From Planctomycetota bacterium (GTDB lineage: Bacteria > Planctomycetota > Phycisphaerae > Phycisphaerales > UBA1924), in contig JBCBNT010000003.1 of assembly GCA_039821685.1 (NCBI GenBank), positions 2,603-66,602 on the forward strand: a stretch of 64,000 bases of DNA, written 5' to 3'. The notes under the pieces were generated by a model that worked only from the letters and a program-made list of their open reading frames with translations, ran no database searches and was not told where the DNA came from. A program made the position numbers and the translations under genes. This document shows, piece by piece, positions 1-64,000 of the stretch (positions are counted from its first letter, which is position 1; each line of letters opens with the position of its first letter).

Positions 1-1
1 A

Positions 2-31
2 CGGAGCCCCGCGCGTCAACGCGGGGCTCCG
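2..31 (-). terminator. Candidate stem-loop terminator downstream of the exoprotein gene
   Basis: Perfect 12-bp inverted repeat cggagccccgcg (2-13) / cgcggggctccg (20-31) with a 6-nt loop. It lies about 40 nt past the stop (72) of the minus-strand gene. Any U-tract would fall beyond the window edge, so it cannot be confirmed. Confidence 0.35.
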
Positions 32-71
32 GATATCGGTTACTGCTGGGTGCGATCACCCACGTACCGGA

Positions 72-2858
72 TTACTGGCAGAGCGGCCCGTTCAGGCCCT
101 GGTTGAACGCCAGGATCCAGGCGGTGAAGTCGGCCGGGCTGAGCAGCCCGTCCTGGTTGGCGTCGGCGAGCAGATCGTTGTTGTTGAAGTTGAGGACCCA
201 CGACGTGAAGTCGGCAGGGGTCACCAGGCCGTCGCGGTTCTGGTCCGCACACAGCGGCAGCACCGGATCGTCCGAGATGCAGTTGTTGGGATCGAAGCCG
301 ACGGTGATGCCATCAACGAAGCCGGGTGAGCCGAAGAGCGTGGTGTTGTAGACGTCGGTGAGGTTGTTCTGGATCGCGCCATCGAACCCGATGAGGCTAG
401 TCGCCCAGTTGAGGCCGTTGTCGTTGCCGAGCTCGTTGTAGGCGCTCGGGTTGAACACGTAGATCGAGAAGGCCGGGGAGAGGGGCAGGCCGTTCGAAAC
501 GAGCGGCCACTCAAAGCCGTCGTCGTCGTAGTTGACGATGTCCTGCACCATGTCGCTGGCGTCGCGGAGCTGCAGGATCTCGTTGGCGCCCGAGGGGCTG
601 TCGGCAGCGCCGGGGCCCTCGGCCTGGTCGCTCAGACGACCGATGCCGCCGCCGTACCAGTCCTGGAGCGTGATGACCTGGTAGCCGCAGTCCCAGGCAG
701 CGTAGAACTCGCTGACCGGGGTGGGGTTCTCGGCCGGGAAGTCGTTGCCGGTGAGCACAAGGGCCTCGCCGGCGGCCAGGGTCGTGCCCGCCGGAATCGG
801 CGTGGTGCGGCCGTCCTCGTCCTCGAGGAACCAGCCGCTGATGTCGACCGGGGCGTTCGAGACATTGACGATCTCGACCCACTCGTCGATGCCGTTGGTG
901 GGATCAGGGAACGACAGGCCCGGGAACTCGGTGTTGGAGGCGAAGTGCACCTCGGAGATGATCACGTCGCCGACGGGGCGCTCGGGGGCACCGATGTTGA
1001 CGGTACCCGGCGAGGCGTAGGTGTCGTCCGCGAAGAAGGTGCCCGAGCCGGCGCGCTGGCCGTTCAGGTTGCGGATCGAGGTCGCCCAGTTCGTGCCCGT
1101 GTTGTTGTCGACGGTGTTGACGCTGTCGCCCAGCAGGTAGTACGACGCGCCGTTGTAATCGCCGGGCCAGTCGCCCTGCGGCACACCGTTCGAGGTGGTG
1201 GACTGGTAGTTGGCGACGTCGAGGCGCGTGCCGTCGGCGGCGAGGATCGAGCGGACCTCGTTCACGAGGTCGGCGTTGTTGCCCAGGCCCAGGCTACCGG
1301 CCGGATCGATGTAGCGGAAGCCGCTGACCGGGCCCCAGCCCGCCTCGAAGTTCTCGAGGCTGGTCTCGCCGATGACGAGAACCTCACCCGGGTTGAGGAA
1401 GAACGCGTCGGCGACGCCGTCGCCGTCGGTATCGACGTCGGCTTCGATCACGGCGTCGGCCGTGTCGAACACCGGGGCGTCGAGGTCCTGCAGGAACGCG
1501 CCGGCGAGGTTGACCGGCGCCGTGCCGATGTTGATCAGCTCGACGAACTCACGGCCGCCCTCGCTGCCCGACGGGTTGAAGAGGATCTCGGTGATGACGA
1601 TATCGCCGAAGCCGTCGCTGCTTTCGCAGCTGTCGAGCACACCGTTGCCGTCAAGGTCGAGGCTGGCGTTGAAGGCGATGTCGCAGCTGTCGGGCGAGCC
1701 GTTGCCGTCGCAGTCCGACTCCTGGCTGATCTGGAACTCGCAGTCGTCCGGCAGGCCGTTACCGTTGCAGTCTGGCTCGGTCTCGTCGGGGATGCGGTTG
1801 CGGTTGCAGTCCTGGCTGAAGCCCAGGAAGATGTCGACGACGTCGTCACGGCCGTTGCCGTTGGCGTCTTCGAACGACTGGCCGAGGTTGGGCACCACGC
1901 CGGGGCTGGCGGCGTCGTTGTCGCTGATGAGGGTGACGAGGATGGGATCGCCGTTCTCGTCGAGGCCGTCGCCGTTAGGGCCGGCGTCCATGTCCTGGGT
2001 GAGGATCTCGACCGGGTTGCGGGCCAGGTCTCGGCCAGCGGCCGAGTTCGACCAGAACACGCCGTAGCTCTGGTTGCTGTTCTCAAGGCTGCCGTTGGCG
2101 GGCGGGGCCGCGGAGCCGGCAGTCTGTGCAGCGGCGTCAGCCAGGAAGTTGGGCTGCAGGTAGAACGAGAGGCCGTTCGACGAGAAGGGCCACTGGTTCT
2201 GCGAGTTGCCGACCTCGTAGTTCACATAGTCGCGGCTGATGATCGTGCCGTCTTCCTCGTACTCGATCAGGTCGAGGACCTCGTTGATCGGCGAGCCGGT
2301 GTTGGCGATCGTGATGTTCGAGATCAGGAAGACGATGCGGTAGTCGACCACGTCGCCGAAGCCGTCACCATCAGTATCGTCGCCCCACGCGGCGACCCAG
2401 TCGTCGAAGGTGTTCTCGATACCGTTGTCCACCGAGCCGCCGAAGCCTTGGCTCCGGGTGTCCCAGAAGCTGCCCACGATGATCGATTCGCCGGGGGCGA
2501 GGATCAGGGTGTTCTCCGGATCGCACTGGAAGCCCTGGCCGCCGAAGATGTCAACGGTCGTGCAGTCGATGTCGGTCGACTCGGGCAGGACCGAGCCGTC
2601 CGGGTTGCGAATTGCTCCCGAGCCGAGCATGTTGCCCGGGCTTGAGCCGTCCTCGTCGTCGATCGCGTACCGCGTGACGTCGACAGGCTGGTTCGAGATG
2701 TTGGTAATCTCAACCCACTCGGTGTCCGCTTCGGCGCCCGCCGGGTTGAACATAATCTCGGTGATAATGACGCCTTCATTGTCGCCGATGATGACCTGAC
2801 CATTGGCCGAGGTGGCGGTGCCGGCGCAGCACGCCAGCAGCAAAGCAATACGATTCAT
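72..2858 (-). CDS. Secreted exoprotein with three lamin-tail (LTD) domains, Cys/Asp-rich Ca-binding-type repeats and a C-terminal GC-type dockerin-like tail
   Basis: ORF 72..2921. The internal start MNRIALLLACCAGTATSANG (cat at 2856-2858) gives a signal peptide. There are three LTD-like modules: IITEIMFNPAG..EWVEITNISNQPVDV, VITEILFNPSGSEGGREFVELINIGTAPVNL and IISEVHF..DEWVEIVNVSNAPVDISGW. The central repeats are of the DCNRNRIPDE/DCNGNGLPDDCE/DCDGNGSPDSCD type. The C-terminus reads DQNRDGLVTPADFTSWVLNFN..DANQDGLLSPADFTAWILAFNQG..C. Confidence 0.8.
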   Translation of the reverse strand: MNRIALLLACCAGTATSANGQVIIGDNEGVIITEIMFNPAGAEADTEWVEITNISNQPVDVTRYAIDDEDGSSPGNMLGSGAIRNPDGSVLPESTDIDCTTVDIFGGQGFQCDPENTLILAPGESIIVGSFWDTRSQGFGGSVDNGIENTFDDWVAAWGDDTDGDGFGDVVDYRIVFLISNITIANTGSPINEVLDLIEYEEDGTIISRDYVNYEVGNSQNQWPFSSNGLSFYLQPNFLADAAAQTAGSAAPPANGSLENSNQSYGVFWSNSAAGRDLARNPVEILTQDMDAGPNGDGLDENGDPILVTLISDNDAASPGVVPNLGQSFEDANGNGRDDVVDIFLGFSQDCNRNRIPDETEPDCNGNGLPDDCEFQISQESDCDGNGSPDSCDIAFNASLDLDGNGVLDSCESSDGFGDIVITEILFNPSGSEGGREFVELINIGTAPVNLAGAFLQDLDAPVFDTADAVIEADVDTDGDGVADAFFLNPGEVLVIGETSLENFEAGWGPVSGFRYIDPAGSLGLGNNADLVNEVRSILAADGTRLDVANYQSTTSNGVPQGDWPGDYNGASYYLLGDSVNTVDNNTGTNWATSIRNLNGQRAGSGTFFADDTYASPGTVNIGAPERPVGDVIISEVHFASNTEFPGLSFPDPTNGIDEWVEIVNVSNAPVDISGWFLEDEDGRTTPIPAGTTLAAGEALVLTGNDFPAENPTPVSEFYAAWDCGYQVITLQDWYGGGIGRLSDQAEGPGAADSPSGANEILQLRDASDMVQDIVNYDDDGFEWPLVSNGLPLSPAFSIYVFNPSAYNELGNDNGLNWATSLIGFDGAIQNNLTDVYNTTLFGSPGFVDGITVGFDPNNCISDDPVLPLCADQNRDGLVTPADFTSWVLNFNNNDLLADANQDGLLSPADFTAWILAFNQGLNGPLCQ

Positions 2859-3017
2859 CTCTCGCTCCAAATCCGTCGGACGCACGGGGCAGCGCGCCGC
2901 TCCTCGATCCTCCGGGCCCATCGCCCGCGTCCCCCCGGCGCCCTCCCCGTGTGGCGTGATCCGGGTTCAAGCCCGCGCGGCACCGTCAGGCGCCGCGCGG
3001 GTCGCATTCGATCACTG

Positions 3018-4214
3018 CTAGTTGAAACGGAAGGCGGTGATGTTCTGCCGACCATTTCGGGTGAGGTACGGCTCGATGGGCTTACCGTCGCCGAAGTACT
3101 CGTCGAGAATCTCGACCGCGGCAGGGTTTCTGGAGACATCGTCGTTGTTTGACTGCCCGGCCCCGATCGCGATGTGACGGCTTCGGATGTAGGTCTCCGC
3201 CAATTCCTCATTGGCTCGCTTGAACGCGACGTGCCCATCGGCGAAGCTCACGTTGATGCCCGAGGCACCGTGGTTGCCGGTAAGCTTGTCGGGCCAGTTG
3301 TTCACCAGCGGCGAGTTCCCCTCGTTGAAGCCGTACGCCTCGTACACAACCCGCGATTGGTCCTCGTCAGAGTCGAGCGTGAGAAGCACCTGGCTCGGGA
3401 AGGTCACGTTGTTGACCGACTTGACATAGTCATCAAGGGCTCCGAGCTGCCCCGGAGAAAACACGGGCTCACCGGGCCGGGGATCGTCGTTGCCAGTCCC
3501 GAAGTAGCCGAACCAGCCATCGTCCGTCGGGCTGGAGTAGCCACGGTCACGGTTGTAGTCGCGGCTCACCCTCGACGCCGTCAGCCCGCCAACGTTCGAC
3601 GCGGTGTACCGCAGCCGGTCGAAACCATCGGGCCATCGCACGAGGTCGCCGAACGGACCCCCCTGGACGCCGAACCACGAGAACACCTCGTAGCTGTGCC
3701 CACGGAACCGCTGATTGCTCTGTAGATCGCCGTCTCCGGTGAGGGCGTCGCTGATGCTGGCCTCGACCGCGTTCCGGGTCAGGTCGAGCGGTACGGGCCT
3801 GCCGTGCAGATTGCGCTCCACCCCTTCAACCGGGATGATATTGCCCTGCCCGTCGCTGACACGGCCGTCCGGCAGTATGACCACGGTCGGATCGACGTCG
3901 TGGCGGGTGCCGGCGCACACGGCGGCTTCGGGGGTTTCCAGCTCGTTGACGAGGTAGCCGAGGTTGTCGGAACCGCCGCTGATGGTCGGCACAAACGCTC
4001 CGGCTTTGTTGCTGCCGTTCGCGTACACGTTCGCAGCGAGCGCGATCATCCGTTGGCCTGCAGCGCACGCGACGCGTTGCGACGTCTCGCGGGCTTTGCC
4101 AAGGGCGGGAAGAAGGATTCCGATCAGCAGCGCGATGATCGCGATGACCACGAGCAACTCAATGAGAGTAAACGCTCGGGTCGATCGGTTCGACGTTCTG
4201 TGATGGGTCAGCAT
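3018..4214 (-). CDS. Prepilin-type N-terminal cleavage/methylation domain protein (DUF1559-like pseudopilin paralogue)
   Basis: The N-terminus after the internal Met (cat 4212-4214) is [43 protein letters not shown]. The C-terminal ..NVSFADGHV motif is typical of this family. Confidence 0.85.
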   Translation of the reverse strand: MLTHHRTSNRSTRAFTLIELLVVIAIIALLIGILLPALGKARETSQRVACAAGQRMIALAANVYANGSNKAGAFVPTISGGSDNLGYLVNELETPEAAVCAGTRHDVDPTVVILPDGRVSDGQGNIIPVEGVERNLHGRPVPLDLTRNAVEASISDALTGDGDLQSNQRFRGHSYEVFSWFGVQGGPFGDLVRWPDGFDRLRYTASNVGGLTASRVSRDYNRDRGYSSPTDDGWFGYFGTGNDDPRPGEPVFSPGQLGALDDYVKSVNNVTFPSQVLLTLDSDEDQSRVVYEAYGFNEGNSPLVNNWPDKLTGNHGASGINVSFADGHVAFKRANEELAETYIRSRHIAIGAGQSNNDDVSRNPAAVEILDEYFGDGKPIEPYLTRNGRQNITAFRFN

Positions 4215-4323
4215 GCAAGGCTCCTGTGTTACGCGGGCGGGACCGTCCACGAATACGAACAAACCATGCTAAATCGAAGCGGCCTGTGTACAACTGCGAC
4301 GCTGTCAATGCTGTGTGAAGCAG

Positions 4324-4333
4324 TGTCTAGACA
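4324..4333. promoter_or_regulatory. Candidate HutC/GntR operator (perfect palindrome TGTCTAGACA)
   Basis: This 10-bp perfect palindrome contains GTCTAGAC, which fits the GntR/HutC consensus GT-N-TA-N-AC. It lies in the 296-bp divergent intergenic region between the pseudopilin gene and the GntR gene. Confidence 0.5.
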
Positions 4334-4475
4334 TTTGATTGTTAAGGAAACACGAGCGCATCGTGAAGCCTTGAACCCATGCCTCGACTTCTGGCCGCTG
4401 CACCGCAAGATGCTTCATTCGCAGGAGTACTTTGCATGCTCTGCTGATCCGTTGATGAGCGCCCGGCCCGCGAGT

Positions 4476-4484
4476 TGTCTAGAC
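4476..4484. promoter_or_regulatory. Second candidate HutC/GntR operator half-palindrome (TGTCTAGAC)
   Basis: The same GTCTAGAC core is repeated about 150 bp downstream of the first site. It lies about 27 nt upstream of the in-frame ATG (4511) of the GntR gene, which is consistent with autoregulation. Confidence 0.45.
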
Positions 4485-4510
4485 GCGACAGTCGACATGG
4501 GGATGCACAG

Positions 4511-5290
4511 ATGCCACATTCAAGGACCGTCGGACGCTCAACGGGCAAGACGCCGGCCTACCGACGCATCGCCCAAGCACTCCGCGAAGAGATCGCGAGT
4601 GAGTTGAAGCCGGGAGACCTCATCGCGTCGGAGCACTCGCTCGCCGCGCGGTTCGGCGTGAACCGCCACACGCTTCGTCGGGGTGTCGATGAGCTTGTTG
4701 AAGACGGGCTCGTCGTCCGCCAACGCGGGCGCGGCACCGTTGTGCTCAGCACGCCTATCGAATTCCCGCTGACGGTCGACAAGCGTTTCTCCGACCTCGT
4801 CCGCAAGTCTGGCAGAACGACGAGCAACCGGGTGCTGACCAAAAAGATCTCCGCTGCGCCGCAAGAAGCCGCCGATGCGCTCCGTCTCCCGGCCGCTTCC
4901 GAAGTTGCCTTCCTCGAGCAGGTCAGATCCGCCGGAGACATGCCGCTCGCGATCTCGCGACACTGGTTCCCGATGCCGCGGTTCCGCGTCGTGCTTGAAA
5001 GCTATCAAGACGGCTCGCTGCACGCCTTCATCCAGAGGCACCTCGGCCTGACGATCCAGCTGCACACCGCGATCGTTCGAGCTTCGCTGCCGAACGCCGA
5101 CGACGCCCTCAATCTGCGGATCTCTCCGAAGGTCCCGGTGCTCAGCGTCCACCTCACGGACATCGATACCGCGACTGAAGCACCCGTCGAGTTCGTCGAG
5201 CAGGTGTTCCGCGCAGACGCCACCCGCCTCAGCGTTCAGCCCGGTCCAACGGCGGCGATCAACTCACTTCACGACTCAACCGGCTCTTAA
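4511..5290 (+). CDS. GntR-family transcriptional regulator, HutC/PhnF subfamily (winged HTH plus UTRA-type effector domain)
   Basis: The sequence YRRIAQALREEIASELKPGDLIASEHSLAARFGVNRHTLRRGVDELVEDGLVVRQRGRGTVV is a classic GntR HTH. The C-terminal ~170 aa has UTRA-like length. The ORF opens at a TTG at 4475, but I prefer the ATG at 4511. Confidence 0.85.
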   Translation: MPHSRTVGRSTGKTPAYRRIAQALREEIASELKPGDLIASEHSLAARFGVNRHTLRRGVDELVEDGLVVRQRGRGTVVLSTPIEFPLTVDKRFSDLVRKSGRTTSNRVLTKKISAAPQEAADALRLPAASEVAFLEQVRSAGDMPLAISRHWFPMPRFRVVLESYQDGSLHAFIQRHLGLTIQLHTAIVRASLPNADDALNLRISPKVPVLSVHLTDIDTATEAPVEFVEQVFRADATRLSVQPGPTAAINSLHDSTGS

Positions 5291-5460
5291 CTCGACGGCC
5301 CCCGGCTGCGTGGCGCGCGCCGTCCTCAGACCGGTCCGGAGTAATCGCCTGCTCCAGGGCGACGGGAATACAAATCCCCGCCGCATCGCTCTTGACAGAC
5401 GGGCGAACCGACAGGTAACGCATCACCGATCCCGCACCGTTTCAGGAGGCACCGCACACC

Positions 5461-6621
5461 ATGCAAGAGGCCGGCAGATCCTCAATCGCGTTCGTTTATT
5501 TTGTCGCGGCTGTGGCGTGCATCGGCGTGGCCCTCCACGCGGCGGGCCTCGTCCCGGGACTCGACTCGGCCGTTGCCCCGCAGAATCGCGTGTTGTCCCA
5601 GGCGCAGCCAGCTGCTGATGACGACGGCAGCAAACGAGTCGTACAGGTCTCCGGATCAGGATACGACCTCAGCCCAATAAGCGATGCGCAGCTCAGCAGA
5701 CTCGCCGAAACGCTGAACGACGAAGAACGGCGCATTTTGCTCAACAAGGGCACGGAGCTCGCGTTCTGCGGACCGCTGCTGCACAACAGCCAAGACGGCA
5801 CGTACACATGCAAGCTGTGCACGCTCCCGCTTTTCGACTCGGCAGACAAGTTCGACAGCGGCACGGGGTGGCCGAGCTTTACCGGTCCATTTGACGATGA
5901 CCACGTCGGCGAAGTCGCCGACTATTCGTACGGCATGGTCCGGACCGAGATCGTTTGCGGCCGATGCGACGGTCATCTGGGCCACGTCTTCCGCGACGGC
6001 CCCGCACCCATCGGCCTGCGGTACTGCCTGAACTCTGCTTCGCTCAACTTCATCGAAAGGGGCCAGCCCATGCCAGACCTCACCCGCGACGCCGATCAGA
6101 ACAACGACACTCCGGCGACCGAGATCGCCTATTTCGCCGGCGGGTGCTTCTGGGGCATCGAGCACCGCCTGCAGCAGGTCGACGGCGTGATCGACGTCTC
6201 GTCAGGCTGCATGGGCGACACAACGGAAAACCCGACCTACGAGCAGGTCTGCTCCGGAACGACCGGGCACACGGAGACCGTCAAGGTCGTCTTTGACCCC
6301 GCCCGCGTCAGCTACGGCGATCTCCTGCGTGGATTCTTCAAGCTGCACGACCCCACGACGCTGAATCGGCAAGGTCCGGACATCGGCACGCAGTACCGCT
6401 CGGCGGTCTTCCCGACCAGCGACTCCCAGTTGACCGAGACCCGCGCGTACATCGCCGAACTCGCGACAAAGCCGAGGTTCGAAGGCCGGTCGATCGTCAC
6501 CGAGGTCCGCCTCGCAGCGGATGCCGGCCCCTACTACATCGCGGAGGACTACCACCAGGATTACAACGCTCGGACGGGCCACCGCTGCTGGCTTCCCGAC
6601 ATCTCGGATGACGACGAGTAG
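5461..6621 (+). CDS. Bifunctional methionine sulfoxide reductase MsrB-MsrA fusion with an N-terminal hydrophobic anchor or signal
   Basis: The MsrB part reads CKLCTLPLF..GTGWPSF...CGRCDGHLGHVFRDGP..RYCLNSASL. The MsrA part reads AYFAGGCFWGIEH...YEQVCSGTTGHTETVKVVFDP. The N-terminus SSIAFVYFVAAVACIGVALHAAG is hydrophobic. A GGAGG sits 12 nt upstream of the ATG. Confidence 0.92.
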   Translation: MQEAGRSSIAFVYFVAAVACIGVALHAAGLVPGLDSAVAPQNRVLSQAQPAADDDGSKRVVQVSGSGYDLSPISDAQLSRLAETLNDEERRILLNKGTELAFCGPLLHNSQDGTYTCKLCTLPLFDSADKFDSGTGWPSFTGPFDDDHVGEVADYSYGMVRTEIVCGRCDGHLGHVFRDGPAPIGLRYCLNSASLNFIERGQPMPDLTRDADQNNDTPATEIAYFAGGCFWGIEHRLQQVDGVIDVSSGCMGDTTENPTYEQVCSGTTGHTETVKVVFDPARVSYGDLLRGFFKLHDPTTLNRQGPDIGTQYRSAVFPTSDSQLTETRAYIAELATKPRFEGRSIVTEVRLAADAGPYYIAEDYHQDYNARTGHRCWLPDISDDDE

Positions 6622-6683
6622 CCTGATCCGACCAGCGCCGCCCGGCACGCGGGAACGAGGCCACGCGACCACAACTCAGCAAG

Positions 6684-6757
6684 CACCCCCGGAAGGACTC
6701 GAACCTTCACTCTGCGGATTAGAAGTCCGCTGCATTATCCAGTTATGCTACGAGGGC
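6684..6757 (-). tRNA. tRNA-Arg (anticodon TCT)
   Basis: Reverse complement reads GCCCTCG TA GCAT AACTGGATA ATGC A GCGGA CTTCTAA TCCGC AGAGT GAAGG TTCGAGT CCTTC CGGGGGT G. This is a 74-nt cloverleaf with anticodon TCT, a G1-U72 wobble and no encoded CCA. Confidence 0.9.
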
Positions 6758-6967
6758 GTCCCGAAATCGTAACCGCGCCGCGAGGGCTGCGTCGGACTTG
6801 ACGCCCGAGCATCTGCGAAAGCGACCGGGGCGAAGCCGCGTGGGCATGCGAGATCTCCCCAATCACCCCATCACCACGCGAGGCACATGTCCGCAAAGCA
6901 AGCGCGGCATCGTGCCGATTGCCATTGATCGCAGCGGTCAAATCCTCCACGCCGACTATTATCCATC

Positions 6968-7942
6968 GTGACCAGAACCGACTCCATGCTTTCCCGCCAC
7001 GAGGCGGCTTCTGTTTCGCCGCGGGATGCTCGCACGAAGAGCCTTGCGAGGGAATTTCTGACGCTCTCGAAGCCGGGCATTACCCGGCTCGTGACGGTCG
7101 CCTCAGCGGCCGGGTTCGGGCTGGCGTCGTTCCGCAGCGGCGGAGGCGGCGAAGGGCTCGCGATCGCCGCAGCAGGCTGCGTGCTCGGGACCGCGGCAGC
7201 CTCGGCGGGTGCGAACGCGCTGAACCAGGTTATCGAGGTCGAGCGCGACGCAATCATGGCTCGGACCGCCTCGCGCCCCCTCCCGTCAGGACGCCTGACC
7301 AGGCCTCAGGGACTTGCGTTTGCACTCGCGTGCTCGGTCGCTGGTCCTCTCCTGCTCGCATTGACCACCAACTGGGTCGCCGCCTCGCTCGCTGCGCTCA
7401 CGGTCGTGCTCTATGTCGCGGTCTACACGCCGCTCAAGCTCGTGAGCCCGATCTCGACGTTCGTCGGAGCGATCCCGGGGGCGCTCCCGTGCGTGATCGG
7501 ATGGACCGCGGGCTCCGCCGAGCCGCTCGCCGAACTCGGCCGGCTCCCGGCCTGGTCGTTTTTCGTTGTCCTGCTGACCTGGCAGATCCCCCACTTCCTC
7601 GCGATCGCGATGATGTACCGCGAGCAGTACACGAGCGCCGGGTTCGTGCCGATCTCGCCGAACGCATCGTCAAAGCGTGTCGCACTCCAGATCGTTGCAT
7701 GGACGGGGCTTACGGTCCTGGCATCCGCGGTCCCGCTCGCGGTGATGCCAGAATCCATCGGCGTTCTCTACGCATCGGTCGCGGCTCTGTCCGGAGCGTT
7801 CTTCCTCTCGCAAGCGGTGTCGATGCTGCAGTCGCCCACGAAGGCCGCGGCCCGTGCCGTGTTCTTTGCGTCAATCGGCTACCTGCCGATTGTCTTCATT
7901 GCGCTCGTCATCGATGCGTTTGCTTGGAATCCAGAGCTGTAA
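6968..7942 (+). CDS. ctaB: Protoheme IX farnesyltransferase (heme O synthase)
   Basis: UbiA-family motifs: LSKPGITRLV, NALNQVIEVERDAIMARTASRPLPSGRL and IPHFLAIAMMYREQY. The protein is multi-TM. The ORF starts with GTG at 6968, with an alternative ATG at 6986. Confidence 0.9.
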   Translation: MTRTDSMLSRHEAASVSPRDARTKSLAREFLTLSKPGITRLVTVASAAGFGLASFRSGGGGEGLAIAAAGCVLGTAAASAGANALNQVIEVERDAIMARTASRPLPSGRLTRPQGLAFALACSVAGPLLLALTTNWVAASLAALTVVLYVAVYTPLKLVSPISTFVGAIPGALPCVIGWTAGSAEPLAELGRLPAWSFFVVLLTWQIPHFLAIAMMYREQYTSAGFVPISPNASSKRVALQIVAWTGLTVLASAVPLAVMPESIGVLYASVAALSGAFFLSQAVSMLQSPTKAAARAVFFASIGYLPIVFIALVIDAFAWNPEL

Positions 7943-8015
7943 GGCACGTACAGCTCGCCGCGCGAACGAGCGCGGACGCTCGCGTCGCCGAACCCACCCG
8001 CGGAGGCCCGAACAC

Positions 8016-8666
8016 ATGCCCCGTCCCCCCGCTGTTCTCGTTGTTGCTTGCCTCGGCGTAGCCGTGTGCACGTTCGGTGCGATGAGCATGCTGAACAGTC
8101 ATCGCTCCGAACTCCAGCGGTCCGCGACGGCACCCGAAATCGCTTCCGCCGGCATGTCGATCGGTGAGTTCGACCTGATCGATCAGAACGGCGAACCGGT
8201 CGACGAGACGATCCTCGATGGCGCGCACACGGTCGTGAGCTTCATCTTCACCAACTGCCCGGGCCTCTGCCCGACAATGACCCAGGCGAAAGCGCGTTTG
8301 CAAGACCGCGTCGACGACCTGCCGGTCCGCATGCTTTCGATCAGCCTCGACGCCGAGCGGGATACGCCCGCCGTGCTGAGCGCCTTCGGCGAGCGTTTCA
8401 ACGCACGCTTCGATTCTTGGACGTTCGCAACAGGTGACACCGCCGAAGCGCGCCGCATCGTCGCGGAAGATCTGCTGCTGGTTGTCGAAGACGAGACCGA
8501 ACGGATGGTACCGACCGCCGACGGAAGCGAGATGGCGAACATCTTGCATCCGACCCGCCTGATCCTCGTCGGGCCGGGCCGCGAGATACTGGGCTTCTAT
8601 TCCGTGCTCGACGCGTCGGGCCTCGACTCGCTCGAAGACGAGCTCCGGTCGCGACTCGGGTCCTGA
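8016..8666 (+). CDS. SCO1/SenC-family copper chaperone / thiol-disulfide protein
   Basis: It has the CxxxC motif FIFTNCPGLCPTM and a downstream His (ILHPTRLILVGP). The internal start MPRPPAVLVVACLGVAV (ATG 8016) gives an N-terminal anchor. It is adjacent to ctaB. Confidence 0.85.
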   Translation: MPRPPAVLVVACLGVAVCTFGAMSMLNSHRSELQRSATAPEIASAGMSIGEFDLIDQNGEPVDETILDGAHTVVSFIFTNCPGLCPTMTQAKARLQDRVDDLPVRMLSISLDAERDTPAVLSAFGERFNARFDSWTFATGDTAEARRIVAEDLLLVVEDETERMVPTADGSEMANILHPTRLILVGPGREILGFYSVLDASGLDSLEDELRSRLGS

Positions 8667-9481
8667 CCCCGTTCGCTGTCACGTTCGATCCGGTCTCGAA
8701 GCCGATCGATCGATGCGTGCACGTTCGACATCAGCCCGCCCCCCGGCAGCGATCGGAGCGATTGCACGAGCGCCGGGATAGCCTCACACCGAAGACTACC
8801 GCGGGCACGGGCCGGGTCGGCGTTCGTCGCGTCCACTCTGGGCCTGACCCCAAATGCCCGGCACACCTGCGCCGGGAGCTCCGGCTCGGTACGGAGCATC
8901 GGGCGGATCACGGTCACGCCGTCTTCGATCGCTGGACGAGACTCGTGGATCCCGAGCAGCGCGGCCGGGGACGCGCCGCGCCCCATCGCGAGCAACACCG
9001 TTTCGAGCTGGTCACCACCGTGGTGCGCGGTCGCCAGCCAGCCGCAGCCTTCGCGGCGCGCGAGCCGGCTGAGAGCACGGTACCGCGCATCCCTTGCCTC
9101 ATGCTCCGCGTTTCCGCCCGAAATCGAAACATGCTCAGTGACGACACGGGCGCCGAGCAGTCTGCCGAGACGGAGCACCGCCGCACGATCGTCGTGCACA
9201 AGCTCGGCCGGACGCAGATCGTGCTGCACGGTTGCGAGAACCACACGGGGAGCGTCGAGCGTGCCGAGAGCAATCGCGAGCGCCATCGAGTCGGCGCCGC
9301 CGGAGATTCCGATGAGTGTCGACCGTGCCGGGTCGGGGGTCGCGTCTCCGCCCGTCAAACGCCGCCAAGCCCGCCGCACGTCACGGATCCATGCCCCGAC
9401 CAGCGAGTTCTCCGATTCATGACCCACGCCCAATCGTAGCGGCAGCCGCGAGGTATCCTGTACCCATGGCGCCCACCGCAA
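8597..9481 (-). CDS. tilS: tRNA(Ile)-lysidine synthetase (short form)
   Basis: It has the PP-loop LIGISGGADSMAL, the motif ATAHHGGDQLETVLL, and IRPMLR. The exact start is uncertain because the upstream part of the ORF overlaps the next plus-strand gene. Confidence 0.8.
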   Translation of the reverse strand: MRWAPWVQDTSRLPLRLGVGHESENSLVGAWIRDVRRAWRRLTGGDATPDPARSTLIGISGGADSMALAIALGTLDAPRVVLATVQHDLRPAELVHDDRAAVLRLGRLLGARVVTEHVSISGGNAEHEARDARYRALSRLARREGCGWLATAHHGGDQLETVLLAMGRGASPAALLGIHESRPAIEDGVTVIRPMLRTEPELPAQVCRAFGVRPRVDATNADPARARGSLRCEAIPALVQSLRSLPGGGLMSNVHASIDRLRDRIERDSERGQDPSRDRSSSSSESRPDASSTE

Positions 9482-10038
9482 CTCAGGCGAACGATCTGAC
9501 GCCCTCTCAGGAAAGCTCCGGAGCAGTTCCGGGCGAGCGGTCTCGCGAGACGGGCGAGCAGATGCTGCCCAGCGTGCTCCTCGCCGCCGCCGTGGTGCTC
9601 CTGATTATCGTGGTGCTCGGGAAGTCGCGTCGAAAGGCGATCGCCCGTTCGCAAGAGATCGTGCCGACGCCGCAGGAAAGGCTTGCGGATCTCCGGCAGC
9701 GGGCCGCGAACGACGCGGGCATCGAAGCGCGCGTCGCGCACGCCGCCGATCAGATCCGCGAGCTCACGGCCGTGCTCGATACACGCATCGCCACACTCGA
9801 CGCGCTGATCCAGCAGGCAGACGAACGCATCGATGCTCTGAGCAACCGCTCCACCCCAACGGCTCATACAGCACGGGGAAAGACGCCAGAGCACACACCG
9901 ACGAGCTCCCAGGGGGACCAGCAGCGGTCGGCGATTTATGAGCTGGCCGATCAGGGCCTCGCGGCACCAGAAATCGCGGCAAGGCTCGGCCAGCACGCCG
10001 GAAAGGTCGAGCTCATCCTCGCTCTGCGTCGCGCCTGA
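9466..10038 (+). CDS. Hypothetical single-pass membrane protein with a coiled-coil region and a C-terminal HTH-like (DUF2802-like) segment
   Basis: The ATG at 9466 gives MAPTATQ... It has the TM segment MLPSVLLAAAVVLLIIVVLG. The C-terminus reads SAIYELADQGLAAPEIAARLGQHAGKVELILALRRA. No catalytic motif was recognised. Confidence 0.5.
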   Translation: MAPTATQANDLTPSQESSGAVPGERSRETGEQMLPSVLLAAAVVLLIIVVLGKSRRKAIARSQEIVPTPQERLADLRQRAANDAGIEARVAHAADQIRELTAVLDTRIATLDALIQQADERIDALSNRSTPTAHTARGKTPEHTPTSSQGDQQRSAIYELADQGLAAPEIAARLGQHAGKVELILALRRA

Positions 10039-10981
10039 CCGCGTCGAGCGCGAGCAGCTCGAAGGCGATGTGGGCCGCGAGCAGGGCCGTGTTGCCCGCG
10101 ACATCACGATCGGGCAGCACCTCGACCACGTCCGCGCCGATCAGGTTGAGCCCGCGGAGCCGCCGGATCAATCCGAGGGCATCGGCCGACGTCATACCGC
10201 CCACGCTCGGCGTTCCCGTCCCCGGCGCATAGGCCGGATCGATGCAGTCGATATCAAAGCTCACGTAGCACGGCGCGCCGGCGAGATCGCTCGCGAACTC
10301 CGTGAGCCTCGCCGGCCCTCGCTCGGCGAGCTCGGGCTGGGTGATCACCTCGATGCCCTGTGCCTGGGCGTACTCCAGATCATCACCCGAGTTGAGCGGC
10401 CCCTTGATGCCAACCGAGAGCATCCGCGCCGGGTCGAGCACGCCGTCTTCGATAAGCCGCCGGAAGGGCGTGGCATGGTTCCACCGCTCGCCCCACACCG
10501 AGTCGAGCGTGTCCATGTGGCTATCGAAATGCACGCACGCCAGCCCTGAAGCCGGAGAACCCGCCCGCTGCCACGCCGCGGTCATGCCCGCGTAGACGAT
10601 CGAGTGGTCGCCCCCCAGCACGAGCAGGCGGTCGGCATCGAGGCCCGCCGCGTGATCGATCACGCCATCGAGCGTCTTCTTGACGCTGTAAGGAAGCACC
10701 GGCGCATCGCCGGCATCGGCGAGCGAGAGCACACCGGGAACGTCAATCCCGTGCTCGATCGAGTAGTGCTTCAGATACTGCGACTGCTCGCGGATCGCAC
10801 GGGGCCCAAACCGGGCACCGGGCCGGTAGGTCACGCCACCGTCGAACGGCACCCCGAGGATCGCCCAGTCGGGGCGGCCATCGGCGTCGCTCAGCGTTGG
10901 ATAGCGGCCGAAGGTCGACAGCCCCCCGAACCGCGGCTGCACGCGCGCATCGGGCAGTCGCGTCCGGCGATCCGGGCTCAC
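10013..10981 (-). CDS. Arginase/agmatinase-family ureohydrolase (agmatinase or guanidino-acid hydrolase-like)
   Basis: Motifs: GVPFDGGVTYRPGARFGPRAIRE, LVLGGDHSI, VHFDSHMDT and SFDIDCIDPAYAPGTGTP. These are the Mn-binding signatures. The GTG start overlaps the astD stop (GTGA at 10978-10981). Confidence 0.88.
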   Translation of the reverse strand: MSPDRRTRLPDARVQPRFGGLSTFGRYPTLSDADGRPDWAILGVPFDGGVTYRPGARFGPRAIREQSQYLKHYSIEHGIDVPGVLSLADAGDAPVLPYSVKKTLDGVIDHAAGLDADRLLVLGGDHSIVYAGMTAAWQRAGSPASGLACVHFDSHMDTLDSVWGERWNHATPFRRLIEDGVLDPARMLSVGIKGPLNSGDDLEYAQAQGIEVITQPELAERGPARLTEFASDLAGAPCYVSFDIDCIDPAYAPGTGTPSVGGMTSADALGLIRRLRGLNLIGADVVEVLPDRDVAGNTALLAAHIAFELLALDAVRRDAERG

Positions 10982-12537
10982 GAGCCGATCCAGTCGTCTT
11001 TGACGAGCATGCCCTGCGGCACGCCGGCGCCGTCGCTCGACTCGACCATGCTCGCCACGGGCATCGCCGTGTAATCAAGGCTGAACGATCCCGCGGGGCG
11101 GTGATTCCCCGACAGCCCGAGCCCGCCAAATGGCAGCTTGCTGCTCGCACCCGCCGTGCCCGTATTCACGTTCACGCACCCCGCCCGTGCTTCAGCGAGG
11201 AACCTCGCCCGAGACTCGGGATCGGTCGTGAAGATCGAGGATGCCAGGCCGAACCTCGTCGCGTTCGCCTGCTCGATCGCGTCGTCGAGCGACCCGACCC
11301 GGCAGACGCGCAGGAGCGGGCCGAACACCTCGAGGTCGCAGCCGGCATCGCGGGATTCGTCCGCGACAAACCGCTCGATCTCGAGCACGCCGGGCGTGAC
11401 GTAGTACCCGTCATCGCCCTCGGCATCGAGCGACCTGGTCGTGCTCGCGAGAAGCGTGGTCGCGCCGTCTTCGACCAGGCGTTCCTGAAACGCGAGCACG
11501 GCATCGCGGGCATCGGCCGACACGATGGGCCCCATAAACACGGGGTGCTCCGACCGCGGGTGCGCGACGACCAGGTTGCCCGCGATCTTGCACACCGCCG
11601 CCACGAATTGATCCGCGACCGACTCGTGCACGATCAGCCGACGCGTGCAGGTGCAGCGCTGCCCGGTGGTGATGAACGCCCCACGCGTGACCTCGATCGC
11701 CGCCTGACGCATGTTCGCATCGGGCATCACGATCGCGGGGTTGTTCCCGCCCATCTCGAGCGCGACGATGCGGCCGGGCCGATCAAGGTTGCTCTCCAGT
11801 ATCTTCCGCCCGACGGGCCAGGAGCCTGTGAACAGGATCCCGTCGATCCCGGCGTGCGTCGTGAGCCTGATCGCCGTCTCGGGTCCGCCCTGCACGAGGT
11901 TGACCACGCCAGCGGGAGCGCCCTCGGCGCGGAGCGCTTCGTCGAGCATCTCTACAAGCGCCTGCCCGACCGCCGGGGTCTTCTCGCTCGGCTTGAAAAC
12001 AACGGTATTGCCGGTCGCGAGTGCAGGAATGATGTGCCCGTTCGGCAGATGGGCCGGGAAGTTGTACGGGCCGATCACCGCCATCACGCCGTGCGGCCGG
12101 AACGAACACCGGCCCGTCCGCGTGTCGGTCAGCGGCACGTCGTACCCTGTCACCCGCCTCAGACCGCCGTGCTCGGAATCATCGAGCGTGATATCGACCT
12201 TGCCAGCCAAGATGCCCGCCTCGGCCATGGAATCCCACATCGCCTTGCCCGTCTCATCGCAGATGAGCGAACCGAGCGAGTCCTTCCTCTCGGCGCACAA
12301 CGCCTGATACCGCCGCAGGACGGCGATCCGCCGCTCCATCGGCCAGCGGGCCCACACGCGCCCCGCCGCCGAGGCCGAGGCCACCGCCTGATCGACGTGG
12401 TCGATGTTCGGATCAAACCCGTAAATCGTCTCGGCGGGGCGCGCCGGGTTCAGAGACCGGATGCCGTCGCCTCTGATCGAACGGAACTCGCCACCGATCA
12501 GATCACTCGGCTCGTTCTGCAACGCTGGATGGTTCAT
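10978..12537 (-). CDS. astD: N-succinylglutamate 5-semialdehyde dehydrogenase-like aldehyde dehydrogenase
   Basis: It has the ALDH fold with ..VALEMGGNNP.. and ..GQRCTCTRRL.. (catalytic Glu and Cys motifs). The N-terminal region parallels AstD (..AAGRVWARWPMERRIAVLRRY..). It is adjacent to astA. Confidence 0.8.
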   Translation of the reverse strand: MNHPALQNEPSDLIGGEFRSIRGDGIRSLNPARPAETIYGFDPNIDHVDQAVASASAAGRVWARWPMERRIAVLRRYQALCAERKDSLGSLICDETGKAMWDSMAEAGILAGKVDITLDDSEHGGLRRVTGYDVPLTDTRTGRCSFRPHGVMAVIGPYNFPAHLPNGHIIPALATGNTVVFKPSEKTPAVGQALVEMLDEALRAEGAPAGVVNLVQGGPETAIRLTTHAGIDGILFTGSWPVGRKILESNLDRPGRIVALEMGGNNPAIVMPDANMRQAAIEVTRGAFITTGQRCTCTRRLIVHESVADQFVAAVCKIAGNLVVAHPRSEHPVFMGPIVSADARDAVLAFQERLVEDGATTLLASTTRSLDAEGDDGYYVTPGVLEIERFVADESRDAGCDLEVFGPLLRVCRVGSLDDAIEQANATRFGLASSIFTTDPESRARFLAEARAGCVNVNTGTAGASSKLPFGGLGLSGNHRPAGSFSLDYTAMPVASMVESSDGAGVPQGMLVKDDWIGS

Positions 12538-12576
12538 GCACGCTCCCGCGACGCGACACGCCGCCCTTTGAATAGA

Positions 12577-13770
12577 TCATCTTTTCGAAACGGCCTTGCT
12601 CTGCTTGTCCCGGCGAGGACGCCGCTTTGATGGAGGCTTCGATGGCGGGCCCTTCGCCGGAATCAGCGGAGTCACACCGACGACCGCGCCCAAATCGGCA
12701 CCGAGGATGCGGGTCGCATCCGCCGTCAGCGAGATGGTCTCCCCGCGGATGAGCGCCAGCTCATCGACCGCTCGGAACTCGCCGTCGCTATCGAGGGTGC
12801 TCACGATGCACGGCATCTTGCAACGGCTCTCCGCGACCGGCCTGCCCAGGGTCATCCGCGTGGTGTCCCGCACCGGCGCGATGTCCTTGGTGATGCAGTC
12901 CAGGTACGGCCCCGCGTCGAACGGATCGACGAAGCCCCTGAACTCGAAGCCGAGCCGCTCGAGCATCCGCCGAGCCGGCTTCGTGTCCTCGCCGACCTCG
13001 CCGATGCCGGCCCGCACGTTCGGCGGCAGCAGGCTCAGGTAGATCGGCTCTCGAGGCAGCAGGCTCGTGATGAATTCGCGGCTGTACTGGCAGAAGCGGT
13101 CCGCTTCCTCGTAGCTGAGCGGGATGAACCGCCTGCCCAGGTAATCCCAGACCAGGTTCTGCCCGTCGCTCGAGATCGGGGCCATCATCTCGGCGAGCAC
13201 CCTGTCGGCGAACCGCCGCGGGTGCAGCCCCATCATGTGGAAGCGCACGAGGCTCAGAAATCTGCCCAATTTCTTCGGGTGCCCGCGGTAACTCGGCTGC
13301 AGGATCAGCCCGCCGATCTCCGTGGGGCCCGATTCATCGAGATGCAGCTCTGCGACCATGTGCTTCGTGCCGGTCTGCAGCGCCGTCGAAAAGAAATCCC
13401 GCTCGCTGAGCCGGAACGAGACCTGCGGGTTGCCGGGCCCGCCCATCCGGCTGATGACCTGGCTTGTCCCGAGCACGGCGCCACTCTCGGTATCCTCGAG
13501 CACATACATAAACAGATCGCTCTCGTTCGTCGAGGCGCCAAACCCTGCGAGCTTTCCGTTTGATGAAGGCGCCGCCGACACCGTCGCCGGCACCGCATCG
13601 GGCTTCGGCTTCCGGCGGCTGCCGCAGACCTTCAGGAACGAGTTGCGGCTGTGCACGATCTTGGCCTGCACGATGTCCTTGTCGGGCGGCAGGTTGATGA
13701 AGTGGACCATCTTCGCCAGCTTCAGCAGCGTCGGCGCGTCGTCCAGCTTGGCTCGTCTGATGCGGAACAC
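12577..13770 (-). CDS. astA: Arginine N-succinyltransferase
   Basis: AstA-like blocks: MFRIRRAKLDDAPTLLKLA, YVLEDTESGAVLGTSQV, TEIGGLILQPSYRG, VLAEMMAPISSDGQNLVWDYLGRRF and PARRMLERLGFEFRGFVDPFDAGP. It has an extra basic C-terminal tail. Confidence 0.85.
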   Translation of the reverse strand: MFRIRRAKLDDAPTLLKLAKMVHFINLPPDKDIVQAKIVHSRNSFLKVCGSRRKPKPDAVPATVSAAPSSNGKLAGFGASTNESDLFMYVLEDTESGAVLGTSQVISRMGGPGNPQVSFRLSERDFFSTALQTGTKHMVAELHLDESGPTEIGGLILQPSYRGHPKKLGRFLSLVRFHMMGLHPRRFADRVLAEMMAPISSDGQNLVWDYLGRRFIPLSYEEADRFCQYSREFITSLLPREPIYLSLLPPNVRAGIGEVGEDTKPARRMLERLGFEFRGFVDPFDAGPYLDCITKDIAPVRDTTRMTLGRPVAESRCKMPCIVSTLDSDGEFRAVDELALIRGETISLTADATRILGADLGAVVGVTPLIPAKGPPSKPPSKRRPRRDKQSKAVSKR

Positions 13771-13875
13771 GGGTCACCTCCGATGAGGTTCGTTGCGGCG
13801 CGTCGTTCGTGACTCCCGCCCGACTCTCGAGCAGTGAAGCCGCGGGGACTCCGCCAGACCCGCCGATCACACTGC

Positions 13876-15330
13876 CTAGCCAGCAGCCTTGGCCAGCCCC
13901 CGCTCGATGCACTCGAAGACCCTCGGCCAGTCCGCGACATCCATCGCGCCCAGCGGCGGGAGCATCCGCACGTGGTACGGGCCGTGGCCGCACCAGAACA
14001 AGATCACACCCTCGTCGAAGCACGCCTTGCACGCCGCGGCGATCTTGGCCTTGTCGCCGCCGAAAGGCGTGAACCGCATCATGCCGCCGATGCCGGCGCC
14101 CGCGACGTCGCCGCCCGCGAACCGCGCGTCGGGGAACCAGTCCGGATGCCGGCTCTTCAGCCCCTGAACCTGCTCGCGGAACGCCGCATGGTGCTTGGCG
14201 ATCGAGCCGGACTCGCCGTAGTAATCCCCGTCGCGCAGAAGCTCGAGGATCCGCGTACCGACGGCGAAGTCCTGCCCTGCACCGGTGAACGTGCCCGACA
14301 GCAGGCCGCCGCGCGGGTTGTACTCCTCGGTATAGAGCGTCGCACACGCCTGGGTCATCTTGCCGACGCAGAAGACGTCGACGTAGTCGCCAAGGTCGTA
14401 CGTCTCATAGGCAAACATCTCACCGGTGCGGCCGAAGGACTGGATCTCGTCGTCCCAGACGGCGATCCCGTTGTCCTTGCAGATGTCCATCAGCGCCGTG
14501 AAGAACTCCCGCGGCGCGGTGTTGAACCCGCCCTCGCCCTGCACGAGCTCAAAGATAAAGCACGCGTGCATCTTCGGGTAGCGGTCGATCGCCTGCTGCA
14601 AGCGCCAGCACGCGTGATCGATGAACTTCGTCTTGCCTCCGACCAGCTCCGCCGCCTCGTCGTTCCAGAACGGCATGTAGTCGACCTGCGTCGTAAGCGG
14701 GATCCCGTCGCGGCCCGCGGCCGAATCGCCGATCTGGCACATCGTCACGCTGCGACCCATGAAGCAGTGCTTGAACGCGAGCACCCGGCTCGCCGGGAAG
14801 TTCTTCTGGTAGCACACCTTGATCGCGCTCTCGTTCGCCATCGCGCCCGACGTGGTGATGAAGGCATGCTTCAGGTTGCTCTTCCGCTGCGCGAGCTCGA
14901 GGAGCGTCTCACCGAACCGGTACGCCTCGAAGCCCGATTGCAGGTTGCCGTGCTTGGCGACGTCCTCCATCGACCACGCGACGGACGCCCGGACCAGCTC
15001 CGGGTGCGAATGACCGAAGAAGTGCACACCGATGCCGGAGATCATGTCCCACTTCACGCTGCCGTCCGCGAGCTCGACGAGGGGGCCGTTGCCGAGACCC
15101 GAGCCGATGTAGGGGTACAGCAGCCCCCGGCCCTTGACCTCGGCGGCCCGGGCCATCAACGCCTCGTAGTCCTCCGAAGCGCCGTCTCGCGGACCGCGGG
15201 CGTCCGTGATGCCAGCGGAGAGCTCGCCGACACGCGACGCGATCGCATCGACCGCCGCGACGATCGCCGGATCGGTCGCGAGCTGGGAACCGATGCTGTG
15301 CCCGGTGGTCGCCTGTGTCATCTCGCTCAT
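13876..15330 (-). CDS. Class-III PLP-dependent aminotransferase (candidate succinylornithine/omega-amino acid transaminase)
   Basis: It has the class-III pattern: ..VELADGSVKWDMISGIGVHFFGHSHPELV.., ..TTSGAMANESAIK.., ..IAVWDDEIQSFGRTGEMFA... At 484 aa it is longer than canonical AstC/ArgD. Confidence 0.8.
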   Translation of the reverse strand: MSEMTQATTGHSIGSQLATDPAIVAAVDAIASRVGELSAGITDARGPRDGASEDYEALMARAAEVKGRGLLYPYIGSGLGNGPLVELADGSVKWDMISGIGVHFFGHSHPELVRASVAWSMEDVAKHGNLQSGFEAYRFGETLLELAQRKSNLKHAFITTSGAMANESAIKVCYQKNFPASRVLAFKHCFMGRSVTMCQIGDSAAGRDGIPLTTQVDYMPFWNDEAAELVGGKTKFIDHACWRLQQAIDRYPKMHACFIFELVQGEGGFNTAPREFFTALMDICKDNGIAVWDDEIQSFGRTGEMFAYETYDLGDYVDVFCVGKMTQACATLYTEEYNPRGGLLSGTFTGAGQDFAVGTRILELLRDGDYYGESGSIAKHHAAFREQVQGLKSRHPDWFPDARFAGGDVAGAGIGGMMRFTPFGGDKAKIAAACKACFDEGVILFWCGHGPYHVRMLPPLGAMDVADWPRVFECIERGLAKAAG

Positions 15331-15454
15331 GTCGATGTATCTCCTCTCGCCGTTCGAGGCCGAACCGCGGTATCAGCAGGCAATATCGGGCCGAAATCGG
15401 GGTGTATCAAGCGGCGCCCGACCACCGCGACCCGGAATCTTGCTCTGCCTGTCT

Positions 15455-16627
15455 TCATTGTTGGCTCAGCCGCCGAAGAAGAACAGCAAGAAGCTGGCAA
15501 CGCTCCACAAGGCTCGGCAGCTCGATCCATTCGTCGGGCGTGTGGAGCCCCCCGCCGCGGACGCCGAGCGTGTCGATCGTGGGAAGCCCGGCGTCCTGCA
15601 TGATGTTCCCGTCGCACACGCCGCCCGTCTTCGCGAACGGCAGACTCTGTCCAAGCGACTCGGCGGACGACCGCGCGAGCTCCGCAAGCCGCCGAGTCCC
15701 CTCGATCAGGGGCTTCGCAGGGCGGTTGAAGCTGCGATGCACGCGCACGGCCGGCAGCGATGGCCCCGACGTGGCGAGCGCGTCCAGCTCTCGCGCCAGC
15801 TCCTCGGCGACCTCGGGCTCGTGGAACCGCACGTTCCCCCACGCCCGTGCCTCATCGGGCACGGCGTTCGTCGCAGCACCGCCAGAGATCGGCCCGATGT
15901 TCACGATCTTGCCACGGTCCGCATCGGGCATCGCGCCGCACGCAACGATGACCTCGCCAAGCTTCGTCACCGCAGAAACACCCTCGGAAAACGCGCGGCC
16001 GACATGCGCGCTCCGGCCCTCGACCTCGACCATGAACTGCCCCGAGCCCGCCCGCTCGACTGCCAACTCGCCTCCCGCGAGCGCGGGCTCCAACGCGATG
16101 CCAAAGTCGTGCTCGCCGCTCGCGGCCCGCAACGCCCCGTCGGAGTGGTACGTCCCGGTCTCCTCGTCCGCGTTGAGAAAGAAGGACCAGCTGACGTGCT
16201 CGCCCACTTCGTGGAGCGCCTCGATCGCGTGCAGAGCGATCACGAGCCCGCCTTTCATATCGACGCAGCCGGGTCCCGTCGCCCTCGTGTCATCGACAAC
16301 CGTCAGGCTCCGGAAATCAGAAGCCGGATCGTGCACCGTATCAAGATGACCAGCGACCAGGACCCTCGGCCCCCGGCCCGCTGGCCCCTCGGTCAGCGAC
16401 GAACGCGGGATCGCGTCGTTGCCGCCCATCCACTCAGGACGAGGATTGCCCGGCGTGTACGAGGTTCGGCCACCCACGGCGTGCAGACGTTCGATAATCC
16501 GCTCGCGGGAGGCCTCGATCGCGTCGAGGTTGTTCCCACCGGTCGGGGTGTCGACGTGCCACCGCAGATCCTCGAAGAGCGCATCCCGACGCGCTTCAAT
16601 CGCCGCGATCAGGCGGTCATCGCTCAT
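15455..16627 (-). CDS. M20-family metallo-amidohydrolase (carboxypeptidase G2 / DapE / ArgE-like deacylase)
   Basis: Motifs: VLVAGHLDTVH, GPGCVDMKGGLV and FFLNADEETG. The start MSDDRLIAAIEAR (cat 16625-16627) overlaps the upstream stop as ATGA. Confidence 0.85.
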   Translation of the reverse strand: MSDDRLIAAIEARRDALFEDLRWHVDTPTGGNNLDAIEASRERIIERLHAVGGRTSYTPGNPRPEWMGGNDAIPRSSLTEGPAGRGPRVLVAGHLDTVHDPASDFRSLTVVDDTRATGPGCVDMKGGLVIALHAIEALHEVGEHVSWSFFLNADEETGTYHSDGALRAASGEHDFGIALEPALAGGELAVERAGSGQFMVEVEGRSAHVGRAFSEGVSAVTKLGEVIVACGAMPDADRGKIVNIGPISGGAATNAVPDEARAWGNVRFHEPEVAEELARELDALATSGPSLPAVRVHRSFNRPAKPLIEGTRRLAELARSSAESLGQSLPFAKTGGVCDGNIMQDAGLPTIDTLGVRGGGLHTPDEWIELPSLVERCQLLAVLLRRLSQQ

Positions 16628-18102
16628 CGCCCCTCCGATCGCCGAAGGGTCCCGAGATCGATCACAGCGCCGCTCGGAAAGAAGGCGTCGGCGTTCATCT
16701 CGTCCTCTGAAACCGTTGTGAACACGATGCACGTCCGCCCGTAGAGCGAGGCATAGTTCAGATCCCCGTCGCTCGGCCCGGCGTACTGGCTGTTCCGCAC
16801 CCGCTGCGCGTGCAGGTGGTAGTGCGCGAGCGACGTCGCGGATTCATCGATGAGCTCACGAGACGCGACAAACGACGTGTCGCCCTCCCGGATGCTCGCC
16901 CGGGGCGGGTACGACACGGCCGTGAACATCCCCCGGCTCGTCCGGTTCTGCGCGAGCCGGAGCACGCCGCCGTACTCTGTCGTCGTATCAGCACGGTCTT
17001 CTTCTGCCTGGTCAAAGAGCGCGGCGATCACCCGCGGCTCGCGGATTGCTTCACTGACCACACGCAGCGTCACGGCATCTCCGAACGACAGGCGATCGCG
17101 CCACGATTCGAGGTTCTCGCTCGCCACCGCGCCCGCCCGCCGCCTGTGCAACGTCTCAGCATCGAGCTGATCCTCGAGCACATCGAGCAACGCGCCCTTG
17201 CTCATGCGTGTCCAGTCTCGTCGAAAGGTGGACGCCCAGCGAAGAGGCTCCATGTGCCGGAGGCGGAGGCCGCGCTGCTGCGGAGCGTCGAGCGTCCGGA
17301 CGATCACGTTCACGCTCTGCCACCAGTCGGCGTTTTCCCGCGAGGCGAGCTGCACGAGCCATTCGAGTTCCTGGCCCGTCAACGGGATCGTGCGGAGCTC
17401 GAGCAGTGCGCGGCGGAGGGCATCGAGGGTCGGGTCATCTTCCTGCTCCTGCGAGCGGGCGAGGCCCCCGAGCAGGTTGACCCGGATATCACCGCTCGCG
17501 TCGAGACGGGAAAGCAGGTTCCACGCGTCGCGGCGGAGGCGGCCGGAATCATCGAGGCCGCCGCTCTCGCGGAAGACCTGGAACACCGTCTCTTCAACGT
17601 CACGCTCCGGATGCAGCGCCTGCAAAGCGGCGTACTCGGGCCTCCGTGTGTCAGCGGTCGATGCGTCGGGCCGCGCGAACCGGCGGACGATCGCCGGCGT
17701 GAGCTCACGCCAGCCGTTCAACGCCGCCTGGCCGACAAGGTAGCGGGCGATGGACGCCTGCGGCTCCGTCGGCAGGATCTGTGCGACAAACGAGACCGCC
17801 TCGGAATCATCGAGCAGCGCGGTCTCGCCGAGGAGAACGATCATCGCGGCCTCGCGCTCCGTCGGCACCACCTCGCGGGCCCACGCGACCGCTTTGAGTC
17901 GCTCGATCGCCGACTCGCGTCCCAAGGTCCCGTCTTCGATCAGCGATGGAAACTGCGAGACAACGCTCACCCGCTCCCGGCTCGTGAGCGACGGGTTTAC
18001 GACGTCGTTGAGCGGATCAGCGGACACGAAGGTCCGCGTCCCGCCGCTGCACCCAACGAGCATGCCGGCGATTGCGACCAGCGGCACGACGCGACCTAGC
18101 AT
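16624..18102 (-). CDS. Lipoprotein of unknown function with a C-terminal JAMM/MPN-like motif
   Basis: Signal and lipobox: MLGRVVPLVAIAGMLVGCSGG (start taken at cat 18100-18102). The C-terminus reads TEYGGVLRL ... SYPP ... AHYHLHAQRVRNSQYAGPSDGD, which resembles E..GG.L / HxH / SxxD. Upstream GTG (18126) and ATG (18117) starts are also possible. Confidence 0.6.
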   Translation of the reverse strand: MLGRVVPLVAIAGMLVGCSGGTRTFVSADPLNDVVNPSLTSRERVSVVSQFPSLIEDGTLGRESAIERLKAVAWAREVVPTEREAAMIVLLGETALLDDSEAVSFVAQILPTEPQASIARYLVGQAALNGWRELTPAIVRRFARPDASTADTRRPEYAALQALHPERDVEETVFQVFRESGGLDDSGRLRRDAWNLLSRLDASGDIRVNLLGGLARSQEQEDDPTLDALRRALLELRTIPLTGQELEWLVQLASRENADWWQSVNVIVRTLDAPQQRGLRLRHMEPLRWASTFRRDWTRMSKGALLDVLEDQLDAETLHRRRAGAVASENLESWRDRLSFGDAVTLRVVSEAIREPRVIAALFDQAEEDRADTTTEYGGVLRLAQNRTSRGMFTAVSYPPRASIREGDTSFVASRELIDESATSLAHYHLHAQRVRNSQYAGPSDGDLNYASLYGRTCIVFTTVSEDEMNADAFFPSGAVIDLGTLRRSEGR

Positions 18103-18115
18103 TGTCTTGTACACC

Positions 18116-18358
18116 ATGGAAAGCACTCTACCACTTCACGACCGCGTCGTACGCATCCTGAACCTGATCCGGCCGGCGGTGCAATCCGACGGAGGCGATA
18201 TCGAGCTCGTGCAGGTGACGGACGACGGCGAAGTCCGCATCCGGTTGCACGGCGCGTGCGTCGGGTGCCCCTCGAGCAGCATGACGCTGCGGATCGGCAT
18301 CGAGCAGAACCTCCGGGAGCACGTCCCGGAGATCAGCTCTGTCGTAGCTGTCGACTGA
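18116..18358 (+). CDS. NifU-like Fe-S cluster scaffold/carrier domain protein (Nfu-type)
   Basis: The sequence is VVRILNLIRPAVQSDGGDIELVQVTDDGEVRIRLHGACVGCPSSSMTLRIGIEQNLRE, with the CxxC motif of NifU C-terminal domains. Confidence 0.85.
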   Translation: MESTLPLHDRVVRILNLIRPAVQSDGGDIELVQVTDDGEVRIRLHGACVGCPSSSMTLRIGIEQNLREHVPEISSVVAVD

Positions 18359-18483
18359 CGCCGGCCAGCGTGCCACAATTTCGACCCAAAGGTCTGGATG
18401 TACGCGAGCTGTCCGGGTCGCGTTGAACTGTCATTTGTGCTATCCTTCATCGACCGTACACGCGCACGCGTAAAGGACTGCCG

Positions 18484-18777
18484 ATGCTTGTCATAACGCG
18501 CCGGGAAGGCGAAGAAGTCGTGATCGGAGATCCGGCGTCACCGATCGGTGTCGTCAGGATCGCTTCGATCAAGGGCGACCGCGTTCGTGTCGCGTTCGAG
18601 TTTCCCAGAGAAGTCGCAGTCCATCGCCGTGAGGTCGCCCAGCAGATCGTCGACGACGTCAAGCCTGCCCGCGTCGAAACCACGCCCGGGCGCAGCGACG
18701 ATGCCGGCCGAGCAGCCCAAGCTCCGGGCCGAGATGCGCAGCCGAAGCCGAACGGCGTCACGACTCCGCGGGCCTGA
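18484..18777 (+). CDS. csrA: Carbon storage regulator CsrA (with an extended C-terminal tail)
   Basis: The sequence is MLVITRREGEEVVIGD...VRIASIKGDRVRVAFEFPREVAVHRREV. It is followed by a ~40-aa Pro/Ala/Arg-rich tail. The leader contains aaaGGActgccg just before the ATG. Confidence 0.9.
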   Translation: MLVITRREGEEVVIGDPASPIGVVRIASIKGDRVRVAFEFPREVAVHRREVAQQIVDDVKPARVETTPGRSDDAGRAAQAPGRDAQPKPNGVTTPRA

Positions 18778-18855
18778 CCCGCATGTCCAGGGGTAGCCGG
18801 GGAGAGATCCGACGCGAGTCAGCCTGCTGGGTAAGTCCACCTGACACGGCGAGGA

Positions 18856-19326
18856 TTACTCGGGCGAGCCGCCGGTCATGTCGTACACCCAGGTGTTGAT
18901 CGGCCGATCGAAGTCGAGCACCTCGCCGTCATTGAAGAAGATCCCGAGCTCACGCTCGGCGGCATCGGGGCTGTCGGAGCCGTGGATCAGATTGAAGCTG
19001 TTCGAGACGCCGAAGTCGCCGCGGATCGTCCCGGGCTCGGCGTTGCTGCCGAAGGTCGCGCCCATCATCTTGCGGCTGACCGCGATCGCGTTGTTGCCTT
19101 TAATCGCCAGGATGAGCACCGGGCTGCTCGTCATGAATCCCACAAGCCCGTCGTAGAACGGCTTGCCCTTGTGATCCTGGTAATGCGTCGCTGCCGTCTC
19201 GGGGGAGATCATGCTCAATTTCGCGCCCACGATCTGAAGGCCCTTGGACTCGAATCGGCTGATGATCTGGCCCATGAGCCCCCGCTGGACGGCGTCGGGC
19301 TTGAGAATGATGAGCGTGGTTTCCAT
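18856..19326 (-). CDS. ndk: Nucleoside diphosphate kinase
   Basis: The sequence is METTLIILKPDAVQRGLMGQIISRFESKGLQIVGAKL ... NLIHGSDS, which includes the active-site His. Confidence 0.95.
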   Translation of the reverse strand: METTLIILKPDAVQRGLMGQIISRFESKGLQIVGAKLSMISPETAATHYQDHKGKPFYDGLVGFMTSSPVLILAIKGNNAIAVSRKMMGATFGSNAEPGTIRGDFGVSNSFNLIHGSDSPDAAERELGIFFNDGEVLDFDRPINTWVYDMTGGSPE

Positions 19327-19463
19327 GATCGGGCTCCTGCTGGCGTGTGTCGGTTGAAGGCGATCCGTCGCGGATTGCCCGCAAATATAGGCCGATCGGC
19401 CGGCTGACCGATCACCCCGCTATCCTGAGGTTTGCACGCACCGAACCCACCACGGAGGGTGGC

Positions 19464-21434
19464 ATGGCCAGAAAGACGTCTTCACGCACCCGCGCCACGG
19501 CCGAGACCATGGCCGTCAAGCAGCGCGACATCTCCGTCAGCGAATTCTTCGCCAAGAACCGCCACCTGCTCGGTTTCGACAACCCCCGCAAGGCGCTGCT
19601 GACAACGATCAAGGAAGCCGTCGACAACGCGCTCGATGCGTGCGAAGAGGCCGGCATACTGCCCGACATCGAAGTCAGGATCGAGGAGATCACGCCGCCG
19701 CCCTCGCCGCAGAAGGCCGGGCGGTACCGCGTGACGGTCACGGACAATGGGCCGGGTATCGTCCGCCGGCAGGTCGAGAACATCTTCGGCAAGCTGCTCT
19801 ACGGGTCGAAGTTCCATCGGCTGAAAATGTCACGCGGCCAGCAGGGCATCGGCATCTCTGCGGCCGGCATGTACGGCCTGATGACCACCGGCAAGCCCAT
19901 GGTGATCCACACCCGGCCCAAGAAGAACAAGCCGGCGCACCACATCGAGCTGGCCATGGACACGACCAAGAACGTGCCCGAGGTGACGATCGACGTCGAG
20001 ACCGACGACTTCCCCGAGACCAGCAGCGGCACCGGCACGCGCGTCTCGCTCGTACTCGAAGCCAGGTATGCCCGCGGCAAGACCTCCGTCGAGGCGTATC
20101 TCGAGCAGACGGCGATCGCGAACCCGCACACGCAGATCACATTCATCCCGCCGGATAAGGCAGACGAGGACCCCAAACTCGAAGGCGACACCGGAACGAG
20201 CCCCTTGCGCGAGCAAGGGGACCCAGCCGACTCAGGCATTGTCCGAACCGAAGAACACGCCGACCGCATTGTCTATCCGCGCACCATTGGCGAGCTCCCC
20301 CCCGAAACCGAAGAGATCAAACCCCACCCCTACGGCGTCGAGCTCGGCAACTTCCTCCGCATGCTCAAGGCCACCGACGAGAAGCAGCTTGGCGGCTTCT
20401 TCAAGCGCGAGTTCTGCCGGGTCACGCCCGCGGTCGTGTCGGACATCACCAAGGCCGCGAGCGTGAAAGGCAAGACGTTCAGCGGCCAGAGCTGGATCAA
20501 AAACATCGACCACGCCGCAGCCGAGAAGATCTACGCCGCCCTGCAGGACGCCAGGCTCCGCAGCCCCCCCACCGACTGCCTCGCCCCCATCGGCGTCCGC
20601 CAGATGCTCGCGGGCATGCTCAAGGGCGTGCAGGCCGAGTTTTACACCGCGAGCACGCGGAGCCCGGCGGTCTATCGCGGCAACCCGTTCCAGATCGAGG
20701 CGGCGATCGCCTACGGCGGCGACCTGCCGGGCGATCAGCAGGCCCGCATCATCCGCTTCGCCAACCGCGTGCCGCTGCTCTATCAGCAGTCGGCGTGCTG
20801 CGCGTTCAAGAGCGTGGTCGAGACCGGCTGGAAGAACTACGGCCTCTCTCAGCCCCGCGGCGGTGCGCCCGTCGGCCCGCTCGTCGTCATGATCCACATG
20901 GCTAGCGTCTGGGTGCCCTTTACGAGCGAGAGCAAGGAGGCAATCGCCGACTACGACGAGATCCGCAAGGAGATGACGCTCGCGCTCAAGGAGTGCGGCC
21001 GAAAGCTCGGGGCGTACATCCGCCGCCGCCAACGCATGAAGCGCGAGGGAGAACGCCGGGACGTCTTCGAGCGCTACATCGGCGAGATCGCCAAGAGCTG
21101 CACCGCGCTCACGGGCGTCGACACGGCCGAGCTGTATGACAACCTCATGAAGCAGGCCAAACGCCGCACCGAGATCGCCGACGCCAAGCTCGACGAGGAA
21201 GGCAAGTTCATCAAGGACGACGACGGCAGGCTCGCCAAGGACGACGACGTGATCATCGTTCGCGATGGCCAGATCGCGAATCCGAAGGACGAGCCGGCTT
21301 CGGAAGCGGAGGCGAAGCCCGCGAAGCGGTCGACGCCGGCCTCGGGCAAGAAGACATCGAAGAAGAAAGTTGTCAAGAAGGTCAAGAAGAAGCGGTCGCC
21401 GGCGAAGGCCGGGCTGTTTGAGGGGGCGCAGTAA
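19464..21434 (+). CDS. top6B: DNA topoisomerase VI subunit B (type IIB, GHKL ATPase)
   Basis: Motifs: ISVSEFFAKNRHLLGFDNPRKALLTTIKEAVDNALDACEE (N-box), VTDNGPGI (G1) and SRGQQGIGISAAGMY (G2). A GGAGG sits 5 nt upstream of the ATG at 19464. The C-terminus is Lys-rich (KKTSKKKVVKKVKKKRSPAK). Confidence 0.92.
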   Translation: MARKTSSRTRATAETMAVKQRDISVSEFFAKNRHLLGFDNPRKALLTTIKEAVDNALDACEEAGILPDIEVRIEEITPPPSPQKAGRYRVTVTDNGPGIVRRQVENIFGKLLYGSKFHRLKMSRGQQGIGISAAGMYGLMTTGKPMVIHTRPKKNKPAHHIELAMDTTKNVPEVTIDVETDDFPETSSGTGTRVSLVLEARYARGKTSVEAYLEQTAIANPHTQITFIPPDKADEDPKLEGDTGTSPLREQGDPADSGIVRTEEHADRIVYPRTIGELPPETEEIKPHPYGVELGNFLRMLKATDEKQLGGFFKREFCRVTPAVVSDITKAASVKGKTFSGQSWIKNIDHAAAEKIYAALQDARLRSPPTDCLAPIGVRQMLAGMLKGVQAEFYTASTRSPAVYRGNPFQIEAAIAYGGDLPGDQQARIIRFANRVPLLYQQSACCAFKSVVETGWKNYGLSQPRGGAPVGPLVVMIHMASVWVPFTSESKEAIADYDEIRKEMTLALKECGRKLGAYIRRRQRMKREGERRDVFERYIGEIAKSCTALTGVDTAELYDNLMKQAKRRTEIADAKLDEEGKFIKDDDGRLAKDDDVIIVRDGQIANPKDEPASEAEAKPAKRSTPASGKKTSKKKVVKKVKKKRSPAKAGLFEGAQ

Positions 21435-22607
21435 ATGGCAAAGACGCGCACGACAAAGAAGACCCCCGGCCGCAAAAAAATCACCGCAAAGCAGCCCAAG
21501 TCCAAGTCCGTCGCCGAGCGCGACGAGCGGACAGCGACCCGCCTGACCACCCTCGCCGACGGCATCGTCAAATCCGCGATGTCCGGCCGCGAGCCCAAGG
21601 TCGAGGTCCCCACGCGGTCTGCGGGCAACACCAAGTGGAACAAGTCCCGCGGTATTCTGCAGATGGGGGCCGGCACGCAGGAACGCCAGCTCTTTAACCT
21701 GGGCCAGGCCCGCAAGTTCATGCAGACCCTGCTCCACGGCGAGGGCATCAAGGACCTCATCGCCCAGGGCAAGACCACCAGCCTCCGCGGCATGTTCTAC
21801 CAGGGACTGCACACCATCCAGGGCACCAAGGAGAAGACCTTCAACGAGCAGAGCGAGTCCGACAGCATCCTCGAAGATCTCGAGGTCACGATCGGGGCGC
21901 TCCGCGAAGAGCTGCACGTCTTCGCCAAGAAGCGCGGCACGCTTGTGGGCAACATCACCGTCATCGACTCGGGCGACACCATCGACTGCCGACGCATGGG
22001 CTCGGGCGGCTACGCGATCCCCAGCATCTGCGAGCCGGACGTGATCCAGTTCGAGAACGTCGAGGCCGACTTCGTCCTGCACGTCGAGAAGGACACCGTC
22101 TGGCAGCGGTTCAACGAGGACAAGTTCTGGAAGCAGCACAACTGCATCCTCACCGAGGGCTCGGGCCAGCCGACCCGCGGCGTGCGACGCATGCTCCACC
22201 GCCTCAACAAGGAGCACGGCCTGCCCATCATCTGCCTGCTCGACTGCGACCCCTGGGGGCACTACATCTACAGCGTCATCAAGCAGGGCTCGATCTCGCT
22301 CGCCTTCGAGTCCGAGCGGCTCGCCATCCCCGAGGCCAAGTTCATGGGCATCCGCTCGAGCGACTACCAGCGCTGCGACCTGTCCGACGACGTGAAGATC
22401 ACGCTCAACGACCGCGACATCACGCGGGCGAAGCAGATCGCCGAGTACCCCTGGTTCGCGGACAACAAGCCGTGGCAGAAAGAGATCAAGGGGATGCTGA
22501 ACAACGGCTTCAAGATGGAGGTCGAAGGCCTGATCACCAAGGACATCAGCTATGTGACGGAAACGTACGTCCCCGAGCGGCTGGCGGCGGAGGATTGGTT
22601 GGGATAA
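21435..22607 (+). CDS. top6A: DNA topoisomerase VI subunit A (Spo11-like)
   Basis: The ATG immediately follows the top6B TAA. Motifs: SLRGMFYQ (catalytic Tyr region), FVLHVEKDTVWQRF (Toprim Glu) and CLLDCDPWGHYI (DxD). The N-terminus is Lys-rich. Confidence 0.92.
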   Translation: MAKTRTTKKTPGRKKITAKQPKSKSVAERDERTATRLTTLADGIVKSAMSGREPKVEVPTRSAGNTKWNKSRGILQMGAGTQERQLFNLGQARKFMQTLLHGEGIKDLIAQGKTTSLRGMFYQGLHTIQGTKEKTFNEQSESDSILEDLEVTIGALREELHVFAKKRGTLVGNITVIDSGDTIDCRRMGSGGYAIPSICEPDVIQFENVEADFVLHVEKDTVWQRFNEDKFWKQHNCILTEGSGQPTRGVRRMLHRLNKEHGLPIICLLDCDPWGHYIYSVIKQGSISLAFESERLAIPEAKFMGIRSSDYQRCDLSDDVKITLNDRDITRAKQIAEYPWFADNKPWQKEIKGMLNNGFKMEVEGLITKDISYVTETYVPERLAAEDWLG

Positions 22608-22633
22608 AAGCGATCGTCACCGACTCGTAATCG

Positions 22634-24814
22634 TCAACGAGCAAGTGACTTTGACATCGATCGCCCCAATTGGCAGAGAACGTTATAAGGACTAATCGCG
22701 GCCCATCTGGCAAAGTCGGCGAGCAAAATCGTGCCGTGGTCGCTTGCCTTACCTAATATTGTTACTTCCATCCCCGCCACTACCTCGTCTAGCTTAGACG
22801 ACTCCGCGTCACCTTGCGCATCAAGTCGGAGCATGCAGTAATTCATACGAATCGTCGACACATACGGGACCATGACACCATTCACGACCGCACGTGATTC
22901 TGGATTGGACACTACGGATGCCGGCAGCCCATCTCCGTACCCAACATTGACCACCGCATACCGGCCGGGGGGGACAGACGGCTCAATAATCGGACCAACC
23001 GCCACGTATCCGACTGGTGTTTCTTCGCCAATCTCGACAACACGAAGGATCGTCCCGACCACGACAACGGGAAGCTCGGTCCCAGGCTTCCCACCGAATA
23101 ATGCGCCTCCGCTGCGAACGATTTCACGGTAAAGCCCCGCGCTGGCGAGCGAAACCCCCGACAGAGCGGCGGCGGAATTGCGGGCATGCACCACAAGATC
23201 GTCACGCTCGTTTTCCTCTGCCACATGTTCTTGGAGGTTGATCGCCCGCCGAACAAACCTGATCGCTTCGCAGAATTTCTCGTCTTGCATTCGAGAAAAG
23301 TCTGCGTCGCCCCCGTCGCGAAGTTGATTCGCGAAACCCGCAACCCGGACCTCTGGCCCGCAGCGAGCGATCGCTTCACAGAGATCCGTTAGAGGCGGGC
23401 AGGGAGCACCGTCAGATTCGGGCGCCTCCACCCCAATGAAACGCATACCAGTGTCAATCTTGAGATGAACGCGGCATGATCGGCCAAGCCCCTTAGCGCT
23501 CGTCGCAAGCTGCTGGATCTGAGTCGCGGACCAAACAAACGGTTCAAGCCCGAGCCGGATAACTTCAGACATTTCGTCATCACGAGCTCCTTCGACAAGA
23601 AGGATCCTGATATCCTCAGGGCCTCCGGTATTCGCTGCGGGCCCTGCTATCTGCATGTGGACGCGCTTGACCAGCTCGCCCTCGTCCATTGTACTCACAC
23701 CGAACCAGCGTACGCCTGCCCCATAAAGCGGCTGAAAGACGTTCTCAATCCCAAGTCCATATGCATCGGATTTGAGAATTGCTAGCATAGAGTTAATGCC
23801 ACAGTTTCCGCGCCCAGCGATCGCATGCGCATTTGCGACCAAGCGGTGCGGCTTGATCATCATGCCCTTTGCACCCACAAGGCCAGAACTGATTAATGGA
23901 CGGCTGAGCGGCTTTCTGAGCAAGGGATATTTGTGCGGATTCGCAATGATTTCTTCAAAAAACTTTTCGTAGGCAGAGGGGTGCTTGTCATCAAAGTGTT
24001 CGAAATACAAGACTTTGTTATCTTCGTCGTATGTAAACACCAATTTGTCATCACAGATCACAACGTCTAAATCAGCATTCCGCACCGAAGTGGGCAGGTC
24101 GATTTGCTTTGAGAGCTTCTCTAGCTCATGGACAGTTATCCACGCTGTTTGCATATCCACGCCGACGGCGTGTCCATATGCGCAGAGCGCTCCTTCGTCG
24201 TTCTGCGAATCGGTAATCTGCGTCTGGCCCGATGCGACCAGCACGCGGAGCTTGACGTCAAGTTTCTTGTCTCGGAAGTTTAGCAAAAACGGAAGATCTT
24301 CCCTGAACCAATCGAAGCCGCCCCTTCGGTGAACTGTCTTGTACGAGTGCGTACAATTCTGTAGCGCATTTGCTAGCAGTTGAAGATAGGTTTCTTTCGA
24401 TACATTACGTATCATGCGAGTTCCTCGCTCAGCCCGAAAGTAGAGCGTGCCCAGCACGCCTGTGAAGGGCGACTCATTGCGGAACTCAGACATTACATCA
24501 GAAGAGTAATAAGCTCCGTCGAGCTTTGCCTTAAGGTCTTCAAGTGTCTTTGTTAAGCCTGCTGCTTGTCGCATGCCTTTGATTGCCCGCACAGTGGCCT
24601 CGAATCCAACGTGCACCAAATAGTTAAGCGCAGTGGCTATGCCGAATGTGACTAGATCCTTCGTCGCCGGAATCGCTCCCTCTGCAAACTCGGTCACGAG
24701 TATGATAATTGCCAAGACAACCTGTCCCAACAAAAAAGTAGGCCGTCCAACGGGAGTCAAGGCGGGCTTTATCTCCTCTCGCCAATTCTTTGAGTCGCTC
24801 GCCGACAATGCCAT
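22634..24814 (-). CDS. Membrane-anchored fusion protein: unknown ~320-aa N-terminal module plus a C-terminal alanine-racemase-fold PLP domain
   Basis: It has two predicted TM helices (about residues 25-72). Racemase motifs: AILK(348)SDAYGLG, VHLKIDTGMRFIG, ETPVGY(603)VAVG, VNVGYGDGLP and STIRMNY. The composition is clearly lower in GC than the flanks. A GAGGG sits upstream of the ATG. Confidence 0.8.
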   Translation of the reverse strand: MALSASDSKNWREEIKPALTPVGRPTFLLGQVVLAIIILVTEFAEGAIPATKDLVTFGIATALNYLVHVGFEATVRAIKGMRQAAGLTKTLEDLKAKLDGAYYSSDVMSEFRNESPFTGVLGTLYFRAERGTRMIRNVSKETYLQLLANALQNCTHSYKTVHRRGGFDWFREDLPFLLNFRDKKLDVKLRVLVASGQTQITDSQNDEGALCAYGHAVGVDMQTAWITVHELEKLSKQIDLPTSVRNADLDVVICDDKLVFTYDEDNKVLYFEHFDDKHPSAYEKFFEEIIANPHKYPLLRKPLSRPLISSGLVGAKGMMIKPHRLVANAHAIAGRGNCGINSMLAILKSDAYGLGIENVFQPLYGAGVRWFGVSTMDEGELVKRVHMQIAGPAANTGGPEDIRILLVEGARDDEMSEVIRLGLEPFVWSATQIQQLATSAKGLGRSCRVHLKIDTGMRFIGVEAPESDGAPCPPLTDLCEAIARCGPEVRVAGFANQLRDGGDADFSRMQDEKFCEAIRFVRRAINLQEHVAEENERDDLVVHARNSAAALSGVSLASAGLYREIVRSGGALFGGKPGTELPVVVVGTILRVVEIGEETPVGYVAVGPIIEPSVPPGRYAVVNVGYGDGLPASVVSNPESRAVVNGVMVPYVSTIRMNYCMLRLDAQGDAESSKLDEVVAGMEVTILGKASDHGTILLADFARWAAISPYNVLCQLGRSMSKSLAR

Positions 24815-24938
24815 CTGTCACCCTCACGTGTTGCCTCAAGTTTAAGAATAACACCAAGCAAATGCGGAATATGTGGGCGTAATAATTCGGTGGAGCTGAA
24901 ACGGCCTCCTCTGCGCAGACGCAGCACGGGAGGAGCAT

Positions 24939-27128
24939 TCACTCGTCGATCATTCCTAATTGCCGCATCATAAAGATGCGGCGGTCGGCGATGTCGCGGA
25001 CGCGCTGGTCGAGACTCTTGCCGCCGCCGTGGCCGGCCTTGCGATCCACCCATAGCAGCACCGGCTTCTCGCTCGGGCTGCTCGCCGTCGCGTTTTGCAG
25101 GGCAGCCGCCATTTTGCGGGCGTGGTACGCGTGTACACGGGTGTCGTTCTCGCCGGCGGTCAGGAACATCGCGGGGTACTCGACGCCCTTCTCGACGTTC
25201 TGGTAGGGCGAATACGCCAGGAGCGTCTTGAACTGCTCCGGGTCTTCGGATGAGCCGTACTCGGGCACCCAGTAGCGGGCCATGAGGAAGTCCTGGTAGT
25301 TGAGCATGTCGAGCAGGGGCACGTGGCACTCGACGGCGGCGAACAGGTCGGGCCGCTGCGTGATCATCGCGCCTGTGAGCAGGCCGCCGTTGGAGCCGCC
25401 GGCGACGCCCAGCTTGTCCGCGTTGGTGTAGCCGTTGTCGATCAGCCACTCGGCCGCGGCGATGCAGTCGTCGAAGACGTTCTGCTTGTTCTCCATCATG
25501 CCGGCCTTGTGCCACTCGGCGCCGTACTCGCCGCCGCCGCGGAGGTTGGCGACGGCGTACACGCCGCCGTTCTCGTACCACGGGAACATCGTCGCGCTGA
25601 AGCCAGGCCGCATGCTGATGTTGAACCCGCCGTAGCCGTAGAGGATCGTCGGGTTGTTGCCGTCGAGCTCGAGGCCCTTCTTGTGCACGATGAACATGGA
25701 GACCTCGGTGCCGTCCTTTGACGGGTACCACACCTGCTTGACCTCGACAATGCTCGGATCGACAGGGATGTCGGGGCGTGCCCAGAGCTCGCGGGTTTCG
25801 CCCATGTCCGCGAGGTCAACACGGTAGATGCTCGTCGGCTCGTTGTAGCTCGTGTAGGTCAGGAAGCCGGTGGTCCGATCGTCGGTTGTGGACAGGCCGG
25901 CCGAGCCGATGCCCGGCAGCTGCAGATCACCGAGCGACGCGCCCTTGTTGCTGTACAGGGCGAGCTTGGTGCTGGCGTTCTCGAGGTAGCTCACGCCGAA
26001 CATGCCGCGGGCGAAGCTGACGGACTGGATGACCAGGTCGTCCCGCTCGGGCACGAGGTCGGTCCAGCTGTCGACGTGCGGGTTGTGCAGGTCGACCTCG
26101 ACGACGCGGCTGTTGGGCGCGCCGATCTGCGTGGTCATCCGGAGCACGTCGCCGTCGAAATCGCTGCTGCCGATGCGGCCCGATTCGCCGATCGCCATGG
26201 GAACCAGCTCGAGGTCGCCCGTGCGGCGCCACTCGTCGAGATTGGCGATCCAGACATCGACGCCGCTCGTGCCCGTGTAGTAGCCCACGAGCAGCCAGCG
26301 GCCGTCTTCCGATGCCGAGCCGAAGGGTCCCCACGTCGTCTTCAGGGCTTCAAGCTTCGCTTCGTCGTAGCCGGCGACGGTTCCTATGGCATCATCGTAG
26401 AAGAACCCGATATCGCGCTGGCTGAAGAGCGTGATGTCTTCGCGCGGGTGCGTGCCGAGGCGGTGGTAGCGGTAGACGCCCGAGTACGCGTCTTCTATAT
26501 CTTCGAGCGCGTTGTAGAAGAAGCCCTCGCCATCGGGCGACCATTCGTCGAAGCCGACCTTGCCGGGCACGACGTCCGCGAGCCACTCGCCGGTATCAAC
26601 ATCAAGCACGTAGGCGGTCGTGTTCTCGTCGCCCGCGTAATAGGTGCCGAAGGCGACAAGCGATCCGTCGTGATTCGGCCTGTAGAAAGAGATCGTCGTC
26701 AGCCCGCTGGGATCGATCTCTTCGGGATCGAGCAGCACCTGCTCGTCGCCGTCAAGGCCTTCGCGCATGTAGATGACGGCCTGCGGCTGGCTGCCCTCGC
26801 GGCGGCTGTAGAAGTACCGGTCGCCGTAGGGGCGAGGGGCCGACACGCTCGGCACCTCCATCAGCTCGCGCAGCCTCGCCTCGAGCTCGGCGCGCCCATC
26901 GATCGTGTCGAGGAAGTCCCGCGTGTACTGATTCTGCGCGTCGGACCATACGGCGATCTCTTCGGTCACGCCGTTCTCAGGCCCTTCGAGCCACTGGTAC
27001 TCGTCGACGAGCGTCGTGCCGTGGTAGTCGATGCTGACCGGGCGAGACTCGGTCGCCGGCGGGTCGCCGGGCTGGGCACCCGAGTAACCGGAAAGGGCAA
27101 CGGCGAGAACGCAAGCGGTTCGAAGCAT
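24939..27128 (-). CDS. Prolyl oligopeptidase (S9A serine peptidase), secreted
   Basis: Evidence includes the signal peptide MLRTACVLAVALSGYSGAQ, a beta-propeller region, the catalytic motif GVAGGSNGGLL, and a C-terminal ..GHGGGKS.. segment typical of S9A. Confidence 0.9.
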   Translation of the reverse strand: MLRTACVLAVALSGYSGAQPGDPPATESRPVSIDYHGTTLVDEYQWLEGPENGVTEEIAVWSDAQNQYTRDFLDTIDGRAELEARLRELMEVPSVSAPRPYGDRYFYSRREGSQPQAVIYMREGLDGDEQVLLDPEEIDPSGLTTISFYRPNHDGSLVAFGTYYAGDENTTAYVLDVDTGEWLADVVPGKVGFDEWSPDGEGFFYNALEDIEDAYSGVYRYHRLGTHPREDITLFSQRDIGFFYDDAIGTVAGYDEAKLEALKTTWGPFGSASEDGRWLLVGYYTGTSGVDVWIANLDEWRRTGDLELVPMAIGESGRIGSSDFDGDVLRMTTQIGAPNSRVVEVDLHNPHVDSWTDLVPERDDLVIQSVSFARGMFGVSYLENASTKLALYSNKGASLGDLQLPGIGSAGLSTTDDRTTGFLTYTSYNEPTSIYRVDLADMGETRELWARPDIPVDPSIVEVKQVWYPSKDGTEVSMFIVHKKGLELDGNNPTILYGYGGFNISMRPGFSATMFPWYENGGVYAVANLRGGGEYGAEWHKAGMMENKQNVFDDCIAAAEWLIDNGYTNADKLGVAGGSNGGLLTGAMITQRPDLFAAVECHVPLLDMLNYQDFLMARYWVPEYGSSEDPEQFKTLLAYSPYQNVEKGVEYPAMFLTAGENDTRVHAYHARKMAAALQNATASSPSEKPVLLWVDRKAGHGGGKSLDQRVRDIADRRIFMMRQLGMIDE

Positions 27129-27179
27129 GGCAGATACCTCCACCCGCATCGTACCGAGCCCGCGGCTCCGGGTGCCGCC

Positions 27180-28148
27180 TTACTGCACGATTCCTTTCGT
27201 GAGCCTCATGAACGCGGTCTCGAGGTTCACAGGCTCTTCGCCGAACGACACGAGGCGGAACCCCGCGTTGACCAGCACGCTCGGCATGTCGCTCGGGCTC
27301 GTCGGGGCGTCGTCATCAAAGGTGACCTCCATCACCTGGCCCTCGGTGCTCGCCTCCCGCCCCTCCTCGGCCGCCTTGATCGCGATCTTCGAAACGCCAG
27401 ACACCTTGCTGAGCCGCTCGGCCGCCTCGCGCGTGCGGTCATGAACCGCCAGATGAAACACCCTGCCGACGCGCGCCCTGCGGAGGATCTCCGAGACGTC
27501 ACCAGAAAAGAGCAGCTTCCCTCGCTCGATGATCCCGACCTGATTGCACAGCTCAGCCAGCTCGTGCAAGATGTGCGAAGAGATCAGGATCGTCTTGCCC
27601 ATCCGCCTGAGCTCCTTCAGCAGCTCGCGGATCTCGATGCGGGCGCGCGGGTCAAGTCCAGACGCCGGCTCGTCCATCAGCAGCACGCGCGGATCGTGCA
27701 GCAGCACCCTCGCGATCGAGAGCCGCTGCTGCATGCCGCGGCTCAGCCCGTTGACCTCGGCGGTCGCCTTGTACCCGAGATCCGTCAGCTCGAGGACATC
27801 GCCAACGACCTTGCGACGCCGATCGCCCGCGATGTTGTACGCCGAGGCAAAGAACTCGAGGTACTCCTGCACGACCATGTCTTCGTACGCGCCCATGAAA
27901 TCCGGCACGTAGCCAATCAACGGGCGTATCTCGCGGTTCTGGTGCCCCACCGTTCGTCCCGCAACGTTCGCCTGCCCGCTCGATGGCTTGAGCAGCGTCG
28001 CGAGGATCTTGATGGTCGTCGTCTTGCCCGCACCGTTCGGCCCGATGAACCCGTAGCAGGTGCCCTCCTCGATCACGAGGTTCAGGCTGTCGAGCGCGAC
28101 AAGATCGCCGTAACGCTTCGTGAGGTTGATCGTCTCAATCATCGCCAT
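27180..28148 (-). CDS. ABC transporter ATP-binding protein (ABC-2/GldA-like, with a C-terminal extension)
   Basis: It has Walker A GPNGAGKTT, the signature LSRGMQQRLSIA and Walker B LLMDEPASGLD. There is a ~90-aa C-terminal domain. It overlaps the upstream gene by 14 nt. Confidence 0.92.
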   Translation of the reverse strand: MAMIETINLTKRYGDLVALDSLNLVIEEGTCYGFIGPNGAGKTTTIKILATLLKPSSGQANVAGRTVGHQNREIRPLIGYVPDFMGAYEDMVVQEYLEFFASAYNIAGDRRRKVVGDVLELTDLGYKATAEVNGLSRGMQQRLSIARVLLHDPRVLLMDEPASGLDPRARIEIRELLKELRRMGKTILISSHILHELAELCNQVGIIERGKLLFSGDVSEILRRARVGRVFHLAVHDRTREAAERLSKVSGVSKIAIKAAEEGREASTEGQVMEVTFDDDAPTSPSDMPSVLVNAGFRLVSFGEEPVNLETAFMRLTKGIVQ

Positions 28149-30546
28149 CGGCGGCGCTCTCCTCTCGTGTCGAGGTTGCTTCAGGAGGCGACGCCCGAAG
28201 CGGGTAGACCCAGCGGACGACGGCCGTGCCCTCGCCTCGCAGCGCCGACCACCCGCCCGACGCCCTGATCGAGAGCGGCAGCGGGAGATCTGTCTCAGGC
28301 GTGAGATCCACCGTGCCCAGCACGATCACGCACGGCTGGGTGAACCACTCTCCAAGATCGAGCCCGTGCGTCGAGCGACGGAGCCCGATCGGCCGTGCCC
28401 CGCGGGCGTCAGGCCGTGACGGCGGAAGCCGAGAAAGCAGCGCCGCCGCGAGCAGCCGATCGGTCGTTCGGCTACGGGCAGACACACCGGTCAGATCGCC
28501 GAGCGTCTCCGGGAGCCCGGCCGCCGCCAGGTCTTCGAAGAACGCAGCGTCCGCCCGCCTCGCCGCCGCGGCCTGCGTCTCATCGCCAGGAGCGGTCAGA
28601 GCATCAAGATCAAGCCGCTCGCCCGCCGACCACCCGCCGACCTGGGGCGAGAGCACGCGGGCCAACGCGATGTCCGCCCGCCCGACGCGCTTGGCAAGCC
28701 GCTCCTGCGGCGGCACAACGATCACGCGCACGTTCTCGAGCGGCCCGGGCAAACCGTGCAGAAGCTCGCCGCTGACCGAGCCGTCCTCCTGAAGCGCGAG
28801 CCGACCCGGTGCACCCGAATCGTCGATCGCGCGAAACGTCGACCACTGCCGCTCCCCGGACCAATCCGCTCGAATCGATTTGACCGTGGAGCGCGCGGGA
28901 AACCGCATGCGATCCGGATCCCTGCCCGACACCGGGTAACCCCGCACATCCGGAAACGTCACATCAAGGCCGCCCGCGCCGCGAATCGAAGGATCAGCCC
29001 AGGGCGCGAGCGCCGCTACCTCTTCGGGCTCACCGCGTCCGACGCGCACGGCGCCTTCGCCGTAGTCAGGCACGAGCACCGTCGCAAACGCCCTGGCAGA
29101 CGCGCGGGTCGTCCCCTCGACGCTGTCGAGAAACACGACCGCCTGCAGGTTGGCCTCGCGGGGCCTGAGCGCCGTCACGCCTCCCCACGTGATCGCCGTA
29201 AACGCGACAACGACACCGACGAACGCCACCCAAGCATGCCGCTTCAGGCCGAGCCGTGACAGTACCGCATAGCCCACCGGCGCCGCAAGGAGCCAATACA
29301 GGCCGAAAGCGCCAAACCCTGTCAGCACGCCGACGACAACCGCCTGACCCTGCGAGATCAGCCCGACGAGATCTGCATCGAAGTACCGCGGCTCGGTCTG
29401 CACGATCGCCAGATTTCGGTTGGCGTCGTCATCGCGAGGCAGCCCCGTCCGGCCGAGCACGCGGTGCCAGAAGGGCCGCATGCCGGGCATACCGCGCGAA
29501 GCAAGCGAACGGCTCGAGACATCGAAGCCGATCAGCGTCACCATGCCGAGCCCCTCGCGGGCACGCACGACGACCGAGCGCCCCGCCGCGTCTTGCAGGA
29601 TCGGCCACGCACGATCCGGCTCCGCCGACGCCAGTCGCGACAGAGCATGGACCACGAGCCGCTCGGGGATCTCAGCGCTGTCGTCGTACGTCAGCAGCGG
29701 CGCGAGCGCCTGCGAGGGCGTGACGCTGCGCGCCGCGCGCACCTCGGGCATCATCGGCCAGAGCGGGTTGCGGACCTCGTCGAACCACACCTGAGGCGAC
29801 GCGGGGAGCGACACCACCAGATGACCGCCCGAACGCACCCACGCCCGCAACGCCTCGGCACGCGACACGCTCAGCCGCGTCGGCTCTGAGCCGCTCCACA
29901 CGATCGTCTCGATGCCCGAGTATCCGATCGCGCGGTCGGGGAGCGACGCCGGCTCCAGATCCGCGAAGATATCCGTCGCCTCATGGCCCCTCGCCTGCCA
30001 GAGGTCGCCCGAAGACCGCCGCGACGCGTACCCCGCGAGGCCGGCCGGCTGCCGGCCGACCACGAGCATCGTCCCGAGCACGGGCGAACGGAGCGCGCGG
30101 CCAGCGGTGGTCGTCCGTCCCAGAAGCCGGCCCGATGCAAATCGCACGCCGCCCTCTTCCTGCAGCGCAGGCCCAGCAGGGACCGCCTCGTACGCCGAGA
30201 CCATCAACGGACGATCAATGTCGGCCGCCTGCAAGTAGGCGTACACCCAGACGAGCTCGTCGCCGGCACCGGGGTTGGTCGTCACCGTTCGCTGGTAGAG
30301 CGGGCTGTCGCCGTCGACGTCTCGGGTCGCGACCTCGAAGACGACCTCCCTCTGCACGATGCCGCTATCGCGGAAGCGGATCTGCACGCCCGCCCACTCG
30401 CTGGCCTTTGCCGACCCGCCGACGCCGATCGATACGACCTCAATCTGAACAGACCCCGCCGCCTCAGCGCCGAGATCCTGCGACACCGCCGGCCCGCCCA
30501 CCGCTGCAAGCATCGCGCACACAATCATCACGCCGAATCGGATCAT
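28135..30546 (-). CDS. Large hypothetical membrane/exported protein (803 aa) coupled to the ABC ATPase
   Basis: Evidence includes the signal peptide MIRFGVMIVCAMLAAVGGPAVSQ and central TM helices (VVVGVLTGFGAFGLYWLLAAPVGYAVL; AWVAFVGVVVAFTAITWGGV). The segment IETIVWSGSEP..AEALRAWVRSGGHLVV is reminiscent of GldG/DUF4350-type domains. The family assignment is not certain. Confidence 0.6.
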   Translation of the reverse strand: MIRFGVMIVCAMLAAVGGPAVSQDLGAEAAGSVQIEVVSIGVGGSAKASEWAGVQIRFRDSGIVQREVVFEVATRDVDGDSPLYQRTVTTNPGAGDELVWVYAYLQAADIDRPLMVSAYEAVPAGPALQEEGGVRFASGRLLGRTTTAGRALRSPVLGTMLVVGRQPAGLAGYASRRSSGDLWQARGHEATDIFADLEPASLPDRAIGYSGIETIVWSGSEPTRLSVSRAEALRAWVRSGGHLVVSLPASPQVWFDEVRNPLWPMMPEVRAARSVTPSQALAPLLTYDDSAEIPERLVVHALSRLASAEPDRAWPILQDAAGRSVVVRAREGLGMVTLIGFDVSSRSLASRGMPGMRPFWHRVLGRTGLPRDDDANRNLAIVQTEPRYFDADLVGLISQGQAVVVGVLTGFGAFGLYWLLAAPVGYAVLSRLGLKRHAWVAFVGVVVAFTAITWGGVTALRPREANLQAVVFLDSVEGTTRASARAFATVLVPDYGEGAVRVGRGEPEEVAALAPWADPSIRGAGGLDVTFPDVRGYPVSGRDPDRMRFPARSTVKSIRADWSGERQWSTFRAIDDSGAPGRLALQEDGSVSGELLHGLPGPLENVRVIVVPPQERLAKRVGRADIALARVLSPQVGGWSAGERLDLDALTAPGDETQAAAARRADAAFFEDLAAAGLPETLGDLTGVSARSRTTDRLLAAALLSRLPPSRPDARGARPIGLRRSTHGLDLGEWFTQPCVIVLGTVDLTPETDLPLPLSIRASGGWSALRGEGTAVVRWVYPLRASPPEATSTREESAADGDD

Positions 30547-30610
30547 CCGGCCACATCATAAGCCGCCGCGACGCACCGGCCCACGCTCAAGCCGGCTCAC
30601 TCGCCCGCCG

Positions 30611-30886
30611 ATGCTCTACCACATGCTGACGCTCACCCTGCTCATCGCCTTCGGAGCCGTCGTGGCCGTGCTCTATGCCTGCGCTATGCAGGTCAAGGAC
30701 GCCACCGCCCTGCACCAGCTCGCGATCGATGTCCACACGCTCCGGAACGAATACCTCGCCGGCATCCGCGGCGACGGCCCGGTCGGCGACGACGGCATCC
30801 CCATCGTCGAAGCGATCGACACCGACGCCGATCCGAGCCCAGCGGGCCAGATCGACGCAACCTCCCAGACCGCAGCAGCAGCCTAG
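30611..30886 (+). CDS. Small hypothetical membrane protein (91 aa)
   Basis: It has strong third-position GC bias in this frame and the N-terminal TM segment LTLTLLIAFGAVVAVLYACA. No homology was recognised. Confidence 0.5.
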   Translation: MLYHMLTLTLLIAFGAVVAVLYACAMQVKDATALHQLAIDVHTLRNEYLAGIRGDGPVGDDGIPIVEAIDTDADPSPAGQIDATSQTAAAA

Positions 30887-32334
30887 CCGCGAGCCTTGTG
30901 CAGCTCGTCAACCAAGATCGCGTGCGTCCGCGTGCCGAGGCGGAAGCAATCGAGCTCAAACTTCTCGTTCGGCGAATGCACCCGGTCGTCATCAAGGCCG
31001 AAGCCGATGAAGACCGTGTCGAGCCCGAGCTCGCCCTTGAGCAGCCCCGCCACCGGGATCGACCCGCCGCTACGGATCAGCTTGGGCTCCACACCCGCAG
31101 CCCGCTTGAGCGCTGCCATCGCGGCCCGCATCGCATCGCTGTCCGTACCCGTCGTCGCGGGCAGCCCGCCGCCGTGGTCGACTGTTTCCCACCGGCACCC
31201 CGGCGGCGTGCGCTCGTCGAGCCACGCAAAGAACGACTCGCGCACCGCCTGCGGGTCCTGATCAGCCACAAGCCGGAAGCTCACCTTCGCGGACGCGTGC
31301 GTCGGGATCACCGTCTTCGCTCCCTCGCCCGTGTAGCCGCCGATGATCCCGTTGATGTCGCACGTGGGTCGCGACCACTCCCGCTCGATCGCCGAGTACC
31401 CCGCCTCGCCCACATCCGCCTCGGGCGGCAGGCCGATGCCCTGCAGCGCGTCCGCCGCGTCGAGCCCAAGCGTGCGCCACATCGCCCGCTCCTCGTCGCT
31501 CACCTCCTGCACGCGATCGTAAAAGCCGGGCAGCGTCACACGCCGATCGTCGTCCCACAGCTGCGCGAGCACCTTGGTCAGTTCGTTGAGCGGGTTGGGC
31601 ACCTTGCCGCCCCACATGCCCGAGTGCAGGTCTTGGTCCGGCCCGTGCAGCGTCACCTCGGTGTAGGTCATGCCGCGGATGCCGTTGGTGATCGCAGGCC
31701 GACCCCGCCCGAGCATGCCCGTGTCAGAAATCACGCACACGTCGCACGTCGCGAGCCGATCGCGCTGCTCTCGCACAAACCGCTCAAGGTTGACCGAGCC
31801 GGATTCCTCTTCGCCCTCGATCAGCACCGTCATCCGCACGCCGCCGGCCGCGACGCCCGTCTCGGCGTGCCACGCGCGCATCGCCTCCAGAAACGTCGCC
31901 ACCTGGCCCTTGTCGTCCACGGCGCCCCGCGCGACCACCCGCTCGCCGACCTCGCCCGAAGCCGCCGAGATCACCGGCTCAAACGGCGCGCTGTCCCACA
32001 GCTCCACCGGGTCCGGCGGCTGCACGTCGTAGTGACCGTAAAACAGCACGTGAGGCCCGGCGTACTCCTCGCTCCCCGCGGAAGTCGCGAGCACGATCGG
32101 ATGCCCGGGGGACTCGGCCGTGCCCGTCGGCAGCACCTCGACATCAAATCCGGATTGCCGCAGATGCTCCGCGCACCACGCCCCGGCCGCCGCCGTCTGC
32201 TCGCGGTACGCCGGGTCCGTGCTGATCGACGGGATCCGCAGCCACTCGATCAGCCGATCGATCTGCTCGGTTTCGCTCTCGCCCAGACGCTTCAAGACAG
32301 CTTCGGTCAACATCACCGAGTCTAGAAACGACAA
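30883..32334 (-). CDS. M20-family dipeptidase / metallo-hydrolase
   Basis: Motifs: LIEWLRIPSISTDP, VLFYGHYDVQPPDP, GRGAVDDKGQ and LIEGEEESGS. Confidence 0.88.
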   Translation of the reverse strand: MSFLDSVMLTEAVLKRLGESETEQIDRLIEWLRIPSISTDPAYREQTAAAGAWCAEHLRQSGFDVEVLPTGTAESPGHPIVLATSAGSEEYAGPHVLFYGHYDVQPPDPVELWDSAPFEPVISAASGEVGERVVARGAVDDKGQVATFLEAMRAWHAETGVAAGGVRMTVLIEGEEESGSVNLERFVREQRDRLATCDVCVISDTGMLGRGRPAITNGIRGMTYTEVTLHGPDQDLHSGMWGGKVPNPLNELTKVLAQLWDDDRRVTLPGFYDRVQEVSDEERAMWRTLGLDAADALQGIGLPPEADVGEAGYSAIEREWSRPTCDINGIIGGYTGEGAKTVIPTHASAKVSFRLVADQDPQAVRESFFAWLDERTPPGCRWETVDHGGGLPATTGTDSDAMRAAMAALKRAAGVEPKLIRSGGSIPVAGLLKGELGLDTVFIGFGLDDDRVHSPNEKFELDCFRLGTRTHAILVDELHKARG

Positions 32335-32385
32335 CCGCCCGACGCTGGGCCGGGCGGTTGGTGCAGCTCATCTTGCGAGCGGAAC

Positions 32386-33525
32386 TTACGGGAGTCGGAA
32401 GCCGCTCTGACCGGTGTCGGAAGTCCCCTCGGGAAGCTCACGGGCGTAATCGCGTGCCTCTTCCGTCAGATTGCTCAAAGCCGAGCCGACCACAATGCTT
32501 CCGGAAGGGGCCCATCGGGACATGTCAGTGAAGACCTCGGTCTTCGTGAGGTTTTCTGTGTGGCCGTCGAAGAACACGGCGTTGATCGACTCGTTCTTGT
32601 GTCGGAAGGAGAGAAGCTGGTTAGTACCGGAACTGCCTCCTTGCACGGGGTTCTCTCCGTACGCGGTGTTTCGCGTGAACTGCGGTGTGCCCGACGTGAA
32701 CATTCCGAACGTCACTCCGCCGTCCTCCTCCGGGGTCACGTCGATGTCCAAGCCCTCAGACTGCGAGAAGTAACGCGTGCCGTTTGCCACCATAATTTTG
32801 TCCGCGGGCGAAATGCCGACCTGTTCGATCCGGCTGCGGAACCGTTGCGGCGTCTTGACCTGCGTTGATTTGGTGCCGTTCCAGTAGTCGGGGGCAAAGC
32901 CGAGGCGTGCCGCATTTGGGTCGCCGGTGTTGTTTGATGGCTGGCCGGGTACAAACCCGCCACCACCACCTCCTGAATTGGTCGAACCCCAGTAGGCGAA
33001 TGCGCCCGGCATGAGGTAGCTGACCTGCTTGTAGCCGCGGTTCTCGCCCAGGTACTCGCGGAAATCGTCCTCGTCTGTCGCGGCTGAGCCGGACCAGATC
33101 GTGTCGTTGAAGACCCGAGCGGCCGGATCGGCGAAGTCATTGAAGATATCGCCGGCGCGGCGTGCCCGGTTGGCTGAGAAGCCGAGTTCCTCGCCGATCG
33201 TCGGCGAGATGAAGTCCATGGTCTGGATCGGTGTCTTGGCCGTCGTGTTGCCGCTGTAGGTGTCGCCAGTTTCTTCAAACTCGCGCTGGCCGGCTCCGCC
33301 TGAAGTGTTGATCGCTGCGAAGAAATCTTTGTTCTCCGTCGCGTACGCGTACTGAGCGGTGCCCATCGAACGCTGCTGAGTCTGGTCGACCAGAGACCAT
33401 GCAGTCTGCCGAGCCGTGCCGAGAGCGGGAAGCAAGATGCCGATGAGCAACGCGATAATTGCGATCACAACGAGGAGTTCGATCAGCGTGAAGCCCCGCT
33501 GAGTCTGGTGCCGGAACGAGGTCAT
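32386..33525 (-). CDS. Prepilin-type N-terminal cleavage/methylation domain protein (DUF1559-like paralogue)
   Basis: The sequence [39 protein letters not shown] follows the internal Met (cat 33523-33525). The C-terminus has INAVFFDGHTE. Confidence 0.85.
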   Translation of the reverse strand: MTSFRHQTQRGFTLIELLVVIAIIALLIGILLPALGTARQTAWSLVDQTQQRSMGTAQYAYATENKDFFAAINTSGGAGQREFEETGDTYSGNTTAKTPIQTMDFISPTIGEELGFSANRARRAGDIFNDFADPAARVFNDTIWSGSAATDEDDFREYLGENRGYKQVSYLMPGAFAYWGSTNSGGGGGGFVPGQPSNNTGDPNAARLGFAPDYWNGTKSTQVKTPQRFRSRIEQVGISPADKIMVANGTRYFSQSEGLDIDVTPEEDGGVTFGMFTSGTPQFTRNTAYGENPVQGGSSGTNQLLSFRHKNESINAVFFDGHTENLTKTEVFTDMSRWAPSGSIVVGSALSNLTEEARDYARELPEGTSDTGQSGFRLP

Positions 33526-33562
33526 TGCAGGTCCTTCCATTTCTACGTCAAGCGTAAAACGA

Positions 33563-33934
33563 TCAGAGTGACTTCGCGCTGCCCGTGACAGCGACGGCCC
33601 CCGTTGAGCGATCAACGACGGGGGTTTCCCCGTCTTCCGTCCGGTTGCGGAACGCGTTTATGTACCGCGGCGCGATGGTCCATTCGCCGGACTCTTCGTC
33701 TTGGATAACCGGGTAGAGCGTATTTTCGCCCGTTTCCGGGTTTGTCATCGGGATGAGGACGGTCTTGCCCGCGGTATCAGCCGAGAACAGTTCTCCGGAA
33801 ACGACATCGGCGACAAACACGCTCGATTTGGTCTCGACCGGACCCATCGAAGAAATGGCGAACGCGACCCCGACACCGCCGGCAAGCAGGCCGATGACGA
33901 CGAGTGCGATCTGCCAGGGCTTTGCTCCGCTCAT
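33563..33934 (-). CDS. Small hypothetical N-terminally anchored protein (123 aa)
   Basis: The sequence MSGAKPWQIALVVIGLLAGGVGVAFAISS follows the internal Met (cat 33932-33934). It lies 37 nt upstream of the pseudopilin-like gene on the same strand. Confidence 0.5.
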   Translation of the reverse strand: MSGAKPWQIALVVIGLLAGGVGVAFAISSMGPVETKSSVFVADVVSGELFSADTAGKTVLIPMTNPETGENTLYPVIQDEESGEWTIAPRYINAFRNRTEDGETPVVDRSTGAVAVTGSAKSL

Positions 33935-34325
33935 CTCGTTCGCGTCCTTTGCGTCGGTCAGTGAGCGCTCATCCGCTCGTGCGTTCCGGGATTCCTCTGC
34001 GAAAGAGACTCGGACAGAGGTTGTCGGGAGGCCGTGATCGTAAACCAATCCGAGCTGGGCGGGAGAACACCCGACCTGCATGCGAAGGCAAATCGTAGCG
34101 AACCCCCCCCACGAGGCGAGCACAGGCCGATCAGCGGCTCCCCACTTTCGCCATTCTCACCACGCCTTTACAAACAGTTTGGTTTCTGAATGGACCTGCA
34201 TGGGCAAGCACGGACCTGCCCGATCGCTATCGGGTGTGATCGGGAGCCAGGGGTCACTCGGGCAACCGGCCGGCGTTGCTTCGACGAGGGCTGTCGGTTG
34301 CCCCATGCGTCGGGCCGAGCTCGTA

Positions 34326-35609
34326 TCAGAGACCGAGGTGCCCGATCACGGCGTCCGCCGCGGCCTGGCCTGACCGGGTCGCGCCCTCCATCGTGGCGGG
34401 CCAGCCGGTCTGGGTGTAGTCGCCGGCGAGCCAGTGGCGTGGCGCGAGGGCGTCGCACGCCGGGCGGCGGTCGTCGAAGCCGGGCTCCACGAGAAAGGTC
34501 GCCCGCCGCTCTTTCACGGCCCGGGCCCAGGTAACGCGGTTGGGCCCGAATCGGCGGGCGATCTCATCGACCAGCCCGGTCACGAGCTCATCGGCGGACC
34601 GGTCCACGAGCCCGTCGGCCGCGCTCGCGACCGCGTGCACACGCCGGCCGTTGTCCTTCAGGAAGATCCAGTCAAAGTCGGCGTCGAGCAGCACCGCGTG
34701 GGGCAGGCTGGTGACGGGCCGCTCGAACTCCGCGTGCACGGCCACGATCGGGCTGTGCTTGAGCGATCGCAGATCCGCGGCGACACGCCGGCCCTTCTCG
34801 CCGATCGTTTCGATCAGCCCTGCCGCGGCGTGGAACGGCAGCGCGAGGATCACGGCGTCCGCCTTGATCGCATCTCCGGTGCGGAGGAGCGCACCGCCTT
34901 CGGTCAGCCCGGTGATGTGCGCACCGAAGCGGACTTCGCCGCCGGCGTGCGCGAGGCCGTCGGGTACCGAGTCGTAGAGCGTGCGGAGCGGGACGGTGGG
35001 CACAGCCATGCGGGCGTCGGAAGCGGAGCGCAGGAAACCGTCCTGGAAGACGTGGAGCGCCGATGCGGCGTCGCAGGTCTCGGGCGTCGCGTTGCACGCG
35101 CTCACGACGATCGGCCCCCAGAATCGACGTGTCGCCCGATCGCTCTGCCCTTGGGCATTCAGCCACGCGGCGAACGATGTGCCGCGGTGCGTCTCTCGAT
35201 CGGTCGACCCGATCGTGCGCATCGCCCGGGCGATGCCGAGACGCTCACCGATGGACAGGAATCCGGCCTTGACAAGCAGCGGCAGCCCATGCAGCGGCGC
35301 CGGCCAGCGGGGAATCGGGAGATGGAATCGCTTTCCGTCCCCATCGATGTAGGTATACGAGCCGGTCCATGCGAGGGAATCGGCGACGCCGAGCTCGCTC
35401 AGCAGCCCCAGGTACGCGGGGCAGCAGCCGAGCGCGACGTGCTGGCAGTTGTCGATCGGCTCGTCGAGCGAGGGGTCATCGAACGACCCGGCCCTGCCGC
35501 CGAGGCGGTTGGACCTTTCATAGAGAGACACCCTCGCGCCGGACGCCGCGAGCCTGAGAGACGCGGCGATACCCGCGATGCCGCCGCCGATGACCGCGAC
35601 GTGCTTCAT
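34326..35609 (-). CDS. hpnE: Hydroxysqualene dehydroxylase (FAD-dependent amine-oxidase/phytoene-desaturase family)
   Basis: It has the dinucleotide fold MKHVAVIGGGIAGIAASLRLAASGARVSLYERSNRLGGR, and the C-terminus has LAGDYTQTGWPATMEGA. The start (cat 35607-35609) overlaps the hpnD stop as ATGA. Confidence 0.82.
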   Translation of the reverse strand: MKHVAVIGGGIAGIAASLRLAASGARVSLYERSNRLGGRAGSFDDPSLDEPIDNCQHVALGCCPAYLGLLSELGVADSLAWTGSYTYIDGDGKRFHLPIPRWPAPLHGLPLLVKAGFLSIGERLGIARAMRTIGSTDRETHRGTSFAAWLNAQGQSDRATRRFWGPIVVSACNATPETCDAASALHVFQDGFLRSASDARMAVPTVPLRTLYDSVPDGLAHAGGEVRFGAHITGLTEGGALLRTGDAIKADAVILALPFHAAAGLIETIGEKGRRVAADLRSLKHSPIVAVHAEFERPVTSLPHAVLLDADFDWIFLKDNGRRVHAVASAADGLVDRSADELVTGLVDEIARRFGPNRVTWARAVKERRATFLVEPGFDDRRPACDALAPRHWLAGDYTQTGWPATMEGATRSGQAAADAVIGHLGL

Positions 35610-36523
35610 GCCACGCCCCCGCGGCCCGCGAGCACGGACATCGCGACCGCTTTTGCTGCGATTCCGAGGACGGTGCTGCGGCCGGGCCGAACGTGCGCAC
35701 GGCGGACCGCGCGGGACGGATCCGCCTCGATCAGATCGAGCGTGCGCTCGTACACGCGCGTCATGGCCCAGAGCGTGGGCCGGCACCTCGGCGAGATCAG
35801 CGGCCCGAGCTCGACGCCCGCTCTGTACGCATCACGGGCGAGGCCGACGCCGCGGCGGATGACCGTCTCGCATCGGACCGGATCACGCCATGCGAGCAGT
35901 GCCTCGAGCGAGAGCCCCGCGTCGTCGAGCCACGCCTGCGGCAGATAGCACCGCCGCGGGTCGAGCGATGCGTCCTCGCCGACGTCGCGGAGCACGTTGG
36001 TCATCTGAAAGGCAAAGCCGAGACGGCTCGCGAGGTCGACGGCACGCTCGATATCGCTCTCGCGGCGCACGCCCCAGATCGCGACGCAGCATCGGCCCAC
36101 GCTTCCGGCGACGCGGTCGCAGTAGCTCCGAAGCTCACCCTCGGTCGTAAAGTCGATCGAATCGAGGTCGGATCTGAGCCCGTCGATCATGTCGGTGAGC
36201 CATTGAGGGTCGATCGGGTAGCGTGCGGCCGTATCACTGAGCGCTTTCCACACCGGCTCGTCATCCGGCGGGCTGCCAGCGCAGGCTGCGCTGGTGCGAT
36301 CGGCGAACAGCGACAGATCCATGCGTCTTGTTTCGATTGGGATCGAAGGATCGTCGGCGATGTCGTCGCCGAGCCTGTTCCATGCGTAGAGCGCATAAAG
36401 CGAAGATCGCTTCGGCTCGGGCGCGAGTCTCAGCCCGAGGTAGAAGCTTTTCGCGCGCTCGGAGGTGATCCGGCGGCACGATTCGTAGGCTGCGCTCAGC
36501 ATCTCCGTGCTTGGCATGGTCAT
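35606..36523 (-). CDS. hpnD: Presqualene diphosphate synthase (squalene/phytoene synthase family)
   Basis: Motifs: SFYLGLRLAPEPKRSSLYALYAWNRLGDDIADD and GFAFQMTNVLRDVGED. There is an ATGA overlap with hpnC at 36520-36523. Confidence 0.82.
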   Translation of the reverse strand: MTMPSTEMLSAAYESCRRITSERAKSFYLGLRLAPEPKRSSLYALYAWNRLGDDIADDPSIPIETRRMDLSLFADRTSAACAGSPPDDEPVWKALSDTAARYPIDPQWLTDMIDGLRSDLDSIDFTTEGELRSYCDRVAGSVGRCCVAIWGVRRESDIERAVDLASRLGFAFQMTNVLRDVGEDASLDPRRCYLPQAWLDDAGLSLEALLAWRDPVRCETVIRRGVGLARDAYRAGVELGPLISPRCRPTLWAMTRVYERTLDLIEADPSRAVRRAHVRPGRSTVLGIAAKAVAMSVLAGRGGVA

Positions 36524-37497
36524 GCAGCCGACCCTCGCCCGAAGAGCAACGACCGGGCAACAAGCCAGACGAGCGCGGAACGGGGGACAGCCGGGCGACG
36601 CCAGAGCGTCTCGCAGTTGGCTGCTCGGACGCGGCGGCAGACGAGCAGCCCGGCTTCGAGAAAGAGCCAGACGGGCCGGGTGACGCTCGGAGCGACCGAG
36701 CCGGGAAGCGCCCGGGCCGAAGCGAACATCGCCTCCGTGCGGGTCACCAGCGGCTCGATCGCTTCGCGGAATGTCTCGCGCACGGCCGGCGAGGGGATTG
36801 TCTCACGCGCCTGGTCGCGGAGCCAATCGCGGCTCAGCCCGCATTCGGCGAGCGGCAGGTAGATCCGATCGAGCTCGAGCAGATCTCGGCGGGCGTCTTG
36901 CCAGAAATTAGCGAGTTGGAGCGCTGTGCAGACGGCATCGCTCTGCCGGAGCAACGCAGGCCAGTCGCTGTCCGTATCGCGGTGCCCGGCCATCCGCAGC
37001 ACCAGCTCGCCGACCGGGTTCGCGCTTCGTGTCGCATACGTGAGCAGGTCGTCCCACGCGGCGTACCGCGTGACCGTCTGGTCTTGCTCGAAGGCGTCGA
37101 TGAGCCGATGGAAGGGATCGATCGGCAGCTCGTGGCGGGTGATCGTCGCACGAAGCGTTTCAAAAAGGGGCAAGCGAGGGTCGCCGCGATCGCACGCTTC
37201 GAGTTCAGATCGCCAGGCGGCGAGCCTTGAGAGCCGGACATCCGCCGGCACGCCGGGGGCATCGGCGATGTCGTCCGACACCCGGCAGAACGCGTAGACC
37301 GCGGCGAACGACGGGCGGAGCAACCTCGGCAGCACCATCGGCAGCACCGGGAAATTCTCGTACGGGGCTGCTGAAGCCGATTCCGGAAGTAACGACGCCG
37401 ACGCAGAATCGGTGCCGCTGTTGACCATCGGCGGCCTCCCGGCGACGGATTCGGGGCTCGCTTGGTCTAGACTTGCGTCCGGCATCCGAGAAACCAT
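36520..37497 (-). CDS. hpnC: Hydroxysqualene synthase (squalene synthase HpnC-type)
   Basis: Motifs: ENFPVLPMVLPRLLRPSFAAVYAFCRVSDDIADA and LQLANFWQDARRD. The alternative start at 37428 (MVNSG) would leave a more normal divergent promoter region. Confidence 0.8.
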   Translation of the reverse strand: MVSRMPDASLDQASPESVAGRPPMVNSGTDSASASLLPESASAAPYENFPVLPMVLPRLLRPSFAAVYAFCRVSDDIADAPGVPADVRLSRLAAWRSELEACDRGDPRLPLFETLRATITRHELPIDPFHRLIDAFEQDQTVTRYAAWDDLLTYATRSANPVGELVLRMAGHRDTDSDWPALLRQSDAVCTALQLANFWQDARRDLLELDRIYLPLAECGLSRDWLRDQARETIPSPAVRETFREAIEPLVTRTEAMFASARALPGSVAPSVTRPVWLFLEAGLLVCRRVRAANCETLWRRPAVPRSALVWLVARSLLFGRGSAA

Positions 37498-37520
37498 AGC
37501 AGCAGCTTCGAGAGGCGGCT

Positions 37521-38585
37521 TTGCGAGTCATCCTTCCCAACCCGAGAGGCTTCTGCGCCGGCGTGCGCATGGCGATTGATGTGGTTGATCGCATCGTGAT
37601 GCACTTCCCGGATCAGCCGGTGTATGTCTATCACGAGATCGTTCACAACCGTCACGTAGTGGATCGCTTCCGGGGCGAGGGTGTCCGGTTTGTCGAACGG
37701 ATTGCGGACATCCCGGACGGAGCAATCGTGGTGTTCTCGGCTCACGGCATCCCGCCATCGGTCCGGCAGGAGGCGGCAGACCGGGGTCTGACCGCGATCG
37801 ATGCGACGTGCCCGCTCGTGACCAAGGTGCATTCGGCCGCGTCGCGCTCGTCGGACCGGGGCTTCCAGATCCTGCTCGTCGGTCACGCGGACCACCAAGA
37901 GGTCATCGGCACACGGGGCGAGGCGCCTGACGACACGATCGTGGTTGAATCCGCGGAGCAGGTGGCGACGCTCGAGGTCCGCGACCCTGACAAGCTGATT
38001 TATCTCACGCAGACGACGCTCTCAACGGATGACGCGTCGGAGATCGTGCGGGCGCTCCGGGCGAGGTTTCCGAACCTGCACGAGCCGTCGACCTCGACGA
38101 TCTGCTACGCGACGACGAACCGTCAGCATGCCGTGCGGCAGATCGCGCCGGAGGTCGATGTTGTGCTCGTGGTGGGAAGCCGCAACTCGTCGAATTCGGT
38201 CAGGCTCACGGAGATCGCCAGGTCGGCGGGCGCGGCGTCGTACCTGCTCGACGACGCCTCGGAGATCGATCCGGCGTGGTTCCCGCGGGGCGCTGATTCT
38301 GCGGTGATGGTGACGGCCGGGGCGAGCGCGCCGGAGGACCTCGTCGCGGGCGTGTGCCGATCGCTGCTTGATCGTTTCGGCGGGCGGCTCGAGCAATGGG
38401 ACGTGATCGACGAGAGCGTTGAGTTCCGCCTGCCGGCTGAGCTTCGGCGCATGCTGCGTGAGGTACCCGGCGCATCGGCTGATGCCGACAGCGTCGTGAT
38501 TGATTCGAGCGAGATCGATCCGGAGCTGTACGGCGCGGTGCCGCTGACTGTCTCGGCCCGGAGCGAGCCTCCGACAGAGATCTAA
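37521..38585 (+). CDS. ispH: 4-hydroxy-3-methylbut-2-enyl diphosphate reductase
   Basis: The start is TTG. Motifs: MRVILPNPRGFCAGVRMAIDVV, HEIVHN, SAHG, DATCPLVTKVH and NSSNS. There is a ~60-aa C-terminal extension. Confidence 0.92.
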   Translation: MRVILPNPRGFCAGVRMAIDVVDRIVMHFPDQPVYVYHEIVHNRHVVDRFRGEGVRFVERIADIPDGAIVVFSAHGIPPSVRQEAADRGLTAIDATCPLVTKVHSAASRSSDRGFQILLVGHADHQEVIGTRGEAPDDTIVVESAEQVATLEVRDPDKLIYLTQTTLSTDDASEIVRALRARFPNLHEPSTSTICYATTNRQHAVRQIAPEVDVVLVVGSRNSSNSVRLTEIARSAGAASYLLDDASEIDPAWFPRGADSAVMVTAGASAPEDLVAGVCRSLLDRFGGRLEQWDVIDESVEFRLPAELRRMLREVPGASADADSVVIDSSEIDPELYGAVPLTVSARSEPPTEI

Positions 38586-38645
38586 CCCGGAGAGCTGCGG
38601 TCAGCCGCGGTCCTTGTAAGTCTTGCCCGCTGAAGGAGCCCGCCC

Positions 38646-39794
38646 GTGTGGCATCCGCCGGATCATGTCTTCTCGATGTCACGGGACGCGCTCGTTTCGT
38701 GGTGCGGGGCCCGCGGCATGCCGGCCTTTCGCGCGAAGCAGATCGCCGAATGGGTAAACGTGCACCGGCTCTCTGACCCTGCGGGCTGGTCGAATCTGGC
38801 TTCGAAGGACCGGAAGGCGTGCGAGCGGGAGCTCGCCGTGCTCACCGGCCGGACGATCGATCATCACACGGCCTCGGACGGCACGCAGAAGCTGCTCGTT
38901 GAATGGGATGACGAGCAGGACGCCGCCGGAAGCATCTCGACCGGTCCGCTGCTCCCCGTGCTCAACGGGACGAGCGGCGGCGGCGGCCGGGTCGATCGGC
39001 AGACCGAGTGCGTCATGATCCCGTCGCTCGACCCGGGCTCGAATCGGAAGACGGCGTGCATCTCAAGCCAGGTCGGCTGCCCCGTGGGCTGCCGGTTCTG
39101 CGCGTCTGGTCTGTCGGGTTTGGACGGGAACCTGTCCGCCGGACGGATCGTGGAGCAGGTGTGGCGGCTCGGGAATCTGCCGGGCGTCGGTCGGATCTCG
39201 AATGTCGTGTTCATGGGCATGGGTGAGCCCCTGAGCAACTTCAACGCTGTGACGGCCGCGATCCGCACGCTCGCCGCCCCGGCGCCCTGGGGGCTCGGTA
39301 TCAGCGCGAGGAAGATCACGGTCTCGACCGTCGGTCTGCCGAAGTTCATCAACCGGCTTGCCGACGAGTTTGATCTGCCGGTGACGCTCGCGCTCTCGTT
39401 GCACGCGCCGACCGATGAGCTCCGGCGGGAGCTGATCCCGTGGTCTTCGTACACGACGATCAGCGAGCTGCTCGAATCCTGCGGCCGATGGTTCGAGAAG
39501 ACCGGCCGAGAGATCACCCTCGAGTACACGCTACTCGGCGGAACGAACGACGGGCCCGATGACGCGAGGCGGCTCGCCGAGATCGCAAAAACGGTCCGCG
39601 GGAATGTCAATCTCATCAGGTACAACGAGGTGGCGGGCCTGCCGTTCCGCAGGCCCCGGGACGGCGATGTGCACCGGTTCCAGACGTCCCTGCGCGAGCG
39701 GGGTGTGAACGCACATATCCGTGCGAGCCGGGGGCGGGATATCGCCGCGGCGTGCGGGCAGCTCCGCCACGAGCACGCCGGGGGCAGCGCGTGA
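38646..39794 (+). CDS. rlmN: 23S rRNA/tRNA (adenine-C2)-methyltransferase, radical SAM
   Basis: Motifs: PAFRAKQIAEW, the radical SAM motif CISSQVGCPVGCRFCASG, NVVFMGMGEPL and the C-terminal ..AACGQL. An AAGGAG sits 7 nt upstream of the GTG at 38646. Confidence 0.92.
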   Translation: MWHPPDHVFSMSRDALVSWCGARGMPAFRAKQIAEWVNVHRLSDPAGWSNLASKDRKACERELAVLTGRTIDHHTASDGTQKLLVEWDDEQDAAGSISTGPLLPVLNGTSGGGGRVDRQTECVMIPSLDPGSNRKTACISSQVGCPVGCRFCASGLSGLDGNLSAGRIVEQVWRLGNLPGVGRISNVVFMGMGEPLSNFNAVTAAIRTLAAPAPWGLGISARKITVSTVGLPKFINRLADEFDLPVTLALSLHAPTDELRRELIPWSSYTTISELLESCGRWFEKTGREITLEYTLLGGTNDGPDDARRLAEIAKTVRGNVNLIRYNEVAGLPFRRPRDGDVHRFQTSLRERGVNAHIRASRGRDIAAACGQLRHEHAGGSA

Positions 39795-40492
39795 TCCTGG
39801 CGTCTTTCCGGCAGTTTGGCTTGATGCACCTGCTCGTCGTTGCCGGCTTTGCGGCGCTCACGCTTCTGATCATCGCGGTTTCGCGGGACCTTCAGGGCAG
39901 CGCACGCCGCCGAAGGCAGCGGACGATCGCTTGGGTGGGCCTCCTGATCCAGGCTGCGCACCAGACGTATTGGATCGGCTTCCAGCCCGACCGGGGCGAA
40001 TCGCTGCCGCTGCACCTGTGCGATCTGGCTGGGATGATCGCCGTCGCGGCGTTCGCGTTTCCTAGGCGTTGGCTGCGGGCGCTCCTGTATTACTGGGGCA
40101 CCGGGCTTTCGTCGCTCGCGTTTGTGATCCCGGTCATCGATGAAGGGCCGGCGACGCTGAAATTCTGGCTTTTCTGGCTGAGCCACTGGTACATCGTCGG
40201 CGGCGCTGTCTACCTGGTTGCAGCCGAAGGGTTTCGACCGGGCACGCGCGACCTGCTGTTCTCGACCGTCGCGCTGCTCGCGGTCGGGCTCGTGACCGCA
40301 GGGCTCAACAGCATCTGGGGAACACACTACATGTACACGGGCGATCAGCCGGTGCCGGTGCCCGGGCTCCCCGAGATCGGCTGGCCGCTGCCGGCGCTCG
40401 TGCTGCTGGGGGCCGCGGGCACGCTGCTGCTGTGCCTCGCGCACGCGCCGTGGATCCGTTGGCGCAGCGGCAATCGCGGAGCAGAGGCGTGA
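39791..40492 (+). CDS. TIGR02206/YwaF-like integral membrane protein
   Basis: The GTG start overlaps the rlmN stop (GTGA, 39791-39794). The protein is multi-TM and has the conserved-looking LPLHLCDLAG motif. Confidence 0.6.
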   Translation: MILASFRQFGLMHLLVVAGFAALTLLIIAVSRDLQGSARRRRQRTIAWVGLLIQAAHQTYWIGFQPDRGESLPLHLCDLAGMIAVAAFAFPRRWLRALLYYWGTGLSSLAFVIPVIDEGPATLKFWLFWLSHWYIVGGAVYLVAAEGFRPGTRDLLFSTVALLAVGLVTAGLNSIWGTHYMYTGDQPVPVPGLPEIGWPLPALVLLGAAGTLLLCLAHAPWIRWRSGNRGAEA

Positions 40493-41589
40493 TCGGGCCG
40501 CAGCTGGGCTTGTTTATCGGGGGCGTGGTTGCTTCGTTCGTTGTCACTGGCATCGTGACGCGGATCGGTCGCCGCGCCGGGACGCTCGACGGCGACGGGG
40601 TCGAAGGACAGATCAAACGCGAGGCCCGTCGGGTGCCGAATATCGGCGGCATCGGGATCGCGGCCGGCGTTGTTGCGCCCATCGTCGTTGCCGCGGTCGT
40701 CGTCTGGTTTGCCGGTGAGCGGGCGGTGCCGGCCGATCTCGCTGGCGGCCTGCGCTCGGAAGCCCCCGCGGGCCTCGTTCTTCTCGGGGGGCTGGTTGTT
40801 ATTCATCTGCTGGGGCTCGTGGACGACCGTCGGCCTTTGCCGTGGGGACCGAAGCTCGTCGCGATGCTCGCCGTGCCCGCAGCCGTTGCGTGGCTCGGCG
40901 AGACGCGCGTGCTCGAAGCGCTCGATACATACGTCGGGGGCGCGTGGCTTTCGATCGGGATCACGGCGCTCTGGTTCGCGGCGGCAATGAACGCACTGAA
41001 TTTCATGGACAACATGGACGGCCTCGCCGGCGGGGTCGCTGCCGTGATCGCCGGCGCGGTCTGGGGTGTGGCAACGCTGCAGGGCCAGTGGCTCGTTGCC
41101 GGGCTGGCCGCGTGCGTGTGCGGCGCAGCGATCGGGTTCCTGCCGCACAACTTCCCGCGAGCGCGGGTCTTCATGGGCGACGGCGGGTCGCTGGTGCTCG
41201 GCTTCCTGCTGGCGTATCTCACGACGCGGCTGACGTACGTCGACTCGAACGCCGCCGGCCCGCGCTGGGATCGCATCGTCATCCCGATGGTGCTGCTCGC
41301 CGTGCCGCTGTACGACCTGTGCAGCGTCATCGTGCTGCGGCTGCGACAGGGGCGGTCGCCGTTCGTTGGCGATCTGCAGCACCTGTCGCATCGCTTCGAA
41401 GGGCGCGGCCTTTCTCGGCCGCTCGTAGCGGTGTCGGTCTGGGCATTGACGGCGGTGACGGCGACCGGCGCGATCATCGTCGCGATCGGCACGCCCTCTC
41501 AGTCCGTGCTGGTCGCGGTGCAGACGCTCGCGGCGCTGGGTCTTTTGGCGGCGGTCGAGCGACGGATGCCGTGGGAGGCCGAGAAGTGA
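40489..41589 (+). CDS. Polyprenyl-phosphate N-acetylhexosamine-1-phosphate transferase (MraY/WecA family, GT4)
   Basis: The GTG start overlaps the previous stop (GTGA, 40489-40492). Motifs: LLGLVDDRRPL, NALNFMDNMDGLAGG and VFMGDGGSLVLGF. Confidence 0.85.
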   Translation: MIGPQLGLFIGGVVASFVVTGIVTRIGRRAGTLDGDGVEGQIKREARRVPNIGGIGIAAGVVAPIVVAAVVVWFAGERAVPADLAGGLRSEAPAGLVLLGGLVVIHLLGLVDDRRPLPWGPKLVAMLAVPAAVAWLGETRVLEALDTYVGGAWLSIGITALWFAAAMNALNFMDNMDGLAGGVAAVIAGAVWGVATLQGQWLVAGLAACVCGAAIGFLPHNFPRARVFMGDGGSLVLGFLLAYLTTRLTYVDSNAAGPRWDRIVIPMVLLAVPLYDLCSVIVLRLRQGRSPFVGDLQHLSHRFEGRGLSRPLVAVSVWALTAVTATGAIIVAIGTPSQSVLVAVQTLAALGLLAAVERRMPWEAEK

Positions 41590-43793
41590 ATCGCGGCCGG
41601 ATCGCAGCCTGCTGTCTCGGCGCGATGCTGGCATGCCTCGTCGCGAGGACGCTTGGCATCACCGAGCCGATGCCAGGCTGGGACCGCACGCCGCTGTCAG
41701 GCGTGTCGGCGATCACGGGGATCGGGCCGACGCTGTACGTCGGCCTCGATGCGCTCGTTGTGCTCTTCGCGGCAGGACTGGTGCTCGCCCGGCGTGGGCC
41801 GCTCGCGTGGCCAGGCATCGCTGCGCTTGTCGGGAGCGTGCTGATCGTGTGGCGCACGATCTGGCTCGACCGCGGCGACATCGAGCCGGTGCCGGTGTCT
41901 GCCGCGTGGGCATCCGGCTGCGCAGCCTTTTCCGCGGGGATCTCGCTCGCGGGCCGCCCGGCGTTGCGGCGGTTCGCCGTGGTCTCCTTCCTCGGCGTGG
42001 CGGTGATCTTGCTCGCGAAGTCTGCCGGACAGCTGGCGTTTGAGCACCCGGGCGTTGTTGCGACGTTCGACGCCGACCCGGAGGGCGTGCTCGAAGCTCG
42101 GGGGTACACGCCGGGCTCGGCGGCGGCTTTGCAGTTCGAACGCCGGCTCAGGCAGCCCGATCTGACCGCGTGGTTCGGGTTGTCGAACGTGCTCGCCGCG
42201 TATCTCGTTGCGAGCACCGCTGCGCTCGGCTTGATTGTCTGGCGGGCTCGGCGGCGTCTGACCCATCCCGTGGTGGTTGTGCTCGCGGCTGCGGGCATCG
42301 CGTGCGGGCTCGGCGTCGTGCTGACGGGTTCGAAGGCTGGCATCGCCGTCCTTGTCGCGCTGCTCGCCTGCCTTGTGGTGGCCGGCCTCGTGCCGCATCG
42401 CCTTCGCGGCATCGTCACCGTCGGAGTCTGGCTTGTCCCGGTTGCGGCGGTCGTTGCGCGCGGGGTCACCGGCTTGCCCGAGGGGGAGCTGTCGCTTCAG
42501 TTCAGGTGGTTTTACATGCAGACCGCCGCCGAGATCGCGGCGGCTGACCTGCCCTGGGGCACGGGGGCTGACGGGTTCAGGGCGCGCTACGCAGTGCTTA
42601 AGCCGCCGATCGCGCCCGAATCGGTGACGAGCTCGCACCATGCCCTGCTGGACTGGCTCGCGATGCTCGGTCTCGTGGGGCTGCCGATCGTTGCGGTCTG
42701 GTCCTGGACGGCGTGGGCCTTGGGGGCCTCGGTGCGTCTCCGATCGATCGGTCCGGTGATCAGGCTCCCCGATCGCTCGCTGATTCTGAGGATGGCGGGG
42801 GTTCTCGCGGTGCCCGTCGCATTTGGGGCGTACCTCGAGGCGCAGGCGACGACCCCGGAGATCGCGCTGACGCGGCTCGTCGGGCTCGCGTTGGGCATCG
42901 CGGTTGCGGTGGCGGCCTGGTCCGCCCGCGCGGGATCGCTCGCTGCAGCTGCCGCCGGGCTCGCCCTGCTGATGCACAGCCAGCTCGACATGGTGCTCTT
43001 TCATCCGGGCTCGATCCCGCTCGCGATGTTCGCCGTCGGCCTCGGCGCGTCGGGGGCCTGCCGATCTGCACGGTCCGGGCCTCATCGCTCGACACGCGCT
43101 CCAGTGCGGCGTGGCGTCGCCTTGGTGTGCCTCGCCGGCGCGGCGGTTGGTCTCGGCATGCTCGCCGCTTCGACGTGGCGGTGGGAAGCCCCGCTCCGGC
43201 GAGCGTTCGCGCAGGAGCAGAGATCCGTCGCGATCTCTGCGTCATTCGACGCGACGGGGTCTGATGCGGCGGGCAGCAACTGGGCTGCACGGGCCGAATT
43301 CGGCGAAGCCGTCAGGCTCGCGGACGAGCATCTCGCCGAGGCCGCGCGGGCAGCTCCGAGGGACCCGCGGGCCTGGCTTGCGTTGGCGTCCCTCCGCGGC
43401 GCTGCGGGTGCCCCGCTTGCGGAGGCTTTCGCAGCTGCAGAACAGGCCGTGCAGGCTGAGCGATCGCCTCGGACGCTTGGGCGGCAGGCGCGCCTCGCAG
43501 AGCGGCTCGCTTCAGCGGATCCGTCCGTCGGAGAATCGAGGCGTACGGAGCTGATCGACACGGCTCGGCGTCTCTGGCGAGAGGCCGCGGAACTCGATCG
43601 GCACGGCCCGTTCTTTCCGGCGTTGCTGGCGCGGATTGAATCGGATCAGGGCGATGCCCGCTCTGCGGCACGCTGGGCGCAGGAAGCACTCAGGCGCGAC
43701 GACAACTACAGGCTCGATCCGCTCGCCGGCCTGCCCGAGCGAGAGCGAGCCAGATGTGAAGAGCTGGTCAAGCGGGGCGAGACCGGCGGTTGA
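41586..43793 (+). CDS. O-antigen ligase (Wzy_C)-like polytopic membrane protein with a C-terminal TPR-like domain
   Basis: The GTG start overlaps the previous stop (GTGA, 41586-41589). It has about 12 hydrophobic segments. The segment SSHHALLDWLAMLGLVGLPIV resembles the Wzy_C loop. The C-terminal ~230 aa is helical-repeat/TPR-like. Confidence 0.65.
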   Translation: MNRGRIAACCLGAMLACLVARTLGITEPMPGWDRTPLSGVSAITGIGPTLYVGLDALVVLFAAGLVLARRGPLAWPGIAALVGSVLIVWRTIWLDRGDIEPVPVSAAWASGCAAFSAGISLAGRPALRRFAVVSFLGVAVILLAKSAGQLAFEHPGVVATFDADPEGVLEARGYTPGSAAALQFERRLRQPDLTAWFGLSNVLAAYLVASTAALGLIVWRARRRLTHPVVVVLAAAGIACGLGVVLTGSKAGIAVLVALLACLVVAGLVPHRLRGIVTVGVWLVPVAAVVARGVTGLPEGELSLQFRWFYMQTAAEIAAADLPWGTGADGFRARYAVLKPPIAPESVTSSHHALLDWLAMLGLVGLPIVAVWSWTAWALGASVRLRSIGPVIRLPDRSLILRMAGVLAVPVAFGAYLEAQATTPEIALTRLVGLALGIAVAVAAWSARAGSLAAAAAGLALLMHSQLDMVLFHPGSIPLAMFAVGLGASGACRSARSGPHRSTRAPVRRGVALVCLAGAAVGLGMLAASTWRWEAPLRRAFAQEQRSVAISASFDATGSDAAGSNWAARAEFGEAVRLADEHLAEAARAAPRDPRAWLALASLRGAAGAPLAEAFAAAEQAVQAERSPRTLGRQARLAERLASADPSVGESRRTELIDTARRLWREAAELDRHGPFFPALLARIESDQGDARSAARWAQEALRRDDNYRLDPLAGLPERERARCEELVKRGETGG

Positions 43794-44130
43794 CGGCCAC
43801 GGAGCGGGGCCTACTATTTGCCGAAGGCCTGCCGCATGCGCGACTTATCGCTGAAGCAGGTCGCATGTATTGGTCTTCACAGAGGGTAACAGCCGGTGGA
43901 AAGCGACGACGACGACACACCGGCCGCAGCTCGCTGAACGGCCCTCGGCTCTCGAATCACGATTCAAGGGCCGACCGTGACGACTCGATACCCTCCGATC
44001 ATTCGAGATTTCCCGCGGGGCCTGATCGCCCGCTCACACTGACACCGTTCGGATCGCGCCCTCGACGAGGGTGGATCGATACCGCCAGAGAACACCGCCG
44101 GTCGGACCGGCAATCCAAGGACCGAAGACG

Positions 44131-46248
44131 ATGGCCACCGACCTTTCGAACGTTCGCAACATCGGAATCGCCGCCCACATCGATGCGGGCAAAACGACCG
44201 TGACCGAGCGGATCCTGTACTACACGGGCAAGAACTACAAGCTCGGCGAGGTCCACGAGGGCACCGCGACCATGGACTTCCTGCAGGAAGAGCAGGAGCG
44301 CGGCATCACGATCCAGTCCGCAGCGACGACGTGCCCGTGGGAAAAGAACGGCGTCGATTACAAGATCAACCTGATCGATACCCCCGGTCACGTGGACTTC
44401 ACGATCGAGGTCGAGCGTTCGCTCCGGGTCCTCGACGGCGCGGTCGCGGTCTTTGACGGCAAGGAGGGCGTCGAGGCCCAGTCGGAAACCGTGTGGCGTC
44501 AGGCCGACCGGTACAACGTGCCGCGTATGTGCTTCATCAACAAGATGGACAAGCTCGGGGCCGACTTCGACTTCAGCTTCGAGACGATCAAGAAGCGGCT
44601 CGGCGCGAACCCGATCGCGGTCCAGATCCCGATCGGCCACGGCAACGAGCTCGAGGGCATCATCGACCTCCTGGGCATGAAGGCGTACTACTTCGACGTT
44701 GAGTCGATGGGCGCGAAGGTCACCGAGAAGGACATCCCCGAAGAGCTGATGGAGCGGGCGCAGAAGTGGCGTCACGAGCTGATCGAGGGTGCCGTCGCTC
44801 TTGACGACGAGCTGATGGAGCGGTATCTCGAGGATGAGGACTCGATCACGGTCGACGACATCAAGGCCGCGCTCCGCAAGGGCACGATCGCGCTCGAGTG
44901 CAACCCGGTCTTCTGCGGCTCCGCGCTGAAGAACGTCGGTGTGCAGCGGCTGATCGACGGCGTCATCGACTTCCTGCCGAGCCCGAACGAGGTGCCCGAG
45001 GTGCAGGGCGAGCACCCGCGGGATCCGGAGGAAAAGCTCAGCCGCCCGCACTCGGACAACGCCGGCTTCTCGGCGCTCGTCTTCAAGGTCGTGAACGACA
45101 CCCACGGCGACCTGACGTACATGCGGATCTACTCCGGCAAGCTGACCAAGGGCAGCCGCGTGCTGAACCCGGGCAACGGCAAGAAAGAGAACATCAGCCG
45201 CATCTTCGAGATGCACGCCAAAGACCGCGAGGCGCTCGAAGAGGTCGGCGCTGGCAACATCGTGGCGGTGGTCGGCATCAAGGACTCGATCACGGGCGAC
45301 ACGCTGTGCGACGCGGACGACCCGATCATCCTCGAGCGGATGGACTTCCCCGCACCGGTGATCAGCATGTCGATCGAGCCGAACTCGGCCGACGACAACC
45401 GCAAGCTGGGCGAGGCGCTCGTGACGATCCGCCGCGAGGACCCCTCGTTCCAGAGCCACTACGACGACGAGACAGGCCAGACCATCATCGCTGGCATGGG
45501 CGAGCTGCACCTTGAAATCATCAAGAACCGGCTCGTCCGCGACATGAAGATCGGCGTCGAGGTCGGCAAGCCCCGAGTGTCCTACCGCGAGGCGATCCAG
45601 GGCGAGGCCCTGAAGGTCGAGGGCAAGTTTAAGAAGCAGTCGGGCGGCCGGGGCCAGTTCGGCCATTGTGTCATCAACCTGAAGCCAATGACGCCCGAAG
45701 AGGCCGAGGCCGAAGGCATCAAGTTCGACGACAACATCGCGTTTAAGAACTCGGTCGTCGGCGGCAAGATCCCCAAGGAGTTCATCCCGTCGGTCGAGAC
45801 CGGCATCCGCGAGACTGCGAAGAGCGGCGTGTCGGCGAGCTACCCGCTGATCAACATCTTCGCTGAGCTGGTCGACGGCTCGTACCACGAGGTTGACTCG
45901 TCGCAGGTCGCCTTCGAGCAGGCGGGCCGGCTCGCACTGCGTGAGGCCGTCACCAAGGCCAAGAGCGTGCTGCTCGAGCCGATCATGAAGGTCGTGATCA
46001 CCACGCCCGAGGAGTACCTCGGCAACATCACGGGCGACTTGTCGAGCCGCCGGGGCATGATCAGCGACACCGAGGACCGCGGGCACATCAAGGCCGTCAC
46101 CGCCGAGGTGCCCCTCTCAGAAATGTTCGGCTACACCACGACGCTCCGCGGTCTCTCGCAGGGTCGCGCGGCGAGCTCGATGGAGTTCCTCGCGTACCGC
46201 CCGATGCCGCCGAGCCTACAGAAGGAAGTGATCGAAGCCGGCAGCTGA
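44131..46248 (+). CDS. fusA: Translation elongation factor G
   Basis: The sequence is MATDLSNVRNIGIAAHIDAGKTTVTERILYYTG...DTPGHVDF...NKMD, with full-length EF-G domains. An AAGGA lies upstream of the ATG at 44131. Confidence 0.95.
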   Translation: MATDLSNVRNIGIAAHIDAGKTTVTERILYYTGKNYKLGEVHEGTATMDFLQEEQERGITIQSAATTCPWEKNGVDYKINLIDTPGHVDFTIEVERSLRVLDGAVAVFDGKEGVEAQSETVWRQADRYNVPRMCFINKMDKLGADFDFSFETIKKRLGANPIAVQIPIGHGNELEGIIDLLGMKAYYFDVESMGAKVTEKDIPEELMERAQKWRHELIEGAVALDDELMERYLEDEDSITVDDIKAALRKGTIALECNPVFCGSALKNVGVQRLIDGVIDFLPSPNEVPEVQGEHPRDPEEKLSRPHSDNAGFSALVFKVVNDTHGDLTYMRIYSGKLTKGSRVLNPGNGKKENISRIFEMHAKDREALEEVGAGNIVAVVGIKDSITGDTLCDADDPIILERMDFPAPVISMSIEPNSADDNRKLGEALVTIRREDPSFQSHYDDETGQTIIAGMGELHLEIIKNRLVRDMKIGVEVGKPRVSYREAIQGEALKVEGKFKKQSGGRGQFGHCVINLKPMTPEEAEAEGIKFDDNIAFKNSVVGGKIPKEFIPSVETGIRETAKSGVSASYPLINIFAELVDGSYHEVDSSQVAFEQAGRLALREAVTKAKSVLLEPIMKVVITTPEEYLGNITGDLSSRRGMISDTEDRGHIKAVTAEVPLSEMFGYTTTLRGLSQGRAASSMEFLAYRPMPPSLQKEVIEAGS

Positions 46249-46272
46249 TCGTTAGTCCTCATTGCACACCGA

Positions 46273-46302
46273 CCGCCCCGCTCCGAGCGGGGCGGTTTTT
46301 TT
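46273..46302 (+). terminator. Rho-independent terminator after fusA
   Basis: The stem ccgccccgc / gcggggcgg (46273-46281 / 46287-46295) has a 5-nt loop and is followed by a T7 run (46296-46302). It lies 25 nt after the fusA stop. Confidence 0.85.
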
Positions 46303-46410
46303 GTCGCGATGTCGGATTCGCTGTATACACACGTTGGCAGAGCCGATGGTCGGGTGTACCGTTGCGACGAAGGGGCGGGACGGTCGGACCCTGCGGCAGG
46401 AGACAGCGTT

Positions 46411-47082
46411 ATGCCCGATTACGAGCCTCACGAGAAATACCAGTGCGTCCTGCTCTTCGGAGCACCGGGCGCGGGCAAGGGCACGCAGGGCGCGATCGTC
46501 GGACGCATCCCGGGCTTCTTTCATCTCTCCTGCGGCGAGGTGTTCCGGTCGCTTGATATCCACTCAGAGCTCGGCCAGACCTTCTACGAGCACTCGTCGA
46601 AGGGCGAGCTCGTGCCCGACGATGTGACCGTGGCGATGTGGGTACGGAACGTGGCGGCGCAGACAACGCTGAGCCTGTTCAAGCCGCACGACGACCTGCT
46701 AATCCTCGACGGCATCCCCCGCAACGTCGATCAGGCGAAGCTGATGGACGAGCACATCAACGTGCTCGGCGTCATACACCTCGTCTGCCCCGACAAGGAA
46801 GCGATGATCAAACGCCTCCGCCGGCGGGCGCTCAAAGAGAACCGCATCGACGATGCGAAGGAAGACGTCATCCGTAACCGCTGGCGGGTGTACGAGCAGG
46901 AGACCGCGCCGGTGCTCGAGCACTACGACGACTCGATCATCTACGAGGTCGATGCGGTGGGCAGCCCGGCGGACGTCCTGCAGCACGTCCTGGAAGTGAT
47001 CGTGCCGATCCAGGACGCGCACTTCAACAACCCGATCAGCGGCGAGCCGACGGGCGGCGAGCCCGCGGGCGCCGAGGCCTGA
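46411..47082 (+). CDS. adk: Adenylate kinase (short-LID type)
   Basis: It has the P-loop LLFGAPGAGKGTQG, then HLSCGEVFR, LILDGIPRN, and a short LID RRRALKENRIDDAKEDVIRNR without the Zn/Cys insert. An AGGAGA sits upstream of the ATG at 46411. Confidence 0.88.
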   Translation: MPDYEPHEKYQCVLLFGAPGAGKGTQGAIVGRIPGFFHLSCGEVFRSLDIHSELGQTFYEHSSKGELVPDDVTVAMWVRNVAAQTTLSLFKPHDDLLILDGIPRNVDQAKLMDEHINVLGVIHLVCPDKEAMIKRLRRRALKENRIDDAKEDVIRNRWRVYEQETAPVLEHYDDSIIYEVDAVGSPADVLQHVLEVIVPIQDAHFNNPISGEPTGGEPAGAEA

Positions 47083-47143
47083 TCGACACGCTGTCAGCCA
47101 GCTTTCGGGCAACCCGCAGGTTTGGCGCGGGTAGGCTTGTGGC

Positions 47144-47956
47144 ATGCGCCGATACACGCCAGGGTTTACTCTCATCGAGCTTCTCGTCGTCATCGCGATC
47201 ATCGCGCTGCTCATCGGCCTGCTGCTGCCGGCCCTCAGGACGGCGCGGCTCTCGGCTCGCGTGGTCTCGTGCGGCGGCCGGCTTCAGCAGATCGGCGTCG
47301 CGACGAGCCAGTACCTGATCGATGAACGCGACGCGTTGCCGCAGGTGCTTGTCGATACCGGGGGGCCGGCACCGACTCCCATCGGGTCGCTCTTCGCGGG
47401 GAAGAAGGGCAGGCTACCGTTCTTCGGCATCGCCGAGTACGGCGCAGAGCGTCGGCCGCTGAATGCCTACGCCGGTGTCGACGACCCGATCCCCGACGAC
47501 GCGCCGCAGGTGCAGGAGGTGCCCGCGTTCGAATCGCCGCTCGACCGCGGCGCAGGACGGACGGGGGTACCGATCCCAGAGTTTGCCTCGACGACCTCGA
47601 TGTACGACCTGATCGGGGCGAGCTACACGCTCAACGATCATGCGCCGGACACGGATCCGGCGCGCGACGCGGTACCGACACTCGTGCCTCCGACCGGCGG
47701 GCGGATGCCGCTCATCGCGGACCCGACGAAGACGCTGCTCGTGGGCACACACACGCTGTACAACTACGACGACGGGGGCGATCGGGAGAGCCGGTGGTTC
47801 ACAGGGCGGGGCCCCGGGGCCGAGATCAGCGCGAATGCGCTCTTCGCCGACTTTCATATCGAGCTTCGTCTGGACGTGCCAGACCAGCAGCAGGCGACGA
47901 CGGACGACTACACGTTCCTGCCGACTCCCGACTGGGTCGAGCGGCTCCGCGGCTGA
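47144..47956 (+). CDS. Prepilin-type N-terminal cleavage/methylation domain protein (DUF1559-like paralogue)
   Basis: The N-terminus is [35 protein letters not shown], and the C-terminus has ..NALFADFH... Confidence 0.85.
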
Positions 47957-47977
47957 GTCGCCGATGCGGCTCGATTC

Positions 47978-49462
47978 TCAGTTGCCCTCATCCCGGCCGT
48001 CGCCGGATGAACGCCGGATGCTGGGCGTTGTCACGCTGAACGCGAGCGCCTGGCGGAGCAGGTCGGGCGTCCGCGGCTCGATGTTCCAGCCCCAGAGCGA
48101 CGGCAAGGGGATGAGCCGGCGGGGGGCACTTTCAGTCAGAGCGTCGTCGCTGATGCCTCGGCCGTAGGACACCGCGGGCAGCTCGTGCGGGTGGAGGTGG
48201 TAGGCGAGCGGGACGAGCTCGTTGAAGTAGTCGTCGCCGCCGAAGCCGGGCCAGGGCTGATCGAGGGGACGCCGGCCGACGTTGCCGGCGCGCATCGCGA
48301 GGATGTCGACCGGCACCCAGGTGAGCGCCTCGTCAAGCGAGGGTGCGGATTCGTCGTAAAGGGCAAACTCGACCCACGCGTACAGCCCGAGGGGCGGCTC
48401 GTCGGACCGTCGCACGGGGTCGGGCAGCCCGCCTTCCTCGCCCGCGACAAAGCCGATGACGAGCCTCGCCGGCAGGCCCGCTTCCCGGTAGAGCGCCACA
48501 AGAGCGAGCGGCAGGTCGACGGGGGCTCCCTGCATGGTCGCGACCGCTCGGGGAGCGCCGATGGTCCGGAAGCCCTGCATCGCACCGAGCGAGCGACCGA
48601 CCCGCACAGCGTTGCCTGCGATGCTGTCGGGCTGGACGAGCCCGCCGATGGGCTGGAACTCGCGCGCGAGCTTCCCGGCGAGCCACTTTGCCAGCACGAC
48701 CGGCGGCTGGGACTGGGCGCGATCGCCGATCCAGGCATCGATGGCTGCCTCAACCGGTGCCCGGTCGTAAGGCCCCAGGAAGCCGCGATCAATAAAGAGC
48801 ATCGGTTCGAGCGACCGCCTCGCCGGCTCCGGCCATTCACCGGTCGGCCAACCGATCGTTCGGGCAGCGCGTTCATCGAGCCGGGTGTTCCACGCGCGAG
48901 CGTCGAACTCGATCTCGAACAGCCCGCCCGGAGAGAACGTGTCGGCCGGGCCGAAGCTCCAGATGCCGTAGGCGGCGCCCGAGTGCCTGCCCTCGCCTGA
49001 GGCGTCGGTCCTGGAGAGCCCGCCGACGAGCGGGACAGAGCGGCCATTAAACCTGGCGCTCGCGCTGACCGACTCACGATCGACCTCGTACGACGCGGCG
49101 CTGCCCGCGAAGGGGAAGTAGAACGTGCCGCGGCTCACTGGCACCTCCTCGACCTGGCCGATCGAGCGAAGCAGGAAGTCGCGGGCGGGGTCGTCGGTTG
49201 CGCGCGGAGCGATGCCTGCCTGGGCCAGGAACGGATCCCCGATGGAATCGATCTGCCGGCTCAGGCTGATCGTCGCTCTGAGCCGCCAGTCTTGCGGCTC
49301 CGAGCGGGTCACGATCGGCGAGATGCGATCGGGCTGAGCATCTGATGAGACCGCGGGAAGCGTGCACGCGGCGGCGACAACCGCGGCCGAGGCCGAGCGT
49401 CGCAGCGTCGTGGCCCTGCCGTGTATCGATCCGGAAAGGTGTGCCGACCCGAGCTTCTTCAT
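47978..49462 (-). CDS. Exported transglutaminase-like domain protein with apparently degenerate catalytic residues
   Basis: The start MKKLGS (cat 49460-49462) has a GGAGA upstream. The leader TLRRSASAAVVAAACTLPAV is signal- or Tat-like. The segment GAPVDLPLALVALYREAGLPARLVIGF ... LYAWVEFALYD ... WVPVD parallels the transglutaminase core G.C..FA..ALRA.GIPAR.V.GY ... HAW.E ... D. The rest of the 820-aa ORF is antisense to fumC. Confidence 0.6.
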   Translation of the reverse strand: MKKLGSAHLSGSIHGRATTLRRSASAAVVAAACTLPAVSSDAQPDRISPIVTRSEPQDWRLRATISLSRQIDSIGDPFLAQAGIAPRATDDPARDFLLRSIGQVEEVPVSRGTFYFPFAGSAASYEVDRESVSASARFNGRSVPLVGGLSRTDASGEGRHSGAAYGIWSFGPADTFSPGGLFEIEFDARAWNTRLDERAARTIGWPTGEWPEPARRSLEPMLFIDRGFLGPYDRAPVEAAIDAWIGDRAQSQPPVVLAKWLAGKLAREFQPIGGLVQPDSIAGNAVRVGRSLGAMQGFRTIGAPRAVATMQGAPVDLPLALVALYREAGLPARLVIGFVAGEEGGLPDPVRRSDEPPLGLYAWVEFALYDESAPSLDEALTWVPVDILAMRAGNVGRRPLDQPWPGFGGDDYFNELVPLAYHLHPHELPAVSYGRGISDDALTESAPRRLIPLPSLWGWNIEPRTPDLLRQALAFSVTTPSIRRSSGDGRDEGN

Positions 49463-49534
49463 AGTGACTTTCTCCGCCGAGGACGATACGTTGCCATCGC
49501 CCCGGGCGTTGCCGGGTTTCGAAGGAGATGAGCC

Positions 49535-51004
49535 ATGACGTCGGACGGCCGGACACGCATCGAGAAGGATTCCATGGGCGAGATGCCGGTCCCGGCGGAC
49601 GCGCTCTACGGGGCGAGCACCCAGCGGGCGGTCCTGAACTTTCCGATCTCGGGCCGGGCCGTGCCCCATGCGGTCATCAGGGCGTACGCGGTGCTCAAAT
49701 CCGCCTGCGCGTCGGTGAATCGGGACCTGGGCCTGCTCGATGACCGGCGGGCTGCCGACATCGCGAACGCCTGCTCGCAGATCGAGGCGGGCCTCCCCGA
49801 CTTCGGCGGGCTCGCCCCCCACTTCCCGGTCGATATCTTCCAGACCGGCTCCGGCACCAGCACCAACATGAACACCAACGAGGTCGTCGCCAACCTCGCG
49901 TGCCTCGCCCACGGCGAGCCGATCGGCAGGAGCAAAGACCCCGCGTGGTACAAGGACGCGAGCGACAGCGGCGCCGGCGGTGTGCACCCGAACGATCACG
50001 TCAACATGGGGCAGTCGTCGAACGACACCTTTCCGACGGCGATGCATATCTCGGCGGCGAGAGCGATCGCCGACAGGCTGAGGCCTGCTGTTGCATCGCT
50101 TGCGGGGTCGCTCGAAGCGAAAGCTGCCGCGTGGGACGACGTGGTCAAGATCGGACGGACGCACCTGCAGGACGCGACGCCGATCCGGCTTGGGCAGGAG
50201 TTCGGCGGGTTCGCGGCGCAGCTCCGTCAGGCCGATGCCCGGCTCGCACGGGCGCTGGACACCCTGTCGGAGCTGCCGCTGGGTGGCACGGCCGTGGGCA
50301 CGGGAATCAACACGCATCCGGAGTTTGGCCGGCGCGTCGCCGCGGCCGTGGCCGAGACAACGGGCCTGCCCTTCCGCGAAGCGGACAACCACTTCGAGGC
50401 CCAGCACGCCAAAGACGCGTTCGTCGAGGCATCCGGGCATCTGCGCACGCTCGCGGTCAGTCTGAGCAAGATTGCCAACGACATCCGCTGGCTCGGCTCG
50501 GGGCCCCGCTGCGGCATCGGCGAGCTGAAGCTGCCGGCCGTGCAGCCGGGTTCATCGATCATGCCCGGCAAGGTGAACCCGGTGATCTGCGAAGCGGTCA
50601 TCATGGTCGCATGCCAGGTCGCCGGGAACGACCAGGCGGTGACGCTCGGCGCGTTCGGAGGCGTGGGCTCGATTCTCGACTTGAATGTCGCGATGCCGAT
50701 GATGGCAGCCAACCTGCTCGACTCGGCCGACCTGCTCTCCGGCGCCTGCGACACGTTCCGAACCAAGCTCGTCGAAGGTCTCGAACCGGACCGGGAGCGG
50801 TGCGAGGCGCTGATCGAGGGCTCGCTCGCGATGTGCACCTCGCTCGTTCCGGTCATCGGCTACGACGCCTCGGCGAAGCTCGCTTATGAGGCCTACGAGT
50901 CCGGTAAAACGATCCGGGCCCTCGCTCTTGAGCAGGGTTTGCTCTCAGCCGACGACCTCGAGCGCCTGCTCGACCCGATCTCGATGACGCGACCGATGGC
51001 GTAA
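49535..51004 (+). CDS. fumC: Class II fumarate hydratase
   Basis: Motifs: RIEKDSMGEMPVPADALYGASTQRA, TGSGTSTNMN and the signature GSSIMPGKVNP. Confidence 0.9.
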   Translation: MTSDGRTRIEKDSMGEMPVPADALYGASTQRAVLNFPISGRAVPHAVIRAYAVLKSACASVNRDLGLLDDRRAADIANACSQIEAGLPDFGGLAPHFPVDIFQTGSGTSTNMNTNEVVANLACLAHGEPIGRSKDPAWYKDASDSGAGGVHPNDHVNMGQSSNDTFPTAMHISAARAIADRLRPAVASLAGSLEAKAAAWDDVVKIGRTHLQDATPIRLGQEFGGFAAQLRQADARLARALDTLSELPLGGTAVGTGINTHPEFGRRVAAAVAETTGLPFREADNHFEAQHAKDAFVEASGHLRTLAVSLSKIANDIRWLGSGPRCGIGELKLPAVQPGSSIMPGKVNPVICEAVIMVACQVAGNDQAVTLGAFGGVGSILDLNVAMPMMAANLLDSADLLSGACDTFRTKLVEGLEPDRERCEALIEGSLAMCTSLVPVIGYDASAKLAYEAYESGKTIRALALEQGLLSADDLERLLDPISMTRPMA

Positions 51005-51075
51005 CTGCCGGGAAGGCCGTCAGTTGCGAACAATCGACCGCAGATCGGCGTTAGACTGAGCACGGAGGTCAGCGG

Positions 51076-51726
51076 ATGACACGAGCGAACACGCATCGAT
51101 GGATCCTCGGAGCGGTCTTCGCGGCATTCGCCGGCATCGGCGGTGCGCAGCAGGTCGAATACGTCACGAGGAACGTTCAGCCGGCGCACGCGGTGCGTTT
51201 CAACGCGAGCCCGATCCGGATCACGCTCACGGATCGCGGATTCCGAGCGCCGCTGCGGGAGGCCTCGCTTCGATCCGGGGAGGGCCGATCGCGGTCGAAG
51301 CATGGACTGCCGCGACGGAGCATTTTCGGGCCGATCGTGCTCGGAGGGATCGGTTTCCATCGAGGCACGAGCCTTCATGCGGTAGACGCGACGCCCGCCC
51401 CAACTCAGCCTCGGACGATCTACGGGCGTGACCTGCCGCACAACCGGCCGATCGAGCGGCCCGAGGCAGATGTCCGCGAGAGGGATGCCGAGACTGACAG
51501 CGAATCCACCTCGGCGGCTGCGGAGCGGCGGCGGTCCGCCTCGATCGTTCTCGCCCGTTCTGGGGATGGGGAGCGGGCCGCTTCGACCGAGACGATGCGT
51601 ACCGGCGGGGCGGACGAGGTCCGCGCTGCCAGGCGGGCCTACCTGCTGAGGGTTCGAGCGATGATTGAGGCACAGAACCGCGAAAGCACAACGAAGCCGG
51701 CCGTGGCAACGGCCGATGACCGCTAA
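51076..51726 (+). CDS. Hypothetical secreted protein (216 aa)
   Basis: A GGAGG sits 7 nt upstream of the ATG. It has the signal peptide WILGAVFAAFAGIGGAQQ and high third-position GC in this frame. No homology was recognised. A competing minus-strand ORF (50893..51729) was judged a shadow. Confidence 0.5.
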   Translation: MTRANTHRWILGAVFAAFAGIGGAQQVEYVTRNVQPAHAVRFNASPIRITLTDRGFRAPLREASLRSGEGRSRSKHGLPRRSIFGPIVLGGIGFHRGTSLHAVDATPAPTQPRTIYGRDLPHNRPIERPEADVRERDAETDSESTSAAAERRRSASIVLARSGDGERAASTETMRTGGADEVRAARRAYLLRVRAMIEAQNRESTTKPAVATADDR

Positions 51727-51764
51727 CATCTGGAGGCGGTGCCGGGCGGTGCCACTGGTGCACC

Positions 51765-52877
51765 GTGCTCGCTGCCGATCTGGGGGAGCGGTCCGTGACA
51801 GAAGCGTTGGCGAGCAGGATCAGGCGTGAGACGCCGTTGCAGGCGGGCGCGGGCGCCGTGATCCCCGCGTCGGCGTTGACCGACGCGATCGATCTGAGCC
51901 TTGTCATCCCGCTCCGCAACGAAGAAGACAACATCGTGCCGCTCTACGAGGAGATCCGGGAGGTGCTCGATGGCACGTCATGGAGCTGGGAGTGCATCCT
52001 GGTTGATGACGGCAGCACGGACCGGACCGTCGAGCGGGCGATCGAGGCATTCTCGGGCGACTCGAGGCTCATGCTCGTCACGCTTCGGAGGAACGCCGGG
52101 CAGACCGCCGGGCTCGCTGCGGGTTTCGAGCGGGCCCGAGGCCGGCTCATCGCCACGATGGACGGCGACCTGCAGAACGACCCGCACGACATCCCGGCGA
52201 TGGTCGCCAAGCTCGATGAAGGCTACGACCTGGTGAGCGGCTGGCGGAAGAACAGGCAGGACAAGCTGCTCTCGCGCAAGCTGCCTTCCCGGATCGCGAA
52301 CCGGATCATCGCGAAGTACACGTGGACGCCGATCCAGGACTTCGGCTGCGCGATGAAGGTGTACCGTCGGGAAGCGCTTGAAGAGGTTTCTCTGTACGGC
52401 GAGATGCACCGCTTCCTGCCCGCGTTGTGCGTCTGGAAGGGCGCGAAGATCGCGGAGATGGCCGTGAATCACCGCGCGCGGATCCACGGCAGCAGCAACT
52501 ACGGCCTAGTGCGCACGATCAAGGTGCTGCTCGACCTTGTCACGGTCAAGTTCCTGAACGACTACCTCGGCAAGCCGCTGTACTTCTTCGCCAAGGTCGC
52601 CTTCGGCACGATGGTGCTGGCTGCCGCGTTGCTGGTGACCGCGGCGTTGCAGAGGTTCGGCATCCTGTGGGTGGGTGACTTTCCTCCGACGCTCACGGGT
52701 AACCCGCTGATGCACCTGGGACTGATCTTGATCGGCATCACGGTACAGATCGTGCTTTTCGGTGTGATCAGCGAACTGCTGGTTCGGATCTACCACGAGA
52801 GCCAGGGCAAGCGGCCTTTCCGGGTGCGCGAGATCATCCGGATGGGGGACCGCGAGGATGCCGGGCCCAACGGCTGA
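51765..52877 (+). CDS. GT2 polyprenyl-phosphate glycosyltransferase (ArnC/GtrB/DPM1-like) with C-terminal TM helices
   Basis: Motifs: LSLVIPLRNEEDNIVPLYEEI, ECILVDDGSTDRT, IATMDGDLQNDP and GCAMKVYRRE. It has two C-terminal TM segments. The start is uncertain (the ORF begins with GTG). Confidence 0.88.
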   Translation: MLAADLGERSVTEALASRIRRETPLQAGAGAVIPASALTDAIDLSLVIPLRNEEDNIVPLYEEIREVLDGTSWSWECILVDDGSTDRTVERAIEAFSGDSRLMLVTLRRNAGQTAGLAAGFERARGRLIATMDGDLQNDPHDIPAMVAKLDEGYDLVSGWRKNRQDKLLSRKLPSRIANRIIAKYTWTPIQDFGCAMKVYRREALEEVSLYGEMHRFLPALCVWKGAKIAEMAVNHRARIHGSSNYGLVRTIKVLLDLVTVKFLNDYLGKPLYFFAKVAFGTMVLAAALLVTAALQRFGILWVGDFPPTLTGNPLMHLGLILIGITVQIVLFGVISELLVRIYHESQGKRPFRVREIIRMGDREDAGPNG

Positions 52878-54384
52878 TGCCGCAGACATGACCCCCCGTG
52901 CGACCGATGCTCTTGTACCCGGGCCGATCCGTGGGTCTATCGACGAAGCTCGCGACGAGCGCCACGACCTGGCGATCATCGGCGGCGGGATCTACGGGAT
53001 CGCTGCGTTGCTCGAAGCGTCGCGGCGGGGGCTGCGGGCGCTGCTGATCGAGCGTGACGACTTTGGCGGCGGCACGAGCTGGTCGAGCCATCGGATTATC
53101 CACGGCGGCCTTCGGTATCTGCAGTCGCTGGACGTCGTGCGATTCAAGGAATCGGTGCGAGAACGCCGGTGGTTCGTCGAGACCTTTCCGGAGCACGTGC
53201 AGCCGCTCGAATGCTTGGTGCCGCTGCCGGGCAAGGGGACGCGTCGGCCGACGTTGTTTCGGTGCGCGTCGATCATGAACAACACGCTGAAAAGCTTCTT
53301 CGGCGGCACGTCTGATCGGCTAGGAGGGGCGTCGGTCGTCGGTCGCGACGAGTTCGGCCGGTCGGTACCGGAAGCGGATACCGCGGGCGTGCTCGCTGCG
53401 GGTCGGTGGGAAGACGGGCTGATGTCATCGAGCGAGCGTGTCAAGATCTGCATGCTCCGCGCGGCGTGCGATCTCGGCGGCCGGGCGATCGCGGGGACCC
53501 GCGTTGAAGCGATCGAAAGCGAGGGCGGGCGGGTGTCTGCCCTGCGGTGTACCGTGCCGGACGGACGCGACGTCGTGATCCGATGCGATCGCGTGCTCAA
53601 TTGCGCAGGGCCCGCGTCGGGTGAGGTCGGCGCGATGCTTGGTGGGGATCACGCGCCGCTCTTCCGGCCGATACGAGCGTTCAACGTCTTGCTCGATATC
53701 GATGCGGGTTTCGGTTCGGCTGTCGCGCTGACAAGCCGAGCCGCGGACGATCGGATGCTTTTCATCGTTCCGAGCGACGCCGGCTTGGCGGTCGGAACGT
53801 GGGAAGAGCGTTATGACGGGGAGCGGGTCGTCAGCCGCGCGAGTGTCGAGCGGCTGCTCTCGGCGGCACGAGATGTGCTGAAGCGGGATGACCTGACGAT
53901 CGACCGTGTTTCGGCGGTGTGGAGCGGTCTTCTTCCGCGCGACTCCGGCGGGAAGGACGCCCCGAGCGACCGTCCTGTTGTGGTCGATCACGGCCGAGCG
54001 GGCGGGCTCTCCGGCGGTGTTTCGATATCGGGCGTGAAGTACACAACGGCTCGGCTCGTCGCGGAGCGAGGAATCGCTCTCGCCGGCTTCGGTGATCGCC
54101 CTGCGAAGCCGGTGGGACCGATCGCCGATCCGATCGATCGTTCGGCGTGGCGGGCGTGCCCCCCGGATCCGGAGTGGCTCGCCGATGCGGTTCACACGAT
54201 GCGATCGGACGAAGCGGCTGCAACGGTCGATGACGTGGTGCGGCGGCGGACGACGTGGTACGCGTCGCCTTCGGCGGCTCGCGGGCGTGCGGTCGAGATC
54301 GGTGCGGCGTTTGGTCTTGGGGAAGACGAAGCGGTGGAAGCCGTCGAGGCGTCACTCGGCCTTGCAACGGCGATGCGTGGGTAA
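52858..54384 (+). CDS. FAD-dependent oxidoreductase (GlpD/GlpA glycerol-3-phosphate dehydrogenase-like, DAO family)
   Basis: The sequence is DLAIIGGGIYGIAALLEASRRGLRALLIERDDFGGGTSWSSHRIIHGGLRYLQ. It overlaps the GT2 gene by 20 nt. Confidence 0.8.
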   Translation: MPGPTADAADMTPRATDALVPGPIRGSIDEARDERHDLAIIGGGIYGIAALLEASRRGLRALLIERDDFGGGTSWSSHRIIHGGLRYLQSLDVVRFKESVRERRWFVETFPEHVQPLECLVPLPGKGTRRPTLFRCASIMNNTLKSFFGGTSDRLGGASVVGRDEFGRSVPEADTAGVLAAGRWEDGLMSSSERVKICMLRAACDLGGRAIAGTRVEAIESEGGRVSALRCTVPDGRDVVIRCDRVLNCAGPASGEVGAMLGGDHAPLFRPIRAFNVLLDIDAGFGSAVALTSRAADDRMLFIVPSDAGLAVGTWEERYDGERVVSRASVERLLSAARDVLKRDDLTIDRVSAVWSGLLPRDSGGKDAPSDRPVVVDHGRAGGLSGGVSISGVKYTTARLVAERGIALAGFGDRPAKPVGPIADPIDRSAWRACPPDPEWLADAVHTMRSDEAAATVDDVVRRRTTWYASPSAARGRAVEIGAAFGLGEDEAVEAVEASLGLATAMRG

Positions 54385-54393
54385 GCTGAGACG

Positions 54394-55149
54394 ATGGGCG
54401 CGATCAAAGACGGCATCACAGATCAGGGCGGCTCGGCGCTGCGGAAGTACCAGGACGCGATCATCGGATCCCGATCGTTTCTCAGGCTCGTTCGCTTCGA
54501 AACGACGCAGATGCTGATCAGCCCGATGCCGGGCGCCTTCGGGCTCGCGCTGCGGAAGGCCCTGCTGCCGGGCCTGCTTGGCTCGTGCGGCTCGGGAACG
54601 GTTCTTGGTCGATCGATCGCACTGCGGCAGCCTCATCGGATCCATCTCGGCAGCGCGGTGGTGATCGACGACGCGTGCTGCCTCGACGGGATCACCGAAG
54701 AGCCCGAGGCGATCCGGATCGGTGACGCGACGATGGTCGGCATGGGAACCAAACTCGCTGCGAAGCTTGGGACGATCTCGATCGGCAGCAATTGCGGGCT
54801 CGGAGCCAACGTGACGATCCATTCGTCAGTGAGCGGCAGCGTCTCCATCGGCTCGGACGTGCTGATCGCGGGCCACGTGTACATCGGCGGGGGCCAGTAC
54901 CACACGAACCGGACCGACATCTCGATCGCGGAGCAGGGGCACGTCGAGGGCCTGCGCGTCGAGATCGGCGACGGTTGCTGGATCGGCGCGAACGCGACGG
55001 TGGTCAATGGTGTGACGATTGGCCGCGATGCGATCGTGGCGGCGGGTGCCGTGGTGACGAAGGACGTGCCGGAGCGGGCGATCGTGGGCGGCGTGCCGGC
55101 GAGGGTGATCAGAGTTCGGGGTGAAGATGCTGCGGTGGTCGCGTCATGA
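54394..55149 (+). CDS. Hexapeptide-repeat (left-handed beta-helix) acyl/acetyltransferase
   Basis: It has repeated [LIV]G-x4 hexapeptides: [29 protein letters not shown] and [49 protein letters not shown]. Confidence 0.88.
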
Positions 55150-56183
55150 GCGGGTCTTCGTGCAGCGCAACACGGAAGCGAGCGCTCTTTGCGGTCAAAC
55201 TGGTTGTCTCGCTCGGTCTGCTCGCGTTTGTGCTAACGCGGGCGGATATCGGTGCGGTGTGGTCCCGGATGCGCGAGGCCGACCCGATGCTGATGGGGCT
55301 CGCGCTGCTGACACCCTTCCTCGGCTACGGGATCACGTCGATCCGGTGGGGCGGCCTGCTTGCAGCGGCCGGATATCGGGTTCGGCTCGGTCTTCTGTAT
55401 AGGGCATGCATGACGGCCGTTTTCTTTAATCAGCTGCTTCCAAGCACGATCGGCGGCGATGTCGCGCGTGTGTACGCCGCATGGAAGGCGGGCGCCCCGA
55501 AGCAGACAGCGCTGGCCTCGCTGATGGTGGATCGCGTCGTCGGCGTGCTCGCGCAGGTGCTGCTCGCTGCAGCGATGATGCCGATTCTGGGTACGGCCGA
55601 GCTGCCCGCCGTCGCGTACTTCATCGTCGGGGGGCTGGCGGTCGCGCTCGCGGCGGTCGTGTTGGCAGTATTTCTGCCGACGTCGCTCTTTGCAAGGCTC
55701 GTCATCGGTGCGCTCGCGCGCATACCCGGTCCGTTCGCGAAGATCGCGACCAAGCTCGAGGAGGGATTCGCTCCCTACCGCGGGAGATGGGCGGTGCTCG
55801 CGCGGACGATCGCGATCTCGCTGCTGATGATCGGCAACGTCGTGCTGATGCACTGGCTGATCGGACGGGCTCTCGGGCTCGAGCTTTCGATGACGGTGTA
55901 TTTCTTCGCGATCCCGCTCGCGACGATCGTGATGCTCGTGCCCGTTTCGATCAACGGGATCGGGATCCGCGAGGGGATCTTCGCGCTGCTGCTCGGCGCG
56001 TACGGCGTCGGCGAAGCGGACGCGGTCGCTCTCTCGCTGCTCGCATTTGCGACGTTTCTGACGCACGGCGTGCTCGGTGGGGTGGTGTTTGCGACGGGCA
56101 GGGCATCGACAGGGGAGATGCAGGAGGTCCCGTCCGGAGCGGATGAGCCGCGACCCCACGCGGCGGCGGAGGCGGGAGCATGA
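55146..56183 (+). CDS. Flippase-like (UPF0104 / MprF-C-terminal-like, TIGR00374) membrane protein
   Basis: There is an ATGA overlap with the upstream gene. It has about 8 TM segments. The motif [18 protein letters not shown] is characteristic of this family. Confidence 0.75.
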
Positions 56184-57661
56184 TCGACGAGCGTCGCACC
56201 CCATGGTTCTGGCTCGCGCTGATCGGCACAACCGGCGTTGCGCTCGCGATGCGGCTGCTGTGGATCGACCGGCCGAGCTTCTGGATCGACGAGCTCTACA
56301 CCGTGATGCACAGCTGTCGCTTCGGCGACGGCAACCTGACGAAACAGCTCAGCTATGTGCCGACGCTCGTGATGCTGTCGCTCGCGGACGCGCTGCCGGC
56401 AGCCGAGCAGGCGATGCAGCCCGAACTCTGGCGCGAGCTCGGTGTCACCGAGACGCTTGTCCGGTTGCCGAGCGCGATGATCGGTGGAGCCACTGTCTTC
56501 CTCCTCGGCTGGCTCGCGCGTGGCATGGTGGGATCTCGCGCTGCCCTGTGGTTTGCCGTGCTTCTCGCGGTATCCGTGTGGCATCTGCACATGTCGCAGA
56601 CCGGCCGGTTTTACGTGCAGCAGCTTCTGTTTTACAACCTCGGCCTGCTTCTGTACTGGCGCGCGACGTCCATCGGCTCGGTCTGGCGTCTCGTGCTCTC
56701 GATGGCCATGCTCTTTCTCGGGTTCATGTCTCAGCCGCCGGCGTTGATCCTCGGGGTTGTGATCGCGGTGGACTGGGCTCTCGGTGTCCGGTCGAAGGAT
56801 CCCTCGCGTTTGACGATCGCCGCGTTCGCGGCCGGGGCGGTCACCGCGGCGGCGTGCGCCGGGGTTCTGCTGGTCGATGTGTACCTGCGGACAGACGAAT
56901 GGGCGCAGTTCGCGGGGAACATCTCTCAGTCGGCGCCGAAGCTCGTGCTCGGGGTTGTGTGGGTCATCGGCCCGGTGACCGTTTTGCTGGCAGCTGTTGG
57001 CTGGCTTCGGGTGCTTGCGAGTGATCGCAGGCTTGCGATCTACCTCGCGGCGGGCGCGACCTTTCCCGTGATCGCCATGGCGGCGCTCGGGCTGACAGGC
57101 ACGTTTGTGCACGTGCGGTACACCTTTGTTGCCCTCCCCGCATGGCTCCTGCTCGCGGCGGTCGGTGCCGTGGGCGGTGTTTCCGACGGCGCTGATCTGC
57201 CGACGCGTGTCCGTGCGATGATGCCGGGGGTGCTGGTCGCCGTTGCCTCGCTTGTGCAGTGTTTCGGGTATTACACCGGGGGCGGGGGCTATCGGCCTGC
57301 GTGGCGGGATGCCGTCGAGTACATCGCGGCGAATCGACAACGGGGCGATCTGGTCGCGGGCGATGAGCACGCGTTCTGGCACGCCCGGTACTACCTCGGC
57401 GACAGCTCGGCAGTCAAGGTGCAGGGTGCCGCGCTGTGGGACCTGCTCGAGACGACCGATCGGCGGGTCTGGATCCTCGATAAGGGCGGGACGAGCGGCG
57501 CGATGAACTGGTCGGGCCTTCGCGACCGGGCCGACCTGCGGTGGTACTTCGATCGCAAGATCTTGCAGCCGTTCTCGACGGTCAAGGTCTTCCTGTTCGA
57601 TCCCACCGAGGGGTTGTACCCGGACGAGGGGTTGGATCCAGGAGCGGATCTGTCGCCGTAG
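56180..57661 (+). CDS. GT-C fold glycosyltransferase (GT39/GT83, ArnT/PMT-like)
   Basis: There is an ATGA overlap with the upstream gene. The N-terminal loop is LWIDRPSFWIDELYT (Asp/Glu motif after TM1). It has more than 10 TM helices and a C-terminal soluble domain. Confidence 0.72.
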   Translation: MIDERRTPWFWLALIGTTGVALAMRLLWIDRPSFWIDELYTVMHSCRFGDGNLTKQLSYVPTLVMLSLADALPAAEQAMQPELWRELGVTETLVRLPSAMIGGATVFLLGWLARGMVGSRAALWFAVLLAVSVWHLHMSQTGRFYVQQLLFYNLGLLLYWRATSIGSVWRLVLSMAMLFLGFMSQPPALILGVVIAVDWALGVRSKDPSRLTIAAFAAGAVTAAACAGVLLVDVYLRTDEWAQFAGNISQSAPKLVLGVVWVIGPVTVLLAAVGWLRVLASDRRLAIYLAAGATFPVIAMAALGLTGTFVHVRYTFVALPAWLLLAAVGAVGGVSDGADLPTRVRAMMPGVLVAVASLVQCFGYYTGGGGYRPAWRDAVEYIAANRQRGDLVAGDEHAFWHARYYLGDSSAVKVQGAALWDLLETTDRRVWILDKGGTSGAMNWSGLRDRADLRWYFDRKILQPFSTVKVFLFDPTEGLYPDEGLDPGADLSP

Positions 57662-57665
57662 GCGA

Positions 57666-60600
57666 TCAGCCCGCGCGTTCGACGTCTTGCCATGCGTCAT
57701 CGAGGCGGCGTTCGGATCCTCCGCCCCGGATCGCGAGTTGGGTCGCGAAAGCGCTCAGCCTGAACTCTTCGATGAGCCACCGGTACCGCTCGAGCGCCGG
57801 GCTTGTCCGTCCGATTCGGGCGTGTCGTGCGGCGCGGTCGATGCATCGCGTCCAGTGGCGGGCAACGGCTCGCTGGGCTGCGGCGTCGCGTTTGATCCCA
57901 TCGCCGCGGAGCCGCTCGATGCGTATGACGACACCCCGGAGGTACGCGGGGGTTCTCGAGAGCGTCGCCCACCGTGCGCGTTGGAACGATCCCGCATGGA
58001 CAAGCTGGCGGACCTGAAACTCGATATCGCGCCGGGCCGCCTGAGTTGCCGGGGATCTCAGCTCCTCGGCTTTCAGCACAGCATTCTGCCTGGCATCGAG
58101 CACGTCGGCGATCAGAGAGACCGTCCTGGTTGCGCGGTCGCCGAGCGATGCGGCCGTCTTATCGGCGAGAGACGCAAGCTGGTCCGCCGTGCGCGGCGGC
58201 TCGGCCCGGTCGGGACGGTTGACCTCGGCGAGGAGGGGCAACACGGCATCGAGCAGCGAGGGAGCCGATTCGATCGATTGCAGCATGACCGCGGCCCGGT
58301 CGGCGTGAGGCGTGTGGCGGAGCAGCTCGCGCACCTCTCGCCTGAGTGAGTGACCCACCAATCGCCTGGAGCCGAACCAGTGCTCGATCGACGCGGTCTC
58401 GGCGTCGCCAAACTCGAGCAGTCTCGCACCGGTGAGAGCGTCGGCGAGCGCGAGAGGAGGGTCGATCCGGCTCTCGCCGGCGGGCCACGCGTGCACGATC
58501 GGGGCGCGGGTCGCGTCGCGGCGGATCTCCGCGTCGTGCTTCCGGGCCGCCTCGATCATCGCATGCATCTCGCGCGTGCGGATGATCTCCCGGTCGTCGG
58601 CATCGACGACGATGCCAACGAGGCGCAGGTGCTCGGGCAGCGGCACGGCCCGGCACATGGCGGGCGTGACGCTCAGGCCGGTAATACGGGACGCTTCTTC
58701 CGCGACACGGACGAAGAGATCACCCTCACCAAAGCGGATGGAGGCGATGACCTGTCGGGCGACGCTCTCGGCGTCAACCTGCTTCCGCAGCGATCTCGGC
58801 AGGCCCGCGATGATCGCCTCGACCTTCATCGGGAGCCAGGCGGGGACGAGCCAGTCAAAGGCGGCTGGCGTGGTGCGCGCTGCGTCCGTCGCGTGCAGCG
58901 TCGCGGCGATACCGTCGCGGTCGGAGCCGGGATCGAACGTGTAATCGAGCGTGGCGGTGCCATCGGTCCCGATGTCCATGGTGTCGGGGACGCGGCTTGC
59001 ATCAACGCGTGGGACGGTATCGAGAGCGACGCTCTCGGCATCCATCAACAAGATTCGTGGATCCTCGCGTTCGGCTCGACGAAGCCACTTGTCGAACGCA
59101 CGCGCAGATGAGATATCCGACGGCAGGCGGCGATCAAAGAACGCGAACAGATCTTCGTCTGTCGGCACGATGCTCCTGCGGAGCTTGGCCTCGGAATCAC
59201 GCAGGTCGCTCAGAAAGGCTTCGTTGTGGCGACGGAACGCGGCATTGGTTTCGAGTTCACCCTGAACGAGTGCTTGCTCGATGAAGATCCGTCGCGCGTC
59301 GGCTCGATCGACTGAGCCGTAATCAACGCGCCGGCCTCGGGTGATCTCGATCTGTCCGAACCGCACGGCGGCATCGGCTTCAACGCGGCCCCGATCGGGC
59401 TCGTAGCCCGGGTTGCTGTACTCGCGGGTGATCAGGTGCGGTGCGAGCTCCTCGACCCATTCGGGATCGATCCGAGCGGTCAGGCGGGTAAAGAGCCGCG
59501 TTGTCTTGACAAGCTCGGCAGCGACGAGCCAGCTGCTTCCCTTCAGACGCACGGCCGACGCGGGATGGATGTGGAAGACCCCGGCCGAGGGCGACGTGAA
59601 GCCGCCCTCATCGTTTCGCTTGCCGACGCTCGTGAGGCATCCGGCGAGCACCGCGCGGTGCAGCGCGTCGCGGTCGGGCTCGTTACGCCGCTTCGGAACG
59701 CGTGCGCCGAGGTCTCGGCAGACCTCTCGGAGCTGGCGGTGCGTATCGGTCCATTCGTGCATGCGCACCATGCTGATGAACTCGTCTCGGCATGTCTTTC
59801 GGAGCTGCGACCGGCTGAGTCGAGCCTTGAGGTCGTGGTAGTGGTCCCACAGGTTCAGGAGCGTGATGAAATCGGACGCGTTGTCTTGAAAGCGCTGGTG
59901 CTTGGCGTCGGCAGCATCCCGCTGCTCCGACGGGCGCTCCCGCGGGTCTTGCACCTCCATGGCGGCGGCGATGATCAACGCTTCGGCGAGCGCTCCCTCA
60001 TCGCGGGCGGCCAGGATGATCCGAGCGATGCGAGGATCAATCGGGAGCTTGGCCATGGAACTGCCCAGCGGCGTAAGCTTCTGCGATCCATCGACTGCGC
60101 CGAGCTCGAAGAGCGTGTCGTACGCCTCGCTGATGCGGCGGGGCTCGGGCGGCTCGACAAACGGGAACTCCCGGGGATCGCCGAGCCGGAGCGCGTGCAT
60201 CTGGAGGATGACCCCGGCGAGGTTCGTGCGCTGGATCTCGGGCGCGGTGAACTCGGGTCGCTTGTCATGGTCTGCTTCGCTGTAGAGCCGGATACAGGTA
60301 CCGGGCTCGGTGCGGCCGCAGCGGCCGGCGCGTTGGCGGGCGGACGCCTGGCTCACGGGCTCGACCTGCAAGGATTGGACACGCCGCCTCGGTGAGTACC
60401 GGTTGATCCTCGCGAGCCCCGTGTCGACGACGTACCGGATACCGGGCACCGTCAGGGATGTCTCTGCGACGTTCGTCGCGAGGACAACTCGGCGGTGCGG
60501 CACCCTTCGGAACACGCGCTGCTGCTCGGCGATGCTCAAGCGGGCGTACAGGGGGACGACTTCGGTGCCGTGCAAGAGCCGGGTCTGCTCGCACGCGCGG

Positions 60601-61565
60601 CGGACCGCGTCCGCGGATTCACGGATCTCTCGCTCGCCGGGCAGGAATACCAGGACGTCACCCGGCGTGCCGAACCCGTCCTTGATCGCGAGCCGCTCGA
60701 CGGCATCGGCGACCGCGTCGGGCGTGTCCATGGCCCGGCCGTCCTCCGCGATCGGCTCCGCGTAGACGGTTTCGACCGGGAATGTGCGGCCGGAGACCTC
60801 GATGATCGGAACATCGAGCCCGAGGGCGTCCGCAAAGTGGTCGGCGAAGCGGGCGGGATCGATCGTCGCGGATGTGATGACGAGCGACAGGTCGGGACGC
60901 GTTGGCAGCACGCGCGTCAGGATGCCGAGCAGGAAATCGATGTTGAGGCTCCGCTCGTGCGCCTCATCGATGATGATGGTGTCGTATTGCAACAGCCGGC
61001 GGTCGGATCGGGATTCGGCGAGCAGCATCCCGTCGGTCATGACCTTGACGAGCGTGGCGTCTGACGTCTCGTCGTTGAAGCGGACCTTGGTCCCGACCTG
61101 GGCACCGAGCGGCACCGAGAGCTCCTCGGCGACCCTCGATGCCACGGATCGCGCGGCCAGCCGGCGGGGCTGCGTGTGCGCGATCAGCCCGCGGACGCCC
61201 CGGCCGAGATCGAGGCAGATCTTCGGAAGCTGTGTCGACTTTCCCGAGCCGGTCTCGCCGCAGACAACGACGACCCGGTGTTCACTGATCGCCTTCTTGA
61301 TCTCGTCGGCCCGTGCGCTCACGGGCAGTCCTTCGGGATAGGAAACGCCCGGAACACCCGCCCGCCGCTGTTCGACACGCGCTTTCGATCGTTCCAGCAG
61401 CTCAAGGGCGGCACGCCGATCCTGCGTCGAAAGGCGATCGATACGCCAGCGATCGGGCCCGAACGCCTCGCGCGAATCGATGGTCGGGCGGCGATCACCC
61501 CGGCGGCGACCGCCGAAATCCTTTGACCGCCTTCGGCGAGAGCGTTGTGGCGTTCCTCCGTCCAA
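57666..61565 (-). CDS. hrpA: ATP-dependent RNA helicase HrpA (DEAH-box)
   Basis: Motifs: VVVVCGETGSGKSTQLPK, IIIDEAHERSLN, VITSAT, FLPGEREI, TNVAETSLTVPGI and QRAGRCGR. The 1299-aa length and C-terminal region are typical of HrpA. Confidence 0.93.
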   Translation of the reverse strand: MDGGTPQRSRRRRSKDFGGRRRGDRRPTIDSREAFGPDRWRIDRLSTQDRRAALELLERSKARVEQRRAGVPGVSYPEGLPVSARADEIKKAISEHRVVVVCGETGSGKSTQLPKICLDLGRGVRGLIAHTQPRRLAARSVASRVAEELSVPLGAQVGTKVRFNDETSDATLVKVMTDGMLLAESRSDRRLLQYDTIIIDEAHERSLNIDFLLGILTRVLPTRPDLSLVITSATIDPARFADHFADALGLDVPIIEVSGRTFPVETVYAEPIAEDGRAMDTPDAVADAVERLAIKDGFGTPGDVLVFLPGEREIRESADAVRRACEQTRLLHGTEVVPLYARLSIAEQQRVFRRVPHRRVVLATNVAETSLTVPGIRYVVDTGLARINRYSPRRRVQSLQVEPVSQASARQRAGRCGRTEPGTCIRLYSEADHDKRPEFTAPEIQRTNLAGVILQMHALRLGDPREFPFVEPPEPRRISEAYDTLFELGAVDGSQKLTPLGSSMAKLPIDPRIARIILAARDEGALAEALIIAAAMEVQDPRERPSEQRDAADAKHQRFQDNASDFITLLNLWDHYHDLKARLSRSQLRKTCRDEFISMVRMHEWTDTHRQLREVCRDLGARVPKRRNEPDRDALHRAVLAGCLTSVGKRNDEGGFTSPSAGVFHIHPASAVRLKGSSWLVAAELVKTTRLFTRLTARIDPEWVEELAPHLITREYSNPGYEPDRGRVEADAAVRFGQIEITRGRRVDYGSVDRADARRIFIEQALVQGELETNAAFRRHNEAFLSDLRDSEAKLRRSIVPTDEDLFAFFDRRLPSDISSARAFDKWLRRAEREDPRILLMDAESVALDTVPRVDASRVPDTMDIGTDGTATLDYTFDPGSDRDGIAATLHATDAARTTPAAFDWLVPAWLPMKVEAIIAGLPRSLRKQVDAESVARQVIASIRFGEGDLFVRVAEEASRITGLSVTPAMCRAVPLPEHLRLVGIVVDADDREIIRTREMHAMIEAARKHDAEIRRDATRAPIVHAWPAGESRIDPPLALADALTGARLLEFGDAETASIEHWFGSRRLVGHSLRREVRELLRHTPHADRAAVMLQSIESAPSLLDAVLPLLAEVNRPDRAEPPRTADQLASLADKTAASLGDRATRTVSLIADVLDARQNAVLKAEELRSPATQAARRDIEFQVRQLVHAGSFQRARWATLSRTPAYLRGVVIRIERLRGDGIKRDAAAQRAVARHWTRCIDRAARHARIGRTSPALERYRWLIEEFRLSAFATQLAIRGGGSERRLDDAWQDVERAG

Positions 61566-61574
61566 CTCGGCAGT

Positions 61575-62249
61575 TTAGTTCGGCATGCTGCCGGGGGCGG
61601 ATGACCCGGGTTGCTCCGACGGGTCGTTTGTGACGATCAGGTGCGCGAGCCGGCGGTAGTCCGCGGCGCGGGACCGGAATGCGGGCTCCGCGACGCGGTG
61701 GAAGTGGTCCCTTGCCCGCTCGACGCCCCAGCCGCGCTCGCCCGACCGTTCGATCGCTTCCCAGCGCTGCCAGCGTGTCGCCGGCGAGGCCTCGACAAAC
61801 ACTCGGCAGACGCAAAGGTCCGCGACCGCCTCATGCAGAGCGAAGAGCCCCTCGCAGAAGACGGCTCCGGCGGCTTCGAGCCGAGTTTCCCCCTCGCGCC
61901 GGTGCGTGTGGAAGGACCAATCCGGTACGGATGCCGAGCCGGTGGACGAAAGCTCGAGGAGGTCGGCGCGGAGCCTGGGGAGGTCGGCGTGGTCCGGGTT
62001 GTCGCGGTCATCCGAGGGGATGTGCGCGTAGTCGGGGAGGTACCGGTCGGTCGAAACGACGACGCCGCCGGTTCGTTCGCTGACGAGACGGGCGAGCGTG
62101 GACTTGCCGGAGCCCACCGGGCCCGTGATGCCGACGATCGGCCTCCCGTCGGGAGACCGCTCGAGAAGCTTCGCGAGGGCATCGGCCGCCTCGGACAGGC
62201 TTCCGACGCGTGTCGGCGTACTCGATTCGTCAGGCCGCCCCTGCACCAT
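61575..62249 (-). CDS. Uridine kinase / phosphoribulokinase-family P-loop kinase
   Basis: The start is MVQGRPDE (cat 62247-62249). It has Walker A IVGITGPVGSGKSTLA, then STDRYLPDY, and VFCEGLFAL ... RVFVEASPATRWQR. The upstream part of the 599-aa ORF is antisense to nupC. Confidence 0.7.
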   Translation of the reverse strand: MVQGRPDESSTPTRVGSLSEAADALAKLLERSPDGRPIVGITGPVGSGKSTLARLVSERTGGVVVSTDRYLPDYAHIPSDDRDNPDHADLPRLRADLLELSSTGSASVPDWSFHTHRREGETRLEAAGAVFCEGLFALHEAVADLCVCRVFVEASPATRWQRWEAIERSGERGWGVERARDHFHRVAEPAFRSRAADYRRLAHLIVTNDPSEQPGSSAPGSMPN

Positions 62250-62303
62250 TCGGCGACGGTAGGCTGTTCGGGCGCGAGCCAGCGTTCCGCAAAGGAAGAG
62301 TCG

Positions 62304-63629
62304 ATGGGTCAATGGACAGGTTTGCTCGGCGTCTGCGTCTTTGTCGCGATCGGATGGGCGGTCTCTTCCGACCGCCGTCGGATCCGTCCGCGGATCATCG
62401 TGGCGGGGCTCGGGCTCCAGTTTCTCCTGGCGTTTCTGCTGATGCGTGTCGGCCCGGTCGTCCGCGCTTACGACTGGCTCGCCGGCGTCTTCACACGTGT
62501 CCTCGGGTTCAGCGAAGAGGGTGCACGTTTCCTCTTCGGAGAGCTCGCAGATCCGGGCGGGGCGTGGGGATTTGTGTTCGCGTTTAAGGTCTTGCCGGTG
62601 ATCGTTTTCTTTGCATCGATCATGGCGGTGCTGTATCACGTCGGCGTGATGCAGCGCGTGGTTGGCAGCCTCGCGTGGCTGCTGAGGCGGTCGCTCGGGG
62701 TGTCGGGCGAGGAAGCGCTCGCATCTGCTGCGAATGTATTCGTCGGCCAGACCGAGGCACCGCTGTGCATCCGCCCGTTTATCCCGCGGCTGACCCGTTC
62801 GCAGCTCATGCTCGTGATGACCGGCGGGTTCGCCACGATCGCGGGCTCCGTTCTGGCGGCGTTCGTCACCGTGCTCGGGCATGATGACGCGAGCCGTGTG
62901 GCCTTCGCGAAGCACCTGCTGACCGCGATCGCGATGTCCGCCCCCGGTGCGTTTGTGATGGCCAAGCTGTTTGTGCCCGACGGGTCCGAGGGGGGCGCCG
63001 GGACCGACATGGGCGCGATGCCACCACGGGAAACATCGAACCTGCTCGATGCCGCGGCGGCCGGCGCGGGTGATGGCCTCAGGCTCGCGCTCAACGTGGC
63101 GGCGATGCTGGTGGCGTTTGTCGCGCTGCTCGCGCTCCTGAACTGGCCCATCCAGGCGGTCGGCGAGACGACCTTTGGCGACCAGATCGAGGGCGTGATC
63201 GGCGTCGATTCTCTCAGCCTTTCGGCGATTCTCGGAGTTGTCTTTCAGCCGGTCGCGTATCTCATGGGGATCACGGGGCCGGACGCACCGGCGGTCGGCT
63301 CGATCCTTGGGACGAGCATGGTGGCGACCGAGTTTGTTGCGTACCTGCAGCTCGGCGATCTGATCGCGGCGCAACGGGTCGATTCTGCGACCGGCATCTC
63401 GCCGCGCGCGGCGGCGATCACGACCTTCGCGCTCTGCGGCTTTGCGAACCTGCCATCGATCGCGATCCAGATCGGTGGGCTCTCTGCGATGGCCCCGGAG
63501 CGACGGGCGGAGATCGCGGCCCTCGGACCACGAGCGATGCTCGCTGGAGCGATGACCTGCTGGATGACCGGCTGCATCGCCAGCGTGATGCTGCCCGCGA
63601 CAGCATCGGCAACGGCTATCAGCCCGTGA
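62304..63629 (+). CDS. nupC: NupC-family concentrative nucleoside transporter
   Basis: An AAGGAAGAG lies upstream of the ATG at 62304. Motifs: MGQWTGLLGVCVFVAIGWAVSSDRRRIRPRIIVAGLGLQFLLAFLLM, FVFAFKVLPVIVFF and SAANVFVGQTEAPLCIRPF. The first 231 codons of the track ORF are antisense to the kinase gene. Confidence 0.85.
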   Translation: MGQWTGLLGVCVFVAIGWAVSSDRRRIRPRIIVAGLGLQFLLAFLLMRVGPVVRAYDWLAGVFTRVLGFSEEGARFLFGELADPGGAWGFVFAFKVLPVIVFFASIMAVLYHVGVMQRVVGSLAWLLRRSLGVSGEEALASAANVFVGQTEAPLCIRPFIPRLTRSQLMLVMTGGFATIAGSVLAAFVTVLGHDDASRVAFAKHLLTAIAMSAPGAFVMAKLFVPDGSEGGAGTDMGAMPPRETSNLLDAAAAGAGDGLRLALNVAAMLVAFVALLALLNWPIQAVGETTFGDQIEGVIGVDSLSLSAILGVVFQPVAYLMGITGPDAPAVGSILGTSMVATEFVAYLQLGDLIAAQRVDSATGISPRAAAITTFALCGFANLPSIAIQIGGLSAMAPERRAEIAALGPRAMLAGAMTCWMTGCIASVMLPATASATAISP

Positions 63630-64000
63630 TCGCCGCTTGGATCTGCTCGCTGAACGCGAGCGCCGACGCGCCGAGCAACGCGACGATCGCGCCGATCACG
63701 GCCCGACGGGTGACACGCTCCCGGAGCACGTAGCGAGAGAACGGCAGGATAAGCACCGGGCTCAGCGAGAAGAGCGTCTGCGCGACGGCCAGCGGGCTGT
63801 ACTTGAACGCGATGAGAGACATCCACACACCGAGAAACGGCCCGACGATCGTGCCGGCGGCGGTGAGCATCAACCCGCTCGTCCACCTGCGGGGCTCGCC
63901 CGGGCCGTCGCCCTTTCGCGAAATCACCACAAAGATCAGAACAATCGGCGCCATGCCGAAGAGCCCGAACACCATGCGGACCAGCGTGGCGCCCTGGGCA
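63619..64000 (-). CDS. DMT/EamA-family transporter, C-terminal part (gene continues beyond the window)
   Basis: The frame is open to the window edge, with no stop upstream of the Met at 63975. It has hydrophobic helices and the ending RRAVIGAIVALLGASALAFS typical of EamA repeats. Confidence 0.6.
   Translation of the reverse strand, partial: AQGATLVRMVFGLFGMAPIVLIFVVISRKGDGPGEPRRWTSGLMLTAAGTIVGPFLGVWMSLIAFKYSPLAVAQTLFSLSPVLILPFSRYVLRERVTRRAVIGAIVALLGASALAFSEQIQAAITG

What the first reader, a model, noticed from the sequence alone, without database searches (positions are those of the whole stretch)
10013..16627. Non-canonical arginine succinyltransferase (AST) cluster: AstB and AstE apparently replaced by an arginase-fold ureohydrolase and an M20 deacylase
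- **Gene order:** Five minus-strand genes lie head to tail, with coupled junctions (ATGA at 16624-16627, GTGA at 10978-10981). They are an M20 amidohydrolase, a class-III aminotransferase, AstA, AstD and an agmatinase-family ureohydrolase.
- **What is present:** AstA and AstD are recognisable, and the aminotransferase could supply the AstC step.
- **What is missing:** There is no succinylarginine dihydrolase (AstB) and no succinylglutamate desuccinylase (AstE).
- **Inference:** N2-succinylarginine may be cleaved by the ureohydrolase to N2-succinylornithine plus urea. The final desuccinylation may be done by the M20 enzyme, which belongs to the family of DapE and ArgE (N-succinyl/N-acetyl deacylases). 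That would be a urea-releasing variant of the AST pathway.
Basis: inference. Interest (0 to 1): 0.6.

Follow-up and report, generated by a model that had tools for sequence, protein, structure and literature searches.

The report
Urea-releasing variant of arginine succinyltransferase pathway
In this planctomycete an arginine-breakdown operon ends in an "agmatinase-like" gene that, across its whole order, is present almost exactly where the usual enzyme AstB is missing. It is therefore very probably an undescribed enzyme that splits succinyl-arginine into succinyl-ornithine and urea, although this particular genome also holds an AstB gene elsewhere.

Summary
**Observation.** The five minus-strand genes and both coupled junctions are real. 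A sixth gene, an unknown 500-aa protein, is coupled upstream. The organism is a Phycisphaerales (Planctomycetota) MAG.

**AstB.** An intact AstB sits on contig C93 as a single-gene insertion 38 nt after a tRNA-Ser. None of seven congeners has it.

**Order-wide pattern.**
- Of 301 Phycisphaerales genomes, 214 have AstA.
- Of those, 93 have only the ureohydrolase ortholog, 113 only AstB, 2 both (this genome and one other), and 6 neither.
- Of 87 AstA-less genomes, 1 has the ureohydrolase.
- Congeneric species differ by a clean 1-kb presence or absence of the gene after astD. AstA stays 75-85% identical across them.
- On a cluster tree, the ureohydrolase state changes at least 9 times.
- Nearest solved relatives are guanidino-acid hydrolases (GpuA, proclavaminate amidinohydrolase, GbuA), not SpeB.

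**AstE.** No AstE was found. The M20 enzyme, which is carboxypeptidase-G2-like, accompanies AstA in 197 of 214 genomes against 1 of 87 without AstA.

**Verdict.** This is a new variant of a known pathway. The enzyme activity is predicted, not assayed. The scan met the same layout before (e1-3827268) and left the ureohydrolase role unproven.

The parts
10013..10981 (-). Arginase-fold ureohydrolase ('UREO'), 322 aa, last gene of the operon. Proposed N2-succinyl-L-arginine amidinohydrolase (urea-forming).
   Evidence: - PF00491 257 bits. It passes agmatinase TIGR01230 (187.5 against 174.3) but not NF002564.
- All metal-ligand motifs are invariant in the ortholog alignment (GGDHS, HFDSHMD, DIDCIDP, GADVVEV).
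- Nearest PDB entries are GpuA 230 bits, proclavaminate amidinohydrolase 222, GbuA 203 and SpeB 156.
- Order-wide it is complementary to AstB.
- dN/dS against congeners is about 0.2.
10978..12537 (-). AstD-like succinylglutamate-semialdehyde dehydrogenase, 519 aa. Its TGA stop overlaps the GTG start of UREO.
   Evidence: - PF00171 379 bits.
- Best NCBIfam hits are NF006992 (466 bits) and TIGR03240 astD (451 bits), both below cut-off. The next family scores 297.
- The junction was read.
12577..13770 (-). AstA-family arginine N-succinyltransferase, 397 aa.
   Evidence: - PF04958 270 bits. TIGR03243/03244 score 195/176 bits, below cut-off.
- It is 75-85% identical between congeners that use AstB and congeners that use UREO.
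13876..15330 (-). Class-III aminotransferase of a subfamily distinct from AstC/ArgD, 484 aa. Presumed succinylornithine transaminase.
   Evidence: - PF00202 145 bits. TIGR03246 astC scores only 75.7 against a cut-off of 610.
- Nearest PDB entries are GABA transaminases at 93 bits. AstC 4adb scores 62.
- It sits between M20 and AstA in nearly all AST clusters examined across the order; in genus g32 the M20 gene is unlinked and AT heads the cluster.
15455..16627 (-). M20 metallohydrolase, 390 aa. Presumed N-succinylglutamate desuccinylase, standing in for AstE.
   Evidence: - PF01546 plus PF07687. NF005602 PRK07338 scores 311.6 (cut-off 357), glutamate carboxypeptidase NF004788 scores 181, and DapE/ArgE TIGR01910 only 76.
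- The nearest PDB entry is carboxypeptidase G2.
- The ortholog is present in 197/214 AstA+ genomes and 1/87 AstA- genomes.
16624..18126 (-). Unknown 500-aa protein ('p500'), translationally coupled (ATGA) to the M20 gene. It is the probable first gene of the operon.
   Evidence: - No Pfam or NCBIfam family.
- The junction was read.
- Homologs (27-67% identical) lie upstream of the M20 gene in families f1 and f2.

Best explanation
**Operon.** p500-M20-AT-AstA-AstD-UREO is the Phycisphaerales form of the arginine succinyltransferase (AST) pathway.

**Proposed steps.**
1. AstA makes N2-succinylarginine.
2. The arginase-fold enzyme (UREO) hydrolyses its guanidino group to give N2-succinylornithine plus urea. 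This is the step AstB normally performs, releasing 2 NH3 and CO2.
3. The non-AstC class-III aminotransferase gives succinylglutamate semialdehyde.
4. The AstD-like dehydrogenase gives N-succinylglutamate.
5. The carboxypeptidase-G2-like M20 hydrolase releases succinate and glutamate, in place of AstE.

**Evolution (inferred).**
- UREO arose once, in the ancestor of three families of the order, in the operon slot after astD that AstB occupies in the outgroup families.
- It has since been lost many times wherever an unlinked AstB is present.
- This genome is one of two in 214 caught with both enzymes. Its AstB is a single-gene insertion beside a tRNA-Ser.

**Shown:** gene identities, the co-occurrence pattern, the indels and the trees.
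**Inferred:** substrates and products of UREO, of the aminotransferase and of the M20 enzyme.
For: **Co-occurrence in 301 genomes of the order**
- Among 214 AstA+ genomes: UREO only 93, AstB only 113, both 2, neither 6.
- Among 87 AstA- genomes: UREO in 1, AstB in 1.
- No UREO ortholog was found outside the order in a 301-genome phylum sample.

**Position in the operon**
- UREO follows astD on the same strand in 38 of 71 informative loci, and within 60 nt in 19.
- Here the two genes overlap (GTGA).
- In families f4 and f5, AstB holds that same slot.

**Clean swaps between close relatives**
- In genera g116 and g153 the clusters are colinear. Only the ~1 kb UREO gene is present or absent after astD.
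- AstB-type genomes of family f1 keep NDK..p500-M20-AT-AstA-AstD-TilS without UREO.

**Phylogenetic control**
- The AT+AstD tree of 43 genomes needs at least 9 changes of UREO and at least 8 of AstB.
- In 8 independent pairs that differ in UREO, AstB goes the opposite way in 5-7 and never the same way (median p 0.016).

**No sign that AstA changed substrate**
- AstA is 75-85% identical across UREO/AstB pairs. It is no more diverged than its neighbours.

**Family placement of UREO**
- The nearest solved relatives act on guanidino acids or an N-alpha-substituted arginine: GpuA, proclavaminate amidinohydrolase and GbuA.
- UREO orthologs form a 99%-supported clade apart from GpuA and proclavaminate amidinohydrolase.
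- They carry extra invariant basic residues (R13, K71, R139, R292, H304).
- A separate SpeB-like paralog exists in the genome.

**M20 in place of AstE**
- No AstE was found in this genome.
- A congener's AstE/AspA-family gene is DoeB-like, and it is missing at the syntenic site here.
- The M20 ortholog tracks AstA.
- The nearest solved structure to the M20 enzyme is carboxypeptidase G2.
Against: - No activity has been measured for any of these proteins.
- This genome has an intact AstB, so UREO is not needed here to complete the pathway.
- In 33 of 71 loci UREO is not next to AST genes. Conserved synteny with a convergent small gene and tilS could be partly inherited rather than selected.
- UREO passes the curated agmatinase model TIGR01230.
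- Urease was found in 0 of 117 genomes of families f1-f3. No allophanate hydrolase above cut-off was found here. Urea nitrogen would therefore be wasted.
- I chose the genomes for the tree test knowing their states.
- All genomes are MAG-grade. Contig C93 could in principle belong to a co-binned congener, although its guaA is the only copy in the bin.
Confidence: 0.65

Rival explanations
1. Arginase-first order of steps. UREO hydrolyses free L-arginine to ornithine plus urea. AstA then succinylates ornithine, as the Pseudomonas AruFG arginine/ornithine succinyltransferase can. The net pathway is the same and AstB is still dispensable.
For: - It explains the same complementarity with AstB and the same dependence on AstA.
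- AstA's best NCBIfam hit is the arginine-and-ornithine succinyltransferase subfamily TIGR03243.
- From established knowledge, AruFG accepts ornithine.
Against: - UREO scores only 58.8 bits against the arginase model TIGR01229.
- It groups with enzymes whose substrates lack a free alpha-amino group.
- AstA shows no extra divergence between AstB-type and UREO-type congeners. AstB-type AstA must make succinylarginine.
- Succinylating ornithine after an arginase step has no obvious advantage over direct ornithine transamination.
Confidence: 0.15
2. UREO is an ordinary agmatinase or guanidino-acid hydrolase (guanidinobutyrase or guanidinopropionase type), unrelated to the AST pathway. Its position after astD and its anticorrelation with AstB would reflect inherited synteny and shared ancestry.
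For: - It passes TIGR01230 agmatinase, and public records name the orthologs 'agmatinase'.
- Half of the loci lack adjacent AST genes.
- The UREO, small gene and tilS neighbourhood is itself conserved.
Against: - 95 of 96 UREO holders have AstA, and 94 of 96 lack AstB.
- Congeners differ by clean swaps.
- Independent contrasts never go the same way.
- The start codon overlaps the astD stop.
- A different paralog is the better SpeB candidate.
- The small gene between UREO and tilS is convergent, so tilS is not an operon partner.
Confidence: 0.1
3. In this particular genome the pathway runs through the newly acquired AstB. UREO is then redundant and on its way to loss, a transitional state rather than a working urea-releasing route.
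For: - AstB is intact, including the GGGPACLRLR cysteine motif.
- Genomes holding both enzymes are rare, 2 of 214, which suggests one copy is usually lost.
Against: - UREO keeps all metal ligands.
- Its dN/dS against congeners is 0.19-0.23, at the upper end of the range for other pairs, 0.08-0.23.
- It remains translationally coupled to astD.
- The G030/G246/G273 pattern suggests that both genes can coexist for long periods.
Confidence: 0.1

Closest known systems
Canonical AST pathway (E. coli astCADBE; Pseudomonas aeruginosa aruCFGDBE)
   Same: - An AstA-family succinyltransferase and an AstD-like dehydrogenase lie in one operon with an aminotransferase.
- The overall logic is the same: arginine goes to glutamate through N-succinylated intermediates.
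   Different: - The aminotransferase is not of the AstC/ArgD subfamily.
- There is no AstE. An M20 hydrolase takes its place.
- The operon's last gene is an arginase-fold ureohydrolase instead of AstB.
- An unknown 500-aa protein heads the operon.
AstB, N-succinylarginine dihydrolase (EC 3.5.3.23; PDB 1ynf)
   Same: The proposed substrate (N2-succinylarginine) and product (N2-succinylornithine) are the same. In relatives, AstB holds the same operon slot after astD.
   Different: - The fold and chemistry are unrelated. AstB is a pentein-fold cysteine hydrolase that releases 2 NH3 and CO2. UREO is a binuclear-metal arginase-fold enzyme predicted to release urea.
- This genome has both enzymes.
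Guanidino-acid ureohydrolases: GpuA (3nip), GbuA (3nio) and proclavaminate amidinohydrolase (1gq6, EC 3.5.3.22)
   Same: - They are the nearest solved relatives, at 203-230 bits.
- They share the same metal-binding motifs.
- Their substrates are guanidino compounds with a carboxylate and no free alpha-amino group. From my own knowledge, the substrate of proclavaminate amidinohydrolase is an N-alpha-substituted arginine derivative.
   Different: - UREO orthologs form their own clade (99% support).
- They carry 19 positions that are invariant among them and differ from both GpuA and proclavaminate amidinohydrolase. These include R13, K71, R139 and R292.
- Their genomic context is AST, not guanidino-acid or clavulanate pathways.
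Carboxypeptidase G2 (1cg2) and PRK07338-type M20 hydrolases; M20-for-AstE AST operons noted earlier in this scan in chlamydiae and proteobacteria (e1-5014556, e1-4928735)
   Same: - M20 catalytic domain plus dimerisation domain.
- Carboxypeptidase G2 cleaves an N-acyl-L-glutamate amide bond. That is the chemistry needed to desuccinylate N-succinylglutamate.
   Different: - The match to carboxypeptidase G2 is only 94 bits, and the score is below the PRK07338 cut-off.
- No substrate has been tested.
- I did not re-check the earlier scan notes.

Membership tests
AST pathway gene cluster | AstA-family arginine N-succinyltransferase | tested here: met
   PF04958 scores 270 bits against a cut-off of 29. 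It is below the NCBIfam equivalog cut-offs.
AST pathway gene cluster | AstD succinylglutamate-semialdehyde dehydrogenase | tested here: inconclusive
   The best hits are the AstD models (466 and 451 bits), well above other ALDH families (297 or less). Both are below their curated cut-offs of 514 and 579.
AST pathway gene cluster | AstC-type succinylornithine transaminase | tested here: not met
   It is a class-III aminotransferase, but TIGR03246 scores 75.7 bits against a cut-off of 610. E. coli AstC (4adb) scores only 62 bits.
AST pathway gene cluster | AstB succinylarginine dihydrolase | tested here: met
   It is not in the cluster or the window. It is present in the genome at C93:6787-8190, with PF04996 582 bits and 426 bits to 1ynf.
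AST pathway gene cluster | AstE succinylglutamate desuccinylase | tested here: not met
   TIGR03242, PF04952 and PF24827 find nothing in the 92%-complete genome. The congener's PF24827 gene is absent at the syntenic site.
Arginase/ureohydrolase superfamily (PF00491) | Family profile match and the conserved His/Asp metal-ligand motifs | tested here: met
   257 bits. H126, D153, H155, D157, D243, D245 and E287 are invariant in the ortholog alignment.
Agmatinase SpeB | Score above the curated equivalog and subfamily cut-offs, and closest similarity to true agmatinases | tested here: inconclusive
   - TIGR01230 scores 187.5, above its cut-off of 174.3. NF002564 scores 240, below its cut-off of 302.
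- Solved agmatinases score lower (188, 156) than GpuA, proclavaminate amidinohydrolase and GbuA.
- Another paralog also passes TIGR01230.
   Scores are 76, 75 and 57 bits against cut-offs of 218, 304 and 298. The best family is PRK07338, at 311.6 against 357. The nearest structure is carboxypeptidase G2.
N2-succinylarginine amidinohydrolase (proposed activity; no family defined) | Urea release from N2-succinyl-L-arginine | not testable with these tools
   Only comparative-genomic support is available. No paper was found that holds both 'succinylarginine' and 'ureohydrolase'.

The most novel reading that the evidence does not exclude
UREO is a previously undescribed enzyme, a urea-forming N2-succinyl-L-arginine amidinohydrolase. 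It arose once within Phycisphaerales from a guanidino-acid hydrolase and took over AstB's operon slot. Since then it has been exchanged with horizontally re-acquired AstB genes at least eight times. Rare genomes such as this one are caught carrying both.
Probability: 0.6. Interest if true: 0.7.

Novelty: new variant of a known kind. Interest (0 to 1): 0.6.

Why it matters
- It would add a new reaction, and a new EC-type activity, to one of the classic arginine catabolic pathways.
- It would correct the name 'agmatinase' now given to many of the several hundred orthologous Phycisphaerales proteins in public records.
- It is an unusually clean natural example of non-orthologous gene displacement, with two unrelated folds alternating at one pathway step many times within one bacterial order.
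- It changes the predicted nitrogen output of these common aquatic planctomycetes from ammonia to urea. No urease was found in the families concerned. This bears on urea cross-feeding in lakes, wastewater and the sea.
- It supports an M20 hydrolase as the general stand-in for AstE in AstE-less AST operons.

Tried and rejected
- **Mis-binned contig.** I tested whether AstB contig C93 was mis-binned. Its GC content and tetranucleotide profile are typical. Its guaA is the only copy in the bin. Its flanks are syntenic with congeners. I therefore kept it as part of the genome.
- **Neighbour gene calling.** A crude longest-ORF gene caller for UREO's neighbours failed in this high-GC DNA: it gave spurious antisense ORFs and could not place the ureohydrolase gene in 34 of the 80 loci. 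I used tblastn maps instead.
- **Urease enrichment.** The expected enrichment of urease in UREO-type genomes was not found. Urease alpha was in 0 of 117 genomes of families f1-f3. No allophanate hydrolase above cut-off was found here.
- **AstE/AspA family.** PF24827 occurs in half of the order. It also occurs in AstA-less genomes, lies away from the AST cluster where positions could be compared, and the congener's copy is DoeB-like. I rejected it as the pathway's AstE.
- **Third replacement enzyme.** In genus g82, which has AstA but neither AstB nor UREO, nothing recognisable lies next to the cluster.
- **Literature.** Searches for a succinylarginine ureohydrolase, or for M20 as an AstE substitute, found nothing relevant.
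- **Structure prediction.** I did not run it. The fold is not in doubt, and the tool returns no coordinates for pocket analysis.
Full report
**What is in the window**

Six co-directional minus-strand genes form one tight block:
- 16624-18126: an unknown 500-aa protein (p500) with no Pfam or NCBIfam family.
- 15455-16627: an M20 metallohydrolase.
- 13876-15330: a class-III aminotransferase.
- 12577-13770: an AstA-family succinyltransferase.
- 10978-12537: an AstD-like aldehyde dehydrogenase.
- 10013-10981: an arginase-fold ureohydrolase, called UREO below.

The p500 stop overlaps the M20 start as ATGA at 16624-16627. The astD stop overlaps the UREO start as GTGA at 10978-10981. The other gaps are 39-124 nt. 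Consensus scans give no convincing internal terminator. Downstream lie a small convergent plus-strand gene and tilS, so UREO is the last gene of the operon.

None of the five enzymes reaches the curated equivalog cut-off of its canonical AST counterpart. The cluster is a diverged form of AST, not the E. coli type.

Record titles of the closest loci place the organism in Phycisphaerales, Planctomycetota. The assembly is a MAG of 3.10 Mb in 153 contigs, estimated 92% complete.

**AstB and AstE in the rest of the genome**

An AstB of 582 bits lies on the 11.9-kb contig C93.
- It is full length and aligns end to end with E. coli AstB (426 bits). The GGGPACLRLR cysteine motif is kept.
- The contig belongs to this genome as far as can be told. 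Its composition is typical. Its guaA is the only copy in the bin. Its flanks are syntenic with five congeners at 69-82% nucleotide identity.
- In those congeners a tRNA-Ser(GCT) is followed within about 70-90 nt by the next conserved gene. In this genome 1.5 kb lies between them, and the AstB ORF starts 38 nt after the tRNA.
- None of seven same-genus genomes has AstB.
- This AstB is at most 52% identical to twelve other AstBs of the order. Its nearest public relative is 71% identical. That relative lies on a contig with a planctomycete-type ECF sigma factor next door.

I read the AstB gene as a single-gene horizontal acquisition.

AstE-type models (TIGR03242, PF04952, PF24827) find nothing. 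A PF24827 gene does exist in congener G002. It is DoeB/aspartoacylase-like rather than AstE. At the syntenic site of this genome the flanks are 158 nt apart, so the gene is truly missing there and is not hidden in an assembly gap.

**The order-wide pattern**

The same sample of 301 Phycisphaerales genomes was searched for the UREO ortholog (51-76% identity over the full-length matches, with a wide gap to paralogs at 36% or less), AstB, AstA and the M20 ortholog (tallied).

| | UREO only | AstB only | both | neither |
|---|---|---|---|---|
| AstA present (214) | 93 | 113 | 2 | 6 |
| AstA absent (87) | 1 | 1 | 0 | 85 |

- The two genomes with both are this one and G295.
- The M20 ortholog is in 197 of 214 AstA-holders and in 1 of 87 others.
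- UREO/AstB counts by family are f1 64/27, f2 21/49, f3 10/0, f4 0/35 and f5 0/4. Three genera contain species of both types.
- No UREO ortholog was found in about 290 genomes of the rest of the phylum.
- The best 80 of 383 relatives in the species-level genome collection are all Phycisphaerales-type planctomycete MAGs (one titled only 'uncultured bacterium'). Where the public records name these proteins, it is almost always as 'agmatinase'.

**Gene-level anatomy of the switch**

- In families f4 and f5 the cluster reads M20-AT-AstA-AstD-AstB, or AT-AstA-AstD-AstB where the M20 was not detected next to it.
- In families f1-f3 it reads M20-AT-AstA-AstD, followed either by UREO or by nothing. 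When nothing follows, AstB lies at an unlinked site.
- Of 71 loci with enough upstream DNA, 38 have astD upstream of UREO on the same strand, 19 of them within 60 nt. The other 33 have lost the linkage.
- Within genera g116 and g153 the clusters of UREO-type and AstB-type species are colinear at 67-77% nucleotide identity. Only the ~1 kb UREO gene is present or absent directly after astD.
- AstB-type genomes of the window's own family keep NDK..p500-M20-AT-AstA-AstD-TilS without UREO.

**Phylogenetic control**

- A tree of concatenated aminotransferase plus AstD from 43 genomes needs at least 9 changes of UREO presence and at least 8 of AstB presence.
- Among 8 independent pairs that differ in UREO, AstB differs in the opposite direction in 5-7 and never in the same direction (median p 0.016).
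- I selected these genomes knowing their states. The unbiased evidence is the 301-genome table.
- UREO orthologs form one clade with 99% support, apart from GpuA and proclavaminate amidinohydrolase. Its inner branching roughly follows the families.
- This fits a single origin in the ancestor of f1-f3 followed by many losses. The pattern of G030, G246 and G273 suggests that some ancestors carried both genes for a long time.

**What UREO most likely does**

- It has every metal ligand of the arginase fold.
- Its dN/dS against congeners is about 0.2.
- Its nearest solved relatives are 3-guanidinopropionase (230 bits), proclavaminate amidinohydrolase (222) and guanidinobutyrase (203). These come ahead of true agmatinases (188, 156) and far ahead of arginases.
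- Those relatives act on guanidino compounds that carry a carboxylate and lack a free alpha-amino group. From my own knowledge, the substrate of proclavaminate amidinohydrolase is an N-alpha-substituted arginine derivative.
- The genome has a separate paralog that also passes the agmatinase model, and a HutG-like paralog.
- AstB's only known substrate is N2-succinylarginine, so AstA in AstB-type species must make that compound. AstA is 75-85% identical between AstB-type and UREO-type congeners, and is no more diverged than the neighbouring genes.
- The simplest reading is a one-enzyme swap at the same step: N2-succinylarginine plus water gives N2-succinylornithine plus urea.
- Nineteen positions are invariant in 118 orthologs and differ from both GpuA and proclavaminate amidinohydrolase. 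They include the basic residues R13, K71, R139, R292 and H304. These are candidates for binding the extra carboxylate. That is inference only.

**The M20 enzyme and the aminotransferase**

- The M20 protein is not DapE/ArgE-like (57-76 bits against cut-offs of 218-304).
- Its best family is PRK07338 (311.6 against 357), followed by glutamate carboxypeptidase.
- Its nearest structure is carboxypeptidase G2, which cleaves N-acyl-L-glutamate bonds. That is the chemistry required for N-succinylglutamate.
- It co-occurs with AstA. It is also present in clusters that have AstB. So it replaces AstE independently of the UREO question.
- In the control panel, Caulobacter has AstA and AstB but no AstE. 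Earlier scan notes report M20-type AST operons in chlamydiae and proteobacteria. I did not check those notes. Both points suggest that this replacement is widespread.
- The aminotransferase belongs to a subfamily closer to GABA transaminases than to AstC.

**Weak points**

- Nothing has been assayed.
- This genome does not need UREO, because it has AstB.
- Half of the UREO loci are unlinked from AST.
- UREO passes one curated agmatinase model.
- Urease was not found in any of 117 genomes of f1-f3. No allophanate hydrolase above cut-off is present here. The urea would therefore be excreted and half of arginine's nitrogen lost. This is not contradictory, but a predicted corollary failed.
- The arginase-first rival cannot be excluded from sequence alone.

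**Comparison with what is known, and verdict**

No paper in the searchable library links succinylarginine to a ureohydrolase, or links an M20 hydrolase to succinylglutamate desuccinylation. From my own knowledge, no EC entry covers urea-forming hydrolysis of N-succinylarginine.

The scan had already met this layout in another Phycisphaerales genome (e1-3827268) and left the ureohydrolase's role unproven. The order-wide complementarity, the clean indels and the independent contrasts reported here are the new evidence.

I class the finding as a new variant of a known pathway. It contains a predicted new enzyme activity. My confidence in the mechanism is about 0.65.

Noticed in passing
window 16624-18126 (-): An unknown 500-aa protein is translationally coupled (ATGA) to the M20 gene. 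Homologs lie upstream of the AST cluster throughout families f1 and f2, usually with a 1-2.7 kb gap. It has no Pfam or NCBIfam family. It may be a sixth member of the operon.
   Followed up: partly
L002 (own genome contig C93) 1-8190: AstB (6787-8190) is inserted 38 nt after tRNA-Ser(GCT) (6658-6749). Further upstream, beyond a second tRNA-Ser(CGA) at 3876-3963, lie prophage-type genes: a terminase fragment, a DUF2924 gene and a large serine recombinase.
   Followed up: partly
L122, L123 (G159, G070; genus g82, family f4): These are near-complete genomes with M20-AT-AstA-AstD but neither AstB nor the UREO ortholog. Nothing recognisable follows astD. The AstB step may have a third, unidentified solution there, or the cluster may serve another substrate.
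   Followed up: partly
genomes G055, G092, G108 (genus g85, family f4): These genomes have AstA and AstB, but no M20 ortholog at E<=1e-35. They carry two to three AstE/AspA-family (PF24827) genes. The last step may be solved differently in them.
   Followed up: no
L162 2288-3439 (G002) versus own contig C16 5546-5704: A DoeB/aspartoacylase-like PF24827 gene present in congener G002 is missing at the syntenic site of this genome. The flanks there are 158 nt apart instead of 2 kb.
   Followed up: yes
order-wide: Urease alpha was found in none of 117 genomes of families f1-f3 and in 11 of 71 genomes of f4/f5. The families that hold the urea-releasing enzyme therefore seem unable to use urea through urease.
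   Followed up: partly
own genome C3:~75300-76260 (just beyond the window) and C30:25773-26693: The genome holds two further arginase-fold paralogs. One passes the agmatinase model (180.8 bits) and is the better SpeB candidate. The other is HutG-like.
   Followed up: partly
L137 (G061, family f5) about 8230-9597, and 7 kb further on: In this genome the AstB profile match is split into two pieces, which may indicate a frameshift. A PF24827 gene lies about 7 kb away. It is the only case I saw of an AstE/AspA-family gene near an AST gene.
   Followed up: no

Follow-up and report, generated by a model that had tools for sequence, protein, structure and literature searches.

A horizontally acquired gene beside topoisomerase VI in a Phycisphaerales bacterium encodes a membrane-anchored fusion of a predicted PLD-like module and an alanine racemase domain

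Between the genes for topoisomerase VI subunit A (top6A) and an S9 prolyl oligopeptidase, a Phycisphaerales (Planctomycetota) bacterium carries a low-GC gene whose product is publicly labeled 'alanine racemase' (MEO1583099.1). The locus raises the question of whether this gene is native to its surroundings, and of what a racemase with a long, membrane-anchored N-terminal part might do. The gene was analyzed within a stretch of 64,000 nucleotides (the window), for which a preliminary description had proposed a membrane-anchored fusion of an unrecognized module with a complete alanine-racemase domain. The fusion is real: from the N to the C terminus, the protein comprises a transmembrane (TM) hairpin, a long helical stalk, a ~185-aa module, a probably flexible linker and a complete alanine racemase (Table 1).

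Table 1. Features of the fusion gene, its product and its flanks (window positions)
Feature	Position	Strand	Basis or remark
top6A (topoisomerase VI subunit A), native left flank	21435..22607	+	Pfam TOP6A-Spo11_Toprim, TP6A_N, Topo_VI_alpha; GC3 0.93
Spacer, 26 nt, between convergent stops of top6A and fusion gene	22608..22633		Left edge of foreign segment
Complete fusion gene, 726 aa	22634..24814	-	ORF list; ATG 24814-24812; stop included, 22634-22636
Alanine racemase C-terminal beta domain, residues 588-721	22652..23053	-	PF00842, 59.6 bits, cut-off 25
Y603 codon, second catalytic base (Tyr265')	23006..23008	-	Alignment to G. stearothermophilus Alr
Alanine racemase N-terminal PLP-binding TIM-barrel domain, residues 317-577	23084..23866	-	PF01168
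Q497 codon	23324..23326	-	Gln at Alr His166 position
R458-F459 codons	23438..23443	-	Phe at Alr Arg136 position, Arg displaced by one residue
K348 codon, PLP-binding catalytic lysine (Lys39)	23771..23773	-	Alignment to G. stearothermophilus Alr
Inter-domain linker, residues 296-316	23867..23929	-	Low model confidence; poorly conserved in alignment, length varies
Predicted PLD-like-fold module without HKD motif, residues 113-295	23930..24478	-	Model, Foldseek; no Pfam/NCBIfam match
Helical stalk, residues 74-112, continuing TM2	24479..24595	-	Single helix 51-112 in model
TM helix 2 (TM2), ~residues 51-73, moderately hydrophobic	24596..24664	-	Start of continuous model helix 51-112
TM helix 1 (TM1), residues 24-44	24683..24745	-	Kyte-Doolittle 19-mer means 1.5-2.2, starts at residues 20-33; model helix 24-44
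Spacer, 124 nt, low-GC, S9 peptidase stop to fusion start	24815..24938		Right edge of foreign segment
Shine-Dalgarno-like GAGGG	24821..24825	-	6 nt upstream of fusion ATG; read from sequence
S9 prolyl oligopeptidase, native right flank	24939..27149	-	Pfam Peptidase_S9_N, Peptidase_S9; GC3 0.885

The fusion gene is a single, horizontally acquired gene

The fusion ORF is intact and starts with an ATG preceded by a good Shine-Dalgarno site, which confirms the 726-aa product read previously. An independent Logan assembly yielded the identical 726-aa product (P0081), and the N-terminal extension is common to the homologues. The public annotation is 687 aa long, starts at V40 and lacks TM1; of the two starts, that of the 726-aa product has the stronger support. 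The gene had been described as wedged convergently 26 nt from top6A and ~125 nt from the peptidase stop, and the distances measured were 26 and 124 nt. The S9 peptidase gene lies on the same strand as the fusion gene, with its stop upstream of the fusion start, and the spacer between them is presumed to be the fusion-gene promoter region. A promoter scan of this spacer found no convincing sigma-70 match, and counts in the promoter and terminator scans were at chance level, with no usable signal. The window neighbors, topoisomerase VI and the peptidase, are uninformative about the function of the fusion.

The GC content of the fusion gene was 0.538 (53.8%) when compared with 0.666 ± 0.018 in all other 2181-nt intervals (z ~ -7), and GC was back to at least 0.60 from ~24875 onward, within the spacer to the right of the gene. 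GC3 was 0.57 in the fusion gene vs. 0.87-0.93 in top6A, top6B, the S9 peptidase, the ABC ATPase and ndk, and the largest tetranucleotide-distance peak of the window was the fusion gene. GC, GC3 and tetranucleotide scans agree with the earlier claim that this gene is the strongest compositional outlier, a status shown for the 64-kb window only. Apart from out-of-frame overlaps of the fusion gene, no other long ORF was present in the low-GC segment.

Comparison with related genomes pointed in the same direction. The blastn homology with the three closest genomes (L060, L003 and L009) stopped at position 22603, at the top6A stop codon, and L060 is 96% identical, yet lacks the fusion gene at this locus. 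The fusion gene was found at 0 of 80 related top6A loci. Across these loci the order ndk, top6B, top6A, S9 peptidase, ABC is conserved (the peptidase gene being the syntenic partner of top6A in ~30 of them), with a gap from 29 nt to >6.8 kb. As the preliminary description had suggested checking, the top6A-S9 peptidase neighborhood is thus kept without the fusion gene, which fits an insertion. The cargo of this slot differs between genomes, is often low-GC, and is functionally mixed elsewhere (FG-GAP, LRR, hydrolases). The GC content of the family genes was below that of their own contig in 11 of 11 loci, and one relative, P0002, is located among IS elements.

These data show that (i) the segment consists of one gene gained by horizontal transfer, as had been proposed, on the combined evidence of composition, the synteny break at the top6A stop, the 80 loci and the 11 lower-GC relatives; and (ii) the top6A/S9 peptidase interval is a recurrent gene-swap site and no classical island. 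Like genomic islands, the gene deviates in composition and is missing where relatives are syntenic, but neither a tRNA target nor flanking direct repeats accompany it. The sole tRNA in the window is 16 kb away, and direct repeats flanking the gene were at chance level only, both in agreement with what had been noted before. L003 and L060 carry att-like repeats or a duplication of the 3′ end of top6A; no such integration scar was seen in the window, where the top6A 3′ end occurs only once.

Membrane anchor and predicted PLD-like module

Two N-terminal TM helices had been proposed. Both were found in the homologues and in the model, and a hydrophobic segment at the TM1 position is conserved in P0002-P0004, but TM2 stays below the Kyte-Doolittle value of 1.5: no 19-mer reached it, and the hand average was ~1.3 over residues 54-72. 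The TM2 segment is clearly hydrophobic in homologues. TM1 and TM2 form a hairpin with a 6-residue acidic loop. Since no Lys or Arg residue is present in this loop and six follow TM2, the positive-inside rule favors an N-in/C-in topology, in which the racemase part would face the cytoplasm. In the model, the stalk is a candidate dimerizing coiled coil, and the linker, with pLDDT <50 at residues 303-315, is probably flexible. The full-length model (pTM 0.54) does not fix the arrangement of the domains.

The module had been described as ~240 aa of no recognized family. That it belongs to no Pfam or NCBIfam family stands; its length is now ~185 aa, and a PLD-like fold without the HKD motif is predicted for it. 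A separate search with residues 1-320 gave no significant match in Pfam, NCBIfam or PADLOC, and none of four module sequences matched Pfam at E up to 10, Regulator_TrmB included. As judged from these sequence searches, the module family is undescribed in Pfam and NCBIfam. A profile search of solved structures with alignment A3 revealed no sequence-level relative of the module and returned only racemases, because the A3 rows are full-length.

The module was modeled with confidence (pLDDT 89.6, pTM 0.86), and the proposed Foldseek search returned, in order, the TrmB effector domain, TrmBL2, the FAM83A DUF1669 pseudo-PLD and then PLDs, with F13 also matched. The top PDB matches were 3qph_A (E 2.3e-4) and 2f5t_X (E 3.4e-4), with TM scores of only 0.37-0.38, and matches were modest overall (TM 0.35-0.41, E 2e-4 to 1e-2). 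PLDs, F13 and PS synthase gave E 4e-3 to 7e-2 and TM 0.31-0.41, so that non-catalytic PLD-fold domains match better. The predicted fold is therefore PLD-like and nearest to non-catalytic ligand-binding or pseudo-enzyme members. In contrast to the HKD phospholipase D enzymes, the module lacks the H-x-K-x4-D motif, which had 0 matches in the fetched family proteins. Residues Y143, R190, Y213, G218, W225, D250 and D255 are conserved, and D250-x4-D255 sits, by strand and turn position, at the place of K-x4-D of PLD, with no conserved His there.

In its model, the module resembles TrmB, TrmBL2 and FAM83 DUF1669 in a PLD-like alpha/beta fold without HKD (Foldseek E 2e-4 to 2e-3). It differs from the TrmB family in having no detectable sequence similarity, TM scores of only 0.35-0.41, no winged-helix/HTH DNA-binding domain, a membrane tether and an invariant residue set of its own, which includes Y143, R190, D250 and D255. 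The TrmB domain binds a small-molecule (sugar) effector. A small ligand or a phosphate-bearing head group is the probable binding partner of the module, and signal control would be compatible with a TrmB-like fold.

The module family comprises 77 cluster representatives, most of which are too short to carry a racemase, and the module was found alone and with three different partner arrangements. Fusion to a racemase is rare (11 cluster representatives among 1.84 billion). The alternative C-terminal domain of P0018, P0033 and P0043 was considered as a second module copy and rejected (module-only hhalign E = 0.13); an earlier hhalign match was an artefact of full-length rows. Viral contigs yielded no relatives. 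On metagenome contigs, the module alignment had no match, and the fusion alignment retrieved 80 ordinary racemases and 0 fusions. A literature search for a membrane-bound alanine racemase fusion or for the TrmB/PLD-fold link found nothing specific.

The racemase domain and its relatives

The C-terminal part is a full alanine-racemase fold, as had been stated: Ala_racemase_N (PF01168) covers residues 323-577 with 98 bits (cut-off 24.1), and PF00842 is likewise above its gathering threshold. Blocks of the barrel model had mostly pLDDT 83-97, with a few dips to 70-81 and 58, and confidence was low at residues 604-610, right after Y603. In an alignment to G. stearothermophilus Alr (numbering validated at 14 positions), K348, Y352, K452, S547 and R567 correspond to K39, Y43, K129, S204 and R219, and Y603, Y626, M657 and Y710 to Y265, Y284, M312 and Y354. 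The two residues previously proposed as catalytic, K348 and Y603, are thus aligned with Lys39 and Tyr265, and the catalytic dyad is retained: the K348 equivalent is invariant in 11 of 11 fusions, and the Y603 position is Tyr in every family member that reaches the region.

With Alr/DadX (TIGR00492, PF01168 + PF00842) the protein shares both domains and the equivalents of Lys39, Tyr265′, Arg219, Lys129, Tyr43, Ser204, Tyr284, Met312 and Tyr354. It differs from them in its 316-residue N-terminal extension with a membrane anchor, its foreign composition, an identity to ordinary Alr of 23-33%, a score of 94.3 bits in the alr equivalog TIGR00492 (cut-off 168), and the changes R136→Phe, H166→Gln and D313→Asn. 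Identity of family members to the window protein is 19-40%. P0002 (39% identical) has the same GMR[FV] arrangement at the Arg136 site; the position is Cys in P0003, and Arg is kept in the other members that reach the site. At the His166 position, P0002 and P0011 likewise carry Gln, and the remaining members that extend this far carry His. Arg136 and His166 of G. stearothermophilus Alr contact PLP O3′ or the substrate carboxylate and tune Tyr265, so that with Phe or Val at the first site and Gln at the second, in the window protein and its closest relative, activity or substrate may differ. On its sequence, the racemase domain is divergent and apparently functional.

The best sequence matches among solved structures were the broad-spectrum amino-acid racemase BsrV (4beq, 4beu, 7agz) and 4dyj, ahead of strict Alr by a slight lead (E 9e-12 vs. 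4e-9). Bsr enzymes (BsrV of Vibrio cholerae, Alr/Bsr of P. putida) are accessory Alr-family enzymes that provide D-amino acids for envelope remodeling. They are soluble periplasmic proteins with a signal peptide, whereas a cytoplasmic location is predicted for the window enzyme, which is joined to a hairpin anchor and a PLD-like module, and the similarity is weak (E 9e-12).

The genomic contexts of relatives were also inspected. The gene for P0014 belongs to an operon-like array, where it immediately follows a bona fide alr (234 bits, cut-off 168) and a gene for a class IV aminotransferase that best matches a D-amino-acid transaminase, and in L086 a canonical alr adjoins the fusion gene. A bona fide ddl is situated 1.3-1.4 kb upstream of P0008/P0082, as seen in several independent assemblies (four loci read), and the ligase near P0082 passes ordinary Ddl models and not Van-type ones. 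D-amino-acid genes are indicated by only two of the ~8 family contexts. An HsdR gene of type I restriction immediately precedes P0025.

The closest precedent is VanT, the membrane-bound serine racemase of VanC/E/G/L/N-type vancomycin resistance clusters. Both proteins are two-part, of ~700 aa, with a ~320-residue N-terminal membrane part followed by an alanine-racemase-family PLP domain that is cytoplasmic in VanT and predicted to be so here; both are horizontally mobile, and VanT is, as the window protein would be, an accessory racemase additional to a housekeeping alr. A gene of the D-Ala-D-Ala ligase family is found close to one of the relatives of the window protein. The N-terminal parts are unrelated: in VanT, residues ~1-322 make up a multi-pass domain of the acyltransferase superfamily with a presumed role in L-Ser import (PMC4542195), whereas the window protein has a 2-TM hairpin, a stalk and a soluble predicted PLD-fold module, none of which is matched by Pfam. 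At the Alr Tyr354 position, VanT carries Asn, which is associated with serine selectivity, and Tyr there favors alanine over serine (PMC4542195); the window protein keeps Tyr (Y710). It scored 32.7 bits in NCBIfam vanT-CELN (cut-off 900) and 68.6 bits in vanT-G-Cterm (cut-off 460), and the window contains no van-type (D-Ala:D-Ser) ligase or VanXY. The earlier view that the protein is unlike VanT was therefore upheld.

Proposed function and alternative readings

We propose, with about an even chance of being right, that the foreign gene encodes an accessory, membrane-tethered D-amino-acid racemase that faces the cytoplasm and carries a non-catalytic PLD-fold module. The two-helix hairpin would anchor the protein in the inner membrane, and the long helix that continues TM2 would probably pair with that of a second protein copy. 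The module would probably hold a small ligand or a phosphate-bearing head group, and the flexible linker would join it to a complete PLP-dependent racemase. By the standard two-base mechanism, Lys348 on one face and Tyr603 of the partner subunit on the other would convert a small amino acid between its L and D forms. From the residues retained, we infer racemase activity, with alanine as the most likely substrate. Such a protein would supply D-amino acid at the membrane as an accessory to a presumed housekeeping alanine racemase, and its N-terminal module may set the place or time of racemase activity.

The active-site changes permit other readings. The racemase fold might carry out another PLP chemistry or take an unusual substrate, for example an amino acid on a lipid or cell-wall precursor held by the module, or act as a broad-spectrum racemase making non-canonical D-amino acids. 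This is unlikely, although it would accommodate the substitutions at R136 (Arg shifted), H166 and D313, the rank of the Bsr structures and 4dyj above strict Alr, and a membrane-held module of the PLD superfamily, which typically handles phosphodiester or lipid head groups; the shifted Arg is kept in P0002, suggesting selection and not decay. However, R136 and H166 are kept by most other family members, Tyr354, a side-chain size restrictor, is retained, the preference for Bsr over Alr is slight, and no recurrent lipid-modifying partner gene was found beside the family. We regard it as very improbable that the domain is a pseudo-enzyme, that is, an amino-acid or PLP-binding receptor in a membrane sensor or scaffold. 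The substitutions at R136 and H166, the score far under the equivalog cut-off and the low confidence at residues 604-610 would suit such a role, but the dyad, R567, the K129 equivalent, S204 and Y43 are conserved across a family of 19-40% identity, which is not expected without catalysis, and the protein has no output domain. It is hardly credible that the gene is the host's housekeeping alanine racemase with an odd N-terminal extension and a local quirk of composition. The public label and the presence of both Pfam racemase domains would agree with this identity; it was rejected on composition (GC3 0.57 vs. ~0.9 in all neighbors), on distribution (absence at the locus from 80 relatives, including the 96%-identical L060, and the canonical alr beside the fusion in L086) and on the equivalog score.

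A role in conflict or anti-phage defense, raised in the preliminary description, did not find support. The module would sense an infection ligand, with the hairpin or the racemase as effector, through membrane damage or a disturbed D/L-alanine pool for the cell wall. Accessory, low-GC, single-gene cargo in a hypervariable slot, a modular build in which a 2-TM anchor at the N terminus and a putative sensor precede C-terminal domains that can be exchanged, and the settings of P0025 (after HsdR) and P0002 (among IS elements) are the kind of evidence that would favor it. Against this, PADLOC-DB 2.0 gave 0 families at E up to 1 for the fusion protein, a type I restriction gene adjoins just one relative, no relatives were detected on viral contigs, and two contexts point to ordinary D-alanine metabolism; we know of no described defense system that uses an alanine racemase. 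The slot itself was considered as a defense island and rejected, as ten cargo proteins taken from other genomes had no PADLOC match and a miscellaneous Pfam content. Taken together, defense is an improbable role.

A broader extension of the proposed membrane-tethered racemase, which we consider improbable, is that the TM hairpin, stalk and HKD-less PLD fold make up a new, widespread membrane-tethered binding family that gates or recruits enzymes, and that here presents substrate to the racemase or switches it on. If so, the module would offer a membrane-bound or phosphate-linked substrate, such as an aminoacylated lipid or cell-wall precursor, to the racemase, or would turn the racemase on upon an envelope-derived signal. 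Either would be a localized, regulated D-amino-acid chemistry that is previously undescribed and mechanistically unlike VanT.

The practical stakes are modest, and there is no sign of a new mechanism class or of a connection to a major open question. The locus records a precise gene-swap site at the top6A 3′ end in Phycisphaerales, and the fusion reveals a domain family with a confidently predicted, PLD-like, non-catalytic fold. To our knowledge, VanT is the sole well-characterized membrane-bound racemase of the alanine racemase family, and the fusion would form a second, independently evolved class with a wholly different N-terminus. Peptidoglycan in Planctomycetes has been recognized only recently. 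If the module binds a ligand or lipid, the protein would offer a simple model for localizing or gating D-amino-acid production at the membrane, with a bearing on cell-wall remodeling in these bacteria.

Composition and genomic setting of the fusion gene

The fusion gene has an intact ORF of 726 aa, and its ATG lies 6 nt 3' of a GAGGG Shine-Dalgarno sequence. The public annotation (MEO1583099.1, 687 aa) begins at V40 inside the first transmembrane (TM) helix, so that this helix is lost (window 24697-24814). The 726-aa form was also called in an independent Logan assembly (P0081). The longer form was preferred because homologues keep both hydrophobic helices, and this shared N-terminal extension, together with the good Shine-Dalgarno sequence, supports the ATG at 24814 as the better start. 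A 17-nt inverted repeat (88% complementary, window 22708-22724 / 24797-24813) just within both gene ends is probably due to chance.

The GC content of the gene is 53.8%, compared with 66.6 ± 1.8% in all other segments of equal length (z about -7). Its GC3 is 0.57, against 0.87-0.93 for top6A, top6B, the peptidase, ABC ATPase and ndk genes, and its tetranucleotide distance is the highest peak in the 64 kb. The preliminary description had singled out a low-GC stretch with a single gene as a compositional outlier; all three measures bear this out within the 64-kb window, and the low-GC limits (~22600-24940) match those proposed. Milder GC dips were observed at 4001-4500 (0.58) and 32501-34000 (0.60-0.61), compared with ~0.66.

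The window belongs to a member of the Phycisphaerales (Planctomycetota), and 80 related top6A loci were fetched to place the gene. The order ndk, top6B, top6A, then the S9 peptidase and ABC ATPase genes on the opposite strand recurs in ~30 of the 80, and the fusion protein is encoded in none of them. The arrangement that the preliminary description proposed to look for in related genomes, with top6A directly before the peptidase gene, was found at a gap of 29 nt (L035); other gaps measure a few hundred nt and up to >6.8 kb (L017), with varied cargo. The cargo is unrelated from genome to genome and often low in GC (FG-GAP repeat proteins, an LRR protein, DUF1877, a weak HEPN match, hydrolases), and it gave no match in PADLOC. 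The topoisomerase VI genes themselves (top6B and top6A, window 19347-22607) are kept across the 80 Phycisphaerales-type loci fetched (L003-L082), with ndk in most cases lying ahead of them on the opposite strand; the window's top6B stop directly abuts its top6A start.

DNA homology with the three closest genomes (L060, 96%; L003, 90%; L009, 87% identity) stops at window 22603, at the top6A stop, beyond which each carries different DNA. Two of them hold a displaced second copy of the top6A 3' end, equivalent to window 22453-22607: L003 at 10591-10741 (151 nt, 98.7% identity to the window) and L060 at 1846-1930 (85 nt, 94%). Between the intact end and the displaced copy lie 1-1.4 kb of cargo, low in GC in L003 and of about native GC with a 316-aa ORF in L060. 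In L003 the intact top6A 3' end differs slightly from the displaced copy. The L003 and L060 sequence read showed no obvious integrase-like ORF, and the pattern looks like site-specific or recombination-driven insertion of cassettes into the top6A 3' end. Within the window, no top6A 3'-end duplication, flanking repeat or nearby tRNA was found, in agreement with the earlier report of neither tRNA nor direct repeats. The composition of the gene, the slot comparison and the homology break at the top6A stop together make horizontal acquisition of the fusion gene well supported; the insertion mechanism leaves no visible trace in the window.

Membrane anchor and PLD-like module

Pfam recognised both racemase domains of the fusion protein and gave no match before residue 320 (Table). 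The full-length model reached a pTM of only 0.54, so its placement of the domains relative to one another is of low confidence. There are no K/R residues in the six-residue loop of the hairpin and six just after TM2; from these counts we favour a predicted N-in/C-in hairpin, with module and racemase on the cytoplasmic side.

Table. Features of the fusion gene, its flanking genes and its product, with equivalents of G. stearothermophilus Alr residues
Feature	Position	Strand	Basis or remark
top6A	21435-22607	+	stop 26 nt from fusion-gene stop
Fusion gene	22634-24814	-	726 aa
S9 prolyl oligopeptidase gene	24939-27149	-	stop 124 nt 5' of fusion-gene start
TM helix 1	residues 24-44		hydrophobicity scan and model
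TM helix 2 running into stalk, one continuous helix	residues 51-112		model
Compact alpha/beta module	residues 113-295		model
Low-confidence linker	residues 303-315		model
Racemase TIM barrel and beta domain	residues 317 onward		Pfam and model
Ala_racemase_N	residues 323-577		Pfam
Ala_racemase_C	residues 588-721		Pfam
Lys39 (PLP lysine, catalytic base)	K348		kept
Tyr43	Y352		kept
Lys129	K452		kept
Arg136	F459 (Arg at 458)		changed
His166	Q497		changed
Ser204	S547		kept
Arg219	R567		kept
Tyr265' (second catalytic base)	Y603		kept
Tyr284	Y626		kept
Met312	M657		kept
Asp313	N658		changed
Tyr354	Y710		kept

An AlphaFold2 model of the module built from the family alignment was confident (pLDDT 89.6, pTM 0.86). 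Foldseek against the PDB placed the TrmB sugar-binding domain first (3qph_A, 2.3e-4; 2f5t_X, 3.4e-4), followed by TrmBL2, the FAM83A DUF1669 pseudo-PLD, bacterial and human PLDs, vaccinia F13 and phosphatidylserine synthase; in a viral structure library it matched PLD-domain and F13-like proteins. Because the TM-scores are 0.35-0.41, this is an assignment of fold, not of family membership. The module had been described as of no recognisable family; it indeed belongs to no described family, and structure prediction refines this to a predicted PLD-like fold.

The H-x-K-x4-D motif is present in none of the fetched members of the module family. The near-invariant D250-x4-D255 occupies the strand and turn that hold K-x4-D in PLD, with no His conserved there. 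Given this absence and replacement, the module, with its predicted PLD-like fold, is a domain not described before and almost certainly not a phosphodiesterase. Going by the domains that it most resembles in structure, ligand binding or interaction would be its most plausible role. Y143 and R190 are invariant (62/62 sequences), and Y213, G218 and W225 are, like the two Asp residues, near-invariant. At residue 117, His occurs in 38 of the 62 module sequences (alignment A3), mostly those without racemase, and the racemase fusions almost always have Phe (Ser-Pro-Phe-Thr-Gly motif; F117 at least 90% conserved in alignment A6); the difference may mark a functional split inside the family.

A profile search of 1.84 billion cluster representatives (E <= 1e-3) yielded 77 module proteins, a count that includes P0066, a repetitive sequence regarded as spurious. 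Most are 130-375 aa long, too short for a racemase: P0015, P0017 and P0019 are complete standalone genes, confirmed in their contigs, and some others, P0010 and P0013 among them, seem to be partial fusions. The module is fused to alanine racemase in 11 of the 77, joined to a different, uncharacterised C-terminal domain in three, and C-terminal in one. The three (P0018, P0033 and P0043) represent a third architecture, anchor, module and a conserved domain of ~200 aa with the motifs LQFSG and NVSWYR; this domain matches DUF5919 weakly in P0033 (E 0.0067) and showed no relation to the module by hhalign.

Racemase domain and comparison with VanT

The family was aligned to the G. stearothermophilus Alr sequence, which we take to be valid because 14 published residue numbers land on the expected amino acids. 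K348 and Y603, proposed earlier as catalytic residues, align with Lys39 and Tyr265'. The shifted Arg at 458 also occurs in P0002, a relative only 39% identical to the window protein, which argues for selection rather than decay. Arg136 and His166 are kept in most other fusions. The domain shares 23-33% identity with ordinary racemases, scores 94 bits with the alr equivalog model, below the 168-bit cut-off, and by a slight margin has broad-spectrum racemases as its best solved-structure matches. Judged by sequence, the fusion protein falls within the alanine racemase family as a divergent member.

VanT, the membrane-bound serine racemase of vancomycin resistance, is the nearest precedent in function and architecture; in it a membrane-bound part of ~320 residues precedes a domain of the Alr type. 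It has Asn at Alr position 354, which confers serine activity (PMC4542195); the window protein has Tyr, the Alr state. Every defining VanT feature tested is absent, and the fusion is therefore an analogue of VanT, not a member.

Neighbourhoods of relatives and proposed role

In relatives the fusion gene is always solitary, with unrelated neighbours: between fucosidase and SecA-like genes in another Phycisphaerales MAG, or among IS elements, where one has truncated the gene. Several independent assemblies (four loci read) place another 1.3-1.4 kb 3' of a bona fide ddl. That ~1.3-kb interval (L091 1331-2648, also L092-L094; at least four independent assemblies) has no ORF >78 aa and may correspond to an extended leader, a regulatory RNA or the remnant of a gene.

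A housekeeping alr function is not favoured: one relative belongs to an operon-like array in which it comes directly behind a canonical alr (234 bits, cut-off 168) and a class IV aminotransferase gene whose best match is D-amino-acid transaminase, and the adjoining alr shows that the fusion is there an additional racemase. Nor do we favour a different substrate or PLP chemistry, a reading to which the changes at R136 and H166 lend some weight, or a pseudo-enzyme sensor, both catalytic bases being retained. A defence role is likewise not favoured; one relative does lie directly 3' of a type I restriction HsdR gene, but no relatives were found in the viral contigs searched.

The reading with the best support makes the product an accessory racemase from the alanine racemase family that is horizontally mobile, probably membrane-tethered and facing the cytoplasm. 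The active sites of Alr enzymes, which are obligate dimers, are shared between subunits. The stalk could plausibly pre-form an Alr-type dimer, and the HKD-less PLD-fold module might bind a ligand or head group, localising or gating the enzyme.

In 11/11 loci (L001, L002, L083-L088, L090, L091 and L095), the family gene, fusion or standalone, has a GC content below that of the remaining contig, by 0.017 to 0.15, so that the module family as a whole behaves like accessory genes that move horizontally. The fusion protein is real, rare and without prior study, and would carry a new domain fold, as confidently predicted by the model.
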